From Balanoglossus misakiensis (lineage: Eukaryota > Animalia > Hemichordata): a DNA stretch of 64,000 nucleotides. Location of the stretch: contig CM082598.2 in the NCBI GenBank assembly GCA_040954595.2, positions 4,024,607 to 4,088,606 on the forward strand, read 5' to 3'. The notes beneath the pieces were generated by a model. The model worked only from the letters and a program-made list of their open reading frames with translations, made no database searches and was not told the origin of the DNA. The position numbers and the translations under genes are program-made. Below are positions 1 to 64,000 of this stretch, piece after piece (the stretch's first letter is position 1; each line of letters begins with the position of its first letter).

Positions 1-283
1 ATTCCGTGTCATTTGCGTATAAATTGAAAAAAATAACATGCTTGGAAAACGCTGTCCTTTGTGGTGAGGACAACACTACCATATAACCCTACTCGCAATG
101 CAGACTATTTATAACGGTGCAAAATTTATGACCTGTCAGATGCAAAAGAGGGAGCGTTGCCGGGGGAAACCAGATCCATCAATTTTCAGAGTCGTGATGA
201 AGGATACAAACCTGACCTACTTTTTGTGTCTCTGGATCTATAAAAGATCACCGTTTCCAAAAATTACCCGATATGACCTTTAA
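1..283. mobile_element. Possible end of a non-autonomous DNA transposon (Kolobok-like, ...CCTT-TAA terminus)
   Basis: Slightly GC-richer block ending in ATATGACCTTTAA, the TTAAAGG...CCTTTAA terminus type. The other end would lie outside the window, so the TIR pair cannot be verified. Confidence 0.3.
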
Positions 284-1101
284 GAAAGTCAACAAGCTCT
301 CCATTAAGCGCACGTTTTGCTCTTTTCAATGAATTTGAAGGGTGATAAATTTATATGATATTGGCTTACTGAGGTTTAAGTTATGTTCTTAATCGAAAAA
401 CATCATGAAAACTTGACGAACAAGACACTACCATACAGCACTGTTTCCTTTTATAATTTTAACCACCCACAGAAATAATTTCTCTAATTTTAAGAATAAT
501 TCATGCTCTGAAGTCCCTTTCCAAATTGATTCAGCTCTACTTCTTTTATTATAAAATTTTCAACTTTCACTTTTTATCAATTTAAGTGCTTGAATCATGT
601 ATTTTAATTAATATTTGGAAAAATGGACAAGATATGACAAAAATACTAGTTTGCTGGACGACTATTCCATTGGCATCATAGTCCACATGCACTGACATCT
701 CACTTTATCATCAGCACTTTTCTTTGTATATTACGTAAACCAAGTTAACTGCACAATTCTTTCTGATTATGGGAAAGGAAATCCCCGCAACAAAGCCATA
801 CATCTTTCACAGGAAATGTCTCGACTTGTATTATCATTAAATGCAAATCCCAAACAATTGAAAGAGAAGAGTGAAAAACGATAGAAACCGACAAGCTCTA
901 CCCACAAGAATTATTTTTTTCTGTTCACTGTTGCTACAGCAACCGTTTCACAATGATGATAATTTTAATGATTTTTCTCCGTATTGTAAAGCACATGTGT
1001 AATGTTATCGGTCACCAAAAAATTTCGAGGGATGGGGGGGGGGGGGGTCTACATGTGGTGAAAATAAGTTTGCCAAAGCAGTTGTCTCTTTCCAGAGAAT
1101 A

Positions 1102-1310
1102 CTGTAAAACGGGTTATTTTCGCAAGCAATAAATTTTTGCGAAATATGCAAGAGCCAAGAAAACGTGAAATAAAAAGTCACATAAAATGGTTTTCGTAGA
1201 TATTGATGCAGTAAGTGAAATACGAAAACGCCAAACTTAATCCTCGCGTAACAGTTGCCTCTTTTGATATCGCGAAAATTTCCTGTCGCGGAAAATAACC
1301 TGTTTTACAG
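1102..1310. mobile_element. MITE, Tc1/mariner-pogo-like
   Basis: TA-CTGTAAAACGGGTTATTTTCGC ... GCGGAAAATAACCTGTTTTACAG: ~22-bp imperfect terminal inverted repeats, TA on the left flank, no coding capacity. Confidence 0.75.
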
Positions 1311-3154
1311 TCTAGTGCTGCCAAATATTTGTCGGCATCTGACTGAAATATGTCAGCATCTGAAGCACAGATGAAATTTTTGTGTGAACCCACCAAGGGA
1401 TCAGTAATTAAACCTGGCTTGGCAATGCTCAAATTTGGGATGATGCAAGGTCATGAGCATCTTCGCCTGCCAAGGTCTTTGGTCTCAGAAAATTACGGAG
1501 ACTGTAGCCAAGCTAACGACCCATCCAAGCGGACATTACTATGAAAATATTATCCTTTGTTTTTCAACTTAAAAAATGAAAAATGCTAGTCTAACAATGC
1601 TAGTATTTGAAAACCACAAATGACTACACACCTTAGTCTACTGCAGCAGAAATATTTAACGACTAAGGGTTCAATTCCTAACATTTTAGAGCAAAATATC
1701 ACATTTTCTGATGAATTTTTAATCATCTACAAATAAGGTCTGGCCATTCAGTTAAATTCAGATGACCCCGAGCTAGTTTATAAATTATGCAAATACTTGT
1801 GATCACAAAAGTAGGCTTGCGACAATAAAGAGCTGCAAAATTTTTGTATTGAATACATCTCCATTCGCGATACCCTTGATGCCACTGTTGTACGTCTTTT
1901 GTCCTTGTACTAGTGAATACCAAGTTCAACTACAGCATGATTCATCTGCTGTCAGCCTACGCACATTTTTTCCCGGAAAAAAAAATGGCACTTTTTCCGC
2001 TTTTTTCTATAATTTTTAATTATTTCAAAGTGCATTTTGGATCAAAAACAATGCAAATCCATAGAATTATAATTTTCTTCTACATATAAATGTTTCAAGG
2101 GTGAAATATACTGACAGAAGAGTAGAGCTTTAGGGAGAACATAGGATCTTTAAGTGCGACATTGAATAGATATCCAGATGGTTTTGTTATCTTTTGTCAA
2201 GATTACATTCAAGTGCAGACGACAGACTAATAGGCTGGCCGACATAAAAAGCCCCATTTCAAAAATGATCCCTTGTGAAAGAAATATTGCAAGGCACAAA
2301 TAATGGAAATTGCATGGATGAAGCAAAATGCACTCTGCCTGAAACACGTACACACAAGACTACAACAAAATTTCCACAATGTATTATTTTTCCGATATTA
2401 GTAAATGAAAATGACAGATACTTGACATTTACATTTTGAAATTTACTTTCCTGAAATTTATTATTTATTAATTTCTGCAGATCAATTAATATTACCAGGA
2501 CCATATTTCTTTTGTGTTTGCTCAGATCTCTGAACACCGGTAACTAAACAGTGGTAGCCACCCATACTTTTATTTTAATATTTCTGTTGACCCGTGATAT
2601 AATTTATTGGATAATCTCGAGGAGGGCTGCCTACAGCCTGCAGACATTTTTCCTGTGTTTTCAAGTCACAGGATTATAATAAAATGCGGAATCGTACATG
2701 GCAGACCCATTAACAGAGGCACATAAAATTCCAGTATGCAAAAGAATGACCCAATTTTTTTATGGCAGTTATACACAAATGAATTATTACTACGGCTGGT
2801 TGGTCGAACGTGGAATTCAACATATAATTTGACAGATAAATGCAGAAGTATAAACACATCGATATTTCACCTACAATGAAAATATCAGACACATTTGTTT
2901 TGGAAATTCTGCCCATCTGACAATAAAATTGACAGATATAAAGGTAATTTGTGTAAAACACATATTGCTGGCAGCCGTTATTTGAGTTACGTAATCACCA
3001 ATCACTGGTAGACACAGTTTATGAAAAATCATGGTTATAGTTACTGCACGTGAACACGTGTAGGGAACTGATTGTTTAGCATACACACAAAAACAAACGG
3101 ATTAAAAATGTGGGAAGTACTGGGAATATCCGGGAAATATCACTGAATACCAAC

Positions 3155-3205
3155 CTTTTTGATTTTCTGGTTGTTTTTGTCCCATTTCCACAACATGACA
3201 GCCAT
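3155..3205 (-). CDS. NAV2: Neuron navigator alternative first coding exon D (MAVMLWKWDKNNQKIKK)
   Basis: cagATGG start, 17 codons, phase-0 donor AAG|GTTGGT. Closely resembles the 17-aa vertebrate NAV2 isoform start MSVMLWRWEQNNTTMKL that precedes IYTDWANHYL (recalled). Confidence 0.8.
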
Positions 3206-3759
3206 CTGGAATTTGCCTTGTCTCTAAACACTGCACAATAAACACCTCAAATAGTCATCACTTGGTAATATCAATCTCCGCGGAATATCAACAATGAATC
3301 CGGAATGCCCTATTCCCAGGAATATCGTACAGTTGGAATTCGCCACTCAGGGATCATGTCCTAGTACGTGATGATCTTCCCCGACGATTTGTGTTTTTGA
3401 ACGTTACACTCCACTCTGGAAATCGTCGCGATATTCCGGGATAATTTAGAGATGGATATTAAAAATCCGAGTTGAAGACTTCCAAGTTGATAATAATCCA
3501 GGAAAACAATTCCGGATGGAACACTGAGCTGTCACAGTAGTAACCGGTAATTCAAGAAGCCGGGAGAAATAATGATGAGGCGAACATAAAATCCAGGAAT
3601 GGTTGCCTTCCACGGAATGCAGTCATGCAGTGGGAACAATAACAATATCCATGTGTCCGATAGCTGCTTTTATCAAAATAAAACCGCTATAACCAGTGTG
3701 TATGTATACTATACACAGACATAAAAAAATGGCTTCACTAGATTGTATATGTATATGTA

Positions 3760-3935
3760 ATACTATGCGCCGTCGTCGTAGTAATCGCGCGGCAGTGAGA
3801 CAGACTTGCGAGCGGTCATGAATACAAATCCGACTCAGGCAGCTGGCCAATAACGAGCTACAATGCTTGCGTGTGTATGTTCCTGTCAAACGATGTAGCG
3901 TAGTACAGCTCACATCATCAGCCACGCCCCCCAGG
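3760..3935 (-). promoter_or_regulatory. Putative internal NAV promoter for exon D
   Basis: CpG-enriched patch with a GC box (GCCACGCCCC ~3921), CCAAT (~3847) and an E-box CAGCTG, about 0.6 kb upstream of the ATG at 3205. Confidence 0.45.
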
Positions 3936-6651
3936 TATTGATCGCACTGATGTTTCAACACACCAGTAAAATACAAACTCACTGAAATATTAATCAGCTC
4001 TTTGTTTCATTCTCCTTAAACCGAACAAAGAGATCATATCTTTATCTCATTTTTTTTCTGGTAACATTATACGGAATTATTTTTTTTATAATTTGATAAT
4101 TGTTTATAATGTGATATTTCTCTGCATGGAAGGAGTATATTACAGACTGTTATTGCCGGCACGTGCAGGTTTACACACAAACTCTCACGGCCTGATTCAC
4201 ACTTAAGTGGGATAAAAGATAAAAAATAACAATATTGTTGCATCAACAGACAAACTCGTCTTAAAATATAAACATTAAATAAATGAAATGTTCTTACAAA
4301 TTTGATCAAATCACTAAAAAACCTCAGGTGAAAATATTATTTCAGCTATGATATATTTCATCTATCCCTCAAAACTTGCTCAAACCTCCCTTTGGAAATA
4401 ATGGAATATCTCAAATCGGGCTTTACATTTGATTGCAATATTAAATTATCGGGTATCCCATAATCCTTTGTAAACTTGTCACCAGGGAAGTGGATAAAAC
4501 CACTGCCCGTACAGGGGTGATGGCAAGTATAAAATACATCAAATAATTGATGTTTCGAGCAGTGAATGATTGTTGTACAACTCACAAATAAAGCTATAAG
4601 AACTACGGTGTATTATAAATCATTTTCTGACTTCAATTACAGTAATTTGATTTTGCTGCATCATGTCAAGGAAAGTGAAAATAATGGCCATGGGCTTTTT
4701 TTAAGATAAGAAAAATATGAGCTGTACAGTAATAGCCAAAGTAACCCACGATGTCTTTTGGCGCATCTACGCTAACCAAATTAGACCTCGAGATATTCGC
4801 CCAGTGGGGATTGATTGCATCAGAGAACACGACAATTTAGACAACTGGTTTTAAGTAGTAAATAATGTTTCTAAATCCACTGTCCTGAATTGTATCAGTA
4901 TGGGAGGAGAGTTTCAACATGTCACAGCCGATGAAATGTTTTTGTTGTCCGGACAAAGCACGTATAGAACTCTGTATTATTCATTGGTACATTAGGATAA
5001 AAACAAGTAAATGACTACAAAATTCGATTGACATATAAAATTTGAAAAGGAAACATCCCTGACTTGATATTACGATATTTCTTATGCATAACCTTAATTT
5101 TTTAACCCAAAATAATCATGAGCCACACACAGAGCTTCCAGGGTACATGAAAAACTTTAATTTATAGGTAATTTATTTCTTAAATTCAAGAGTTCTCTTT
5201 GGTACTCCCGATAATTGTTTTATTCTGCGTGACCAAGAATGGTAATAGTGTAATATCCAGGTCAATGTATGAAACCCAATAACTTTAATTCATTACTATG
5301 AAATTATAATGAGACAAGCTTGAGCTCTAGGGTGTATGAAACAGAATAATAAATAAATTACAGGAATAAGGAAAGACTAAAGAAACTGAACAACAGTTTC
5401 AATTGTGCAATTTTTATCAAATGGTTTGGTGAATATTGTTCATTTCAGCATGTTTCAGAATTTAGTATTTTTCACAATTTTTTACATTTTTGCTGAATGC
5501 TTTTCCCATCAACAAATTCAGAAAATCCATTCATGGTATTCATCTCTCTTTCTGTGTAGGCTGTCACATTTCAGTAATTGCAAACAATGACAACGTGAAA
5601 ACGGCGAATACGAACTCCTTTATTACTATTCTATAATTCTCTCCTAAGCAAACTATTTGCACAAAAGCTATTCATTCCATTGTGGCAATTATCTATTCTC
5701 TCTTCAGCCACACAGTCTTGTCAAAAGTCGTATTAACACGGAAAAACAAAAGACATGTCACCCATCCCCAAACTCCTTTGTCTCCTTCACAAAATTGCCT
5801 AATTTGGCAAATTACCCTTTTGTTATGTAAATTATCCCATCTGCCCTCAGGGTATCCCAAATAAGCTTTCTGGATTCATTTCTTAATATCTTTTTAATAT
5901 ATGCAAATTCCACAAATACTGATTATGTCCTCTTGCATTGGATTTAACCATTCTGTTAAAGGGGTGTAAGCTGACTACCACAGCCGAAATCTTTGTGGTA
6001 GAAACAATAGAATGAGCAGCCGACAATTTTGGTTCTGATAAACCAATAGTGACAGAAATTTCTCCGGGCGATACGATAATAATCCCTGTCTGTCCCGTTT
6101 CAAGTAACATTTCTATTCCATTATGTTTTCAGACATACTCCAGGGAATATTTCCTGGATGGAAATTAGATTTGCCTCCCACTGCTTAATTTATCTATCCG
6201 GAATAAAAATTATTAACACTGTGGGAATATGATAAAGTCTACAACGAGACAAGATAGCAACTCTAGATGAAAATTGGCCAGTAGTTTAACAGCTTGCTAT
6301 CAGCACAGTTGTGCATTTAATAAAGACAGTATTATCACTCTTTTCTTTGCGATCAAATATTAATAAGATTATCTCTTTTCTACATCATTAATTTTCTTAC
6401 ATGATGTATTAGGCAAGAATATAAATATCCCATCTCTTTTGTCGATTCTCGGGAAAGTTTATTTTTGACATCATTTGGGTTATTTTCATGAAAACTGTGT
6501 TATTATTAAAATGCAATGAAATCATCTCACAGGTCTGCAGAGTTTTTGTACGAAATTCCATGACTTTTCCCACGGATATTCCAAGGGTTTTGGAGGTCAA
6601 ACATTTGCATTCTCCAGGAATGATTGTGTAGTATTAGTAAAGTAGAGGTAA

Positions 6652-6677
6652 AGTACAGTACAGTACAGTACAGTACA
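6652..6677. repeat. (GTACA)n microsatellite
   Basis: About five perfect pentamer units. Confidence 0.9.
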
Positions 6678-8315
6678 GATCAAAACTAAATTAAGCGCTA
6701 CGGTGACCCAAGACCAGCCGATCATTAATTTCAATATTATTACTGGAATAGAGGAATGTTGCACGGGAAATTAGACAATCTCTTTTAACGATTCATTATT
6801 ACACCTGCTGTGTAGGGTATTTACATAGTCACATCTGGTTTCTCAACACAAATTACCAATCAAGAACTGACAATATTGTGAGATACACAAACTCAATCAG
6901 ACCAAAGTCACGATAACTCATCCGAATTTACCCAGCCTCTGATGATGTGATGAAGAACGACAAGTAGAGGCAATTAAGCGGTAATTTCCAAGACTAATAT
7001 AATTAGGTTTCAATAATCATCACCCTGGGGGAGACAGCCTTCACATAGCTGACCCACTCTGGCAGCTGTTTTCCTTAAACACTATATCAAAGACAACTGA
7101 GGTCAGTCATTTCATTGAAATAAATTTTTTATTCCACCGGTCCCAGTATTGACAGCGTGTGTCAATTTATGTCAGGGAGGGTCTGGGATCACAGGCAAAA
7201 CTTTATCAATTCACAGACACCGATTACCACATTTCAAATGTCTGTTACAAGGTTACTCAGCATCTACCGAACAGTGAGGGCAGCCTACATTTCCCATCCA
7301 ACAAACGTTGCAAGGAAAATTCGGACGAACAAATGTATGTTTGAATAACCAACAGAGGGCGCCCAACCAATATCAACTCTCAAAAGCAGATGGTCATTAT
7401 ATCATATTTCAGAGAAATTACAAAAAAGAAACCTTGCACTATACATCTTGTAGCTGACTCCAATTTCATCACACTCAATCTTGGATACTAAATGTATCGA
7501 ATGGTTAGAAAATAACTGCTTGATTTTACAACACTCCCTCCTATACTCGCCAAGACCCACTACTAAATTACTAAGGAGACATTATGGTCTTTGGAAAATT
7601 CTATTCATGTGACAGGGGGCGCTATTCAAGACAGCGCACTGAAGAGTTAGTGTCTGCGTAAGTCGCGAAAGGGGCAATCAAATTATCAAGACTATTTTCG
7701 TTATCGTGGCCTAGGTCTTGGTACAACTTCAAGGTTGCGTCCGCAGTAAAAGTAAATCTGGTCATTATCACAAAGGGTCTGGAAGTCACTTGGTGGACAA
7801 TATTCTGCAAATCAAGTTTGTACTTGACCTATTCATCCAGATTTTTTTATGTGACTTCAATTACGGTAGAAACTCTTACCATATATTAAATAAGATTAAA
7901 TACAGTTTGATTCTACTAAACTGACGATTAAATTACCTAGTGTTCTATTAGATTATGTTCACACATGACTTTGAACTTGTCAACATTCAGGTCAACAAAA
8001 CATACTCACAGGGATATAATACACCAACAAAAACATCCCGTACACACTGACAAAATAATTTAAACCATTGTCGGGCTTTCCCATGCTTCTCATGTTTACT
8101 CTAAGTATATTCAAGAAAATCTATATGTTGATATAACCTTTGACCGTGGTATGAAAATAGCAAATCCCTGTCCTAATAATGTTAATTTGTATTTTCAAAC
8201 AGAATACAGTTCACTGTGGTATCGTATGACAACAAACCCAGTGTTGTTTCAGGGGCAAATTCTGATAATTGGCCAGAGCAATCAAACTTCCATTGGCAAT
8301 AACTGCATGTTTTGA

Positions 8316-8401
8316 CCCTTCATCCCAAGTTCCCCCGCTATAGTGGTCCAATTTTACCATGGAAAACAATGGGTTCGGACCAAACCATGGTAGTGAAAAG
8401 G
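8316..8401 (-). mobile_element. ~85-bp piggyBac-like MITE, copy 1
   Basis: Reverse-complement similarity to 11053-11137; degenerate CCCTT...AAGG-TTA ends. Confidence 0.7.
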
Positions 8402-10245
8402 TTAGAGTAAGCAGTGAAATTGACATGTATTTATAACAAAAACTGCCAGTCGGTTGTTCTTATTCTCTACATCCTTGTATAAAAAGTAAAATATGCTTTT
8501 ACACAATACAATCAGATTGTGTTCTGTTGAGTGATACAACCACAGTTCAAGTGACTGTCACATTACTGTCTCCTAAAACTTGTAACAATGATTGGTAACC
8601 ATAGATGTCCGACAATTAACCTTGGGTGCACTCCGGTTGACTCTACACATGTTTGGCAGCTGCTCAACAAACTTTACTGGTAGACGGTAATACAACTTGA
8701 CTTGTAAAGGCCAGGTTTTGATAAGGCAAATCAGCTTCTTTGCATTAAAGGGAACGTAGTATTTGATAGTACTTCTGACCATCAATCAAGCCCACGTTCT
8801 TGTTCAACTCTTCTGCGCAAGTTCTGTGTCAACATGCAACAGATATTAATGTAATCCTATTTATTCAAAGTTGAAGTCCAGATTATAACAGACCAAACCA
8901 GTGATCTATCATACCACTATTGTTGTTCTTTCTCTCTGCAGTGAATAAGCAAAGAGTGACATCAAGAACCAGTGACATCACCAACATCTGACATCGACAA
9001 CCAGTGACATCAACAGTGGATTGTTGGCGCTTACATCATTTCAGTCCAAAACCAACATTGCTAGCCTAGAATCCAGTCTATCCTTCCGCCACTCAACCCA
9101 AAATACAGGAAGAGCAAAGGACATATCATCTATAAAAAGCAAGTTATAAAACTTGATCTACGCTCATTACGATGCAATTAACATTTCTCCGGTGGCCATC
9201 TCAGAATATGACACTAGTTCATAGCTATTTACTCCCATAAATTAGAACAGCTATTAAATGTTAAGGATGCTTTGTTTTATGAGTTTGCCACACAAAGAGA
9301 GCATGGTGAAATTACAGATGCGATAATTTTAACCTATGACAAATGCTTCCTGTTCTTTAAGGTCACATATTTATTTATTTTTGGTCAAAATATTTGCTCT
9401 GGCTGGAAAAGCTTCTTGGTCTCTGTTAACCATTAAAGCTCCACCAGACATAACTTTTGTTAGACTTTCATTATTTTTGTTTATCAACTTAAAGTATACA
9501 ATCATCTTTAATTTACTTATGCCCATATATGGTGAAGGGGCATGCAAGCCTTCGAATGATCAATGCACTTTTTCGTGTGTCCACCCCACAAAAATCTGTG
9601 ATTGGCTGGATCTAAACTTTCCATGGTAACTCTGTTTTTTTTTTTTATATTGTGAGTTTTAGCTTATGTGTGAGAACAGACAATTTTTCTATGGTACATT
9701 TGTCTACTGTTTCATTGTGTTATCTCAGTGGTTCAACTTTAAATCTTCTGTCAGTACACTTCTTAAGTACAGTACCTACTGAACAGTGTCTTTTCACAAT
9801 TTGTCATTTGCAGTCCTAGCGCCTGAACTTTTTTTGGACACACAAGTTGATTCCTGGCATTTGTCAGAAAACCCAGCTGACCTGATCTTAAACTGTTTAA
9901 ATTCTAATCTATACCTTTTTGGCGTGTTTGTCCATCCAGTTCTACAGACAACAACAGTTTTTTTCACTCTGAAACCACCCAGATTGAAGCAGACACAAAA
10001 ACCAGCTCAGATGTTGTATGTCATTCAAAGCAAGTGACTGTAAACACACAGACATGACAAATCAGTGGCTAAAAGACTTCAAAGTGGTTTTGACACCTGC
10101 TTGGGTTTAGTCGACACGTCTTCTTGAGTGTTTTTGTCGTGTTGTCCAGACACAACAAACAGATTATCGGTGGTCATTATTGTCTGAGCGTCAAAAAGTC
10201 AGACCGCTAAAGCTTCTTAACACCATTAAGCTCACTCTTAGTGTT

Positions 10246-10400
10246 TGACAGTTAACATAGCTGTAGTCCAGCATTGAAAGAAAATTTGCTTTTTGGACGA
10301 CAGTTAACATAGCTGTATACAGTCCAGATTGAAAGAAAATTTGGTTTTTGGACGACAGTTAACATAGCTGTAGTCCAGCAAAAATTCGGTTTTTGGACAA
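10246..10400. repeat. Minisatellite, ~52-55 bp unit x3
   Basis: Unit GACAGTTAACATAGCTGTAGTCCAG(C)ATTGAAAGAAAATTTG(G/C)TTTTTGGAC repeated head to tail. Confidence 0.9.
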
Positions 10401-11052
10401 AATTTTCAGCAGATTTTGAATTTATTTCAGATAAGAAAGCTAGCAATCACTTTCATTAAGGTATTAGTCTCAAAATAATGGGAAAAAATTGAGAGGGTAT
10501 CGATGTTCGGAGTGAAAAGTGATTTGAAATAATCAGAGAAAACCTCCAGTATACAGTGATCAAAGGTCATAATGGTCATAACTTCAGGATTTACTAGAAC
10601 TAATTCCCCTCTAAAGTTACCATTTAGTTCTTGAAACAGAACAGGAAGAATGCAATATGTGGAAGAATTTGACCTATCACTGTATGTTCTTAAATCAGAG
10701 TAAAAAAAAATCATATCAGGTTTACAGAACAGGTAAGAATTTTCTGGGTCATGGCAATCATGCTATCACTGTGACAACCATTTAAGAATAATGAAATCAT
10801 CATGCGTACCTAAATTCGTCTGGTGGTCAGGAATTTCAAGCACTCCACATTCAATATATCATTACTTCCACCAAATTGAACACTTTTCCCAGGATTGATA
10901 CGGAAAAAGAACAGATTTATCTAATCGGGAATTAGGGAGTGCATGTGTATGTCTGGAACAGGAATATTTAGTCAGCAATCAATACCTGTGCAGTTTTAGA
11001 AGTTAAGCTTCTAAGATCGGAACAATGGCAACCCAGAGACTTGATTGATCAA

Positions 11053-11137
11053 CCCTTTCACCACCATGGTTTGGACCAAAACCATAGTTTTCTATGGTAA
11101 AGTTGGACCTCAAAAGATGGAACTGGGGGTGAAAGGG
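11053..11137 (+). mobile_element. ~85-bp piggyBac-like MITE, copy 2 (best preserved)
   Basis: TCAA-CCCTTTCACC...GGTGAAAGGG-TTAA: 10-bp perfect TIR, CCCT ends and TTAA-type target site. Confidence 0.8.
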
Positions 11138-13637
11138 TTAAATGAAGTTCCCATAATTCCCTTTACCTGTGCCTTAACTGGTGCTGTTTGCTTTTAAAAA
11201 TTACTTTTAAAACGGAGAAAACCAGTAATTGTGTGATTATTTTAAATGCAAAATAAAGTGGTTATTGAGAAAACTAGTGGTAAATCAGTAATTGCCGCTT
11301 GTCATTTCCTTAATCCATCAAACAATATCGCACATGCTGGTCTAATTTACTTGAAACTAAGACAAGGAACTCAGTCCTCGCTTCTACTCCACGGGGTCAT
11401 ATCTGTTTCCCGTCTTACAAATCCACAGGTGATGACAAGCACGGATAAACCGGGTCAGAGTGCTGTGCCGGGCCTTTATCCGATCGAAACCTTACAAGTT
11501 CCCAGATCTCCTGTGCATGTCTCTACGGAACGCGCTGGAGGAAAGTGATACAGTGACCGGAACACTGCACTTTGTCAGACTCTTGGTGAAAAATTTGTTC
11601 GAAACTTCGATAGCGTAAACGAGTTCATCGCAGACTTCGTATGTACTAATATAACCTCACAGCACTACTGTTACAGTACAACTTTGTTTGAAAAATGGGT
11701 GGTGCATGGTGTTGTTGGTTTTGGTGGTGGTTTTGGCAGTGAGGGTGGTGGTGGTGGTGGCAGCATGGGTCTTTAGTGTTGTTGGTTTTGGCACAGTTCC
11801 CCCACAGCCACAAATTGTCAACAGGGAGATTCTCTCTCTCTCTCTCAGTGCCCTCCTTCCAGGGTACCGGGATAAAGGCGGTTACTACAATTATGAATGA
11901 CAAATTATTTTCTCATTAAAAGTCATCATCTCTATAAACACTATGACAACACTGTGCCTCAAGAGTGGTGAATCACCAACAGTCCACAGACTATATGTGA
12001 AATATCTCCTCTGTAATGACCACATATTCAAAATGGTCAGCAAACTCAAGCTTCTATTACGGCTACACATTCAGTCAATGAGACTAAAACCACAATAATT
12101 CTAGTGGTGAAATAAGTCGTGTACTTTCAGATTAATATACTTCCCCTTTCCCACATAACAGTTCATCAACGAAAAATGGTACTATTGTTGGACAATTCTG
12201 CATTGCTAGAAAACTTGGAAGTTACTGTGAGTGAGGAAATCTTATGCAGGAAATGGGGTGAAAGTTTAAGGTATTTTATAATCAAATGATTGGATATTGA
12301 GTAATACTAACCCACTTCCTTTATGGAAGGATGTCATGTACTGAATTTAACCTTGGACTATGGTAATCGTTAACAAAACACTAGTGTCTCAAAGACTCGG
12401 GGACATCTTCCTTCAAGCAGAGAATAATCTCGGCCAAAGCCCTCAATCGATGCCAATGCAATGATGCATACAGGAACACACACGCTGTTTTGGTTGTGTT
12501 GGTTTTTCATCAACTTCCCGCAATGATATGTTGCTTATTTCGTTTATGTGACATATTCCATACATGTTCTTCCTGAATTAAACATTTTCCAATATGGTCT
12601 ATACACAACACACCAACAAGTAGAATTTGAACCAAGTTGACAAACGCGCAGATCTGCAAAACTTTTAGACATCCCTGGACAAATAGAAAGTCTCTTTCCA
12701 CTACGGCCTGAGAACAGATCTGAGAGAACGAGGCAGGAAACCAAAGGATGTCTCCAAACTTCCTGACCTTCATTGTATAATTCACTTCCCACATCAGAAA
12801 ACAAGCAAACCGTCACAAATGGGTGAACATTCTCACCAAAAATAGCCGTTTTCTTAGCCTCTGAACAATCTCTCATAAATAATTCATCCAATTCCATCCA
12901 ACACACAACAACCTCCAGCACGTTTGTGCAAGCTCGCGAGTTTGTTAAAAAATAATTTACGTTACGATGAAATGTAAAAGATAACATTCACGATTCAAAT
13001 TATAAATTTGTAAACTATCTGTCTGTTAGTTAACCTTTCAGTCGTAAATATTACCGCATTCGACTCAATAATTCATGATCACTTTACGTCGAATTAAGTT
13101 CCATCATAAAATTCTGATGTCTGTTTTTTTCTTATATGAAAATGTTTATGTATGAAACTACTAAATTCCAGTAACAGCATAAAATGAAGTTTAAAATCTT
13201 AAAAATGTATGCCAGTGGTGCACTTGTTTTTTGGGTCAGCGTTCACTGACACGCTGACTGGACGAATTTTGAAGTGTTTACTTAAAACCACTTCTCCCAC
13301 GTCCCTCGATTGATCAAGTACAACAGCACACACTTTTCCTGGCTGTAAATAACGGCAAAAAACAAAACCATTTCGGTGAAGATTAAAGAAAGTTGCGGCA
13401 GACCGCTTTAAAGTGAACACACGACCTCGGTAGAAATCCAAGGATCAAAGGTCAAGATACGCGAAACCGTTTGTATAAAAATACAGGTGTCATCAGGGTA
13501 TTAATTTTCTGCTAAATTCCAATATACACACGATACTGCGTTTCTGATAGCGGCGATACCTAACACTGATAGCAGATATTGCAGATTTAAATTTCCAGCC
13601 GCCGTTCTCACGCAGCTTCAAGCGTCAAATCACTCAC

Positions 13638-13712
13638 CTGTTTTCCTGTACGCTCGTGGTCTTCCAAAATTTTGGTTTTCTTTTTTTTCCGAAAACTTCG
13701 AAAGAGGAGCAT
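13638..13712 (-). CDS. NAV2: Neuron navigator alternative first coding exon C (MLLFRSFRKKKKTKILEDHERTGKQ)
   Basis: AACATG start, 25 open codons, consensus phase-0 donor CAG|GTGAGT; same strand and phase as the other NAV first exons. Confidence 0.65.
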
Positions 13713-15209
13713 GTTGACAGGTGTTTAAATCGTTGACTAATAATCCAAGCGTTTAATCTGACCACGTAACAAAGTCAGCTGGGAGGGTTTTCGAGCACGG
13801 TTAATAGTATAGTACAGTTATAGTAGTGTACGGTTATAGTGTACAGCTATCCTATGAACTGATACACCACACACACACACGCACTCCAGACAGCCACCTC
13901 CAACTTCAGTCACTTTGATTTATGTTTACACAGACACTGAACAAAGCCCTGAGTAACAAAATAAGCCTTTGGACAAGCGTACAATTCAGCTGATTTAGAC
14001 TGTCCGCTCCAACAAAGCCAGCGAGTCGCAGATCGCCACTGGGATATTTTCCGGCGCCCAAACTGGTGCCAGAGACACAGGTACACCCAGACTGGTGACA
14101 CACTTCCAGACACTAAGTTTTGTTTTGGTCGAAGTTGCTCTCCCGGCCCTTGGTGTACTCGCCTCAGATTTTCCGCATATTTTTCAGATGACAACCCACG
14201 GTCGTAGAAACTTGATCCGATTTCTAATAAAATCCAGCAAACTTTTCATTCAACAATTCTCTGGGAAGACTTCTAGTACAGAACACAATCCGAGCTCCAC
14301 GTTGTAGTCTGCTTCAAAACTTGGTCTCTAACCCGCGAAAAAAAAATTGCCAATTTTGACAAATTTGCACCAAAACTTCCGTTACATCCAAAAAGTCAAC
14401 TGCAAGTTGCACGACCATTCAAAAACAAATGTCTCCGACCACTAGCAGATTTTGCCAACACTTTTAAATCAAGACCACTCTTTTCCCAGACTACTCACTT
14501 AAGCGTCAGTCGACCACTGTCCCCGGAAAATGGTTTGCTTAACCCACTGCATATTATCCTTGACCCCCTAGTTAGACTATATTTGATCTGCAGACAATTC
14601 CTTTGAGAGGGTATTTGGTGTTTGTAGAATTCCTCTGACATCCACGTCAAACTGCTAGCAACACTATTAAGCTAAAGCAAACAGCCATGTGTGTTCCAAA
14701 ACACCTGGGAAAGATTTACACTACACAGTAAATAACATTAAACAACACGTCAGGATCTACGCTTTTAACAATCACACTTCTAAAGTGTAACAACACCCCA
14801 TACAGTTTGACAGTGGTTTAACACCATTCTCAATATCAATGGAAGAGTTTATTACACAGAGACGAGAGGGGTGAGCGTGTAGAGTATCAGCGCACAACCA
14901 GACAGGAAATTGTTATCGAGCAACAATGCAAAAAACCCTTGGGATCACAGGAAAGGTTTAATGATGTTATTGAACAAAGAATGACAGCTCGTAACGAGAC
15001 TATGAGTGCTTTCCCCGCAGATTCAATCAAACTTCACTTCTTGAAAGACGGAGTCATTTCTTGAAGCAATGTTCAACCGACTTGGGCAAATCTTACAAGA
15101 GTTACACTAAAAGACCTCCTGGAGAGAACCTTTATTGGTGTACATCATGAACATTCCAAAGTGGATTTTCAAAGAGCTTGGTGAAGTGTTATACTACTGC
15201 ATTAGATTC

Positions 15210-15363
15210 TAGTCTAGTATCTAGCCGTATTTTGTCTGCTTTGCTTCCAAAAGTAAAGCGGACAATATACAACTATATACTAAGTAGATTCTAGCCATGT
15301 TGTCCCCTTTGCTTCAAGAACTAACAAAGTAAAGGGCACAACACACGGCTAGATACTAGACTA
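15210..15363. mobile_element. Palindromic MITE (TAG...CTA ends, Academ-like)
   Basis: 19-bp perfect TIR TAGTCTAGTATCTAGCCGT / ACGGCTAGATACTAGACTA with two internal hairpin units. Confidence 0.7.
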
Positions 15364-17732
15364 ACTGACTACTTCTGTCAGAAATACTCACTTTTTCACG
15401 CATTTTTCTCAGATTTCTAAAAAAGATAAATACATAAGATTTTATTAAAATATTTTAACCGACAAGAAGATAAAACTACCAACCAAAACACATACAGAAA
15501 AATCCCTTTTTGAACTTTCTTCTTTAAAAAAGTACACATTCAATGTATTCATATACTAGGTCTTCTTTTATTTCTGCACATTATTGAAAGAAACAATTCC
15601 TGTTAAACTTGTCATGCTCCTTATTGACCTACTCTACATCTATCCAACAAACAAGTTCTGCAGTTCAACAACAGATAAATGACAGACAATTACAGACACA
15701 CAGCTGAACGGGCAGAAATGTTTTTCGGAAATTTCGGCTCGTTTTCCACGTGCTGGCTATATTTAGTAACAACCCACCCATTGGGATCAAGTGAACTGTG
15801 TCATAATTCGCCGACCCTGCCAACAGTCATGAACCCAAGGTCATTAACCCATTCACCACTCAAATTAATGCGCCTTATTGTTTCACAGGAAACAGATATG
15901 TTTAATTTTGTCTTTATGGGTGTAAAGTGGGCGTTTCTTTTGTCTTCAAGTTACATCAATGAACACAGAATGAATTTCAAAGCAAATTTTATCGCAGTTT
16001 GCTGACCTTTTATACAATAGGACAACGGACCAGAAAACTTCAATCACAATACATCCAATCATGTTCACCTCTCATCATGGTCAGTTCTCTTAAGAAGTCC
16101 AGACAATGCTACTTTTAAACAGCCCGGGACAAAAAAGTCAGAATTTCTCAACAATTACTCAACTACTTGACTGGCGACTGCTTTTTTGTTGCTATGGAAA
16201 CTTTATTGATCCACTGCATTAAGGTCTAAGACATGAAAGTGTTGACAGGAGAATGCTGAGATCCCCCAGTATGAGACAAAAGATGACATTTTTGTGGTTT
16301 CTTCATTTCCTGTCCACTGAGGGACTTTTTTAACAATCTGTCTTCAAACCAGAACTAATTAATTTTCTCAAGTGGTCCCCAGACTGTGAAATGAAAATGA
16401 AATGTGCAGTGAAAACATTCAAGGAATTTTTAGGCAATCACTCATACTTGTAATTTGAAACAGAAATTGGTATAAAATATCACTATACCTCTTGTAGTAA
16501 CACAAGTGTTGCCTAAGATGTCTACGTTCTTATAATCTAGACAAAGTTTAGCCTAACAATTTTTGATTTCTTACTAACTTTTTAAAGAATATTGCATTTA
16601 TTTTGGGAAGAGGACAATATCGAATATAATTCTCAGTATATTTCTTTCAAAAAGAATAAAATATAGAAAGGGAACTTTTATGTTTAAAGAAAATTTGATT
16701 CAACAACGCGACATGCAGCGGTGCGACACAAGGAATCAGCATCCAATCTGTTTCAGTGTTTCACCATTGACCTCTGATTAATTTTCTCATAAATGTGAGG
16801 CCATAAATGTATCAACATCCAGATGCTTGTTTCAATTATTTAGACCAAGTCCAGGAGAAGTCCAATACGTTGGTCGTCAAAACACATTCCAAAAAATTCT
16901 AGCAACCATTTATTTCATGCATAATGCTTTGCTCTTCGTAGTACTTCGTCTGACATGTGTTGGACACATGAATCAACTGGGTGATCCCTTACATTAAACT
17001 CTAGAGGGCATACTTCAATGCCGTTGGGGAACTTTACCACAATAAGACGTGTCCAACAGATTGACATGTACCTGCCCAGGTGAAACTGGCATCAAAATAT
17101 ATCCACTCTGATACTCGTATTCACATGAACAATACAATGCAACATACATATGTTGGTTGCTATCATTGAAATGTTACACACAAACGCTGCCATACATGCA
17201 AAATCTGATCATTCCTTTGTTTTTCTATGCATATTCAGCTCCAAATAATTTGAAAGTTGACAAAAACTTTCAATTCTCAATTTTCAATCATTTTAGCCAA
17301 AATTCAATGGAAATCATTGATGAGATAAACAATAAATATGTTTTCAAATCCTTCCCAGAAACTGACATTTTTATTCTAACATATTATTAAAAAAGAATCA
17401 GTAACAACACTTTACTAACTCCGCTACAAGAATGACCACTTTTTGTCCACCCCCTCCCCCATGTAAAACAAAAAACTGAATACAGTTAATTGCCTGAGAA
17501 AAGTCAGGCAAATAAAATAACAAGAAGTTACTTGCTATCAAAACATTCTGGTGTTTAATTGTTTATAAAACAAAGAGATTGATGATGCACAAAGGGATGT
17601 TTCCCCTGGGACAGGCTCTGGTATTTGTCTCACACAGTAAAACAATGGCAACACTCAAATTTGGCTTCTTCAAAGGTGAATGACTTAGTTAGGGCCAACC
17701 TGAAGGTAAAGACTAAGATGCTGATCCAAACC

Positions 17733-18005
17733 CCCACTCTTATGTTAGACTCTAACTTAGAAGTTAGATGATATTATCCATTTTATCCGATATTATCCTT
17801 GATAAAACGACATGTCGGACACATGGCCCACCAACCTCGAGCTCCCCATTCAGTGCCACTCTAATATTAGACTCTAACTTAGAAGTTAGACAATGTTAAT
17901 ATCGATTTTATATGATATTATCCGATAAAATGGCAAGTCGAGTCCCCATCAACCTCCCACTCTAATATTAACCTCTAACTTAGAAGTTAGAAGTTTTGTT
18001 ATCCG
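17733..18005. repeat. Degenerate ~110-125 bp tandem repeat x3
   Basis: CCACTCT(T/A)AT(G/A)TTA(G/A)..TCTAACTTAGAAGTTAGA recurs at ~17734, ~17856 and ~17957; the core TCTAACTT-AG-AAGTTAGA is an inverted repeat. Confidence 0.8.
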
Positions 18006-18561
18006 ATAATGCCTATAGTGCCAATGTTGGCGCTATACTCCTGAAAACACCAGCTAGATTCTAGACCTTCTGCACAGAGAACACTTGAGATTTCAGTTTG
18101 TATAACAACTATGTTGTTTACATGTTCACAGAACAGTAGCAAACATTCCAGACCCCAATTACACCAGACTCCCATTGTACACAAATTGTCCGGGTTAATC
18201 AGACCAGGTTAACACCAGGAATGTAATTGGTATAGACTGGACTATGGACTAATAGGAATGTATGGTAATCTAGAATGGACTACACTGTAGGTATATAATT
18301 GGGACACTGTCTGATTTAACCACACGCATGCATACAATTGAACAGGTATGCAATTCAATGTATGAATGACTGCTTAAACTGTCCACAAGGACATACATTG
18401 TATCCACAGGGAGAGTTAGTACCATCCCTACAGAGACTCTGTAAAAACACTTAGCATCCGGCTGATGTGTTGGCATTTGGATAACACCACTGTATTCAAC
18501 GAGATGTAACAATGTTTTTCTTAAAAGCGCTTATTTACTACCGTGCTTTCTCAAATCATAA

Positions 18562-18646
18562 CCCTTTCACCCCCAGTTCTCTCTCTTGAGGTCCAACTTT
18601 ACCATGGGAAACAATGGGTTTGGACTGAACCATGGTGGTGTAAGGG
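18562..18646 (-). mobile_element. ~85-bp piggyBac-like MITE, copy 3
   Basis: TAA-CCCTTTCACC...GGTGTAAGGG; reverse complement of copy 2. Confidence 0.75.
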
Positions 18647-19883
18647 TGGTATAGAAACCGTACTTTATGAGACAAATGTCTGAGTCTATCTTCAACGTTC
18701 CCAACCATTAGCAAAGTTCAATACAGATGTTAATTGCCTGTATTCCACAACAAAGTAATGTTTAACTTTGACAATACCCTAAGGCAAGTTTTCGGAAGAA
18801 TGTTGAAAGTTTTTCTGTTTTCGGATTTGTGTGTTTTTGTTACAAACTAACAACTAGACTGTGTTTTTTCAATTGTGCAACATATTAGTATTAACTATGG
18901 CGTTTCCATGCCATTTACTGTGAAACGTTTCTTGGTTGACAATCAGGAAGTGTTATTTGTCATTGGTGAGAATCTAGGACTGATACAGAAAGTTTTAAAT
19001 TAATATCTGTCGTCTAACATCTGTTTATTTTCAATTAACAGACACCTGTTGATTAAATCGCTTGCTAGAAGTTCGAAATATTCTCCGATAGAATTGAAGA
19101 ACTTTAAAATTCTCTGTACACTTTGGCTGATTGTGGTATTCTTAGAGAAACTTTGGCTCCAATGTAAATATTTTGGCTGCTGTATTGATTGCTATGCCCT
19201 GCCCGGGGATGTTTTCCGTGAATTGGGTATTTAGCAAAGATCCTCTGGTGACGGTCAAAGCATATCAGAAGTCAACATCTGCCTGAAAGGTCTACTTTGT
19301 AAGATAATGAAATGAAATTCACAAAGTGTTGTGGCAGATATAGTTAGGGTATCTCCGAAGTTCATAAAAGCACTTCTGCATTATCGATGCTAACTTTGAA
19401 ACATGGAAGATCTAGACGATTAAAATGTTAGTCACTCAAACATATTAGACATTTGAGGAGTTAACTCCAGTTCCATTTTTAGGAGTGTGGTGTTTCGGAC
19501 AAAAATGTCACTTTCCAGAACTTTTATATTTAAAGCGTTGAACGTGGATTGACTATATATCCACATGTAGAATAACATAAACAGTGTCTTGTATCAAACA
19601 TAATTAATGGAAAAAGGGCAGCGAGAGAGAGACTTTGTCCCTTTAATACACATGGCGAAGTACGTAACGTGCAACTGCAACCTCATAAACTGAACATTAC
19701 ATGTATTGACAGAACTATTTGGTCTCAGATCAACCAGTAGAGAATGTTTCACATGTAATAACACGGTCAACGGAACATAAACCACCTTTGACACACGCCA
19801 TCAAGACAAATCCCCAAGCCATCACCCGTGACTTGTGTCCTTCATTTTTTACGAGCACATAAAAGAAAAACTTCGTTATTTAC

Positions 19884-19916
19884 CTTTTTCCGATCCAGCT
19901 TATACTTCTGAAGCAT
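19884..19916 (-). CDS. NAV2: Neuron navigator alternative first coding exon B (MLQKYKLDRKK)
   Basis: GCCATG Kozak context, 11 codons, phase-0 donor AAG|GTAAAT; GC box (CCCGCCC ~20241) and CACGTG upstream. Confidence 0.5.
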
Positions 19917-22900
19917 GGCGATTACAAACTTGACAGTGCAAATATGAAAAGTTTACAGATAAACAAACTCGAAGTTAGCCAGCTAGCTAGCTGCTGACAG
20001 GGTGGCCTAGGTACAGACAGACTACAGTTTATTGACAACGAATTCTCCTATCAACACAACACGTCTGACCAACCGCCAGTCAAGAGTTTAATACATAAGA
20101 GTCAATAAACCACTGCATCTTGTCGGCTGTATCTTTGTTTTAGCTTGTCAAGTCGGCCTTACAAAACCACGCAAGTGGAAAAACCTTCCCATTGGAAGGA
20201 ACCTGGACGGCATACGTGTTGGGGTCAAAGTTTACCAGAGCCCGCCCACCTAAAAGGGGTTTGTGTATAGCACGTGGTCTTCCCTCGGGCAATAAACTGA
20301 TCGTGAATTATCAATCTCCGTTGCAAGTTGTAAAGGTGAAAGTTCAAATGTTCTGGATGCAGCAAACAATTTCCCTGGCTTGTTACTTGTATATCTGTTT
20401 TACCTCTTAGTCCTCATTCAATTTTAAATATCCAAAGAAGTAAAATTAATAAACAGGTGTCATACCCAATTATTCAGCCTTCCATGCAAGATTACACAAC
20501 TCTCCTGGTATGTACACATGCATTTACGCATCTTCACAAAATCAAAATCATCTATTCCACCAGCTAAAGATAAAAAGAAGATTTAAGTATTTTATCGTTT
20601 AAAATATACTAAAAGTGGCAGCTCATGGGGCTTTAAATAAATAACAATAAGTAAACCAGGTGTTTTTCCTTTATTGTTTGTCGAACTTCACTCTTTTATT
20701 ATCATATAAAAGCAATGGAATTCTGCATGACATATCAGTACTTGTGATGATGCATTTTCTATGGTATTTAAACTTTGACTGTCGACAAAACTTTCCAAAA
20801 ATCCCTGCAAAATTCGATCTGGGTATGTACCTGCTTGACTGTAATACTGCCCTCTATTGGGAAGACTTGCTTACATTACTTAAAGTCATTAATAAACTTT
20901 ATTGACCTTAAAAAAAATCATGCCTTTTAAATTCTGGAATGTTAATGCTCTTGCTGAAGTATTTACAGGTAGGTGTCATTGAAGTGGTTTGCACAATGGT
21001 GCCAGTTGAGGACAAGTATCTGTCAAATTGGCTGAAAAGCCGATTAGAGGTTCGGTATGCTTTGGATGGACGGCGACAGAGAACTTTTAACCTTCAGCGG
21101 CAGGTTGAACCACTCACCCAAGGTCGGTGGTCGAGTTTCGGACCGTGACGAGAACAGTTAGATTAGGTGAAATTGATGTCATTGTAAGTTGCCGACAGAT
21201 ATGGGTCATTTCACTCCATTTATAAGATTTATAACTTCCAGGTAGGATTGGTCCAGATTATAAACTTGTTCCGTGAACAAGGTTTGAAAAAGTTTGTTTG
21301 TAGAACCGTAAGTATTCCATAGTTTTAGTTTATGACAGATAGTTTCTGTGTACACATTAACAGCAATGAAATAACACATTTCAATCTCCAGTTTATTGTG
21401 GAGCCTAGCATTTTGTAAATTCCAGTCTAAATAGTATCTCTGATAACAATTTTTGAGAGCGAAGTGAAAAATTACATGTAAAAGGTGTAACGGGATATTG
21501 GCATACTATGTTTGCTCAAAGCAACTGTTGTTAGAACCAATCTGGCAGGAAAGATTTGTCTGGTTGCTCATAGCAACAGACTTCCCGAGCAGTCACTTTA
21601 CTCCAGATCACATAAATTATCAGAAATCTATGATTCAAAACAAACACCAATGCTATAAAACTGCCAATGTGGTCTGTTGACATTTATGCTGGGAACACCG
21701 AGGCAAAAGAAATGTGTTTTTGACTTTTTTTCAACAAAATCGTTGGCAGGCAACAGCGTCTGAATTTGTCGTCTATACCGCACCCTGTCTCCAACAACTG
21801 GCACCAGAAATGAACATTTGATGAAGTATTAAATTTGAATTACGTTGTCTGCAAACAGAAGCGACTCCTTAGTTGCTAGGATACCACACTGAAAACGAAC
21901 GACCGGTGGAGTACTTGTCACCAAAGTTATACCAGACATGATCCCTAACCCAACAGTGATGGCCTCGATGACCTCTGACCTATAACTGTTGCCCTCCATA
22001 CCTCCTGTTGCCCTGCACAGTTCAATTCATCAACAGCCAGTTTTAAGTGTAGGGTCAGCATGAACTGAACATATAGCTTGTAAATATAACTACATCAGAT
22101 TGCTATAATTTGAACGAGATATATATATGAAAAGAATGATTTATTGGTTATTGTATATTTCATTCAAATAGCAATTTCACAATGGCAGCCACTGGTAATA
22201 AAACTAAAACCAGTAAAAGCACAACAGATGCATCTCTAAAGGCACTGGTTGTCTGAAAATTCAATCTCGTTCGAAGTTCATTCTAACTTTTACCAAATCT
22301 GCAAGGTAAAGTCTTCCAGTTTCTCTAGTAAAACTTCTGTCACTTTATCACATGGGTGTGTTCACAAACCTGTCAAAGGTGTTATTGCCAACTTGAAGGT
22401 ACACCTAGGGGGTGTTACCACAGACATCCAAAAATAGCAATCAATTTATTACCAACTAACCCAATCACTAGAGCACACCTCTGTGTGTATAAATGTTTGC
22501 AATCAGATCACTGGTATCTCAAACTCTAAGCCTTGGTCAAATCCAGCCAATCCTTCCTTGGTGGATCTTGTCGCACAGATTGCGACATTGGGGGAGTGAT
22601 GCCAGGATTAATCATGTCGGTCAAAGGGCATCAAAGGGGAACACTTGTTATTGTTTGCTACTTAAAGGCCAATGATCGTTTTTTTTCGCATGTGCGTAAT
22701 TTCCGATCGGAATGTTCTGCAAATTTTGCGTTCAACGCATTCTAATAGTGGATTGCCTTCGCTTCCTTCCATATTTCAAGCCCACTGTTATAGACTTTGT
22801 AATGTCCCTTCTTTTTCACCCAATTTTCTGTCTTTTCCCGATCTCCGACACAGACTATAGTTGCCGTCATCTTGTCTGTTGTTAAGACAGCACACTGCCC

Positions 22901-25900
22901 GCATTGACTGTATACAATTTATGTAACCAGAGTCTCTGTTTTGGCACATGCGTATAAGACGAATGTCGCAGAATGAGACCACACATTCACCTTGAAATCA
23001 GTCGTGCAGTGTCGGGTCAATGAACTTGACCTAAATACAAGGGACACACATGAAACGTGCAAACACAGACCAAGGTTACTGTCAGTCCCAATGGTGACCC
23101 AGAAAAATAGGACAATCAAATTGGGATGATAAATGAGAATGAAAACATCACAAAGTTATCTATTATCTTTTTATTTTATTTTTTTAATGTCAGATATCGG
23201 TGTTATTTTATCTTGCTCAAACAATGATTCAAAACTGTCCAGGTAAGTTTAAACAGAACGAGACTTGTTAAAGGGGATGTGTGATGTACAAATAATGTTT
23301 GTTTCCCAATAAACATTTCCATATACAGACAAAAGGTCTCTAGAAATGCCCACATCAACACATATGGGCCTTTAAGTTAATAGTCAATTTGGATGACTGC
23401 ACAGATTTTATTAAAGTCCGATCCCAGCCGGTTCCACAAAGGGCCATTTACAATGGAATAGACATCACGTACACAAGAACATTATTTATATTTACAACCC
23501 TGTTTTCCACCCCTTGGTATCTTCAATTCTGACAGTCATGAATTATATGTGGTTTGCAACCGTCCACAATAAATATTAGAAACTGACTAAACATCTGGCG
23601 ACTAAACCAGACACAAATCAACAAACTCAGAAGAAGGCCTAAGTTTTAACAACACATGCCTCGAAGCCAAAAAGGCAGAACGAATTACTGACCAGGTTTT
23701 TCAAAAGACTTCATTTTCTAGGTGATATATGATGTCATATATGTTCCACAACTGTAGTACTGTACTTAGAGGCTGTTTTTTTTCTATTTTATGATTGACC
23801 AAATGGCTTGTCCTCATGCAAGACTGACCACAGACAATGAATGGACACCTGAAGGCTTGACTCTGTAAATCTTTAGGGCGGACACATATTACACATCAAT
23901 GATCATTATTACTGGTACAATACCAGTTATGCACGAACATTCACCAGAGATATAGGTCCATTCAAATCGATGGCGTTATGGTACTTCACCGATAGTTTCA
24001 ATTAACTGCATACACTTCACAGTGGCATGATAAAACATTGCACTCTGCACTGTACCAGCCGCTGTGATTAGAATCAAGGTGACCATGAATTCAAATCAGC
24101 CGGGAATCAACCGATTTTCCCGAACATATTCCCGCTTCAGGAATAGACATAGACCCACCTGCATAATTGAGGGAAGTGTGTATAGATAACTCATCTTCCG
24201 GGCGGGAAAAAAATCAGGGAATATCCAGAAAACCAGTCCTGGTTGTCAGGTTCTTGTACCCCGAAGTGCGAAGTTTAGAATGGTCAAAAGCCGGCGTAAA
24301 CAATGGTAGCCCTGACTTGTTAATAGCTGTTATCTCTAGGTTATCTTAAATAAACACCCTTATCAGTGTTAGCACTCCAACAGTAATGTCCAATGTTTGA
24401 TTGAATGATTGCAAACACCAAACTAACACAGTGACATCATAACACAATAACACAGCTTAGCACTGCTGTGTGTGTGTGGTATCCATTTTCAAGGTTTTCG
24501 CAAACTCCTGAGGACAAAAAGTTGTCACGTGGGTGCAATTAATTTATTTCTGTGAAATTTGCATGTGGACGGGAACGAGATATTTAAAATTAACTTGTTT
24601 TTGCTTGTAATTTTTTCATTAATCTTCATCAACACCACTCTAAATTTTCTTAATTTCACCTTTATCATCTTGAAGTGACAGTATATGTTGTACAATGTAG
24701 CTCCTTAATATCAGGATACTGGCTCTTTGAATAACGCAAGTTTCACTTAGGTTAATCACGGTCACTCCATACTGAGGCACTTGAGTAGAAAACAGGGAGA
24801 CATGCACAGTGCCCACTGCCCACTGGATAAAATAAAAAGATTTATTGCAAGTTGGGAAAACTAGTTTCGCACACACTTGCAAATATTAACTTCACTGGAC
24901 CTGCATGTCTAAATGAAAGCTTATTTTTCATGAGAGCTCTTTCAAAACTTAGCTCGTTTCAGGAGCCATTTTGGTTGCCACGGACAACTGAAAAACGTTA
25001 ATCAGTTTATCATACAGGGGAAGATTATTATTATCAAGGTGTTTTGATTAGAACTGGAGTTCGTTGTGTCAACTAAACATCATCCCTGTAGCTGCGCAGT
25101 AATAAGAGATTCAACACTCTCTGTTTAAATTTCTATGCAAAGGTACTACTACTCTTAATTTTACTTGAAAGTAGTAAAATAGCAATCAATTTCACAGTGT
25201 ATATTTCAGAAGTCCACTTTGTTTTTCTGTGACCTTCACAAGATAGGGATTACCTCCAAAAGCAGTCACACACAGACTGATTTCAGCAGCAATGCTGGAC
25301 AAGCTTAAAAGCATAAGTGAGTTTTTTCCACTTTAACTGAATTAGTGTTTAAAATCTGTTTTTAATATGTGATGTACATCTCGAAGGATCTGTTTATTTG
25401 GCTTTCTCAACACTTGGTGGCGCAATCACCACTTGACTATGAAACACATTACACCCAAACACAGTAAGACAGTAGACACGGGTTCATTGAGAATGTAAAG
25501 ACAACTAACGTCCAGATAAGGTACAGAATAAGGAATTTCAGTTTAGGTCTAAAAATGATCTCAAGTAAAAATATAAATGAAAATGTACATACCGGTAACC
25601 TAAAATATTATTTTAATTTGTATTTTATTTAAATTTAAATTTTGTTTTCATTTCCATTACTCAAGTGTCCCTAATATCAAATATTATATTTAAGTGTTAC
25701 CATTAATAAATGGATAAGATGGCTCAATTTCCTATTTTTTTACAAAGACCTGCTCAAAATCAAGTGTTGATAAGACGGCTCAAGACATGTTAACGTTTTC
25801 TTGAAGACCTTGATATGAGAAATACTGCATAATGTATGAACAGTGTGGGTGTTAACATTAGGTTTAGACGCGAATATTTCTTACTTAGGCAAACTCACCT

Positions 25901-26899
25901 GGGTTGCCTCAATATGTCTTCCCTAGAGGGACGTTTTGTCAGTGTTGTGTATGCTAATCTCACGGAAAAAACGTGACACAAATCCATACACAGCTAACCC
26001 ACAGCCACTGTCAAATCTAACCTTTATATACTACTCCCTTCTTCTCTGATTTCATTAAAGATTGCTTGATACACACACCCCAGGATACATTATCAATTTC
26101 TTCCTGTACAGGTATATTAAAAAAACACTGGCACAATTCCACACATATTGAAATCTTTCATTGCCATATTGGATTTGGGTCCCCATTGATTTCAATTGTC
26201 GGATTGGAATGACACATATAGAAGTGGGCGTGAAAGGGTTTCAGCTGACATTTCCACTGTGTCAAATTTTTTGTCTTGCTTAATCACATATCGGCATGTC
26301 TTGTCTGCTTTCAATGCTGAAATACTTTTTTTTTAGATTTGAATGTTTAATGAACAATCTTGTCTATCATTGTACATACCTAATATTTAAAATGAAAGGA
26401 ATATTTTACTTGAAAAGCACTTTTACTACAAGGCAGAATAAAAATGAACTTGATTTATGATTTTAATTGATAATTTATGAAGGATTATGTCATACAGGGT
26501 GATCTAAACCATTGATCAGTAAATAGAAACTGAAGAATTCAGTTTAGTTTAACTGAGATTATTAACTATCTGGTGCAAAATCAATATCAATCTTTCAAAA
26601 TTACCTGCCTTTTTATTAAACATTAAAACCAACAGATACTTTTCAAAACTACTGAACCTGGCAGACTCATGTTTCCAAGCCATGGTCCCTATGGTGCTTT
26701 GGCCTCTAGATGGCAGTATAACCACCTACGGGATATAAATCATGTTTAGTTTGCACGCTGCGTGACCTCATCGGGTCAGGCAAAGATTCTTAAACCTCCC
26801 TGTGGAGTCATTAAAAGGGTTGTGTAATTATTCTGTGTGGTGCAGATCTTCGGTCCAGAAGATACTGACTCAACCTGAAGAATACACAGTGAATGCTTA

Positions 26900-27412
26900 A
26901 AGGGGCAGTGGCTGCTTCGACGACATCATCATTATCATGTTTTCCATTGCTTCAAAAGCTGATATTGAATGTGTGCCTTTAAACATGTTTCCTTACACAT
27001 ACTCTATGTATATTCTATGAACATCTTTAGAATTCTATAGCCTATTCTATGAACATCTGTAGAATTCTATAGCCTTATTCTATGAACATCTGTAGAATTC
27101 TATAACCTTATGAATTTCTATAGATGTTTATAATAATTCTATGGAAATCTAAACAGTCTATAAACATCAATAGAATTCTATAGCCTATTGAATTTCTATA
27201 GAAATTTATAGAAATTCTATTAAAATTTTTTGCATGACTACGAAGACATACCGTAAAGTACTCTTACATATCTGAAGACTTCAAATAAAAATTTCATTCA
27301 GATATAACAAATAAAGTAAGTTTATGGCTGAAGTGTGTCACACACTCTGCATTTTATGGGGCTCATTGTGTTTCTATTAGCCGTAAATTGACTACAAGTA
27401 GCGGCTGCCACG
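26900..27412. mobile_element. Degenerate Kolobok-like non-autonomous element carrying a nested repeat
   Basis: TTAA-AGGGGCAGTGGCTGC at the left end; weak inverted counterpart GTAGCGGCTGCCAC at ~27398-27411. Confidence 0.35.
27011..27225. repeat. 32-33 bp tandem repeat x3 plus inverted degenerate copies
   Basis: TATTCTATGAACATCTGTAGAATTCTATAGCC(T) x3, followed by TTCTATAGA-rich palindromic variants. Confidence 0.85.
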
Positions 27413-29627
27413 AATGTTTGATTGAAGCATATTTTATAGAGTTTATACAGCTCTATAAAGCTCTTCTGATGTATAAACATCCCCCTTTCTCAAACTATAT
27501 CTTGATGATATTGCTGCTTTTACATGAAACTTTATGGAAACAAGTTTGTCAGCCTCAATCATTGTCCAGTTGTTTGTTTCTTGTAACAGACACAGATTAA
27601 TTATGACAAATTTGCGTATTTATATCAACTCATGCACAATATAAAAAAACTGGAAAATTTTACATGTAAAATCATTTAGTCTTACAGGGAATATATAAAC
27701 CTTTTGATGCGTAATTTGTTTTTATAAAATTATCTGTCTTGTGATGTGATTACACAAAATTTCAATTCTGGAAATCTGTAAATGTTATTGACAGATTCAT
27801 CAATTACCTGCAAAGACAGATTAATATTTAATCACAAAATTAGCCAATTCTGCCTATAAATTTAAAAGTCGACCAAAAGGTTGCAAAAGAGTGACATACA
27901 TACCAAGGGAGGCAAACGGGTGATGCGAAAATTGCAGTAAAATCAAATCCGCAAATGAAGGCAATTGCTTTCATTGCAGTTTGTCTGACCTCTACTGATA
28001 AAACATGCCCAGCAAATTATAGTACAAATACTGTCGATGGCAACCTGTGTTTCATTTACTGAAACTGAGTTGGCAGTAACACAGATTAGACCCTTGTTCA
28101 ACTTCAACTAGCCATAATCATCCCTCCCTAGTAGCAGGGCCTTTAGTCGTAATCAGTCTGTGAATCTATTCTATCGCTAACAGATCTTTTAATTCACTCA
28201 CTTTGGTGAATTAATTCAGCCTTGGCGATTTCTTGATAGGTACATTTTGTGTTCTTTTGTATCTCTCTTTATTAAATTACCTACAGAATTTGCTTCCAGC
28301 TGTGCACGTCCAATATCTTGGCTCGACTTTCCTTTCTTCCATTGTACAGACCAGACATTGACTATATCCAAGTCTCCAAAGACACATAAAAGCTTTCTTC
28401 AAGGACAACATATTCTCTTTCAAACATCAAAGAGAAAATATCATGTTTCACCTTGAAATTTTATGAAATTATATCTACTAGGGATATCTACTTTACTTTT
28501 AATCCACACAAGTAAATTAAATACAATAGCTATTAATGCTATTCTTCAGACATGTACTTTCAGGTGTCTATAAACTTCTTATCTATCTATAAGCTGAATT
28601 ACTGGTGAATGCCTGAAAGTGTACAAGTGAAAGTTTCGAGATCATCTTGCATTATCGGTACGGAGACAAGGTTGAGAAGACCTCATTCTGCAGCAGTGCA
28701 TGCTGGGAATGGGTCATAAAATCCAACGTAATCAATGTGTGATACATCCAGTGATTTGGAAAATGGGAGGATAAAACAGGAATTTATTGAATTCACTTTG
28801 TTTTAATTAAATTGCCTGAATTTGTACAGTTATTTTAGCAGGTACTCACTGAGAAAACCAATTTCAAAGGCTCAATTTTGTTGCCATTTTGCAAGCAATT
28901 TAATTACTTGTCCTGCAGGTAGGATCTTGCAGCGAAAACCACTTTGAATTTGTTATATATACCAGTGTTAGTGTTACTAATACTTGTATATATGACAAAT
29001 TTATAGCTATTGACACTTTCACATTACTACTAGTAGTTTGTTTTGTTTTTTGTTCTGCAAATAAAGCATTTCATAAGTGATCATCTGACACTCATATTTT
29101 TACATATCATGCTAAAATCAAAATTATTCAATACTTCAATAACCTCTGTAAAATCTTGTAATAAATTAATATCAGCAATTACATTTTGTCATGCGTGCCT
29201 GAAAAGATACTTCCTATTGCCTTGAGGTTTACATTCATCGTCAGATACTGAAAGCTGATACAAAGATTGAATCACTCAAGATCGTAATCTTATTAACTTC
29301 AGGGCGAAATGTGGGAGAAACAATCCCAACAGCGGCATCTATAAAGGGTTTTCAAAGTTCAGACTGACTATATTCCCATAGAAACCACAAACTGGATAAT
29401 CTTGATGATCGTAGAGACATAATGCATTAGCAGTTTACAAGGACACAAGGTTTTCCTATAGCTTTAGGTAAAACTTCACTTTGATATTAAGAATTAATGT
29501 TCATTACATGCCAGTACTAGTAGAATAATAAGAATGATTTCGTTTCTAAAAGCATCGGCAGAATCTTCCCAACACCACTTATTTAATTGAGATCAGTTAG
29601 GTGGTTTGAGAAACATCAAAAACTTTC

Positions 29628-29630
<3 letters not shown>

Positions 29631-29669
<39 letters not shown>
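29631..29669. repeat. (CAT)n microsatellite
   Basis: About 12-13 perfect CAT units. Confidence 0.95.
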
Positions 29670-32600
29670 CTATAATCATCATTATCACCATATATATGCA
29701 TACCTATTCAATAAAAAAGTTGCTAGAGGATACATTACCACAAGCCATATCACCATGAAAAACTCATAAAATAAAACAAAAATAAGCTTAAAGGATGGTT
29801 ACTATAGATACCTCATCAAGTCAAATTGTGATGGCCTGTTGCCATAGGGACAGTCACGCCTGACGCCAGCAAGAATTTCAGACGAATTTGTAAGGCTTAT
29901 ACATCCATCGCGTATTTGTCACATCGTGAAGAAAACGAAATTCAAATCCTACTTTGTTCCACTTTACTGCAACAACAGTTCAGGGAATACGATAAGCTTA
30001 AAATAGATGTAACAGTATTCAAGAACGTTTCGAGATAAAGCTTTGAAAATAGGCATGTGTATTAGGGAACCTTTCAAACTAATCAGTTGTATAAGGCGAT
30101 TTTCAATCATGTTTCAAAATAAATTTAAGCCGTTAATGTTTTGCAGTTTAGAATTGAGACACAATTCAGGGAATGTGCATCAAGATGAGACTGTACATAC
30201 ACAGAAGAAAAATACTGAATTAAAGCCCAAAGTTACAGCTAATGTCCCTTCAAAAATATTCTCTTCTGTCATAGAGATTTTGCATCCATCAGATGCATAC
30301 CATCTTTGTGAACGAGGCCAGACAGTCAAAACTGGAACTTGTTTCTATTTAAAGATCCACCAACTTTTCATCAAGCAACTGTTCGATACACTCCTAAAGT
30401 GCTGTCGTTTAAAAGATCACAGAATTGATTTCTGCAAGATAAGTGAGGATCAGTCGAACGTGACACAGGTGTGTGTTGCCCTTGAACAAATCTTGCAGAT
30501 GCATGCAATCGTGTCAGTCTACAAAACGGTTGCCATGTCAACCAGATGGCCACAGGAAATAAACTTCAAGAATCTCTCATCAGGAGACAAGAGCATTTTA
30601 ATGGATGCTGTATAGCATTTTGATGATAATTTAATAGTCTTCTCATATTACCAATTAAAGATTAAATGAACCATAAGAATGAAGACGATTAAACCGTAGG
30701 ATTTCTTTGACTGGCAAATTGAAAAAAAATTACTGTTGACTTTTAGAGATATCATATACCACACATGAAGTTTAGCGAATGGCTATTTTAACAGAACTTT
30801 ACTGAGAACATTAATACATCTGAATTAACATCTGAAAAATACATTCAGAACTCCTATCAATCAAAATGAATACACTTTTTTTTTACTTGGTAGACTATTT
30901 CTGTAAAATTATTATGACTTTAGCAGCTGTTGAAGAGAAAAGATGAAAAGCTTTTCAAGAAGTCTACATTATAATTTTTATCAATCAAGATATGTACTCT
31001 ATGTTTGGAAAAATCCATCTTAGTGAGGGGTTAACTAAAATTGTCAAAAAATAATTCAAGATCTACTTCCTTCCCTGACCTCATTTACCTAACTGTGTTG
31101 TCATCTGATCTCATTTGCATAATTTGATGTCACTTGTCAAGTACTTCTCTTTATCTCAAGCACACTGACCTCAAGAAACTGCGAGATTGTCAAGAACATA
31201 ATATTTCCCTAGCAACCGTTGCGAGGACATAAATCCCAACAACCTTCCCTTAATGATATCATCAGATTTATATTATTACCTGTATTGAAACAGTATCTGC
31301 CTGCACTAGAATCTTTAAACGGGAAATTGCTGCCTTCATTATTAGATCCAAGTAGAAGGATGGATGGTACATGGCATGTAAAGTGATATCCCAGGATATC
31401 AGATGTAATAAAAGTGACATACTCTGTCAACGGTGAAAAAGTCTCAGACAGGATGACTACATAGGGCGGGATATCCAATAAACTACAGAGAGGGCAAGAG
31501 AAAAATGACTTCTCCCTCCCTCCCTGCAATGTGGAAGTAAAACTGTAATCCATATAGTTTATATAAGACGACAAACCTGTGTTCCAAGTGAGAGTTTTAA
31601 GTTTTAACCGATGAATTTCATCCTCACAGTCTAATGTCAATAATGGATGTAGAACATGACTATTACAACTTACAGACAATGATAAAGAAGTTCCGTAATA
31701 ACAATTATTTTTCAGCACATTCCTACATACAGTTGCTATCACTATCACCTATTTTGTACATGTATGTGTTATATGGTCCAAGCTCAATACTGTGACAACT
31801 ATAAGTCCCTTTAAATTCTCATTTAAGTAAAGTTGTATTTTTAAACATTAAAGAACCTCAGAATTCTTAAATGTTAAAATGTTTCATTTGGGATGACTTG
31901 ATTTTTTCACAGAATGAATAACTTATCACAACATAGTGATTTTCTCCAGGAAACATCATCTGAAGCTCAGTTGAGCAATGAAAACATTGTTATTCACAGA
32001 TATGAACCCACACGCACTTGGTTAATTTGCAACTATCTAGTGTAAAATCAATCACAACTTGCCTTGAAGGCAGTATGCAGAACTGACAGCTTGAACTGTT
32101 AAAAGGTTTTTGTAACCTGCAATTCAGGATGTACAAGAGATTTGTACCCAACAGGAAAATTCAATGAGCAGAATAAATGGAAATAAAATCTGAATACCTT
32201 GTAATCTACATCTATATGTACTTTTGACACATTGTGAGAACACATTGTACGTTGCCCTTTACAATGATTCATACACATGTACTTCTGAAATATTAATTTT
32301 TGAACCACCATCATTTTACTAGTACTAAGGCCGTTTTCTGTATTTCTAATATGTGTACATGAAATTTTAGTTGACAACAAGTGTATTACTCTCAGAGTCA
32401 TTAACCAATTCAGGTCTATCATCTATATAGACTTAGCAAAGTGGTCAATATTTGCAATTTAATGAAAATGATTACATGGAATAAATCACCAGTAATCAAA
32501 CATCTCAACTGATATATACAACTTGTAACAATGTATAAATTACTAATTACTACAGAAAAGAATTTTTTGTTTCGTTTTATAGTTTTTATGAGTATAATGT

Positions 32601-35207
32601 AGATTTCACTAGCTATTTTGAGAGAGTATAACCAATTTAAAAACTGAACATTAATACTAATAGTAAAGGTAGAAGTGTGTATCAGAGATTACCCCTCCCC
32701 ATTAATGTCAAATGAATGTGCCCTTAAGTTAAGATGACTCATTTTTCTATACAACAATTTCATCTGACCTAAACTACAAGGACAATCACAAGGCCAATAG
32801 AAATCTTAAATTCTCCTGACAGTTTCTTCATCAATAATTATTTTCCTGTTTTATTTCTCAGTATAAACCGTGCTTCTGATAAGAAATGATCTTGAATAAA
32901 TGCCACGAACCTACATGTCATTCTCATTTCACGTGTATTGATGTTTTCGTATATATTGGATTCCCAATGAATTTTGCTAGTAACTGCCAAATTTACATGA
33001 TAATGTCCCATTGAAATGTGCCACAGTTGTTGACATTTGCACAGCTTTCCTTCACTTACAGTATTCAAAAATGCCTTAACCACGTCATGTTTGGTGAAGA
33101 ATATCACCGCTTTAGGGATTTGGCTTAGAAATCGTAAACTTCGAGAAGGAAAATGGGATGTAGCTTCGCCAAAGGGCAAGTAAAGATCATTAAAATTCAA
33201 CTCAGTTTCCTTCGAGGAAGACGCCAAAGAAATGTCTGTAGACAGGTAAATTAATTGACAAGAGTGTAATGTTGATGTCTGCTTTTTCTAACGTACTTGA
33301 TATTTTACATGACAATTTTGACTTCATCTGCTTGCGTTCTTTATAATAGATTTAAAAGGAGAGATGTTTTTTCAGCTTTTTCCATTCTGTCTGTATCAAA
33401 TATACACCAGGGTGAATTACGTGTATACAAGACAATAAATGAAGCTAGCAGTAGCTGTCTCACTGAGTCATTGTAGAGCTGCCTTATTTCCAGACTAACA
33501 TGGACACAAATTTTAATGGTGAAATTTTTCCGTGATGTGGAAAATTAATTTCCGTCTGCACAAGAAATTAGCGTGTCATAAAATAGATCACCTGCCGTGA
33601 AAATTTACAGGAAATTAAGTATTTCCCTTGACACAAAATAATGGGGGAATTTTTTAAGTTTGCTATAAACAAGCCTTTTGGGTATTGTCTCCTCAAGAAT
33701 CAGTTAAAGATATTCAAGTCCGTGTACATGTAGCTTGCCTTTTTTTCCAAAAAAGAACACCATCTTATCTTCAGAGCTATGTTTTGAATTCATTCCTGAG
33801 ATTTTGCCTTTGGAAATATTATTTCAATATTGGTACTGGATTTGGACAATCAAAGTCAGATTCTGTCACATTTTTGGCATAAAAACCCATATTTCTTGAC
33901 GTGTGTACTTCTGTAGAATAAACAACAGCCCTATTGTCTGTGCATAGAACTGTTTATTGGGAAACAAACAGTAATCTGTGGATTGCATATGCCCCTTTAA
34001 ATGTATATTCTCTCATCCATTATTGATGATGCTGTGCCTGATTGCCTTAATACGAGAGATAAGATTTTCTATTCATCTTGACAATCAACATCACATGGCA
34101 AGTCAAAATCAATTAACTAATGTGAAGTCCCTCCAGGGTGATCACCAGGTTATTTTCTAGGAGATCGAAAATATTTTGAATATAAAGCTGTTGCCATGGA
34201 TTTTTGCGATACACATTTGTCAGCTGCAATTTCCCTTCCCTTCCCTTCCCTTCTAACATTTAGCATTCAACTCGAGCGACCTCATTTTCCTGAACATGGC
34301 CTTGATATTCATTTCATTATGTACAACGATTCAGAAGTACGTGTACTTGAAACGAAGTTCACCTTGTCAATGTATGACAGCAAACTACGACAAAAAACAC
34401 TCCCACTTTAAAGATTTAAGGTCACACAATAGTATATGCAAATTTAATCATAGTTGCCATGGAAAGTTGTGATCTAGCCAATCACAATGTGCCCTACCAT
34501 AGACTTGAACACACCCTTTTTACCATATATGGTCAAATGTAAATTAAAGGTGATTGTATATCTTTAACCTAAATTTGATAAAAATCGCTATTAAAGCCCA
34601 CATCATGTCTGTGACAGTGTGAATGTAATGCGAGATTCGTGTCCTACATATCAAAGCAATTTACAAGACTTGTGTTCTGAAGAGCCGAAGGTAATTTGCC
34701 AGTGAGATGGTGTTAGATTTGCGTGCAGGTAACACACTGAAAGGCTGTGTGAAATTTGTTAGTTCAAACAAAAGTTTACCGAGTACATACAATCAGATGT
34801 GCAGATTCAATCTGAACTTGTCTGTTACAGTTAATAATAAGTTTCAATTCCTAACTATCACTCACTACTCTGACTGATTACAAATATTGGAAGAAATGTC
34901 GCAAATCAACATTTAGAGACACAAATATTTATTGATGTGGTGTTTTTCTGGTATGATTCATTCAACTGCAGAAACATATGCCATAGAAACACCTGAACTT
35001 GATCATGTGCATCAGTTTCACTCTGAAATCAACTAGGCTCTGCTGAATGATTGACAGCTGGTTATCACATGTATCAACTCAGTTTGGCACAACGCCAAGA
35101 AGGTGTACTGTGAAGGTTTGAACTTTCGTGAATGGGAACGGGTTCGGATTCATTCCAATTAGAGATTGGGGACATAGATGAATGGATGTGAAAATGGAAA
35201 TGACAGT

Positions 35208-35302
35208 TGGATGGGTGGGTGGATGGATGGATCAGGATGGATGGATAGATAGATAGATGGATGGATGGAACGATGGATGGATGGAACGATGGATAGATGG
35301 AT
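35208..35302. repeat. (GGAT/AGAT)n compound microsatellite
   Basis: Directly visible tetramer repeats, followed by (GATT)n and AT-rich repeats up to ~35490. Confidence 0.9.
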
Positions 35303-38300
35303 GAAGAGAGGAGGGGGGGGTAAGGATCAGGAAGATGGATGAAAGATGGATACATAGCATTATTGTCTTCCTGATTAATTGATTGGTTTGACAGTTAACT
35401 GATTGATCATTGATTGATTGATTGACTGATTATTTATTTATATATTTTATTTTATTTTATTTTGTTTTATTTAATTACTTATTAATTACTTACGTACTCA
35501 CTTTGGGAATACTTCAAACGAAAAACACAGAAATGCTTACAATTCTCAAAAATGGTGATTAGCTCTAATCTAAAAACCATATTTTTTATGAAAGATAGAT
35601 AGATCACTGCAGATGGAATGGCCAACTGACATGAAGGAGCTGACGGATCTAGGTTTTACATTAAAAGAATTCAAGCCAAGGTCACATTCACCTGTGCACA
35701 TGATACTCGCTGTCCCCAGATTCATATTACAATGCATTACTAACGACTTTGACAGAGCTGACACCCTTGACCCTGAACTGAGGATCAACCTGAAGCTACC
35801 ATAATGGCACCAATTAGGGGTCATCTCAAAACCACGCACAATTTTAACACCTTGTAAAAGTAGTATATGTAGTTTTAAATCATATGTATCGGTAATCAAT
35901 ATTTTGTAAGTAATAGTTAGACTTTCACATAATATAAAATAATACAAGGGTTTGTAAGCTTTGTTGTTTAATGAAGAAAAGTTGCAAGATCACTGGACTA
36001 GACCTACAAAATATAGCTTAGATTTAACACCCCTATTCAACTTTCCAAATTCTTTGACAAAAATAACAGAATGAGAAATATTAACATTTTTGAAATCAAG
36101 AAAAGGCAGGCCAGAATACAGGGCGGTCTAAAAAAGAATTGTGATGAAAGTGACGAATATTGGAATATTTTTGCCTAAATCCCTTAATGCAACCTCCATG
36201 ACGCACATAATCGTTTCTGACAGGTAAAAGTTGTCAGGTGCTCAAAGGCATACAACACTGATGATTCACTCCGATGCTAAAAAAGGTTTTTCTTCTACAA
36301 GGTTTTCCAGGAAATAATCTTATTCTGAGCCTTTTCAGGTTTTCTCGACCGCCAAATAGAAATTCAAATCTAATGATCAGCGGTAACAGCTGCCGGCTCT
36401 GAACAGAAAATACGTGACATTGAAAATCAAATTGACAGGCGAATGAGACTGCGTGAGTGGGTACTACAGAGGTGAAATTTTTTATGTTACTGGGGAAACT
36501 GAACAACATTTTTATGTCATATAAAGTACTCGTGTCCTTTTGGTTATTGAAAAACCACTGATTGCCGACAGAGTGAATTTACCATGCCTGTAAGCACAAT
36601 ACAATCCAAACATGCAACACAAACGTCATTAATCTTTACATAAAACCACGGTTGTACAAGCAAAGTTCTGCGTACCAACGACCTACAACAAGCAGAATAA
36701 AATTATTCATGAGTAATAACAGAAATACAGGGGTAATCTACCCTACAGTACCCAGTCCAATTTCTCAAGCTTTAGTGACTCAAGATTTACTTTCTGTTCC
36801 TCAAATGTTCAATTATTTTGCTGACTGGACAATTTTGGCATGACTCAATGACCATACAGTAGTCAGTTTGTTTTTCGTTTCAATTTTACATTTTTCAAGG
36901 TTAGTCTATTAAAATTTAGTCAAAGACGGTTGTTGTTCTTGGGTGTTTGGATCTGATTGAGTTAACGTTAAATCAGAATATCTGAAAGACCACAGGATAT
37001 TTTGATTTCAAATGGCAGAAAATTCCTGGTATACATCTAACTGGGAGGTCAGCACTTAAAAAATATTGAAAAATCTCAGACGCATGCATAAGTACACAAA
37101 GCCTGTGGTGAACCGCACGCTCCAGACAAGATCACATGTCAACGAAGTGTGGGGTAAATGAGAAGTAATGGTTCTTTAATTTTGTGGGTTTGTCATCAAA
37201 ATATCAGTACACGCTCCTATTGCTTTAACCTCTGACCTCCTGATCAGCACATGTCACTATGGCGATGGATCACATGTCAGTGACTGGCTGAGAACTGTCC
37301 AGACCACTTCGATTTACTCTCTAATTACCAGAGCTTTGGGAACTATATTCAAGAAATTATAGACATCTTCTAGTTCTCGAAAAAAGGGTATATGATGGTG
37401 ACTTCTTTGCATCAATGTATATCATATGGATTTGTGGGTAGACTTTCTAACTCTATTTTTTAAGTATCTTTCCTGAAGTTTTCTTGGTGAATATTTCCAC
37501 TTCATAAATATATTCTGATTTTTTTAGAAGAAAAAATTAAATATATTGGGAGCACAAGACTGATTGTGTACATTTCTTACATTATTTCAGATTTCTTACA
37601 TTTTTATCATAAAGATCTAGTGTTTGTATTACATTTCCTGCAAATGGTTATCTAACTTCACATCTTGTTTAAAAATCTATTTCATTTCTAACTTCACATC
37701 TTATCTAAGAATACACCTTATCAAATTTGCAAGCATGGAGCAATGTAAGGAAATAAATTGTGATGCGTATCATGGTGGCTGAAAATTAGCTTTCCCTTGA
37801 AACAAGCATTGGTGCAATGAATAATGGGTATTTTACACCCTACACTGCAGTGAATCATTTCAAAGTTGTGAGTGAAGCAACTGTACAAATATTATGATTA
37901 CCGTAATTTCATCGCTTGTATTAACAACACTGCTGCGAAAATTCACGACAGATCAGAAAAAATATTGCCACATACCTAAGCATCGCTGACATTTCTATAT
38001 GATACTCAAATAAATTACTGCATGACTGTGTGTGGCATGGACAAGAAATGTGAAATGGGATGAAATAAAAAAGGGATTACAACTACTATAGTTCATTCAT
38101 AATGTTTAATGTAAGTTACAATTGTCTAGAAAAATATTTCATTTCAGCAATGGGTTTAGCTTAGCTTCCCTACCATTTTCTTTATAGAAACATGACAAGT
38201 ACACCTTTTATATAAGGACTTAAACCAGATTTTGTTTTATATAAATTCTAGCTTATATTTATTTTCTAATTTCACACTTAGCTTGCACATATATCTGTTT

Positions 38301-39563
38301 AAGGCACAGAGGTTTGAGGCAAGATATGGATAGGCGAACTTCCCTGTTTCTGCTTAACATGCTTAAGCTTGCCCCCCATTTTGCCATTTTTAAGGATAAA
38401 AAAAACTATTTGAATTAATTTTACTAACTGCAACTACTAAATCAACTTATGATTGTTCATCATACTTTTTTATGCCATAAAATATATCCACATTTATCAG
38501 ATCTAAGTAAATCCATTAAAATCATCTTCCTGGATACAGTAAATATTTTAATATATGCAAGGCAAACCGTCCAACAGCGAGGCTCTAATATTGAGCCAAT
38601 AGAAACTGAGACATTTACCCATGTGATAAACATGCTAATTTCATAAGCCACGTTTTAATTGCTTGCGCAATTTTGTTACATTTTGCTCAAAAAAAGTCTG
38701 AATGGACATTGAAATAGACAACAAAACTAATGGAACCACTGTTTACTTTTTACTTGACAATAAATTGTCACCTCCAGTGAAATTATTCACACCTTCATGT
38801 GTAGACTATATTTCATTTTTATCATTTCACACACACGTTTAAAAAAACTTTCAACGCCAATGCAAGACCAACTTGTCCGCCATCTTTCACAAAATTACCG
38901 TGACCCTCGTCACTTTTCTACATTTTCTTTTCTAAAAGAAATTAACGATACCAATGGCAATTATTTTGGTTCAAAATCAACTTGATAGGGTAGGCGCCGC
39001 ATCGAGAAGTTTAGACGGTGCCGAAACTTCAAACGGCCTGGGAATAATAGCAGACCGCAAAGCCACGGGTGAGGAAAGCGCGTGTTGAAAAATATCGACT
39101 CCGGGGAAAGAGGTGTCGTCTGCTACGCGGTCGTCGCGAACCGCAAATATCATCCGCATATTAGTAAACAGGGTATACTTTTAAGAGAATGAACTAGGGT
39201 TTTTTAAAAACGGGGGATTTAGTATTACACCACTAATCTCTTATTTTTGAACCCATTACTTCAAGCAATGTATCCATCTGGATTATAATCGGGTGCCACC
39301 CGGATTACACAAAAATCTGAAAACTTACAAACCGCGCCTAGCCTGAAAGCTGAAGTGGGATTGAAGTGACTTACCTCCGGGGAGAGAAAAAGTAACCGCC
39401 AATTCTGTAACGGTATCTTGCAAATTTACGTCCTGAATTTCTGTCTATCGGGTTCTACTTACTTTCGTCCGAGATCAATTTCTTCACGACGTGCCTAGAA
39501 GGCGGCGTCTTTGAACACGGCAAGAAAGTGACGACAATGTATCAAGAAATGAAATTGACTTAC

Positions 39564-39638
39564 TCTTTTCTGTTCATCCCAGCGATAGGCAGTTTTCCGT
39601 CCATATCTTCCTCTTTCACTGTATCCACCCTCTGCCAT
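39564..39638 (-). CDS. NAV2: Neuron navigator distal first coding exon A (MAEGGYSERGRYGRKTAYRWDEQKR)
   Basis: ATTATGG start, 25 codons, phase-0 donor AGA|GTAAGT. Length and the ending DEQKR match the recalled human NAV2 distal exon MESVSESSQQQKRKPVIHGLEDQKR|IYTDW; position is head-to-head with E2F7/8. Confidence 0.8.
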
Positions 39639-39949
39639 AATTCCTCGTTAACACCTTGAATATTTTTCTCACGTCTCTATCATGTTTTCCGCGGTGAAGG
39701 TTGTCGTTTGCTGAACTGAAACGGCCGAGATATTCCAGGACACAATCGCGCGCGTCAAATCACACATCCCATTTCCAAATTGATATTTCTTCAGAACCGC
39801 GGACAAGAACAGACGCGCTTTCGGTGTGTAGACAGTTGTAAATCCAATAGAAGAGAAGTATGTCTCCAGAACGCCGACTGCTCGCCAAATCCACTTCGAA
39901 AGGATGGAGATATCCAAGGATGAGTCAAGCCGTCTCCGAGAACTGCTTC

Positions 39950-41860
39950 CCGTTGGTGGCGCGACGCGTGTAGTTCGCCTGAAATTTGTGAGAGAAAGAT
40001 GAAAAGAGATTCCCGTTAGGGCGACGAAAAAATGACAAAAATCTAGCCAGAGAGTGTCGTAGTATTACTGGTACATTAAAACATTGGGGACTGGCAAAAA
40101 AAATGGGAAATAAAAAGTAAATATGCGCTGCAACACTAACCATGTTAACCGCAGTATAATTTCACCTCATGTTGTACGTTGTCCTTGCGTAGTGACGTCA
40201 TTATATATGCGTACTTTTCCCAAATAAATTTGGCGCTACGCTTTCGTTTATAAATTGCAAAACAGTGCATTATTTATCGTGTGTGACCTTATCGGGTGAG
40301 TGTTCGGTCGGATACTTAAGTCATTTTTCGAGTCTATCACATTTTATCACATTTTTAAGTTCTTTTATCCTATATACATCAGTAAAAATTCCGAGCATTC
40401 AGAAACAGCTGTTTGGGTCGTCTATGTTTATGTATAAGGGTTAAAGGTCAAGAGATACAGGAAATCGATTGGCTGAATGGATTTGAAGCCATGTCGATCA
40501 ATACATTTCCTTCGTATTGATTGGTTAACAGAAAAAGGCGGTGACATCCAACAGTGAAACGGAATCTCGCGCCAAAATTACCGGGGGAAATCCTGGTTCA
40601 TTCATAAGTACGTGTTCGTGTAGTACATACAGTCAGTGTCTCTATCATCTTGCCAGAAAGAGTCCGCGGTCTGATATTTACAATAATGCATGCAACTGCA
40701 TCATAGGACAAGGTAAGAACAGTTTCCCCGATAATCCAAATGCTGCAAATGTTATTCGACAAAATATTCTGAAAAATAGCAATAGGGGAAATACCCTGGC
40801 ATAGTGTAGTTGAGGGAAACCATAGACTGATTAACCATAGTTATGCCTTATGGTAATAGTATACCATATGTGATTTTCTAACGTGATCATTTTTTCTAAT
40901 GAAGATACTAAAAAATTAGCAAAACGTGGATTAATGTGAAATGATATTTTTCCCTGGCTTTCGAAATTTACACTGCTCGATTTCTTACTAATCTAAACGA
41001 AATGCCTCCCCCACACTGGCAATGGACATTGACCGTTGCGAGATTGGCGTCACCTGATCGTGGGTTGGTCAGTTTCTCTGGAATCGCGTCGTGTTGATTT
41101 CTTCGTTTTATCTGGTCAAACTTTCAGCAAAACTCGGTTATTTTAATGTTCGAGCTTGACTTTGTGTGGATGTCAAGGCGGTGATTTATTTCATATCTGC
41201 TGGCAACTTAGAGTTTGTGCCACCGTGGCAGTTTCGTATCACTGGTACTGGCTAAATACGCCAGACCAGTGATCGGTGCACATAATAAAAAGTCGTGATG
41301 GCGCGGCGGTTGTGGTCTTATTTTTGGTCGAGTTATACGCCCTTAACTAAAATGTTAGAGACGGGCTTTAAGACTACATGTTTCTTGGCATATTTCTTTA
41401 TCACCCTGGGACAATCTGTGCCTCTCAAGGGAAAATTGCGCGGAAAGACTGCCGCTGTTCGCGCGAAAACAACAAATCATGTTCAGAAATGTACATAGAA
41501 TAGATATCCGATAAACAAATCTCGCGCCAAGCTGGGTGTCGTAATGGGTCATTATTCTCTTTTTCTTGTCAAATCACGACAAAACGACCAAGCATCATCT
41601 TTGATCTTAAATATTTCACGCACAATCTTTCATGATCACTGATCATATTAATTTTAGGGGTAAACTGGTAAATATGTTGTTTGCATGTTGATTGCAGTGC
41701 GCTAGGGTGTATTTTAATCTACCGGTTTCGTATGCATGTTCCCAGGCCCGAGTGACGCGCCAAATTCAAAACCCCGGGACTGCAGTCAGATTTCAGCAGA
41801 TCAGCTTGAGGACGACCTGCAGATTTCGTAGTAACATTCCACCAAATCGCCGATTTTTAG
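39950..41860. promoter_or_regulatory. Divergent NAV / E2F7-8 promoter region
   Basis: CpG-rich. CRE TGACGTCA at 40193; E2F motifs at 40229, 40569, 41438, 41460, 41520 and 41756; inverted CCAAT boxes at ~40468 and ~40520. Plus-strand non-coding exon donors at 40712|GTAAGA and 41860|GTTAGT. Confidence 0.7.
41756..41770 (+). promoter_or_regulatory. E2F/CDE-CHR composite element
   Basis: CGCGC-CAAA-TTCAAA: E2F/CDE core, 4-nt spacer, TTYRAA (LIN54/CHR consensus), just upstream of the putative non-coding exon 1. Confidence 0.6.
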
Positions 41861-42773
41861 GTTAGTATCCCTTGATTTTGCTGCAGATGATGTGGGTTAA
41901 GCATACTTATGCTTGTTGATAATGCATATATGTCACAGTGTTTTTGTGTTGGAAAAAATGCGGTTTTAAGGTGACCTTGGCGGGCGACCAAAATAAATGA
42001 ATGATACTAGATAGAGTACTGGGTCCCGCGATCGATTGCATACGCTAAACTGCGGACATAGTCGCCACCGGTATACCGCGATCTTACTTATATATTGGTC
42101 ATATTAAGCGAAAATTCTCTGTTATTTGTAGGATTCTATATTCAACCATTGTTTGTGTATATCGTCTTGAAGGAGTTGGTAATTTGCATGTGAAAAACGA
42201 GTGTATTTTGGAGGGAGTGACAAGTCTATCGCAGTCTAAGTTCTATGTCCCTTTCGTTTTACTCTGTTGTAAAGTATGTCCATTTCATTATGAAATGGAT
42301 TACATGTAATTGTATGTTTTTAAAAAAATGTTATTAAGGGGATAAACATGTTGCTGTTTGGACCTCTGGTGCCAATAATTCAGTGCATAGTGGATTTTAC
42401 TATTCTGCACCCCAGCCAGGGACTATAGCTTCTTTTATACAATATCCTCAGGCAGTTGTTGGATAAAATAAAATCATTTTAGTTTGGCACTGAAGAATGA
42501 CTTTTTTTATAGTCTGGGAGTTCACCAGCAACTGATACTTTTTGTCATTTTCCATAAGTTTTTTCAATGTTAAATTATACAAATTTTTCACCAGGAATAC
42601 CATTACCAGTTTGAAAAAATCCTAAATTCTCTATTCTTCCTGAAAATTTGGTTTGGCACACTGCATGATTTATTTTTCTGTGGGTTCAAACTTCTACACA
42701 CCACGAGCAATGTTTCCAAACCTTCTCATGGATTCTAACGTTTCCCGTTCTCAATTTTAGACGCGAGACAAAA

Positions 42774-43411
42774 ATGGAAAACAACAGCGTTCCAGGTCCT
42801 TTAGTGCCTGGTGGATTCGTCAAACCATCATCGGACAGCGATTCCGATTGCGAACACCTGCAGTACAGTGACGTCACAAACACAGAGCGTGGCCTTTTCT
42901 CGTCATCCAGGGATGAGACGGACAACGGAATCTGCGTGACGTCATCGCCAAATGCGACGACTGACAACGACGAACACACAGAAACCACAACCGGGGTTTC
43001 GCGGTTTGAACAAAGACAGGTCGAGAGTTCGGGGTTGCCGAACCCTGTCTGGCACCAGCCATCCTTGTTTGCATCCGGCAATGCAGTGCCAACTTTTCCA
43101 GCGGGCAACACAGTCCCGGCAACTCCGACCAAACCCAACGGAGAAGGGGACGACCCGGTCACCCCGACCGCAAACTTGAAAATTCTCTTGAGCGCCGCCA
43201 GTCCGGATATCCGGGAAAGGGACAACCGGAAAAAGGAGCTTTTCCCGGACCAAAGCCAGTGGCCGTTCCCAATGCCCGAAATTCCCCAACCTGTGCTTCC
43301 CAAGGAAATGCATGAACTAAAGGAGGAACAGTTATCTGAAGAAGAATTGTTTGAGGATTCCAGTAAACCTGTCAGTAGAAAAGACAAGTCTCTTGGTCTG
43401 CTTTGTCAAAG
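42774..43411 (+). CDS. E2F8: E2F7/8 coding exon 1
   Basis: Acceptor TTTTAG|42761, AAAATGG start, donor AG|GTATCA; encodes PTANLK motif and start of DBD1. Confidence 0.9.
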
Positions 43412-46400
43412 GTATCATGATGTCTTGTTTTTATTTTTTATTTTAAATTTAAAGTGATGTTCTGTGAAACAGGAATTGGAAAAGTGTTCAGTTTATGCAG
43501 AAATTCTTCTGTACTTTGATCAATAATTATAATAATTTGATCATCATGTGTTGTGATTATCATAACATTTGTTTTATGATGATCACAATTTCTATTGTGT
43601 TTCTGAAAAGCGATATTACCTCTGTTTTTGCAGATTCCTTTCCCAATTTCCAGACTATCCCGACCCGAATGGAGATAACGATATTAGTCTAGATGTTGTA
43701 GCCAGAGATCTAAGTAAGTATACGTAGCTTGGTGTGAACACTGAACTTAAAATCAAAACACCAATGTCACACACTGTTAAAAATCTCCAGGAATTACAGA
43801 CAGGCAATGAAGACAGTTCATTTTTACAGTATTTAGTTTTTAAAACCCTTCCTGAAAAGAGACTCAATTAAGACAAAGGCCGGCCATACAAATACTAAAG
43901 CCATGCCTAGTGAAGGTGTCAATGTATTCTCAATAGGGATTTGCATAAATTTGAAGCTTCAAGTTCATCTGCAGTGATCTCACAGATTTCTGGTGGCAAA
44001 TGACAAGACACTGATTTCATATATAGTACAAGTAATCTAGCGCATTCTTAAAAAGTATAAACATTGCGATATTCTTTTCAAATTTTCCGTAATTCTTACC
44101 TCTGTTCTATATGCTATATCATAAATGATTTCAATGTTGGTTTTGTTGACATACTCTTGATGACAATCATGTATTTCTTTCTTTCTTTCACAGGTGTCGA
44201 AAGAAGGAGGATATATGATATAGTAAATGTTCTTGAGAGCGTCGAGATAGTCAGCAGACTAGCTAAAAATAAATACACCTGGCATGGAAAAGGAAATTTG
44301 ATGAATACTCTTGCAAAACTTAAGGTGAGCATGTCAGTTATGTTTACACACACACATACAAGCAAACATACATACATACATACATACATACATACATACA
44401 TACATACATACATACATACATAGGAAGTATGCAGTTCGACTGGTCCGATACAAAGTGCTCAATACAAAAGTAGAGTGGAGTATAAAGAAGGGTAGTAGGA
44501 GAAACGGAAGGCAGTAAAATCTCTACAACATACATACATACATACATTTCAAAATATTAAAAGCACAAACTTTATATTTATTATTTGACAGGCACTCGGA
44601 GAGAATGAGAATTATGCGCAACAAATTGTCCACTTGAAGAAAATGCAAGAAGAGAGAGAATTCAACTTTGGCGAGGACACAAAACCCAAAAAGGAACCGT
44701 TGAAAGAGAATGAAGGAGACAACGTGCCGTGGAAATTTGTCAATGTCAAAGAAGCGAAGGGGCTTGAAAAATGTAAGTTTGTCTTTCCGATGAACTTGTA
44801 GAATTTCATTCACTATGATCAGTAAATATCAAAATCAGTCTGACCAAAAATAACTGGAAAATATCGAATTGTTTGGATGTCAGAGGCAATTTCAATTCAA
44901 CATAGTTTTAAATGTTCTGATTATGGAGATTTCAGAATTATCAAGGAATGCATGCACGGAATTTGTTCAAGAATACATATTTTACATGCCTTGTCAACAG
45001 ATCAGAATCTAGTACTGTATTGGAACACACAGACAACATTCACATGCTTGTTGAACTTTTGTGAGTTCAGACCAAACATTTTGATTTACAATTCTATAAC
45101 TCTTTCAACCCTTTTTGTCCTTGCAGACAACAACAGAAAAGACAAATCACTTGGTGTTATGAGTCAGAAATTTATTATGTTGTTTCTTGTATCCAAGGTA
45201 AGATAGCTTTGTATGCCAAACAGCAAAACAGATATTGATATGCTAGAATTGAAGACCGCAATTTTCTCAATACCATTCTTGAATGATATAGTGATATGGC
45301 AATATTTCCTCTCAAATGATGAACTTTGATGACTTTTTTCCCTTCAGACTAAAGTGGTATCGCTCGACATCGCAGCAAGAATACTCATTGGTGATATAAA
45401 TTATGAAATAAATGAAAATTCTAAATTTAAAAGTAAGTAAAGAAATATATATATTGCTTTTGATTTTCTATCTTGCCTGTTTTAAAGTCTACTTTATCCT
45501 AATGATGTCAGGGTTTCTGTATAGCTGGAAAATAAAAAATCACAAAACACTTTACCACAGACAATTGTCATAGACCTGTCCATGATTAAAAAATTCCTGT
45601 GTTATTCTCAGGGTGCCATGAAATGTAACAAAGTCACTTGTTTCTACTTACAGCGAAGATACGAAGACTTTACGACATAGCCAATATTTTAACAAGTCTA
45701 CAGTTGATCAAGAAGGTACATGTGACCGAGTCGAGAGGTCGGAAACCTGCCTTCAAGTGGGTCGGTCCTGAGCCTTTCTCTGATCAGAGCAGTTCCAATG
45801 GTAAGTGTCAAATATGGGGGTGCTGTATCCAGGATCTGAAAGAAAAAATAACCTTCAAGTATTATACTGTCAAATCCTTCTTTACTAAAGTCTTTTCCAA
45901 AATTAAATATTTCAGGATCACAGAGACACACAACCGAACCTGTCAGCTCAGCTGTTCAGAGACCGCCCACCAAACATTCATTGCTGAACCAGTTTGCAGG
46001 TGAGTTTACGTGAACCCAGCCCCTTTTGTGTGCAGCTGCTACATACATCCAATCAACCTGTGAAATATCCCTATAGTATAGATCAGAATTTCCAAATTGG
46101 GATAGTGGTTAGCGCTGGGCTAACCTTTGGTTAACCTGGGTTAGCAAATATAGCATCTCATTGTTACACCTCAAATTGACATAAAAATACACAAACGAAC
46201 AACAGGCTACAATATCACAAACTGCAAGAAAATAGTTGCTGCAAACTAAATCTTAGAGTTTGATCTGAAATATTGTTTTTTCTGCATACATAGCTTCCTA
46301 CGAGAGAAGTTTTGACATGAAGGAAAACAACCCAAGTGTTGGCAAATCTCAGAGTACAAACAGACAGCGCGTCTTCTCAAGACATGCATCGTTCCAATCC

Positions 46401-49038
46401 ATGTGTGAAGTGGCCGAAAGAGAACATAGTAAATTATGTTCATCTGCACCATCGAGTCCTACGAAAGAAGTCAGTCAAGAATTTGGTAAGTTGTTGGGTG
46501 TTTTGGGGTGTTATTTCTCCTGGTAAGAGCCCGTGCTCAGACAACAGCCCTATCCAAGGTTGTGATGATTTTTTTATAAGGTAGCGTTGAACATACTATG
46601 GGGAGATTACAGCATGTACCTTTGGGAGGCATCATAGTCCAGTGGTTAAAGCAAGAGGACTCATGATCATTGGCTCGAGCCCTAGCATGGCTGTGCAGTG
46701 TTGTGTCCTTGAGCAAGGCACTTTACTTCTCATTGCTTCGTCCCATCCAGGAGTAATGGGTACCTGGTAGGACAGAGATTGTGTTTAGCTCTGCTGTGCT
46801 GATATAACGGCTGCACATATGTTGTTTTCTTCCCGGGGAGTTGACTGGAGTACTAGTATTAGGTCCAAAGGGAATGATTGCAAATTGCTTTGAGCATAAT
46901 TACTTGTGGATATGTGCACTATATTAAGAACTCACTTTTGATTTAGTTACCATGTGCTGAAATACCTAACGTGCCCCGTTTTGACTGTTTTCCTGGCAGA
47001 TGCTAAACTTCGAACCGAATTCGAAAGTTTCAAGAAGTCCTATCCAGGAAACGCATCACACCTGTTTGTCAGACAGAACGAAGAACAAGTCAGAAAACAG
47101 CCAACAGATCAAACCCAGAAAGTGGATGTTCAGCCACAGCCTGGAAAAGTCCCACTGCAGCCAGGTTGTGTCGGGTCGCACAACAAAATCGCCAGCAGTC
47201 TTGTCAATCACGGTGTTGGTGTGCTACAGACTGTGAAAACTCAGTTCAGCCTCTTGCCAAACTCCACCACCGGTGTCCCCACGCAGACCATCGTGACCAT
47301 CAACGGGCTCCGAACAGTGGATTTGCAGTCGGGGGCGATTTTGAACCCGGCTGTCGCGTCGCTGCAGAAGTCCGACGGCGCTCCGTCGAGGAGGAGCAAA
47401 CGCACGATCAAGCAGATCCTGAGCGAGGATTACGAGTACCAGCCTGTGGCGAAAAAGAAGTTGCTGAATGCTGGCGTCGGGGCGCCAACAAACAGTAGGC
47501 CTGGTCAAGCAGAAGAATCCGGCGCTGGAGTGGATGACAGCGATGGACCCGAAGTCTTCTCAGAGACTGCACCCGAGGTGACCGCCTCCAATCACGAAAC
47601 GGTCAAACCGCCACTGAAACTGCACAGCCGCCGGCGAAGTTCCTTGACCAGCATCAGCAAACCTTCGCCCCTGAGGGCGCTCCACCACGACCCCGAGTTC
47701 CGCAGCTCGCCGAGCGTCGACAGCGTCTCCTCCAACAGCAGCAAGACACCCTCCCCGGTCGACGGCAAATTCGACGCCAACGATTTAGAACTCGCGTTCC
47801 CGCTGAACGACGAGAACACTAAGGATGAAACCAGCCAGCCATTGGAAGAAACCAAACAGACTGACGAATCAGTCATAATAGCTGAAGACGGTAAAAACGA
47901 CCAAACTGAAAGTGTTTCTCAACTGGAAACCGATGAAGCAGTGAAAAAAGATGACAGTGGTTCCGCCGAGAGTTCGCAGACAAGTTTGTTATTTTCACAG
48001 TCGCCGTTTCAGCTTCTACTCAACAGCCGCAATAGTTTCAATTCACCCAACGTGAGTCGCCCGAGCTCGCTGAGCAGTATCGCCGAGTTGGAGCGCGTTT
48101 TCAGCAACTGCAACTCCCCGCCTATCCTCTCTCCCGGCGCCGGTTTCCCCGGGCAACCGTTTCGCAGCAAGAGCGCGTCGCCGAGTCACTTCCATTCGCT
48201 CGTCGGGAGCCACGTGCAGCAGATGTCCATGCCGACAGTGATATCACCGCCGCAGTCTTGCACGCAGGGTAGCCCCGCAGTCTTGTCGCAGCTCGGTGGC
48301 AGCAATCTGCCGACGCCCACGCTGCTAAGCAGCAGCAACAGTCCCGCGATGATGTCGCCGAGCCTCGGCAGCAACAGCGGCGGGAGCTCCGTGTTCAACT
48401 TCAACCTGAACCAGCTGCTGGCCAACGCGGCCAAGTCACAGGCCGTCGCCGTCAGCCAGTTGCAGCAACAGCAGTGCGTCCCCGTGCCCCTCCCGACGAC
48501 CGCCATCCACACGGCGATCCCCAACGTGCCGCTGACCGTGGCGCAGACGCCGTCGACGGCCGTCCCGTCGTCGGTCATGCTCACCCCGAGATCGCAGCAG
48601 CCCATCTTCCTGCAGCAGAACTCGTTCATCCAGACGCCGTTCGCCCAGTGGTCCACCCCGATCAGTAACCGCGGCAACGGAGGCGGGCTTCTCCCCGGCA
48701 TGAGCCCGATCATGCCCTCGGAATGCTTCAGCCCGAAAACTCTCACCCCGGGAAACACATCGTATCAGAACGTCACTCTGACCGCCACCCCAATCCACAT
48801 GGCCACGTCATCGGCCGAGACCACCCCGATATCCAGCGTCGACTTCAACAGCAGCAGTTTCTTCCACACGCCCAACGTCTACCCCATCATCAGTGCAGCC
48901 AGCATGATGCAGTCGCAGCAGACAGCCGTGCCACTGTCCGCATTCCAGCAAGTCAGCACCAATCAAATCCCACCGGGCGTCACGGCCTCACGCCGATTGG
49001 TCATCCCAGACGCCATCAACAACCAATCACAGACTTGA
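42774..49038 (+). CDS. E2F8: Atypical E2F transcription factor E2F7/E2F8 ortholog, 1215 aa, 10 coding exons
   Basis: Coding exons 42774-43411, 43634-43713, 44194-44324, 44592-44772, 45127-45197, 45348-45432, 45654-45800, 45916-45999, 46294-46485, 47000-49038; all introns GT-AG and phase-consistent (3648 nt including stop). Two DNA-binding domains ([13 protein letters not shown]...[14 protein letters not shown]; [13 protein letters not shown]...[12 protein letters not shown]), [17 protein letters not shown] motif and C-terminal RRLVIP. Confidence 0.97.
43634..43713 (+). CDS. E2F8: E2F7/8 coding exon 2
   Basis: TTGCAG|...|GTAAGT; FLSQFPDYP...[10 protein letters not shown]. Confidence 0.92.
44194..44324 (+). 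CDS. E2F8: E2F7/8 coding exon 3
   Basis: CACAG|...|GTGAGC; [31 protein letters not shown]. Confidence 0.95.
44366..44422. repeat. (TACA)n microsatellite in an E2F7/8 intron
   Basis: About 14 tetramer units. Confidence 0.95.
44592..44772 (+). CDS. E2F8: E2F7/8 coding exon 4
   Basis: GACAG|...|GTAAGT; open inter-DBD linker containing a KEN motif. Confidence 0.88.
45127..45197 (+). CDS. E2F8: E2F7/8 coding exon 5
   Basis: TTGCAG|...|GTAAGA; [23 protein letters not shown]. Confidence 0.93.
45348..45432 (+). CDS. E2F8: E2F7/8 coding exon 6
   Basis: TTCAG|...|GTAAGT; [15 protein letters not shown]...SKFK. Confidence 0.93.
45654..45800 (+). CDS. E2F8: E2F7/8 coding exon 7
   Basis: TACAG|...|GTAAGT; [38 protein letters not shown]. 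Confidence 0.95.
45916..45999 (+). CDS. E2F8: E2F7/8 coding exon 8
   Basis: TTCAG|...|GTGAGT; 84 nt, phase 1-1, open frame. Confidence 0.75.
46294..46485 (+). CDS. E2F8: E2F7/8 coding exon 9
   Basis: CATAG|...|GTAAGT; contains KEN, FSRHASF and SAPSSP motifs. Confidence 0.85.
46624..46935 (+). mobile_element. tRNA-derived SINE in the last E2F7/8 intron
   Basis: A-box-like TAGTCCAGTGGTTAA, B-box-like GGCTCGAGCCC, CORE/V-like GTGTCCTTGAGCAAGGCACTTTAC, and a LINE2-like tail (TGCTTTGAG...GCACTATATTAAG). Confidence 0.75.
47000..49038 (+). CDS. E2F8: E2F7/8 terminal coding exon (S/P/T/Q-rich C-terminus)
   Basis: GGCAG|AT acceptor, 2039 nt open, GC-rich codon usage, ends [15 protein letters not shown]. 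Confidence 0.92.
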
Positions 49039-50180
49039 AGTCCACAGTAACTGTGTGCTTTGAATCTGTATTGTTAGTATAGTAGTAAGTAGGCTTAAAG
49101 GGATACAATCTAAAATTTATATACACCCACGTATGGTTAAAAAGTCATTAAAAGGATAGGTTCACCTTTAACTGCTAATTGAGGATTTTTAAAGGTGCTT
49201 GTCTAAATGTTCTCATTACCATGAGATGGTGCTTTTTTCATGTGGCCCTCAAGTGAAAATCTGTGGTTTGCTAGATTTTCCAGTATCTATGGTATCCATG
49301 GTAAAGTCATACAAGTGAAAGTAGTATAGTGAGCGAAATATCCTATTTTGCTTTGAGGGGTGCTGTGTCCGGGCTTTTCAAGTTTGGATAGATAATCTGT
49401 AGTTTTAACGTTTCTCAAACAAGACAGGGAGATGTCCATTTCAGATGATAATTATTTTGATATGAAACAGACTGATATGTAAATATTTAGTTAGCAGTCT
49501 GTATCTTGTATAGAGTGTTTTAAGTGCCTCATATTCTGGCCTTCGAACCTGAAGGCAATTGCATTTGGCATTTCACAACTGTAAAAATAAGTGAAGTGAA
49601 TTTAGGTTTAACTTAGGAATTCAGTTGAGTGTTTATATTGGAAGATTTAGATTGAAAAGATACTTGCCTGTTAAGGTCTCTGAACTAAATCTCTGTGGTC
49701 AAATGACATATTCTACAGACCGGGATGCTGGTGATGTATGTTCTGGGAATGTAGATAGCTTTGTGAAGTAGTTGAAGGGTTCCACGATCCTTTTCATAGT
49801 ACCAGTACTGTGAAAACAAATGTAACCATAGGCGTAAGGAGAGATGTCTCTACAGTGTCATACAACATTGCTGGCAGTAGCCAGTGATGTGTTTGTAAAA
49901 TTGCAGGAATTTGCAGGTGTTTTTTGCCTGCTATTAGTAAACTCTTATCAACATTTCTGTTTTAAAAATGATAGTAAGAAACTTTTCTTTAATCCAGGAT
50001 GCTACTGAAAGGGGGGAGTGTGTGGTCCCCCCCCCCCCTCCACCCCCACAGATTAAATGGGGATCTGAAATTTATTCCACTTCCATTCTGTTATTATAAT
50101 GAACTTTTTTAAAGTAAGTTAACTTCTTTCTCACCAGTATATCAGGCATCTGAAATAATACACCATTGGTGCTAGTGTTA

Positions 50181-50266
50181 CCCCCTTCCATCACAATGGT
50201 TTGGTCCAAATCCATTTCTTCTATGGTAAAGTTGGACATCTACATATGGAAATGGGGGTGGAAATG
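50181..50266 (+). mobile_element. ~85-bp piggyBac-like MITE, copy 4 (degenerate)
   Basis: Internal ATGGTTTGGTCCAAA...CTATGGTAAAGTTGGAC shared with copy 2. Confidence 0.7.
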
Positions 50267-50370
50267 TCTAGTTTATTTTTACAAAAGAAATTAAACCCAG
50301 TGACAGTATTTTTTTCTTAGTTTTGCTCAGAGATTACTTTTCAGACATTTTGAATTTGAGGTTTGTAATA

Positions 50371-50549
50371 CAGTCAAACCTGTCTATAGTGACCAGTCAA
50401 GGGACTTTACCAAACTGGCCTTTATAGACAGGTGGTCTTTATAGACAGGTTAATTTATACACATGTAAATTGTACAGGGACTGTAACTAAGTGGCCACTA
50501 TATAGAGGTGGTCACTATATAGAGGTGGTCACTAACACAGGTTTGACTG
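50371..50549. mobile_element. Tigger/pogo-like MITE
   Basis: TA-CAGTCAAACCTGT...ACAGGTTTGACTG-TA: perfect TIR with TA target-site duplication; internal 18-bp subrepeats. Confidence 0.88.
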
Positions 50550-50818
50550 TAGTCCTGTTGGACAGTGAATAGGGATATTATTTTTTAAACAAAATTTATT
50601 TTCAGCAGTTTTAATTTTCAGACATAAGTGTGTTTGTTTTTTTTCACATACAAACATTAGAAAATTTCCTTTGAGACCCAATCTAATTTGATATTTCCAA
50701 ACTTATAAACTTTAGAACATTTTTCAGAGTAATTCAACAGTATTATCAAAGAGCAATTTAGAATACCAGTAGTGACTTTTTTTTGTAAAATATTAGAATC
50801 TCCATGGTGCTGTGGTTA

Positions 50819-50903
50819 CCCTTTCACCACCATGGTTTGGTCCAAAAATCATTGTTATATATGGTTAAGTTGGACCACTGGAAAGGGATACAGGGTGAAA
50901 GGG
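50819..50903 (+). mobile_element. ~85-bp piggyBac-like MITE, copy 5
   Basis: TTA-CCCTTTCACCACCATGGTTTGG...GGTGAAAGGG; same family as copy 2. Confidence 0.78.
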
Positions 50904-52653
50904 TCTGTAAAGGTGCTAAAGTTAATATTTTTAGAGCCTACTGTATTTTCCTCAAAGCATTCACATTGAATGACAGTAATGTTTAAAAATAGTGTTCGGG
51001 ATACACCGGTCCCAAAGTACTTTTTTGCATAAGCTAGTGTAAAAACTCTCAACATTAATTAATTCTGTATTTAATACATTTTCAGTGATGAGTTTTATTA
51101 TTATACATTTTACTTTTGAGTTGAAAAATTAATACTTTGATGAATTGAGAAACAAGTATTTGAAAACTTCTTTGAGAACAGACTTTCACAATGTCGCTCA
51201 CATGTCATCAACAAACCTTGCAGATAAAAGTTTATAGATTATTGTAGCTTGTTTAGCTTATAATATTGATATATAGTCCAAGCTCAAATACAAGTCTGTT
51301 TGCTTGTTTGTTTGTTTGTTTTGGGGGCTTGTGTTTTGTTTTGGTTGTGTTTTATTTGGGGGGGGGGGGTTAACCGTTTCTCCAGTGAGGGAAACTGGGT
51401 CTTAAGGTCATCGAAAGTTAAACACTTTAGGAATTTTGTAAGGTGTGAAACATTTTTATTCTTCCAGTCTGATGAATTTTTTTCTTCTGTTGATTTACCT
51501 TTCTCAATGTTTTTTTCTTTGGAAAAATGCATAAAATGTAGCTTATCTCAAAATGGTGACCATAAGATTTTATTTGAGAATTGAGTTTTATTGAGCTGTG
51601 TGCAGAATTTCATGAAAATGACAATACTAGAAGTGGGGGTTTCTAGCAATTTTCAATTAATTAAAACAATCCCACAGTTTATAGAGACATTCCACTCTCA
51701 TAGGGTATATATATCATTTCACATTATTTGAAGTAATATTTTGACACTTTGCAGTTTCATTTATTTTTAGTTGAGACTTTTAACTTTTTTATGAGTCACT
51801 GATAGTGGTCAGCATTATTATAATCAATTCTTATTCAAAATTATTTTATCATTTTACCTGTCTTCCAATGTTTGAATCAAATTTAATCTAATCACTCATA
51901 ATTTATATTTTTTTTAAATCTGTAATAATTTTGTAAAGTTTGAACTATTGTAAATATTATTTTTGATGATCTTCTTCATATTTGCCAATATTTCTTTGAA
52001 ATTTAAAAAAAATTGTGGTTGTGTTGCTTGATTTTTTTTCAGACCAGTTTTAAGTTTTTGCTTTTCAACCAGTAACATGCATTATTTCATTGAGGTTTTT
52101 TTATCTTCTTGAAAAGGTACTTGTTTAATATTACAATATACTTTGAGGACATTTTCAGATGCGTTGTACTTGCGATCTTTAAAACTTTTATTTTCAGATA
52201 AATTGGTAAAACAGTATGGTTTTCAGAGTAAAATTTCCATGTGTTGCATATATTTTCTTTAAACACATTGTGTAGTATACATAACATGTTTTGAGACAGC
52301 ATATTTTATTTTAAAGTGAATCCACTTTTTTAAAAAGCAGAATTTTTCACACCTTGAACCTGTGACTTTTGTCACTCTGACAACTTCTTCCAAATCCAGA
52401 CTAATACATGTACTAAACTTCTCTGTCATCTCCTTCAAATGCAATCATATTTCAATATCACACTTCAACATTTAGGTAGTATGGAGAAAAATAAGTTGTG
52501 ATTTTATGAAAACAAGACTGAACACATTTTTGTTTTGTTTTTAAAACTCCTTGCACACTTTAATATAGGATTGAATTGAAACTACCCCTGGTACTACCTT
52601 ACTCTTGTATACAACTTTAAGTTTCATGATTATTTTCACAACTTTTATGTTAT

Positions 52654-52749
52654 CACTGTTTTCTGGGAATAGACATCCACTACTTTAAGAATTTGAATAT
52701 ACACTGTTTTCTGGGAATAGACATCCACTACTTTAAGAATTTGAATATA
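52654..52749. repeat. Perfect 48-bp tandem duplication
   Basis: CACTGTTTTCTGGGAATAGACATCCACTACTTTAAGAATTTGAATATA x2. Confidence 0.95.
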
Positions 52750-53712
52750 CAGTGAAATGTACAGTAGGATGTTTTATGGAAAATTTGGAAAGTGAATAAA
52801 TTTTATTAAAGTAAAAAATACATAAATCTGGTTTGTGTTTCTTTTGGTAATGCATGTACATATACTATATGAAGTTGTCATGAATACTGGTTTATTATAT
52901 GCAAATGAAAAGTCATTTTAAGGCTAAAATGCAGTATCCATTAGGATTTTTTTTTCACTTAGTGGTTATATAAATAATGTTTCAAGTGCACACGTACAGT
53001 CGTCAAAATCAAGAAAAACAAGAGACTCCCATTAATGACGACGTTGGTGGCGCTTCCAATAATGCAATGGATCCATGCATCACCATGGACACCATCACGT
53101 TTGGATTGTTATTTTCCGCATCCTCGTATAGACTAGTCACGATTTTTTTTGATAGTTTGGTTTGTACGGTGGTTGACCTGGCATGGTATTGGTGTAGCTC
53201 TGCGTGGCGTGGTAGGGCTTTGTCTTACGGCGATTCCACACACCACAGTGGAGGAGGCATCGCCGTGAGACACACAGCCGTGCCCCGCAGCGCTGGCTGG
53301 GTGTTGGTGGTATCGCCACAGCGCAGACATGAGATGATGTCATGTTGCCAGTATTTCATTCACACCACCGTGTCTCCTTCCAGTGCAATCAAGTATTTTA
53401 CAGCAGAATCTATTATCGCGTACATGAAAATGCAAGTACATGTACAGCAATGCTGACGGGTAAGATCTATATGTCAGGGAACTACAGTACCATGTTTCCA
53501 TTATGATTTTCCCGCTCACGTATCAAGGACTAACAGAGCGAAATACTGCTAGCACGCAGTATTCGCACATCCATTTATAAACGCTTCAAAGAACAGGGAC
53601 CTCAAGGGTCTGACAATTTCTCTAAAAACAACTTACCGGTTTCCAGAAGTCGCTAGTGTACGTCTCCAAGCTTGACGTGCAGACGATCATGGGCACCTAC
53701 CAGATTCTGTGA

Positions 53713-53782
53713 GATCTCGCGAGAGTACACACTTGCGGCCAATCAGGAGTCACCCAGGCCGGGGAGTCACCAAGATCTCGCG
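53713..53782. promoter_or_regulatory. Promoter-like motif cluster (TCTCGCGAGA palindrome plus CCAAT)
   Basis: AGATCTCGCGAGA at ~53712, CCAATCA at ~53739, second AGATCTCGCG at ~53773. Confidence 0.4.
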
Positions 53783-55255
53783 TGGCTTTTATCTGAGACG
53801 AATATACCTTGACGCAAAATAATGTTCTGAGTCAAAATTGGCTAAAATCTAAGTCAAATACGGTTTTCACGTAAATACCTGACTGTATACGGTAACAGTT
53901 CTGTTGTTGACAGTTTTCGTGACCTGTTTGCAGCTCTGGGGGTTCTGTTAAGGTCATTATCATCATCACTGTTATTTCCATGGTCAAGGCTCAGTTAGGG
54001 AGGACTGTATCAACACCAGCCGTACCAGTCACCGAGTCAAGATCGTTAATACTGCCCTGGTAAGGTCGTTGACCTTACAAACGCCACGTGTACAAAACAC
54101 CACCACATCAAATCTGTATATCCAACAAATACCAGGCGAACATCGTCCTCCACTCGCAGGGGTCGATAGCTCGACTACAGTCTCCCAGTAACTAACTGAT
54201 TTCGGGGGGGGGGGGGGGCATCTATCTACCGCAAAGAGATCTTCGCAGGCGAAGATGCGAGGCGATACATCACGGCTGAACGTTTATCCACCACAAATAT
54301 ATTTTCGAGTCCTTTTTTCGTATTTCCAATTGACGCAATTACATGAAGCTTTTCGATGCGTTAATGTCACCATATCTACAGTCAATAATTTGTTAACTGA
54401 TGTCATGATTAAGATTTATTCCAATTCTCAAAATTACAGCTTGGTCAAATTCTTTAGTGTCATTGAACTTTGTGTACTTGGTACTCTGTTGAGACTGACG
54501 TTAGTTGTGATTCTGCATTCTCGGTCATAAGTGATGCATGGCGGTGTGTGTCGCTACTGACATCTGGTTTACTCCTCTGTAAACACACTACCATTCTCTG
54601 ACAGACAGTGTAGTTCTCCGTAAACACAGCGTCAAGTCCAAGGCCGGGTTCCCATCAGTTATCCCATTAACCCATAGCTACAGTTTCTCCACCAATTGAA
54701 ATATCTCGTGTCAACCTGTAGGGTTAGGGCGACCCAAATGAAAGTATCTCTGTATAGTTTCCTCAAACAAGAACGTAACCCCTCTTTCATAAAAAAAACT
54801 ACTCAAAACTTTGAGTCAATACTTTCAAATAAATATATCTATTCAATGTCAGAAACTTCGTAGAAAATTGTCCAGGTTTATGGTCATAGTAAACCAAGTT
54901 GACTGACGACAGTATATCCGTACTCCGTGTCAACGTTCTCTGCGATAAAATACAAGTTGTTGGCATATTAGCATCGCTCAGGTCGGGACAAGTACGTAGG
55001 TCTTCATGTGATTGACATGGTCACAAAAATATGCGGATTAATTTGTTATGATTTCAGTGGCACCGGACACAGCCGGGACTATTTTCTGTGACTTGTAGGC
55101 CCTACCACATCCCTGGTTCCTCAAGAAGATTTGCCAGTGGCTATTAGCGTTCACTGCACAGAGGGCATCCCGACGGACGGGGGCCACGCTGTATACTGTT
55201 TCTCCTTCGGTTTCTATCCAAGCACACTGCTCACTGGTTTACAACTTCTGGCACC

Positions 55256-56680
55256 ATGACGCGTTTCAACCTCCAGATCATCGCGTTAGCGCTTTTCTTC
55301 GTCGCTTTCACACCGCAAACTCTCTGTGAAGACATCGAAACGGATGTTCTAATCTTGGGCGGTGGCGTGAGCGGAATCATAGCAGCGGAAACTCTGTTGA
55401 GTAACGGAGTGGAGAACTTCATTGTCCTGGAGGGTGACGGTGAAATCGGCGGGCGGTTGAAATCCACCGACTTCCATGGCCTGCGGATAAATCTAGGAGC
55501 CAACTGGGTCCATTTCGCGGACAACGACGCCAACGTCATGTGGCGGATAAAAGAAGATTACAACATCAGCGGCGGTTTTTCCAACTACGACAACATCGTC
55601 ATGTACCACGAGAACGGAACAGAGGTCGATGAAGACGAAATGAATAGGGCATACGAGAAACTGTACCGCGCGCAAGTGGTTTCTGAGTACGAACTTTATG
55701 CGGCTATGAAGAACTGTGGTGGTAGCTGTATCAAGGATATGTCCGTGCGTTCGGGGCTGAAATTCGGGGGGTGGGACCCCGAGACGCCCGTGGAGATGAA
55801 TATTGAGTATTTCGAGTACGACGCCGAATATGGCGACGACCCCGATACCACGTCCCTGAACACAACTTTATACCTGTTTGAAGACAACACCGAGGATGAC
55901 TACTTCGTCTCAGACCCGCGGGGCTTTGATGTTTTCCTGCACGAAATTGCAGAGACATTTCCGGCAGGTGCAGTGAAGTTGAACAAGGTTGTCAAAGTTG
56001 TGGACTGGGCCAGTCTGGACGGGGTTGTCGTGCACACCGCGGACGGGGACACGTACACTGCCAAGCACGCCCTCTGCACGTTCAGCGTCGGTGTCTTGGA
56101 GAGTGACGAGGTGCAGTTTCGGCCAAAAATGCCCGACTGGAAATTGGCCGAACTCTACAAGTTCCGCATGGCGTGGTTTACCAAGATATTCCTGAAGTTC
56201 CCGGCTCAATTCTGGGCTGACAACGAATGGATTATGTACGCCAGCACCCGTCGTGGGTACTACCCCGCGTTTAGCAATCTCCAAGCAACGGGTCTGTTTC
56301 CCGAAGACACCAACCTGCTACTGCTATTTGTCATCGGTGACGAATCGCGCAGAATCGAAAACCAGGACGATGAAGAAACGAAAGAGGAGATCATGGCTGT
56401 ACTGAAGACCATATACGGCGACGAAATCCCTTCCCCGGACGACATCTATGTCACCAAGTGGGGCCTGGATCCCTTCCAACGCGGAAGTTTCAGCAACTGG
56501 CCGCCAGAAGTTTCCGAAGATTGCTTCAAGCGTCTCCAAGCGCCGCTCAATCATCTGCACTTCGCGGGAGAAGCTACCCACGAGAAGTACAACGGGTACC
56601 TCCAGGGGGCGTACATCACCGGTCGTGACCAAGCCCAGTTAATTCTCCAAAAAATGCACGGAACAGGCGAAGGCCACTAA
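55256..56680 (+). CDS. Secreted FAD-dependent polyamine oxidase, plant (maize PAO)-type, single coding exon, 474 aa
   Basis: Signal-peptide-like N-terminus; GGGVSG dinucleotide-binding motif; GGR...LGANW; FTKIFLKF (catalytic Lys region); RRGYY; SRRIE; GSFSNWP; FAGEAT...NGYLQGAY. GCACCATG Kozak; likely 5'UTR acceptor at 55222|55223. Confidence 0.93.
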   Translation: MTRFNLQIIALALFFVAFTPQTLCEDIETDVLILGGGVSGIIAAETLLSNGVENFIVLEGDGEIGGRLKSTDFHGLRINLGANWVHFADNDANVMWRIKEDYNISGGFSNYDNIVMYHENGTEVDEDEMNRAYEKLYRAQVVSEYELYAAMKNCGGSCIKDMSVRSGLKFGGWDPETPVEMNIEYFEYDAEYGDDPDTTSLNTTLYLFEDNTEDDYFVSDPRGFDVFLHEIAETFPAGAVKLNKVVKVVDWASLDGVVVHTADGDTYTAKHALCTFSVGVLESDEVQFRPKMPDWKLAELYKFRMAWFTKIFLKFPAQFWADNEWIMYASTRRGYYPAFSNLQATGLFPEDTNLLLLFVIGDESRRIENQDDEETKEEIMAVLKTIYGDEIPSPDDIYVTKWGLDPFQRGSFSNWPPEVSEDCFKRLQAPLNHLHFAGEATHEKYNGYLQGAYITGRDQAQLILQKMHGTGEGH

Positions 56681-57639
56681 TTTTATGCAACAGAGAAGTG
56701 ACCGATCTATCTGTTGTTGTTTTTTCTCTAACAATCCATGTGTGCGTATATCTTTTTTTCCAAAGCGTTTCGGTAGAATGTGCCTCGGGAAAAGATTATC
56801 CGGCATAAAAATGATATTCCTCCAAGACTTCCAATTCTTTGCTATATAAGCATGTGATAATTGCCTTTAAAATTTACCAATATTCAACAGTTTATACTGA
56901 CGGGAAGGCTGAAATATGATTGCTAATATTCAAGATTATGGCCACCAGTCAGCTATTTCGACGCTCATACGTAATTATTTACTTTTGGCCGACAATTGAC
57001 ACATTTTGCCCAAATGACTCTTAATACTATTTGACGTCGTTACATTCTGCTGTATTCGACAATGTCAACCTATGGTCTTTCGGATTGCATCTCTTAAAAT
57101 AGTTATATAGGCCTAATCTGTATTTGTGTTATTTTGATAATTTTTCATCGTGAATAAAAATCATACTCTCACACACACCATTCGAATACATTGTAACCAT
57201 TTTTCCGAAGTAAGTTTAAGCTTACATGCATTCGAAATGTCTTTAAAGGTTGAAATAAAGAGACGATTTTCGAAATTTACACCGACTTCTCAAGTTGGTG
57301 TCCTTTCCCGGTCTCTGTCATGTTCTGTACCTTGGATTTCGGCCATAAAAGATAAAAGGGAAAGGCAGGGCAAACAACATATGTGTTTCGCGGAACATTG
57401 TTTCCCAGTTCAACCACGTGATTTTAACGAATGGGTAATTCCCCTACCCACCGCCATCAAGGCCGCCATTTATTTTTTCCGAAGAGTCGCTCAATATCGC
57501 ATGCTGTCGAATAACGGTCAACAAAAGGCAATCAAGTTGGTCTCGTCAGTTCAAAGGTGTGTCAGTGTTCCTTGATCAGTTCCCCATATTGCCGATGTGC
57601 GAATGCCATTCTCTGATTGTTGATTTCTAGCTGAATACA

Positions 57640-59046
57640 ATGGCGGTCGTTGACACGGACAGCGGCCATTTTTTGAGTCACCTAGAAGACGACCATCTGA
57701 CGTGTCAGATATGCCTACAACGATATCAAGATGCCAGGGTACTTCCCTGCCAACATTACTACTGTAAGAAATGCTTGCTACAACTTGTCAAGGGCAAAAC
57801 TACGCTAAATTGTCCATCCTGTCGTGCCGTGTGTCGACTTCCGGGTGAGGGAGTGGCTGGACTGCCGAAATGCTTATCTGTGAATGCCTTCGTGTCATTA
57901 CTGGAGGAAAGAAACCAGGCATCGGGGGAGGGCAATGTAATGTGTGATGGATGTGATGAAAAGATTGCTGTACGAAGATGCCTTAATTGTGTGGCCAACC
58001 TTTGTAGCGTCTGTGGAAAGACACACACAAAAATGAGACTGACTAAAGAACACAAGCTACTGACATTGGAAGAGTACGAACAGTCAAAGTCCAATTTCAC
58101 CGAAGCAGGTCAGCTGAAAGTCACATGTGACTCACATGATAACGCCGACAAGATTTATTGCTTTGAGTGCAAAGATTCTGTGTGTCTTGAATGTACAGTG
58201 TTTGATCACGCACACCACAATCATGTTGGGCTGCTAGAGGCATCTGAAGGTGCAAAATCCAGAATACAGAACCTTCAAACAGATTTGCAGAAGAAACAAC
58301 GCCAGGTTTTTGCAAACGAGAAGAGAATAATGAATGCTGCGAAAGTCTTGCACGAATCGTTCGATCGTGAAAAGAGCAAGATTGAGGATTCTTCAAAGAA
58401 ACTGCTCCAAAAAGTGACAGAAAAGTTCGAGGCCATTAAACACCAAGTCTATGTCGACAGAACCGGTCTGATAGAGCATTTGCAAGCAGAGTATACGAAA
58501 ATCACTGAAAATATGTCAACTAGACTTGAATGTTTGGAAGCTGTTGAGAAGCATCTGTCTTCTGTGGAGTCCACATTGCAACAAGCAATACAGTTCTCCC
58601 CAGCAGAGATGGTTACAAGAGAAGACGTAGTGGTATCCGAAGTCGACAAAGAATTAAATATAGTCTTAGAAGATACAGCGTGCCGAGACGAAATTCCAGA
58701 ATTCGAACCGACGGAAAGTTTCGAAAATGTCCTCGACCAAATTGAACCCCAAAATCTGTCGTTAGGCAGATTCAAGGCATCAAAGCCGTCTACAGACATC
58801 GCTGCTGCAGGTCCATCTCGCACGCTCAATAGTACTACCGCGCAGGCGCAGCCGATACCATCTTCCTCCTCCCACACCCACCATGTTGATGATGGTTCTG
58901 TTGTTGCTGCTGCTGGTGGTGGTGGTGGTGTTGTCGATAACCGCAACGGTGACAGGCCTAATGCTAAGGCAGAAGATGATGAAACTCATGGCCATTTACA
59001 ACAAAACACAGAGATTCAAAAACAAGAAATTTATGGACTCTTTTAA
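57640..59046 (+). CDS. TRIM/RBCC E3 ubiquitin ligase (RING, B-box1, B-box2, coiled coil), 468 aa, ending in the first helix of a DUSP domain
   Basis: C3HC4 RING ([18 protein letters not shown]), B-box1 (CDGC..CLNC..LCSVC..H..H), B-box2 (CDSH..CFEC..VCLEC..HAHH), heptad-rich region. Acceptor TTCTAG at 57630 just before ACAATGG. Confidence 0.92.
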
Positions 59047-59693
59047 TAGAAACCGCGCTGAAAAAGGGCGATACGTGGTTTCTGGTTGACTCTCGGTGGT
59101 TTAAACAGTGGAAGAAATATGTGGGTTTTGATAGCCGGGACATGTCCGGTATGGGTGAACAGAGCAGTTACCCAGGTCTCATTGACAACAGTGGACTGTT
59201 CAAGGAAAACTCTGGTGATTTGAAAGAACACCTTACAGATGAGTTACATTATGTTCTCATTCCAGCGGAAGGATGGAAGAAACTCGCTTCATGGTATGGT
59301 ATTGTGGAGGGGCAGAAACCAATCGCAAGAAAAGTTATTGAGCTTGGGATGTTTGTGAAACACTGCAAAGTTGAAGTATATCTGATGGAACTCAAACTTT
59401 GCAAGTTCCCAGATGAACAAACCGTTGTTATAAAGCATTTCAGCAAGGCAGATACTGTCAGAGCAATTGAAGATTGTATGCGGAAAATATTCAAGGTTCC
59501 AAAGGGCAAAGATACGCGTGTTTGGAATAAATATATGAGTAATACATATGAACTTCTACACAATAGAAACAATACAGTTCAAGATGCCAACCTTTATCAG
59601 GGTCAGATCATTTGTCTCGAAGAGATAAACACTGATGGATCGTGGCCACGACAGGCGAAACCCCGGCAACAGTTCGAGTACAGGCTGGCATAG
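59043..59693 (+). CDS. USP4/USP15-derived DUSP-UBL module in the -1 frame relative to the TRIM ORF; no catalytic domain
   Basis: [31 protein letters not shown]...IDNSGL...LKEHL.DEL.Y...IARKV...[13 protein letters not shown]...FSKADT...[10 protein letters not shown]...LYQGQ...DGSWPR, collinear with the recalled USP15 N-terminus; stop at 59691-59693; no ATG before the domain start. Confidence 0.9.
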
Positions 59694-60447
59694 AGTCTTG
59701 TCCATATACACCTATTGCGAATCTCGCACGTGCGCTATGCGGACTGTATACGGAAAGTGCGGTACTTGGAAAAAGTCGCTCCCGAAATACTACTCAGTTT
59801 ATTTTTGTAACAACTGCATTTAAGACTGGGAAACTATTACAGTACACATCCAAGAAATACTATTTTAATCACTGTTTGTGAGTTGTATACTCATGATACA
59901 AGACCCGGTCAAAGCAAACCGTGTCGCGATGAAAACAATTACGTCATTGAATTATTTCAACGCATTTGCTGCTGTCATGAACAAGTACATTGTGTTAATT
60001 TGTCAAGTTTTCGACTTCGTCCATTTTTAACTGATTGACCATTTGTGATGATATTCTTTTCCGCATTGCATTCTTTCCTAAAGTTTTGGAAACATGGAAT
60101 CCCTCACGTATATTCGCATTTATATGTTAAAGAAATACTGATGGTGGCATCTGAAATTAATGCATCTGTATGTGATTTTCTGGGATATGTTACAGTCTGA
60201 GCAGTAATCCGTCGATTTTGACGAGAAATGTAGATTCAAATAAGACATATACGCTGAAAATGTTTCAAATGTGTTTTAATGTCAGTCAACCACTGCATAC
60301 AATGCAATTTTAAAATTTGACAAAATAAATAAATTAAATACATGTACAAAACATTTAGATTTGAGATTTTAAAATCGTGATAGTTTCAACACCTGGTGCG
60401 CCCTGAGGCCTGGTCGGAAGGTCAATATGACCTTCAGGTGATAACTT

Positions 60448-61655
60448 TTATGAAATTCCGGGAAATCTGGATTTTATGATGTCTGGCACTTCATAACCGA
60501 ATAATGTGAAGTCAAGTTCATATTTTTTGTATAATCGAATAAGGTGATCCGTCGGAACTTTGGAATAATATTCCAGATAAACATCCTTCTGAGAGCTGTT
60601 GGTCACGTGGGTGTCATAGTCTGGAAAAGTCACGTCATGATCGGCATGGATTAGTTTTAACGCCTTTAGGGCGTCCTCTTGTAAATGTTCAAATTTCCCG
60701 ATGAAATCGTAACGCATGTTGCATACGTCACAAAGAGCGTACATGGGCTTCCAATGCATGTCCATGCGAGCTGTACTTGTTTGCGGGTCGATCAAGTATT
60801 GCACAAATTCGGGAAACGAGACTTTGATGTCTTTTGTGGATAAAAATGGCTGAGATGTCCTTCTGTACTTCCGTATGATGTATTTACCATACGTTCTTCG
60901 ATATGCTGCGTTGTTGGTCTCCATTTCAAATTTGTTCCTGTACGCAGACAGAAGTCTGTGAAAGGGTTCCCGTGTGAAGAAAAATGATGTGAAGGAAGCG
61001 AGGCGGGTCTGTTGCTCGTAGTTCGTTAGTCTTTTCAACGTCGGGTAGTGATGCTTATGTTGTACTTCTATGTGGTGTAGCCCGTCGACTGACGTGACGT
61101 CACCGTTCAAAACTAGCAACACCCGTTTCCAGCTCGTGGCGGCCACTTTAGGAACGGCACAGAAAATAAACCGGTATTTGTCATTGTAGTACATCGATCT
61201 TGGATTCTGGTCGAACTTTACTCCTCCGTTTCTAGCGGCACGGCACTTTTCCTCAAGTAAACCTATCCGATTTTCCGGCAAAGGTATGTCGTCACTGTCC
61301 TCGCTTGTGCGAGAATCCGTGACGTCAACAAAATCTGCGGTCCTTGTACTGTTGTGTTGTTGTACGTCAAATGTCTTTACGTCACTTATTCGCGCAATGT
61401 TTGAACGCGCCGTATAACGTGACGGCATACGCCCTGCAAAGAAAAGATATTTTAGTCACTTTTTAAACTTTTATTTATCGTAAAAACCATAATAAAGCTA
61501 GCAACTTGACTGCATAAAGGATATATAGCAACTTATCCAAATATGAAAGCAGTTGATACAGACTTCATGTACTTACCGACCGATATGACAATTAGGGTTG
61601 AAACCATGAACAGCGCTCCACACGTCAATATTATCTTCCTCGCTGTGAACCTCAT
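60448..61655 (-). CDS. Golgi carbohydrate sulfotransferase (Sulfotransfer_2 / CHST8-14, HNK-1ST family), 354 aa, two coding exons
   Basis: Exons 61655-61577 (MRFTARK plus TM helix, donor G|GTAAGT) and 61433-60448 (acceptor TTTGCAG). 5'-PSB motif VPKVAATSWK, 3'-PB motif REPFHRLLSAYRNK, HWKP, YDFIGKFE, DFTLFGY. Probable non-coding exon donor at 62480|GTAAGA. Confidence 0.93.
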
Positions 61656-61983
61656 CCTCCACCCTGTCTGGATTTTACCTGAAAACACACAAAGATGTTC
61701 TGATACAAACAGATTTAAGATAAATATGTATTGATGGGCAATGACAACTAGGAATACGTAAAACCCGGCTAAGACCGGAATAATGGAGAAAAGCATGAAA
61801 TAAGACCACATGTGCTTATTTCAATTCAAGAGTTTTCGTGTACACGTATACTGTGTTTTTTATGACTTGTCCATTTTTTTAACACGCGTCCTCGATCAAA
61901 TTAATTGGAGCTGCCGACGCGTCCTAGATGATTACTACAAATAAGTATGTATAATTATGTATCCGAGAATGACCTTGATGTCT

Positions 61984-62048
61984 GTGTGTGTGTGTGTGTG
62001 TTTGCATTTGTGTGGGTGTGTGTGTGGGTGTGTGTGTATATATATATG
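61984..62048. repeat. (TG)n/(TA)n microsatellite
   Basis: Directly visible. Confidence 0.9.
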
Positions 62049-64000
62049 TATGCATCCACTCATATTAAATGTAATTATCGTATATTAGCATGCAGGAACA
62101 TGGCATATAATGATATTGATATCTCTTGCACTACGGAAGTCAGTCGGGTCAGATATATAGTAGGCCCTCCGGGCTGTTGTATCATCGTCGTGTAAATTCT
62201 CAGAAATTGGAAAATGACGTTGGTTAAAGGCCAGGATGGCTATGAAGTACTGTATGTTCCTACGAACGATTTGTACTGACTACAAATAGCATGAAAAGTA
62301 GCCCCAGATTTTTGGCGAAATGCCAGATCTATAGAGCGGGCTATATTTAAACCCCGCTGATGTAAATGCCTGTGTACGTTTCAGACATCAGACTGGGCTC
62401 GGGGGTGCGTTAGGGATCGGCCTTTCTTCTGATCGGCGCGTCGTGAGCCGAAGAGAAACCAAAATGTAGACCGTCTTACCGCCAGCCTGGGAAGCCATTT
62501 TTTCTTTCCTTCTTGCAGTGCCTAAGCTCCGCTGCTGTCTCTGGAGAAATAAACACTTTCACGTCATGCCAAAATGCTTAACATATATACTACCCGGACA
62601 GTTAGGGCGACAAGGCACCCTAGCTTATCGCGGATTATCCTCCTTCTCTTTTGACTGAACTTGAAAGGCCTATTAATAGCCCACAATTAGAAAGTAACGA
62701 TTTTTTTAATCTAAAAATAGTACTGGGTAGAGGTACCCCACGAGACGTCGACCCTGCGAGATTTCGCATAACTAGATAATTATATTTATCGTAACAAGAC
62801 AAACATGATAACCGATACAAAAGTTACATTTTTTTTCTCAAACTCCGCACCTATTCTAGTTTCGTTCAAAGCTTGACTTGTATTACTTGGCAACCAAACC
62901 GTTGCTATGGTAATTAACCAAGTTGCGCTGGATCTCGCAATGAACGGGAAATCATCTATGCTGCGTGTTTTGGGGAGAAAGTCTCCATGGGGACGCGTCG
63001 CCTGATCACATCCCTGTCGAATTCCCGGACGACAAGGGGCGAATTTCTGGAAAATGGTCGTGAACCCTTTCCAAATCCACTGCGATGTCTGTTGATCATG
63101 GCTGAACAGCTGTGACTACCCAGAAGTAGGAGAAATTAATTGTGTAGAGGCGCCTATGTTTGCCACGACGTGAATATTATTTAATGGAACAGATTGTACT
63201 ACGCAGACACATTGAGCAGGGTAGGCCTACATTCTAAAATCTGGAAAGGGTTCACGGGTTTCAAATTTTATCTCGAGATGAAGGCAATTAGTAAACATAT
63301 AAATGTAGTTTTCTATTTAGAAACATGACAATATTGTCAAGAAATACCTGACATTACATGCGCGTTTGGTAGCCCAATGGTGTGGAGGGGCTCATGCTAT
63401 GGGTCTACAGGTGATTGAGAAAAATAGGCAATATCCCTGATTTTCAGGTACAGGGTCCCCGGAGGTCACATGTCATATGCGCATATAGGCAACTCTTCCC
63501 ACCTTCTGAGTCACTTCTGAGGTAGCCGTCTTGCAGCTAACAGGACACATCGTGTGCTCCTGATCCAATCTCTTGGCTACCGCTATTTTGCGTTTAATTA
63601 CGTTCAAACCCATTTCTATGCATCACTAGTACGCCTCTGTGAGGCTGGATTGCTAGATTGGTGGGTTTACGGAGCTATTTTCCGGTGGTATTGCTTATTT
63701 GGTCCATCTGAGTCGGGACGGGTGTTCTGTCGCCCAAGCCCAGCTTTACAAGTGCGTGTTCTGTCCACGCACAAGTCGAACGCTTCAGTGACAGTCGTCA
63801 TCGGAAGCTCGTTCACGTTACCACACTGCAGATTTCTGTGGGAATTTCCCCAGAGTGCTTTATTAGGAGTTGAACCTCTGAAGTATTCGCAGTGTTTCCC
63901 GAGATTTCGTGACAATATCTTAGAGAAGATGAGTAAAAACTACATGTGGTGTATAATCACAACCACTTTTAAAGGTTAAATTTTAAACCGCAGCCATCTG

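Follow-up and report, generated by a model that had tools for sequence, protein, structure and literature searches.

A TRIM ubiquitin ligase gene joined to the DUSP-UBL module of USP4/USP15 in acorn worms: a TRIMCyp-like domain capture, frameshifted in one haplotype of Balanoglossus misakiensis

The stretch of Balanoglossus misakiensis DNA analyzed here (64,000 nucleotides of contig CM082598.2, referred to as the window) carries a TRIM-type gene on its plus strand. The first open reading frame of this gene (ORF1, 57640-59046, + strand, a single exon of 468 aa) encodes a RING, two B-boxes, a coiled coil, a linker and the first helix of a DUSP domain. Its C3HC4 RING (57703-57825; aa 22-61, Pfam E 2.7e-8) has the full zinc ligand set of a TRIM/RBCC protein, with an Arg after the last Cys; both B-boxes (57943-58053 and 58126-58218) have complete zinc patterns, at Pfam scores of 23.5 and 22.4 that fall slightly below the curated cut-offs. 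The coiled coil, approximately 58237-58659, is predicted from the aligned model of a P. flava orthologue (helix 197-316 plus a return helix), and ORF1 is collinear with that protein (P0003) through the region, as would suit a TRIM coiled coil. A low-complexity linker of GCT/GGT repeats follows (58792-58989), corresponding to a segment predicted to be disordered in the orthologue model.

Beyond the linker begins a module of USP4/15 type, with DUSP helix 1 at 59011-59043 still in the ORF1 frame (compare ETQKQEICEL in P. flava USP15). A TAA at 59044-59046 ends ORF1 inside this helix, and the DUSP-UBL continues in the -1 frame to 59693. That second frame (ORF2, 58983-59693) contains the DUSP domain (PF06337, 59067-59339, E 1.1e-22) and the UBL domain (PF14836, Ubiquitin_3, 59391-59651, E 4.8e-31) with the WPR motif at its end, and the solved N-terminal structures of USP15 and USP4 match it at E 3e-91. 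The sequence-only reading had described a complete DUSP+UBL without introns, which is borne out, and an RBCC frame running on into it, which is not the case in this haplotype; the slash in its peptide notation marks the break but does not name it. Two surfaces discussed below are the loop spanning USP4 residues 88-92 (59223-59261) and the DU-finger hairpin GMFVKHC, the SART3 site of USP4/15 (59346-59366). ORF2 stops at 59691-59693, 13 codons past the WPR motif, and two overlapping AATAAA hexamers at 60324-60333 are candidate polyadenylation signals, though the motif is a common one.

The further claim that nothing catalytic follows the module also stands: when P. flava USP15 was used as a tblastn query on the full window, which reaches just 4.3 kb downstream of the TRIM gene, the one match was 59043-59675, and neither a USP catalytic domain nor a remnant of one appeared at E<=1. 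The UCH domain with its Cys and His boxes is absent from the window locus by that search, and likewise from the fused proteins P0003, P0004 and P0254; Pfam scans of the window ORFs and of the fused proteins gave no cyclophilin A as C-terminal domain. The same tblastn query found no second copy of the TRIM-DUSP-UBL gene elsewhere in the window.

Several neighbors deserve mention. Upstream (42669-49038, +) lies a multi-exon gene which we take to be E2F7/8-like because the DNA-binding motif RRxYDxxN occurs twice, near 44205 and near 45662; its terminal exon of 698 codons has no Pfam match. Closer by are a single-ORF flavin amine oxidase with a signal-peptide-like start (55148-56680, +; Pfam Amino_oxidase E 2e-64) and, convergent with the TRIM gene, a carbohydrate sulfotransferase (60448-61455, -; Sulfotransfer_2 E 4e-53). 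On either side of the TRIM gene, at 56807-56847 and 59822-59906, lie short interspersed repeats where contig depth is very high.

The frameshift can be followed in DNA contigs from three runs, all of one sample that is possibly the assembly source. Over 58973-59099, one contig of run X2 (depth 22.2) has 0 differences from the window, which rules out a sequencing or assembly slip as the source of the break; a second X2 contig (depth 26.2) has 7 substitutions and 5 fewer bases at 59043-59049. Deleting these 5 bases joins RBCC and DUSP-UBL in frame, with junction residues that resemble those of P. flava (a comparison for which the second-haplotype substitutions are listed only in part), so that the 5 additional bases represent the derived state. 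The break is thus genuine in the window haplotype. Programmed -1 frameshifting was considered and rejected: the junction has no canonical slippery heptamer, and the 5 bases are simply missing from the other haplotype. Junction misassembly, named beforehand as something that would undo the fusion, did not materialize, as contigs of both haplotypes bridge linker and DUSP.

We read the second copy as an allele at the same locus. A paralogue is less likely: P. flava does have two fused copies, but no second copy lies within the window, the depths of the two versions (22-24 and 26-29) add up to the neighbors' single-contig depth of about 38-47, and a contig of depth 28.8 joins the upstream DNA of the second copy to 56708 beside the amine oxidase. 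It is these summed depths and the shared flank that identify it as an allele; depth in run X1 was set aside because of loose ends with ligation-like GATC junctions. Between 56708 and 57486 the second haplotype seems to have different intergenic DNA, including a piece resembling 60452-60498, and this region seems to be a locally hyper-divergent haplotype block. At 58784-58791, runs X1 and X2 show 207 bases in place of 6, a net gain of 201 that is a multiple of 3; the replacement may contain stops. The other listed indels of the second haplotype are +3, +3, -3 (beyond its stop) and, within the linker, 9 gap bases; those listed in the DUSP-UBL besides the junction add up to multiples of 3. Its own stop comes earlier, at 59667-59669, likewise past the UBL.

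Divergence between the haplotypes is high in the gene itself, with 15/143, 35/244 and 20/170 bases different across the DUSP-UBL (10-14%) and 41/349 in the coiled coil; in the sulfotransferase, two X2 contigs differ at 0/389 and 1/356 (collapsed; run X1 shows a few more differences there). In the fully listed stretch 59149-59291, the residue is altered in 12 of 13 changed codons, and the 39-base loop at 59223-59261 holds 11 of its 15 differences (p=0.0003, post hoc). The deficit of synonymous changes is not significant in that stretch (p=0.39), and over the 27 listed sites p is 0.17 or 0.04, depending on the assumed synonymous share; a haplotype dN/dS above 1 is therefore not established, and relaxation is compatible with the data. 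The changes include charge reversals (K81E and E87K) at columns invariant in USP4/15, while the window allele is altered at the otherwise invariant W52, P66 and D89. Most derived changes sit in the in-frame haplotype. The hairpin GMFVKHC is intact in the window copy, gains one codon in the second haplotype and is replaced in P. flava P0004.

The product of the window allele would be an RBCC-only protein, unless cryptic splicing used the AG of 59048-59049. The added bases create this pyrimidine-rich AG (59040-59049), a candidate splice acceptor; joined to any of 10 GT donors upstream, it would bring the frame back but sacrifice DUSP helix 1.

Intact relatives of the gene are found in other acorn worms. 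A protein search with ORF1 (12 matches, 7992 candidates scored) returned as its best two matches P. flava RING+DUSP+UBL proteins of 659 and 650 aa at 49-50% identity, and a third, RBCC-only match from Glandiceps at 41%; XP_070541963 and XP_070541952 are intact annotated P. flava orthologues. Three window proteins looked up by exact sequence had no entry in the protein collection. Saccoglossus adds XP_077865176, a RING+DUSP+UBL protein whose model lacks DUSP helix 1. By these matches the source would most likely be an acorn worm nearer to Ptychodera. The genomic DNA of the window gene is collinear with the P. flava fused proteins, and identity is 63-65% in the DUSP-UBL and about 50% in the RBCC. 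The P0003 structure model (mean pLDDT 81.6, pTM 0.39) predicts a RING, B-boxes, a 120-residue helix (pLDDT about 85-90) and a disordered linker, with the DUSP-UBL modeled confidently.

In a 34-row DUSP-UBL tree, the window and P. flava fused modules, which have derived residues in common, form a clade (support 100/97; 99/90 with Saccoglossus added, in a 62-row tree) that adjoins P. flava USP15 (93/89, on a branch that is not starred). Path lengths of the fused modules in the 34-row tree are 0.54-0.67 against 0.087 for P. flava USP15, about 6 times longer. This fusion family is almost certainly real, and by sequence relationship it is an acorn-worm gene family whose module comes from the lineage's own USP4/15. 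RBCC-only proteins (P0005 from Glandiceps, P0296 and P0310) fall inside the acorn-worm fused clade of the RBCC tree, where they may represent additional broken alleles, losses or the state before capture.

Neutral decay as a processed pseudogene had been offered as a way in which the fusion might fail. For the family it is refuted, as the module is open, core-conserved and 63-65% identical across species; the window allele does carry a frameshift. Across 117 mostly vertebrate USP4/15 sequences, 102 columns are at least 95% conserved, and 18 of these, mainly a core of W, Y, P, G, L and N, are unchanged in all 17 TRIM-fused modules. A passenger module under relaxed selection, landing behind fast-turnover TRIMs from often-copied DUSP-UBL transcripts at a locus now decaying, is improbable, although the broken window allele with its altered invariant residues, a haplotype dN/dS compatible with 1, the truncated module in 4 of 16 fused proteins and the abundance of short DUSP-UBL isoforms in vertebrate annotations are what it would predict. 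Against it stand the conservation of the module as far as P. flava and its presence in Saccoglossus, the 18 core columns, which are hit by none of 21 haplotype amino-acid changes, and the concentration of derived changes in the in-frame haplotype.

Outside this core the picture is uneven. Four residues of USP4/15 contact SART3 (excerpt of PMC4914101), and the USP4 88-92 loop is needed for activating the catalytic domain (excerpt of PMC4243247). Over the 17 fused modules, SART3 contacts are kept in 29/51 cells and the activation loop in 48/83, against 1100/1416 elsewhere (site-level p=0.001), the loop and hairpin regions having been chosen after variation there was seen in hemichordate copies. 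The core of the fold is preserved by this alignment, with the SART3 hairpin and the USP4-activating loop eroding in the fusions; erosion of the loop is expected from loss of the catalytic domain alone.

That loop, which differs in each of the three full ptychoderid-type copies and is the hot spot of haplotype differences, also bears on a possible role as a regulator of USP4/15. There is a slim chance that the module docks on the endogenous enzyme, through its insert or through DUSP dimers, so that the TRIM either degrades USP4/15 or recruits it against self-ubiquitination. In the parts of the papers available, the USP4 DUSP-UBL can bind in trans to the catalytic insert (PMC4243247) and dimerizes (PMC4624187, PMC7935551), and USP4/15 binds TRIM21 and TRIM17 in two-hybrid assays (PMC3522295). 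Regulation of this kind sits poorly with the altered loop and leaves the diversity of alleles unexplained.

How such a module came to lie behind a TRIM is suggested by its ends. Its start and end are those of human USP15 isoform 3, a 235-aa protein from 7 exons (excerpt of PMC5372499), and many comparable short DUSP-UBL isoforms are annotated, commonly in vertebrates; exon 7 is placed after the DUSP-UBL, lancelet included (part of PMC4624187). If the mRNA of a short isoform was what got copied, capture of a 5' piece whose ends are constant would be accounted for; an mRNA intermediate, probably a DUSP-UBL-only transcript of this kind, is the likely route. The idea that a 5' piece of USP15 mRNA was captured behind an RBCC thus stands as to the capture, with intact orthologues and a module beside P. 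flava USP15; the mRNA route we infer, since the neighboring amine oxidase and sulfotransferase genes each consist of one long ORF too. No poly-A tail or target duplication was noticed at the window locus.

The architecture recurs well beyond acorn worms. A profile of two P. flava proteins was searched against 1.84 billion representative proteins, and 14 of the best 150 matches have a TRIM-type N-terminus with DUSP(-UBL); cluster members further supply Neoarius XP_060780148 (TRIM25-like) and Saccoglossus. Classification combined Pfam scans of 37 picked proteins, 11 earlier ones and 7 more with a local HMM assignment of 383 proteins. Fused examples, named or placed by tree, are spread over catfish and other fish, frog, amphioxus and lophotrochozoans, with unnamed rows assigned to a lineage by tree position only; the catfish scaffolds are TRIM25-like or finTRIM-like. 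In 12 of 16 TRIM fusions the module is complete through the final motif, with no more than 13 residues following before the protein ends. Matches in the ESM Atlas were all under 0.9 and serve as leads at most.

DUSP-UBL also meets other partners, among them BTB, Sina or kinase domains and, in four proteins, PARP/WWE or PARP14-RRM. In these four (P0020 from Albula; P0280; P0270; and P0212, from a Branchiostoma hybrid) the module is joined to PARP12-like CCCH/WWE/PARP or PARP14-RRM parts, and a second capture series on antiviral-type scaffolds is possible, as are read-through models. The reverse order, module ahead of RING/TRIM, occurs in P0260, P0263, P0266, P0273 and P0294; P0260 has a double DUSP-UBL and then a C-terminal RING, and P0297 has DUSP-UBL ahead of PRY-SPRY. 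Stand-alone, apparently duplicated DUSP-UBL proteins are seen in invertebrate records (P0193, P0197, P0199 and P0264 from ENA; P0204 and P0206).

Tree positions indicate that the join between TRIM and DUSP-UBL arose independently in several animal lineages. In the 62-row tree, whose bootstrap was not fully settled, amphioxus USP4/15 is joined by P0259 (100/98), frog USP4 by P0262 (100/98) and vertebrate USP15 by the catfish modules (100/91), and the acorn-worm modules lie with P. flava. The starred branches require four changes or more. A single origin for 10 fused modules set against 18 USP rows is rejected (p-AU 1.6e-48; at least five changes); that tree omitted 10 USP rows, every one of the 17 other-fusion rows, and 7 fused rows, most of them truncated or on long branches. 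RBCC monophyly is rejected as well (p-AU 5e-89), with reference rows biased toward hemichordate-like RBCCs. A host domain thus stands behind an RBCC separately in several lineages, as in TRIMCyp.

Some fusions outside hemichordates may be read-through gene models, and the single-species cases (frog-type P0262, Albula P0020) could be read that way. For the fusion as a whole, the joining of unrelated neighboring sequences by assembly or gene prediction is very improbable. The assembly does lack a single ORF for RBCC and DUSP-UBL, and the helix missing from the Saccoglossus model suggests a bridged break; set against this are the contigs across the junction in both haplotypes, intronless genomic DNA collinear with the P. 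flava proteins, and DUSP-UBL and RBCC trees that give matching clades for acorn worms and catfish-type fish.

TRIM C-terminal domains select targets. By analogy with other TRIMs, the intact protein very probably dimerizes through its coiled coil and has RING E3 activity. As to what it selects, we favor, at a little under even confidence, an immune ubiquitin ligase in which the convergently captured DUSP-UBL, lacking its catalytic domain, would serve as a TRIMCyp-like C-terminal bait for a pathogen protein that binds USP4/15; the bound target may then be ubiquitinated, or binding might trigger signaling. What suggests this reading is the convergence, the immune-type scaffolds, the erosion of surfaces that bind host partners, and alleles that diverge, one of them null. 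Repeated origin of TRIM-CypA is described in the available part of PMC3137616, and a review states the USP15-TRIM25 and USP15-HPV E6 links (part of PMC8962386), both of which the sequence-only reading had given as background. Pulling the other way, the literature searched maps no pathogen protein to the DUSP-UBL, the mapped partners being host proteins (SART3, BRAP, RIG-I, Rheb and MAVS); a pathogen-bound surface should stay constant in a bait; and the null allele and the RBCC-only P0005, P0296 and P0310 show that the module is at times dispensable.

The main rival, in our view doubtful, is a client-directed ligase whose module binds the host partners of USP4/15 so that the RING ubiquitinates them, for decay or K63-type activation, the clients being most plausibly immune, such as RIG-I-like receptors or MAVS. 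It too explains the immune-type scaffolds. Reported partners of the USP4 DUSP are RIG-I and Rheb (PMC7935551) and MAVS (excerpt of PMC11626120), and DUSP-UBL binds the BRAP coiled coil (excerpt of PMC3522295); in USP15 it is the catalytic domain that RIG-I binds (excerpt of PMC4650652). The SART3 hairpin is intact in the window copy, P0003, Saccoglossus and P0259. A constant client should, however, fix its site; the hairpin is replaced in P0004 and lengthened in the second haplotype, only 29 of 51 SART3-contact cells are kept, and charge reversals separate two haplotypes of one sample. An inverter of the USP15 signal acting on SART3, one of two functions first proposed, is weakened, with its contact residues among the least kept across fusions; the other, a decoy, would fit better.

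A broader version of the bait reading, more tentative still, would make DUSP-UBL a second "cyclophilin," grafted at least four to five times onto TRIMs and also onto PARP12/14-like proteins and further RING proteins. In the case of cyclophilin A, its repeated capture drew attention to a host protein used by viruses; if DUSP-UBL is a parallel, a widespread unrecognized class of pathogen proteins that bind the USP4/15 N-terminus might be anticipated, with an arms race keeping divergent and null alleles in acorn-worm populations. Convergent capture (acorn worms and fish; by tree position amphioxus, frog and lophotrochozoans) suggests that the module is repeatedly useful on a ligase, and identification of partners for the catfish and acorn-worm versions should point either to antagonists of USP4/15 made by pathogens or to ligases that naturally degrade the clients of USP4/15.

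These genes define a TRIM class with DUSP-UBL. The literature searched, which covered few subscription journals and no supplements (where domain tables could list it), holds no description of the architecture, and the part of PMC3137616 available does not mention DUSP. The sequence-only reading, too, could name no described RBCC-DUSP-UBL architecture; it missed that the proteins themselves already sit in annotated databases (RefSeq) under generic names and that the fusion has several independent origins.

The closest precedent is TRIMCyp (TRIM5-cyclophilin A of owl monkey and macaque; RBCC-RanBD-CypA of zebrafish ftr52), in which a host domain was likewise captured repeatedly behind an RBCC; ftr52 has a premature stop in laboratory strains (excerpt of PMC3137616). 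Unlike TRIMCyp, the acorn-worm-type fusion captured the DUSP-UBL of USP4/15, such captures span several phyla, and it has no known viral target or restriction activity. With USP4/USP15/USP11 it shares the module itself (70% identity between window and P. flava USP15), whereas it has no UCH domain, is joined to a RING ligase and evolves about six times faster. The closest non-fused RBCC relatives are TRIM2/3/56-like RBCC(-filamin)-NHL proteins of invertebrate deuterostomes (22-33% identical), from which it differs by a disordered linker and DUSP-UBL in place of filamin/NHL. Plant NLRs with integrated decoy domains, in which copies of host domains are fused repeatedly to immune scaffolds, also show fast surface change and divergent alleles; here the scaffold is an animal TRIM ligase and the decoy role putative. 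Among these systems, TRIM-DUSP-UBL is a TRIMCyp-like domain capture that lies outside TRIMCyp proper and outside the USPs.
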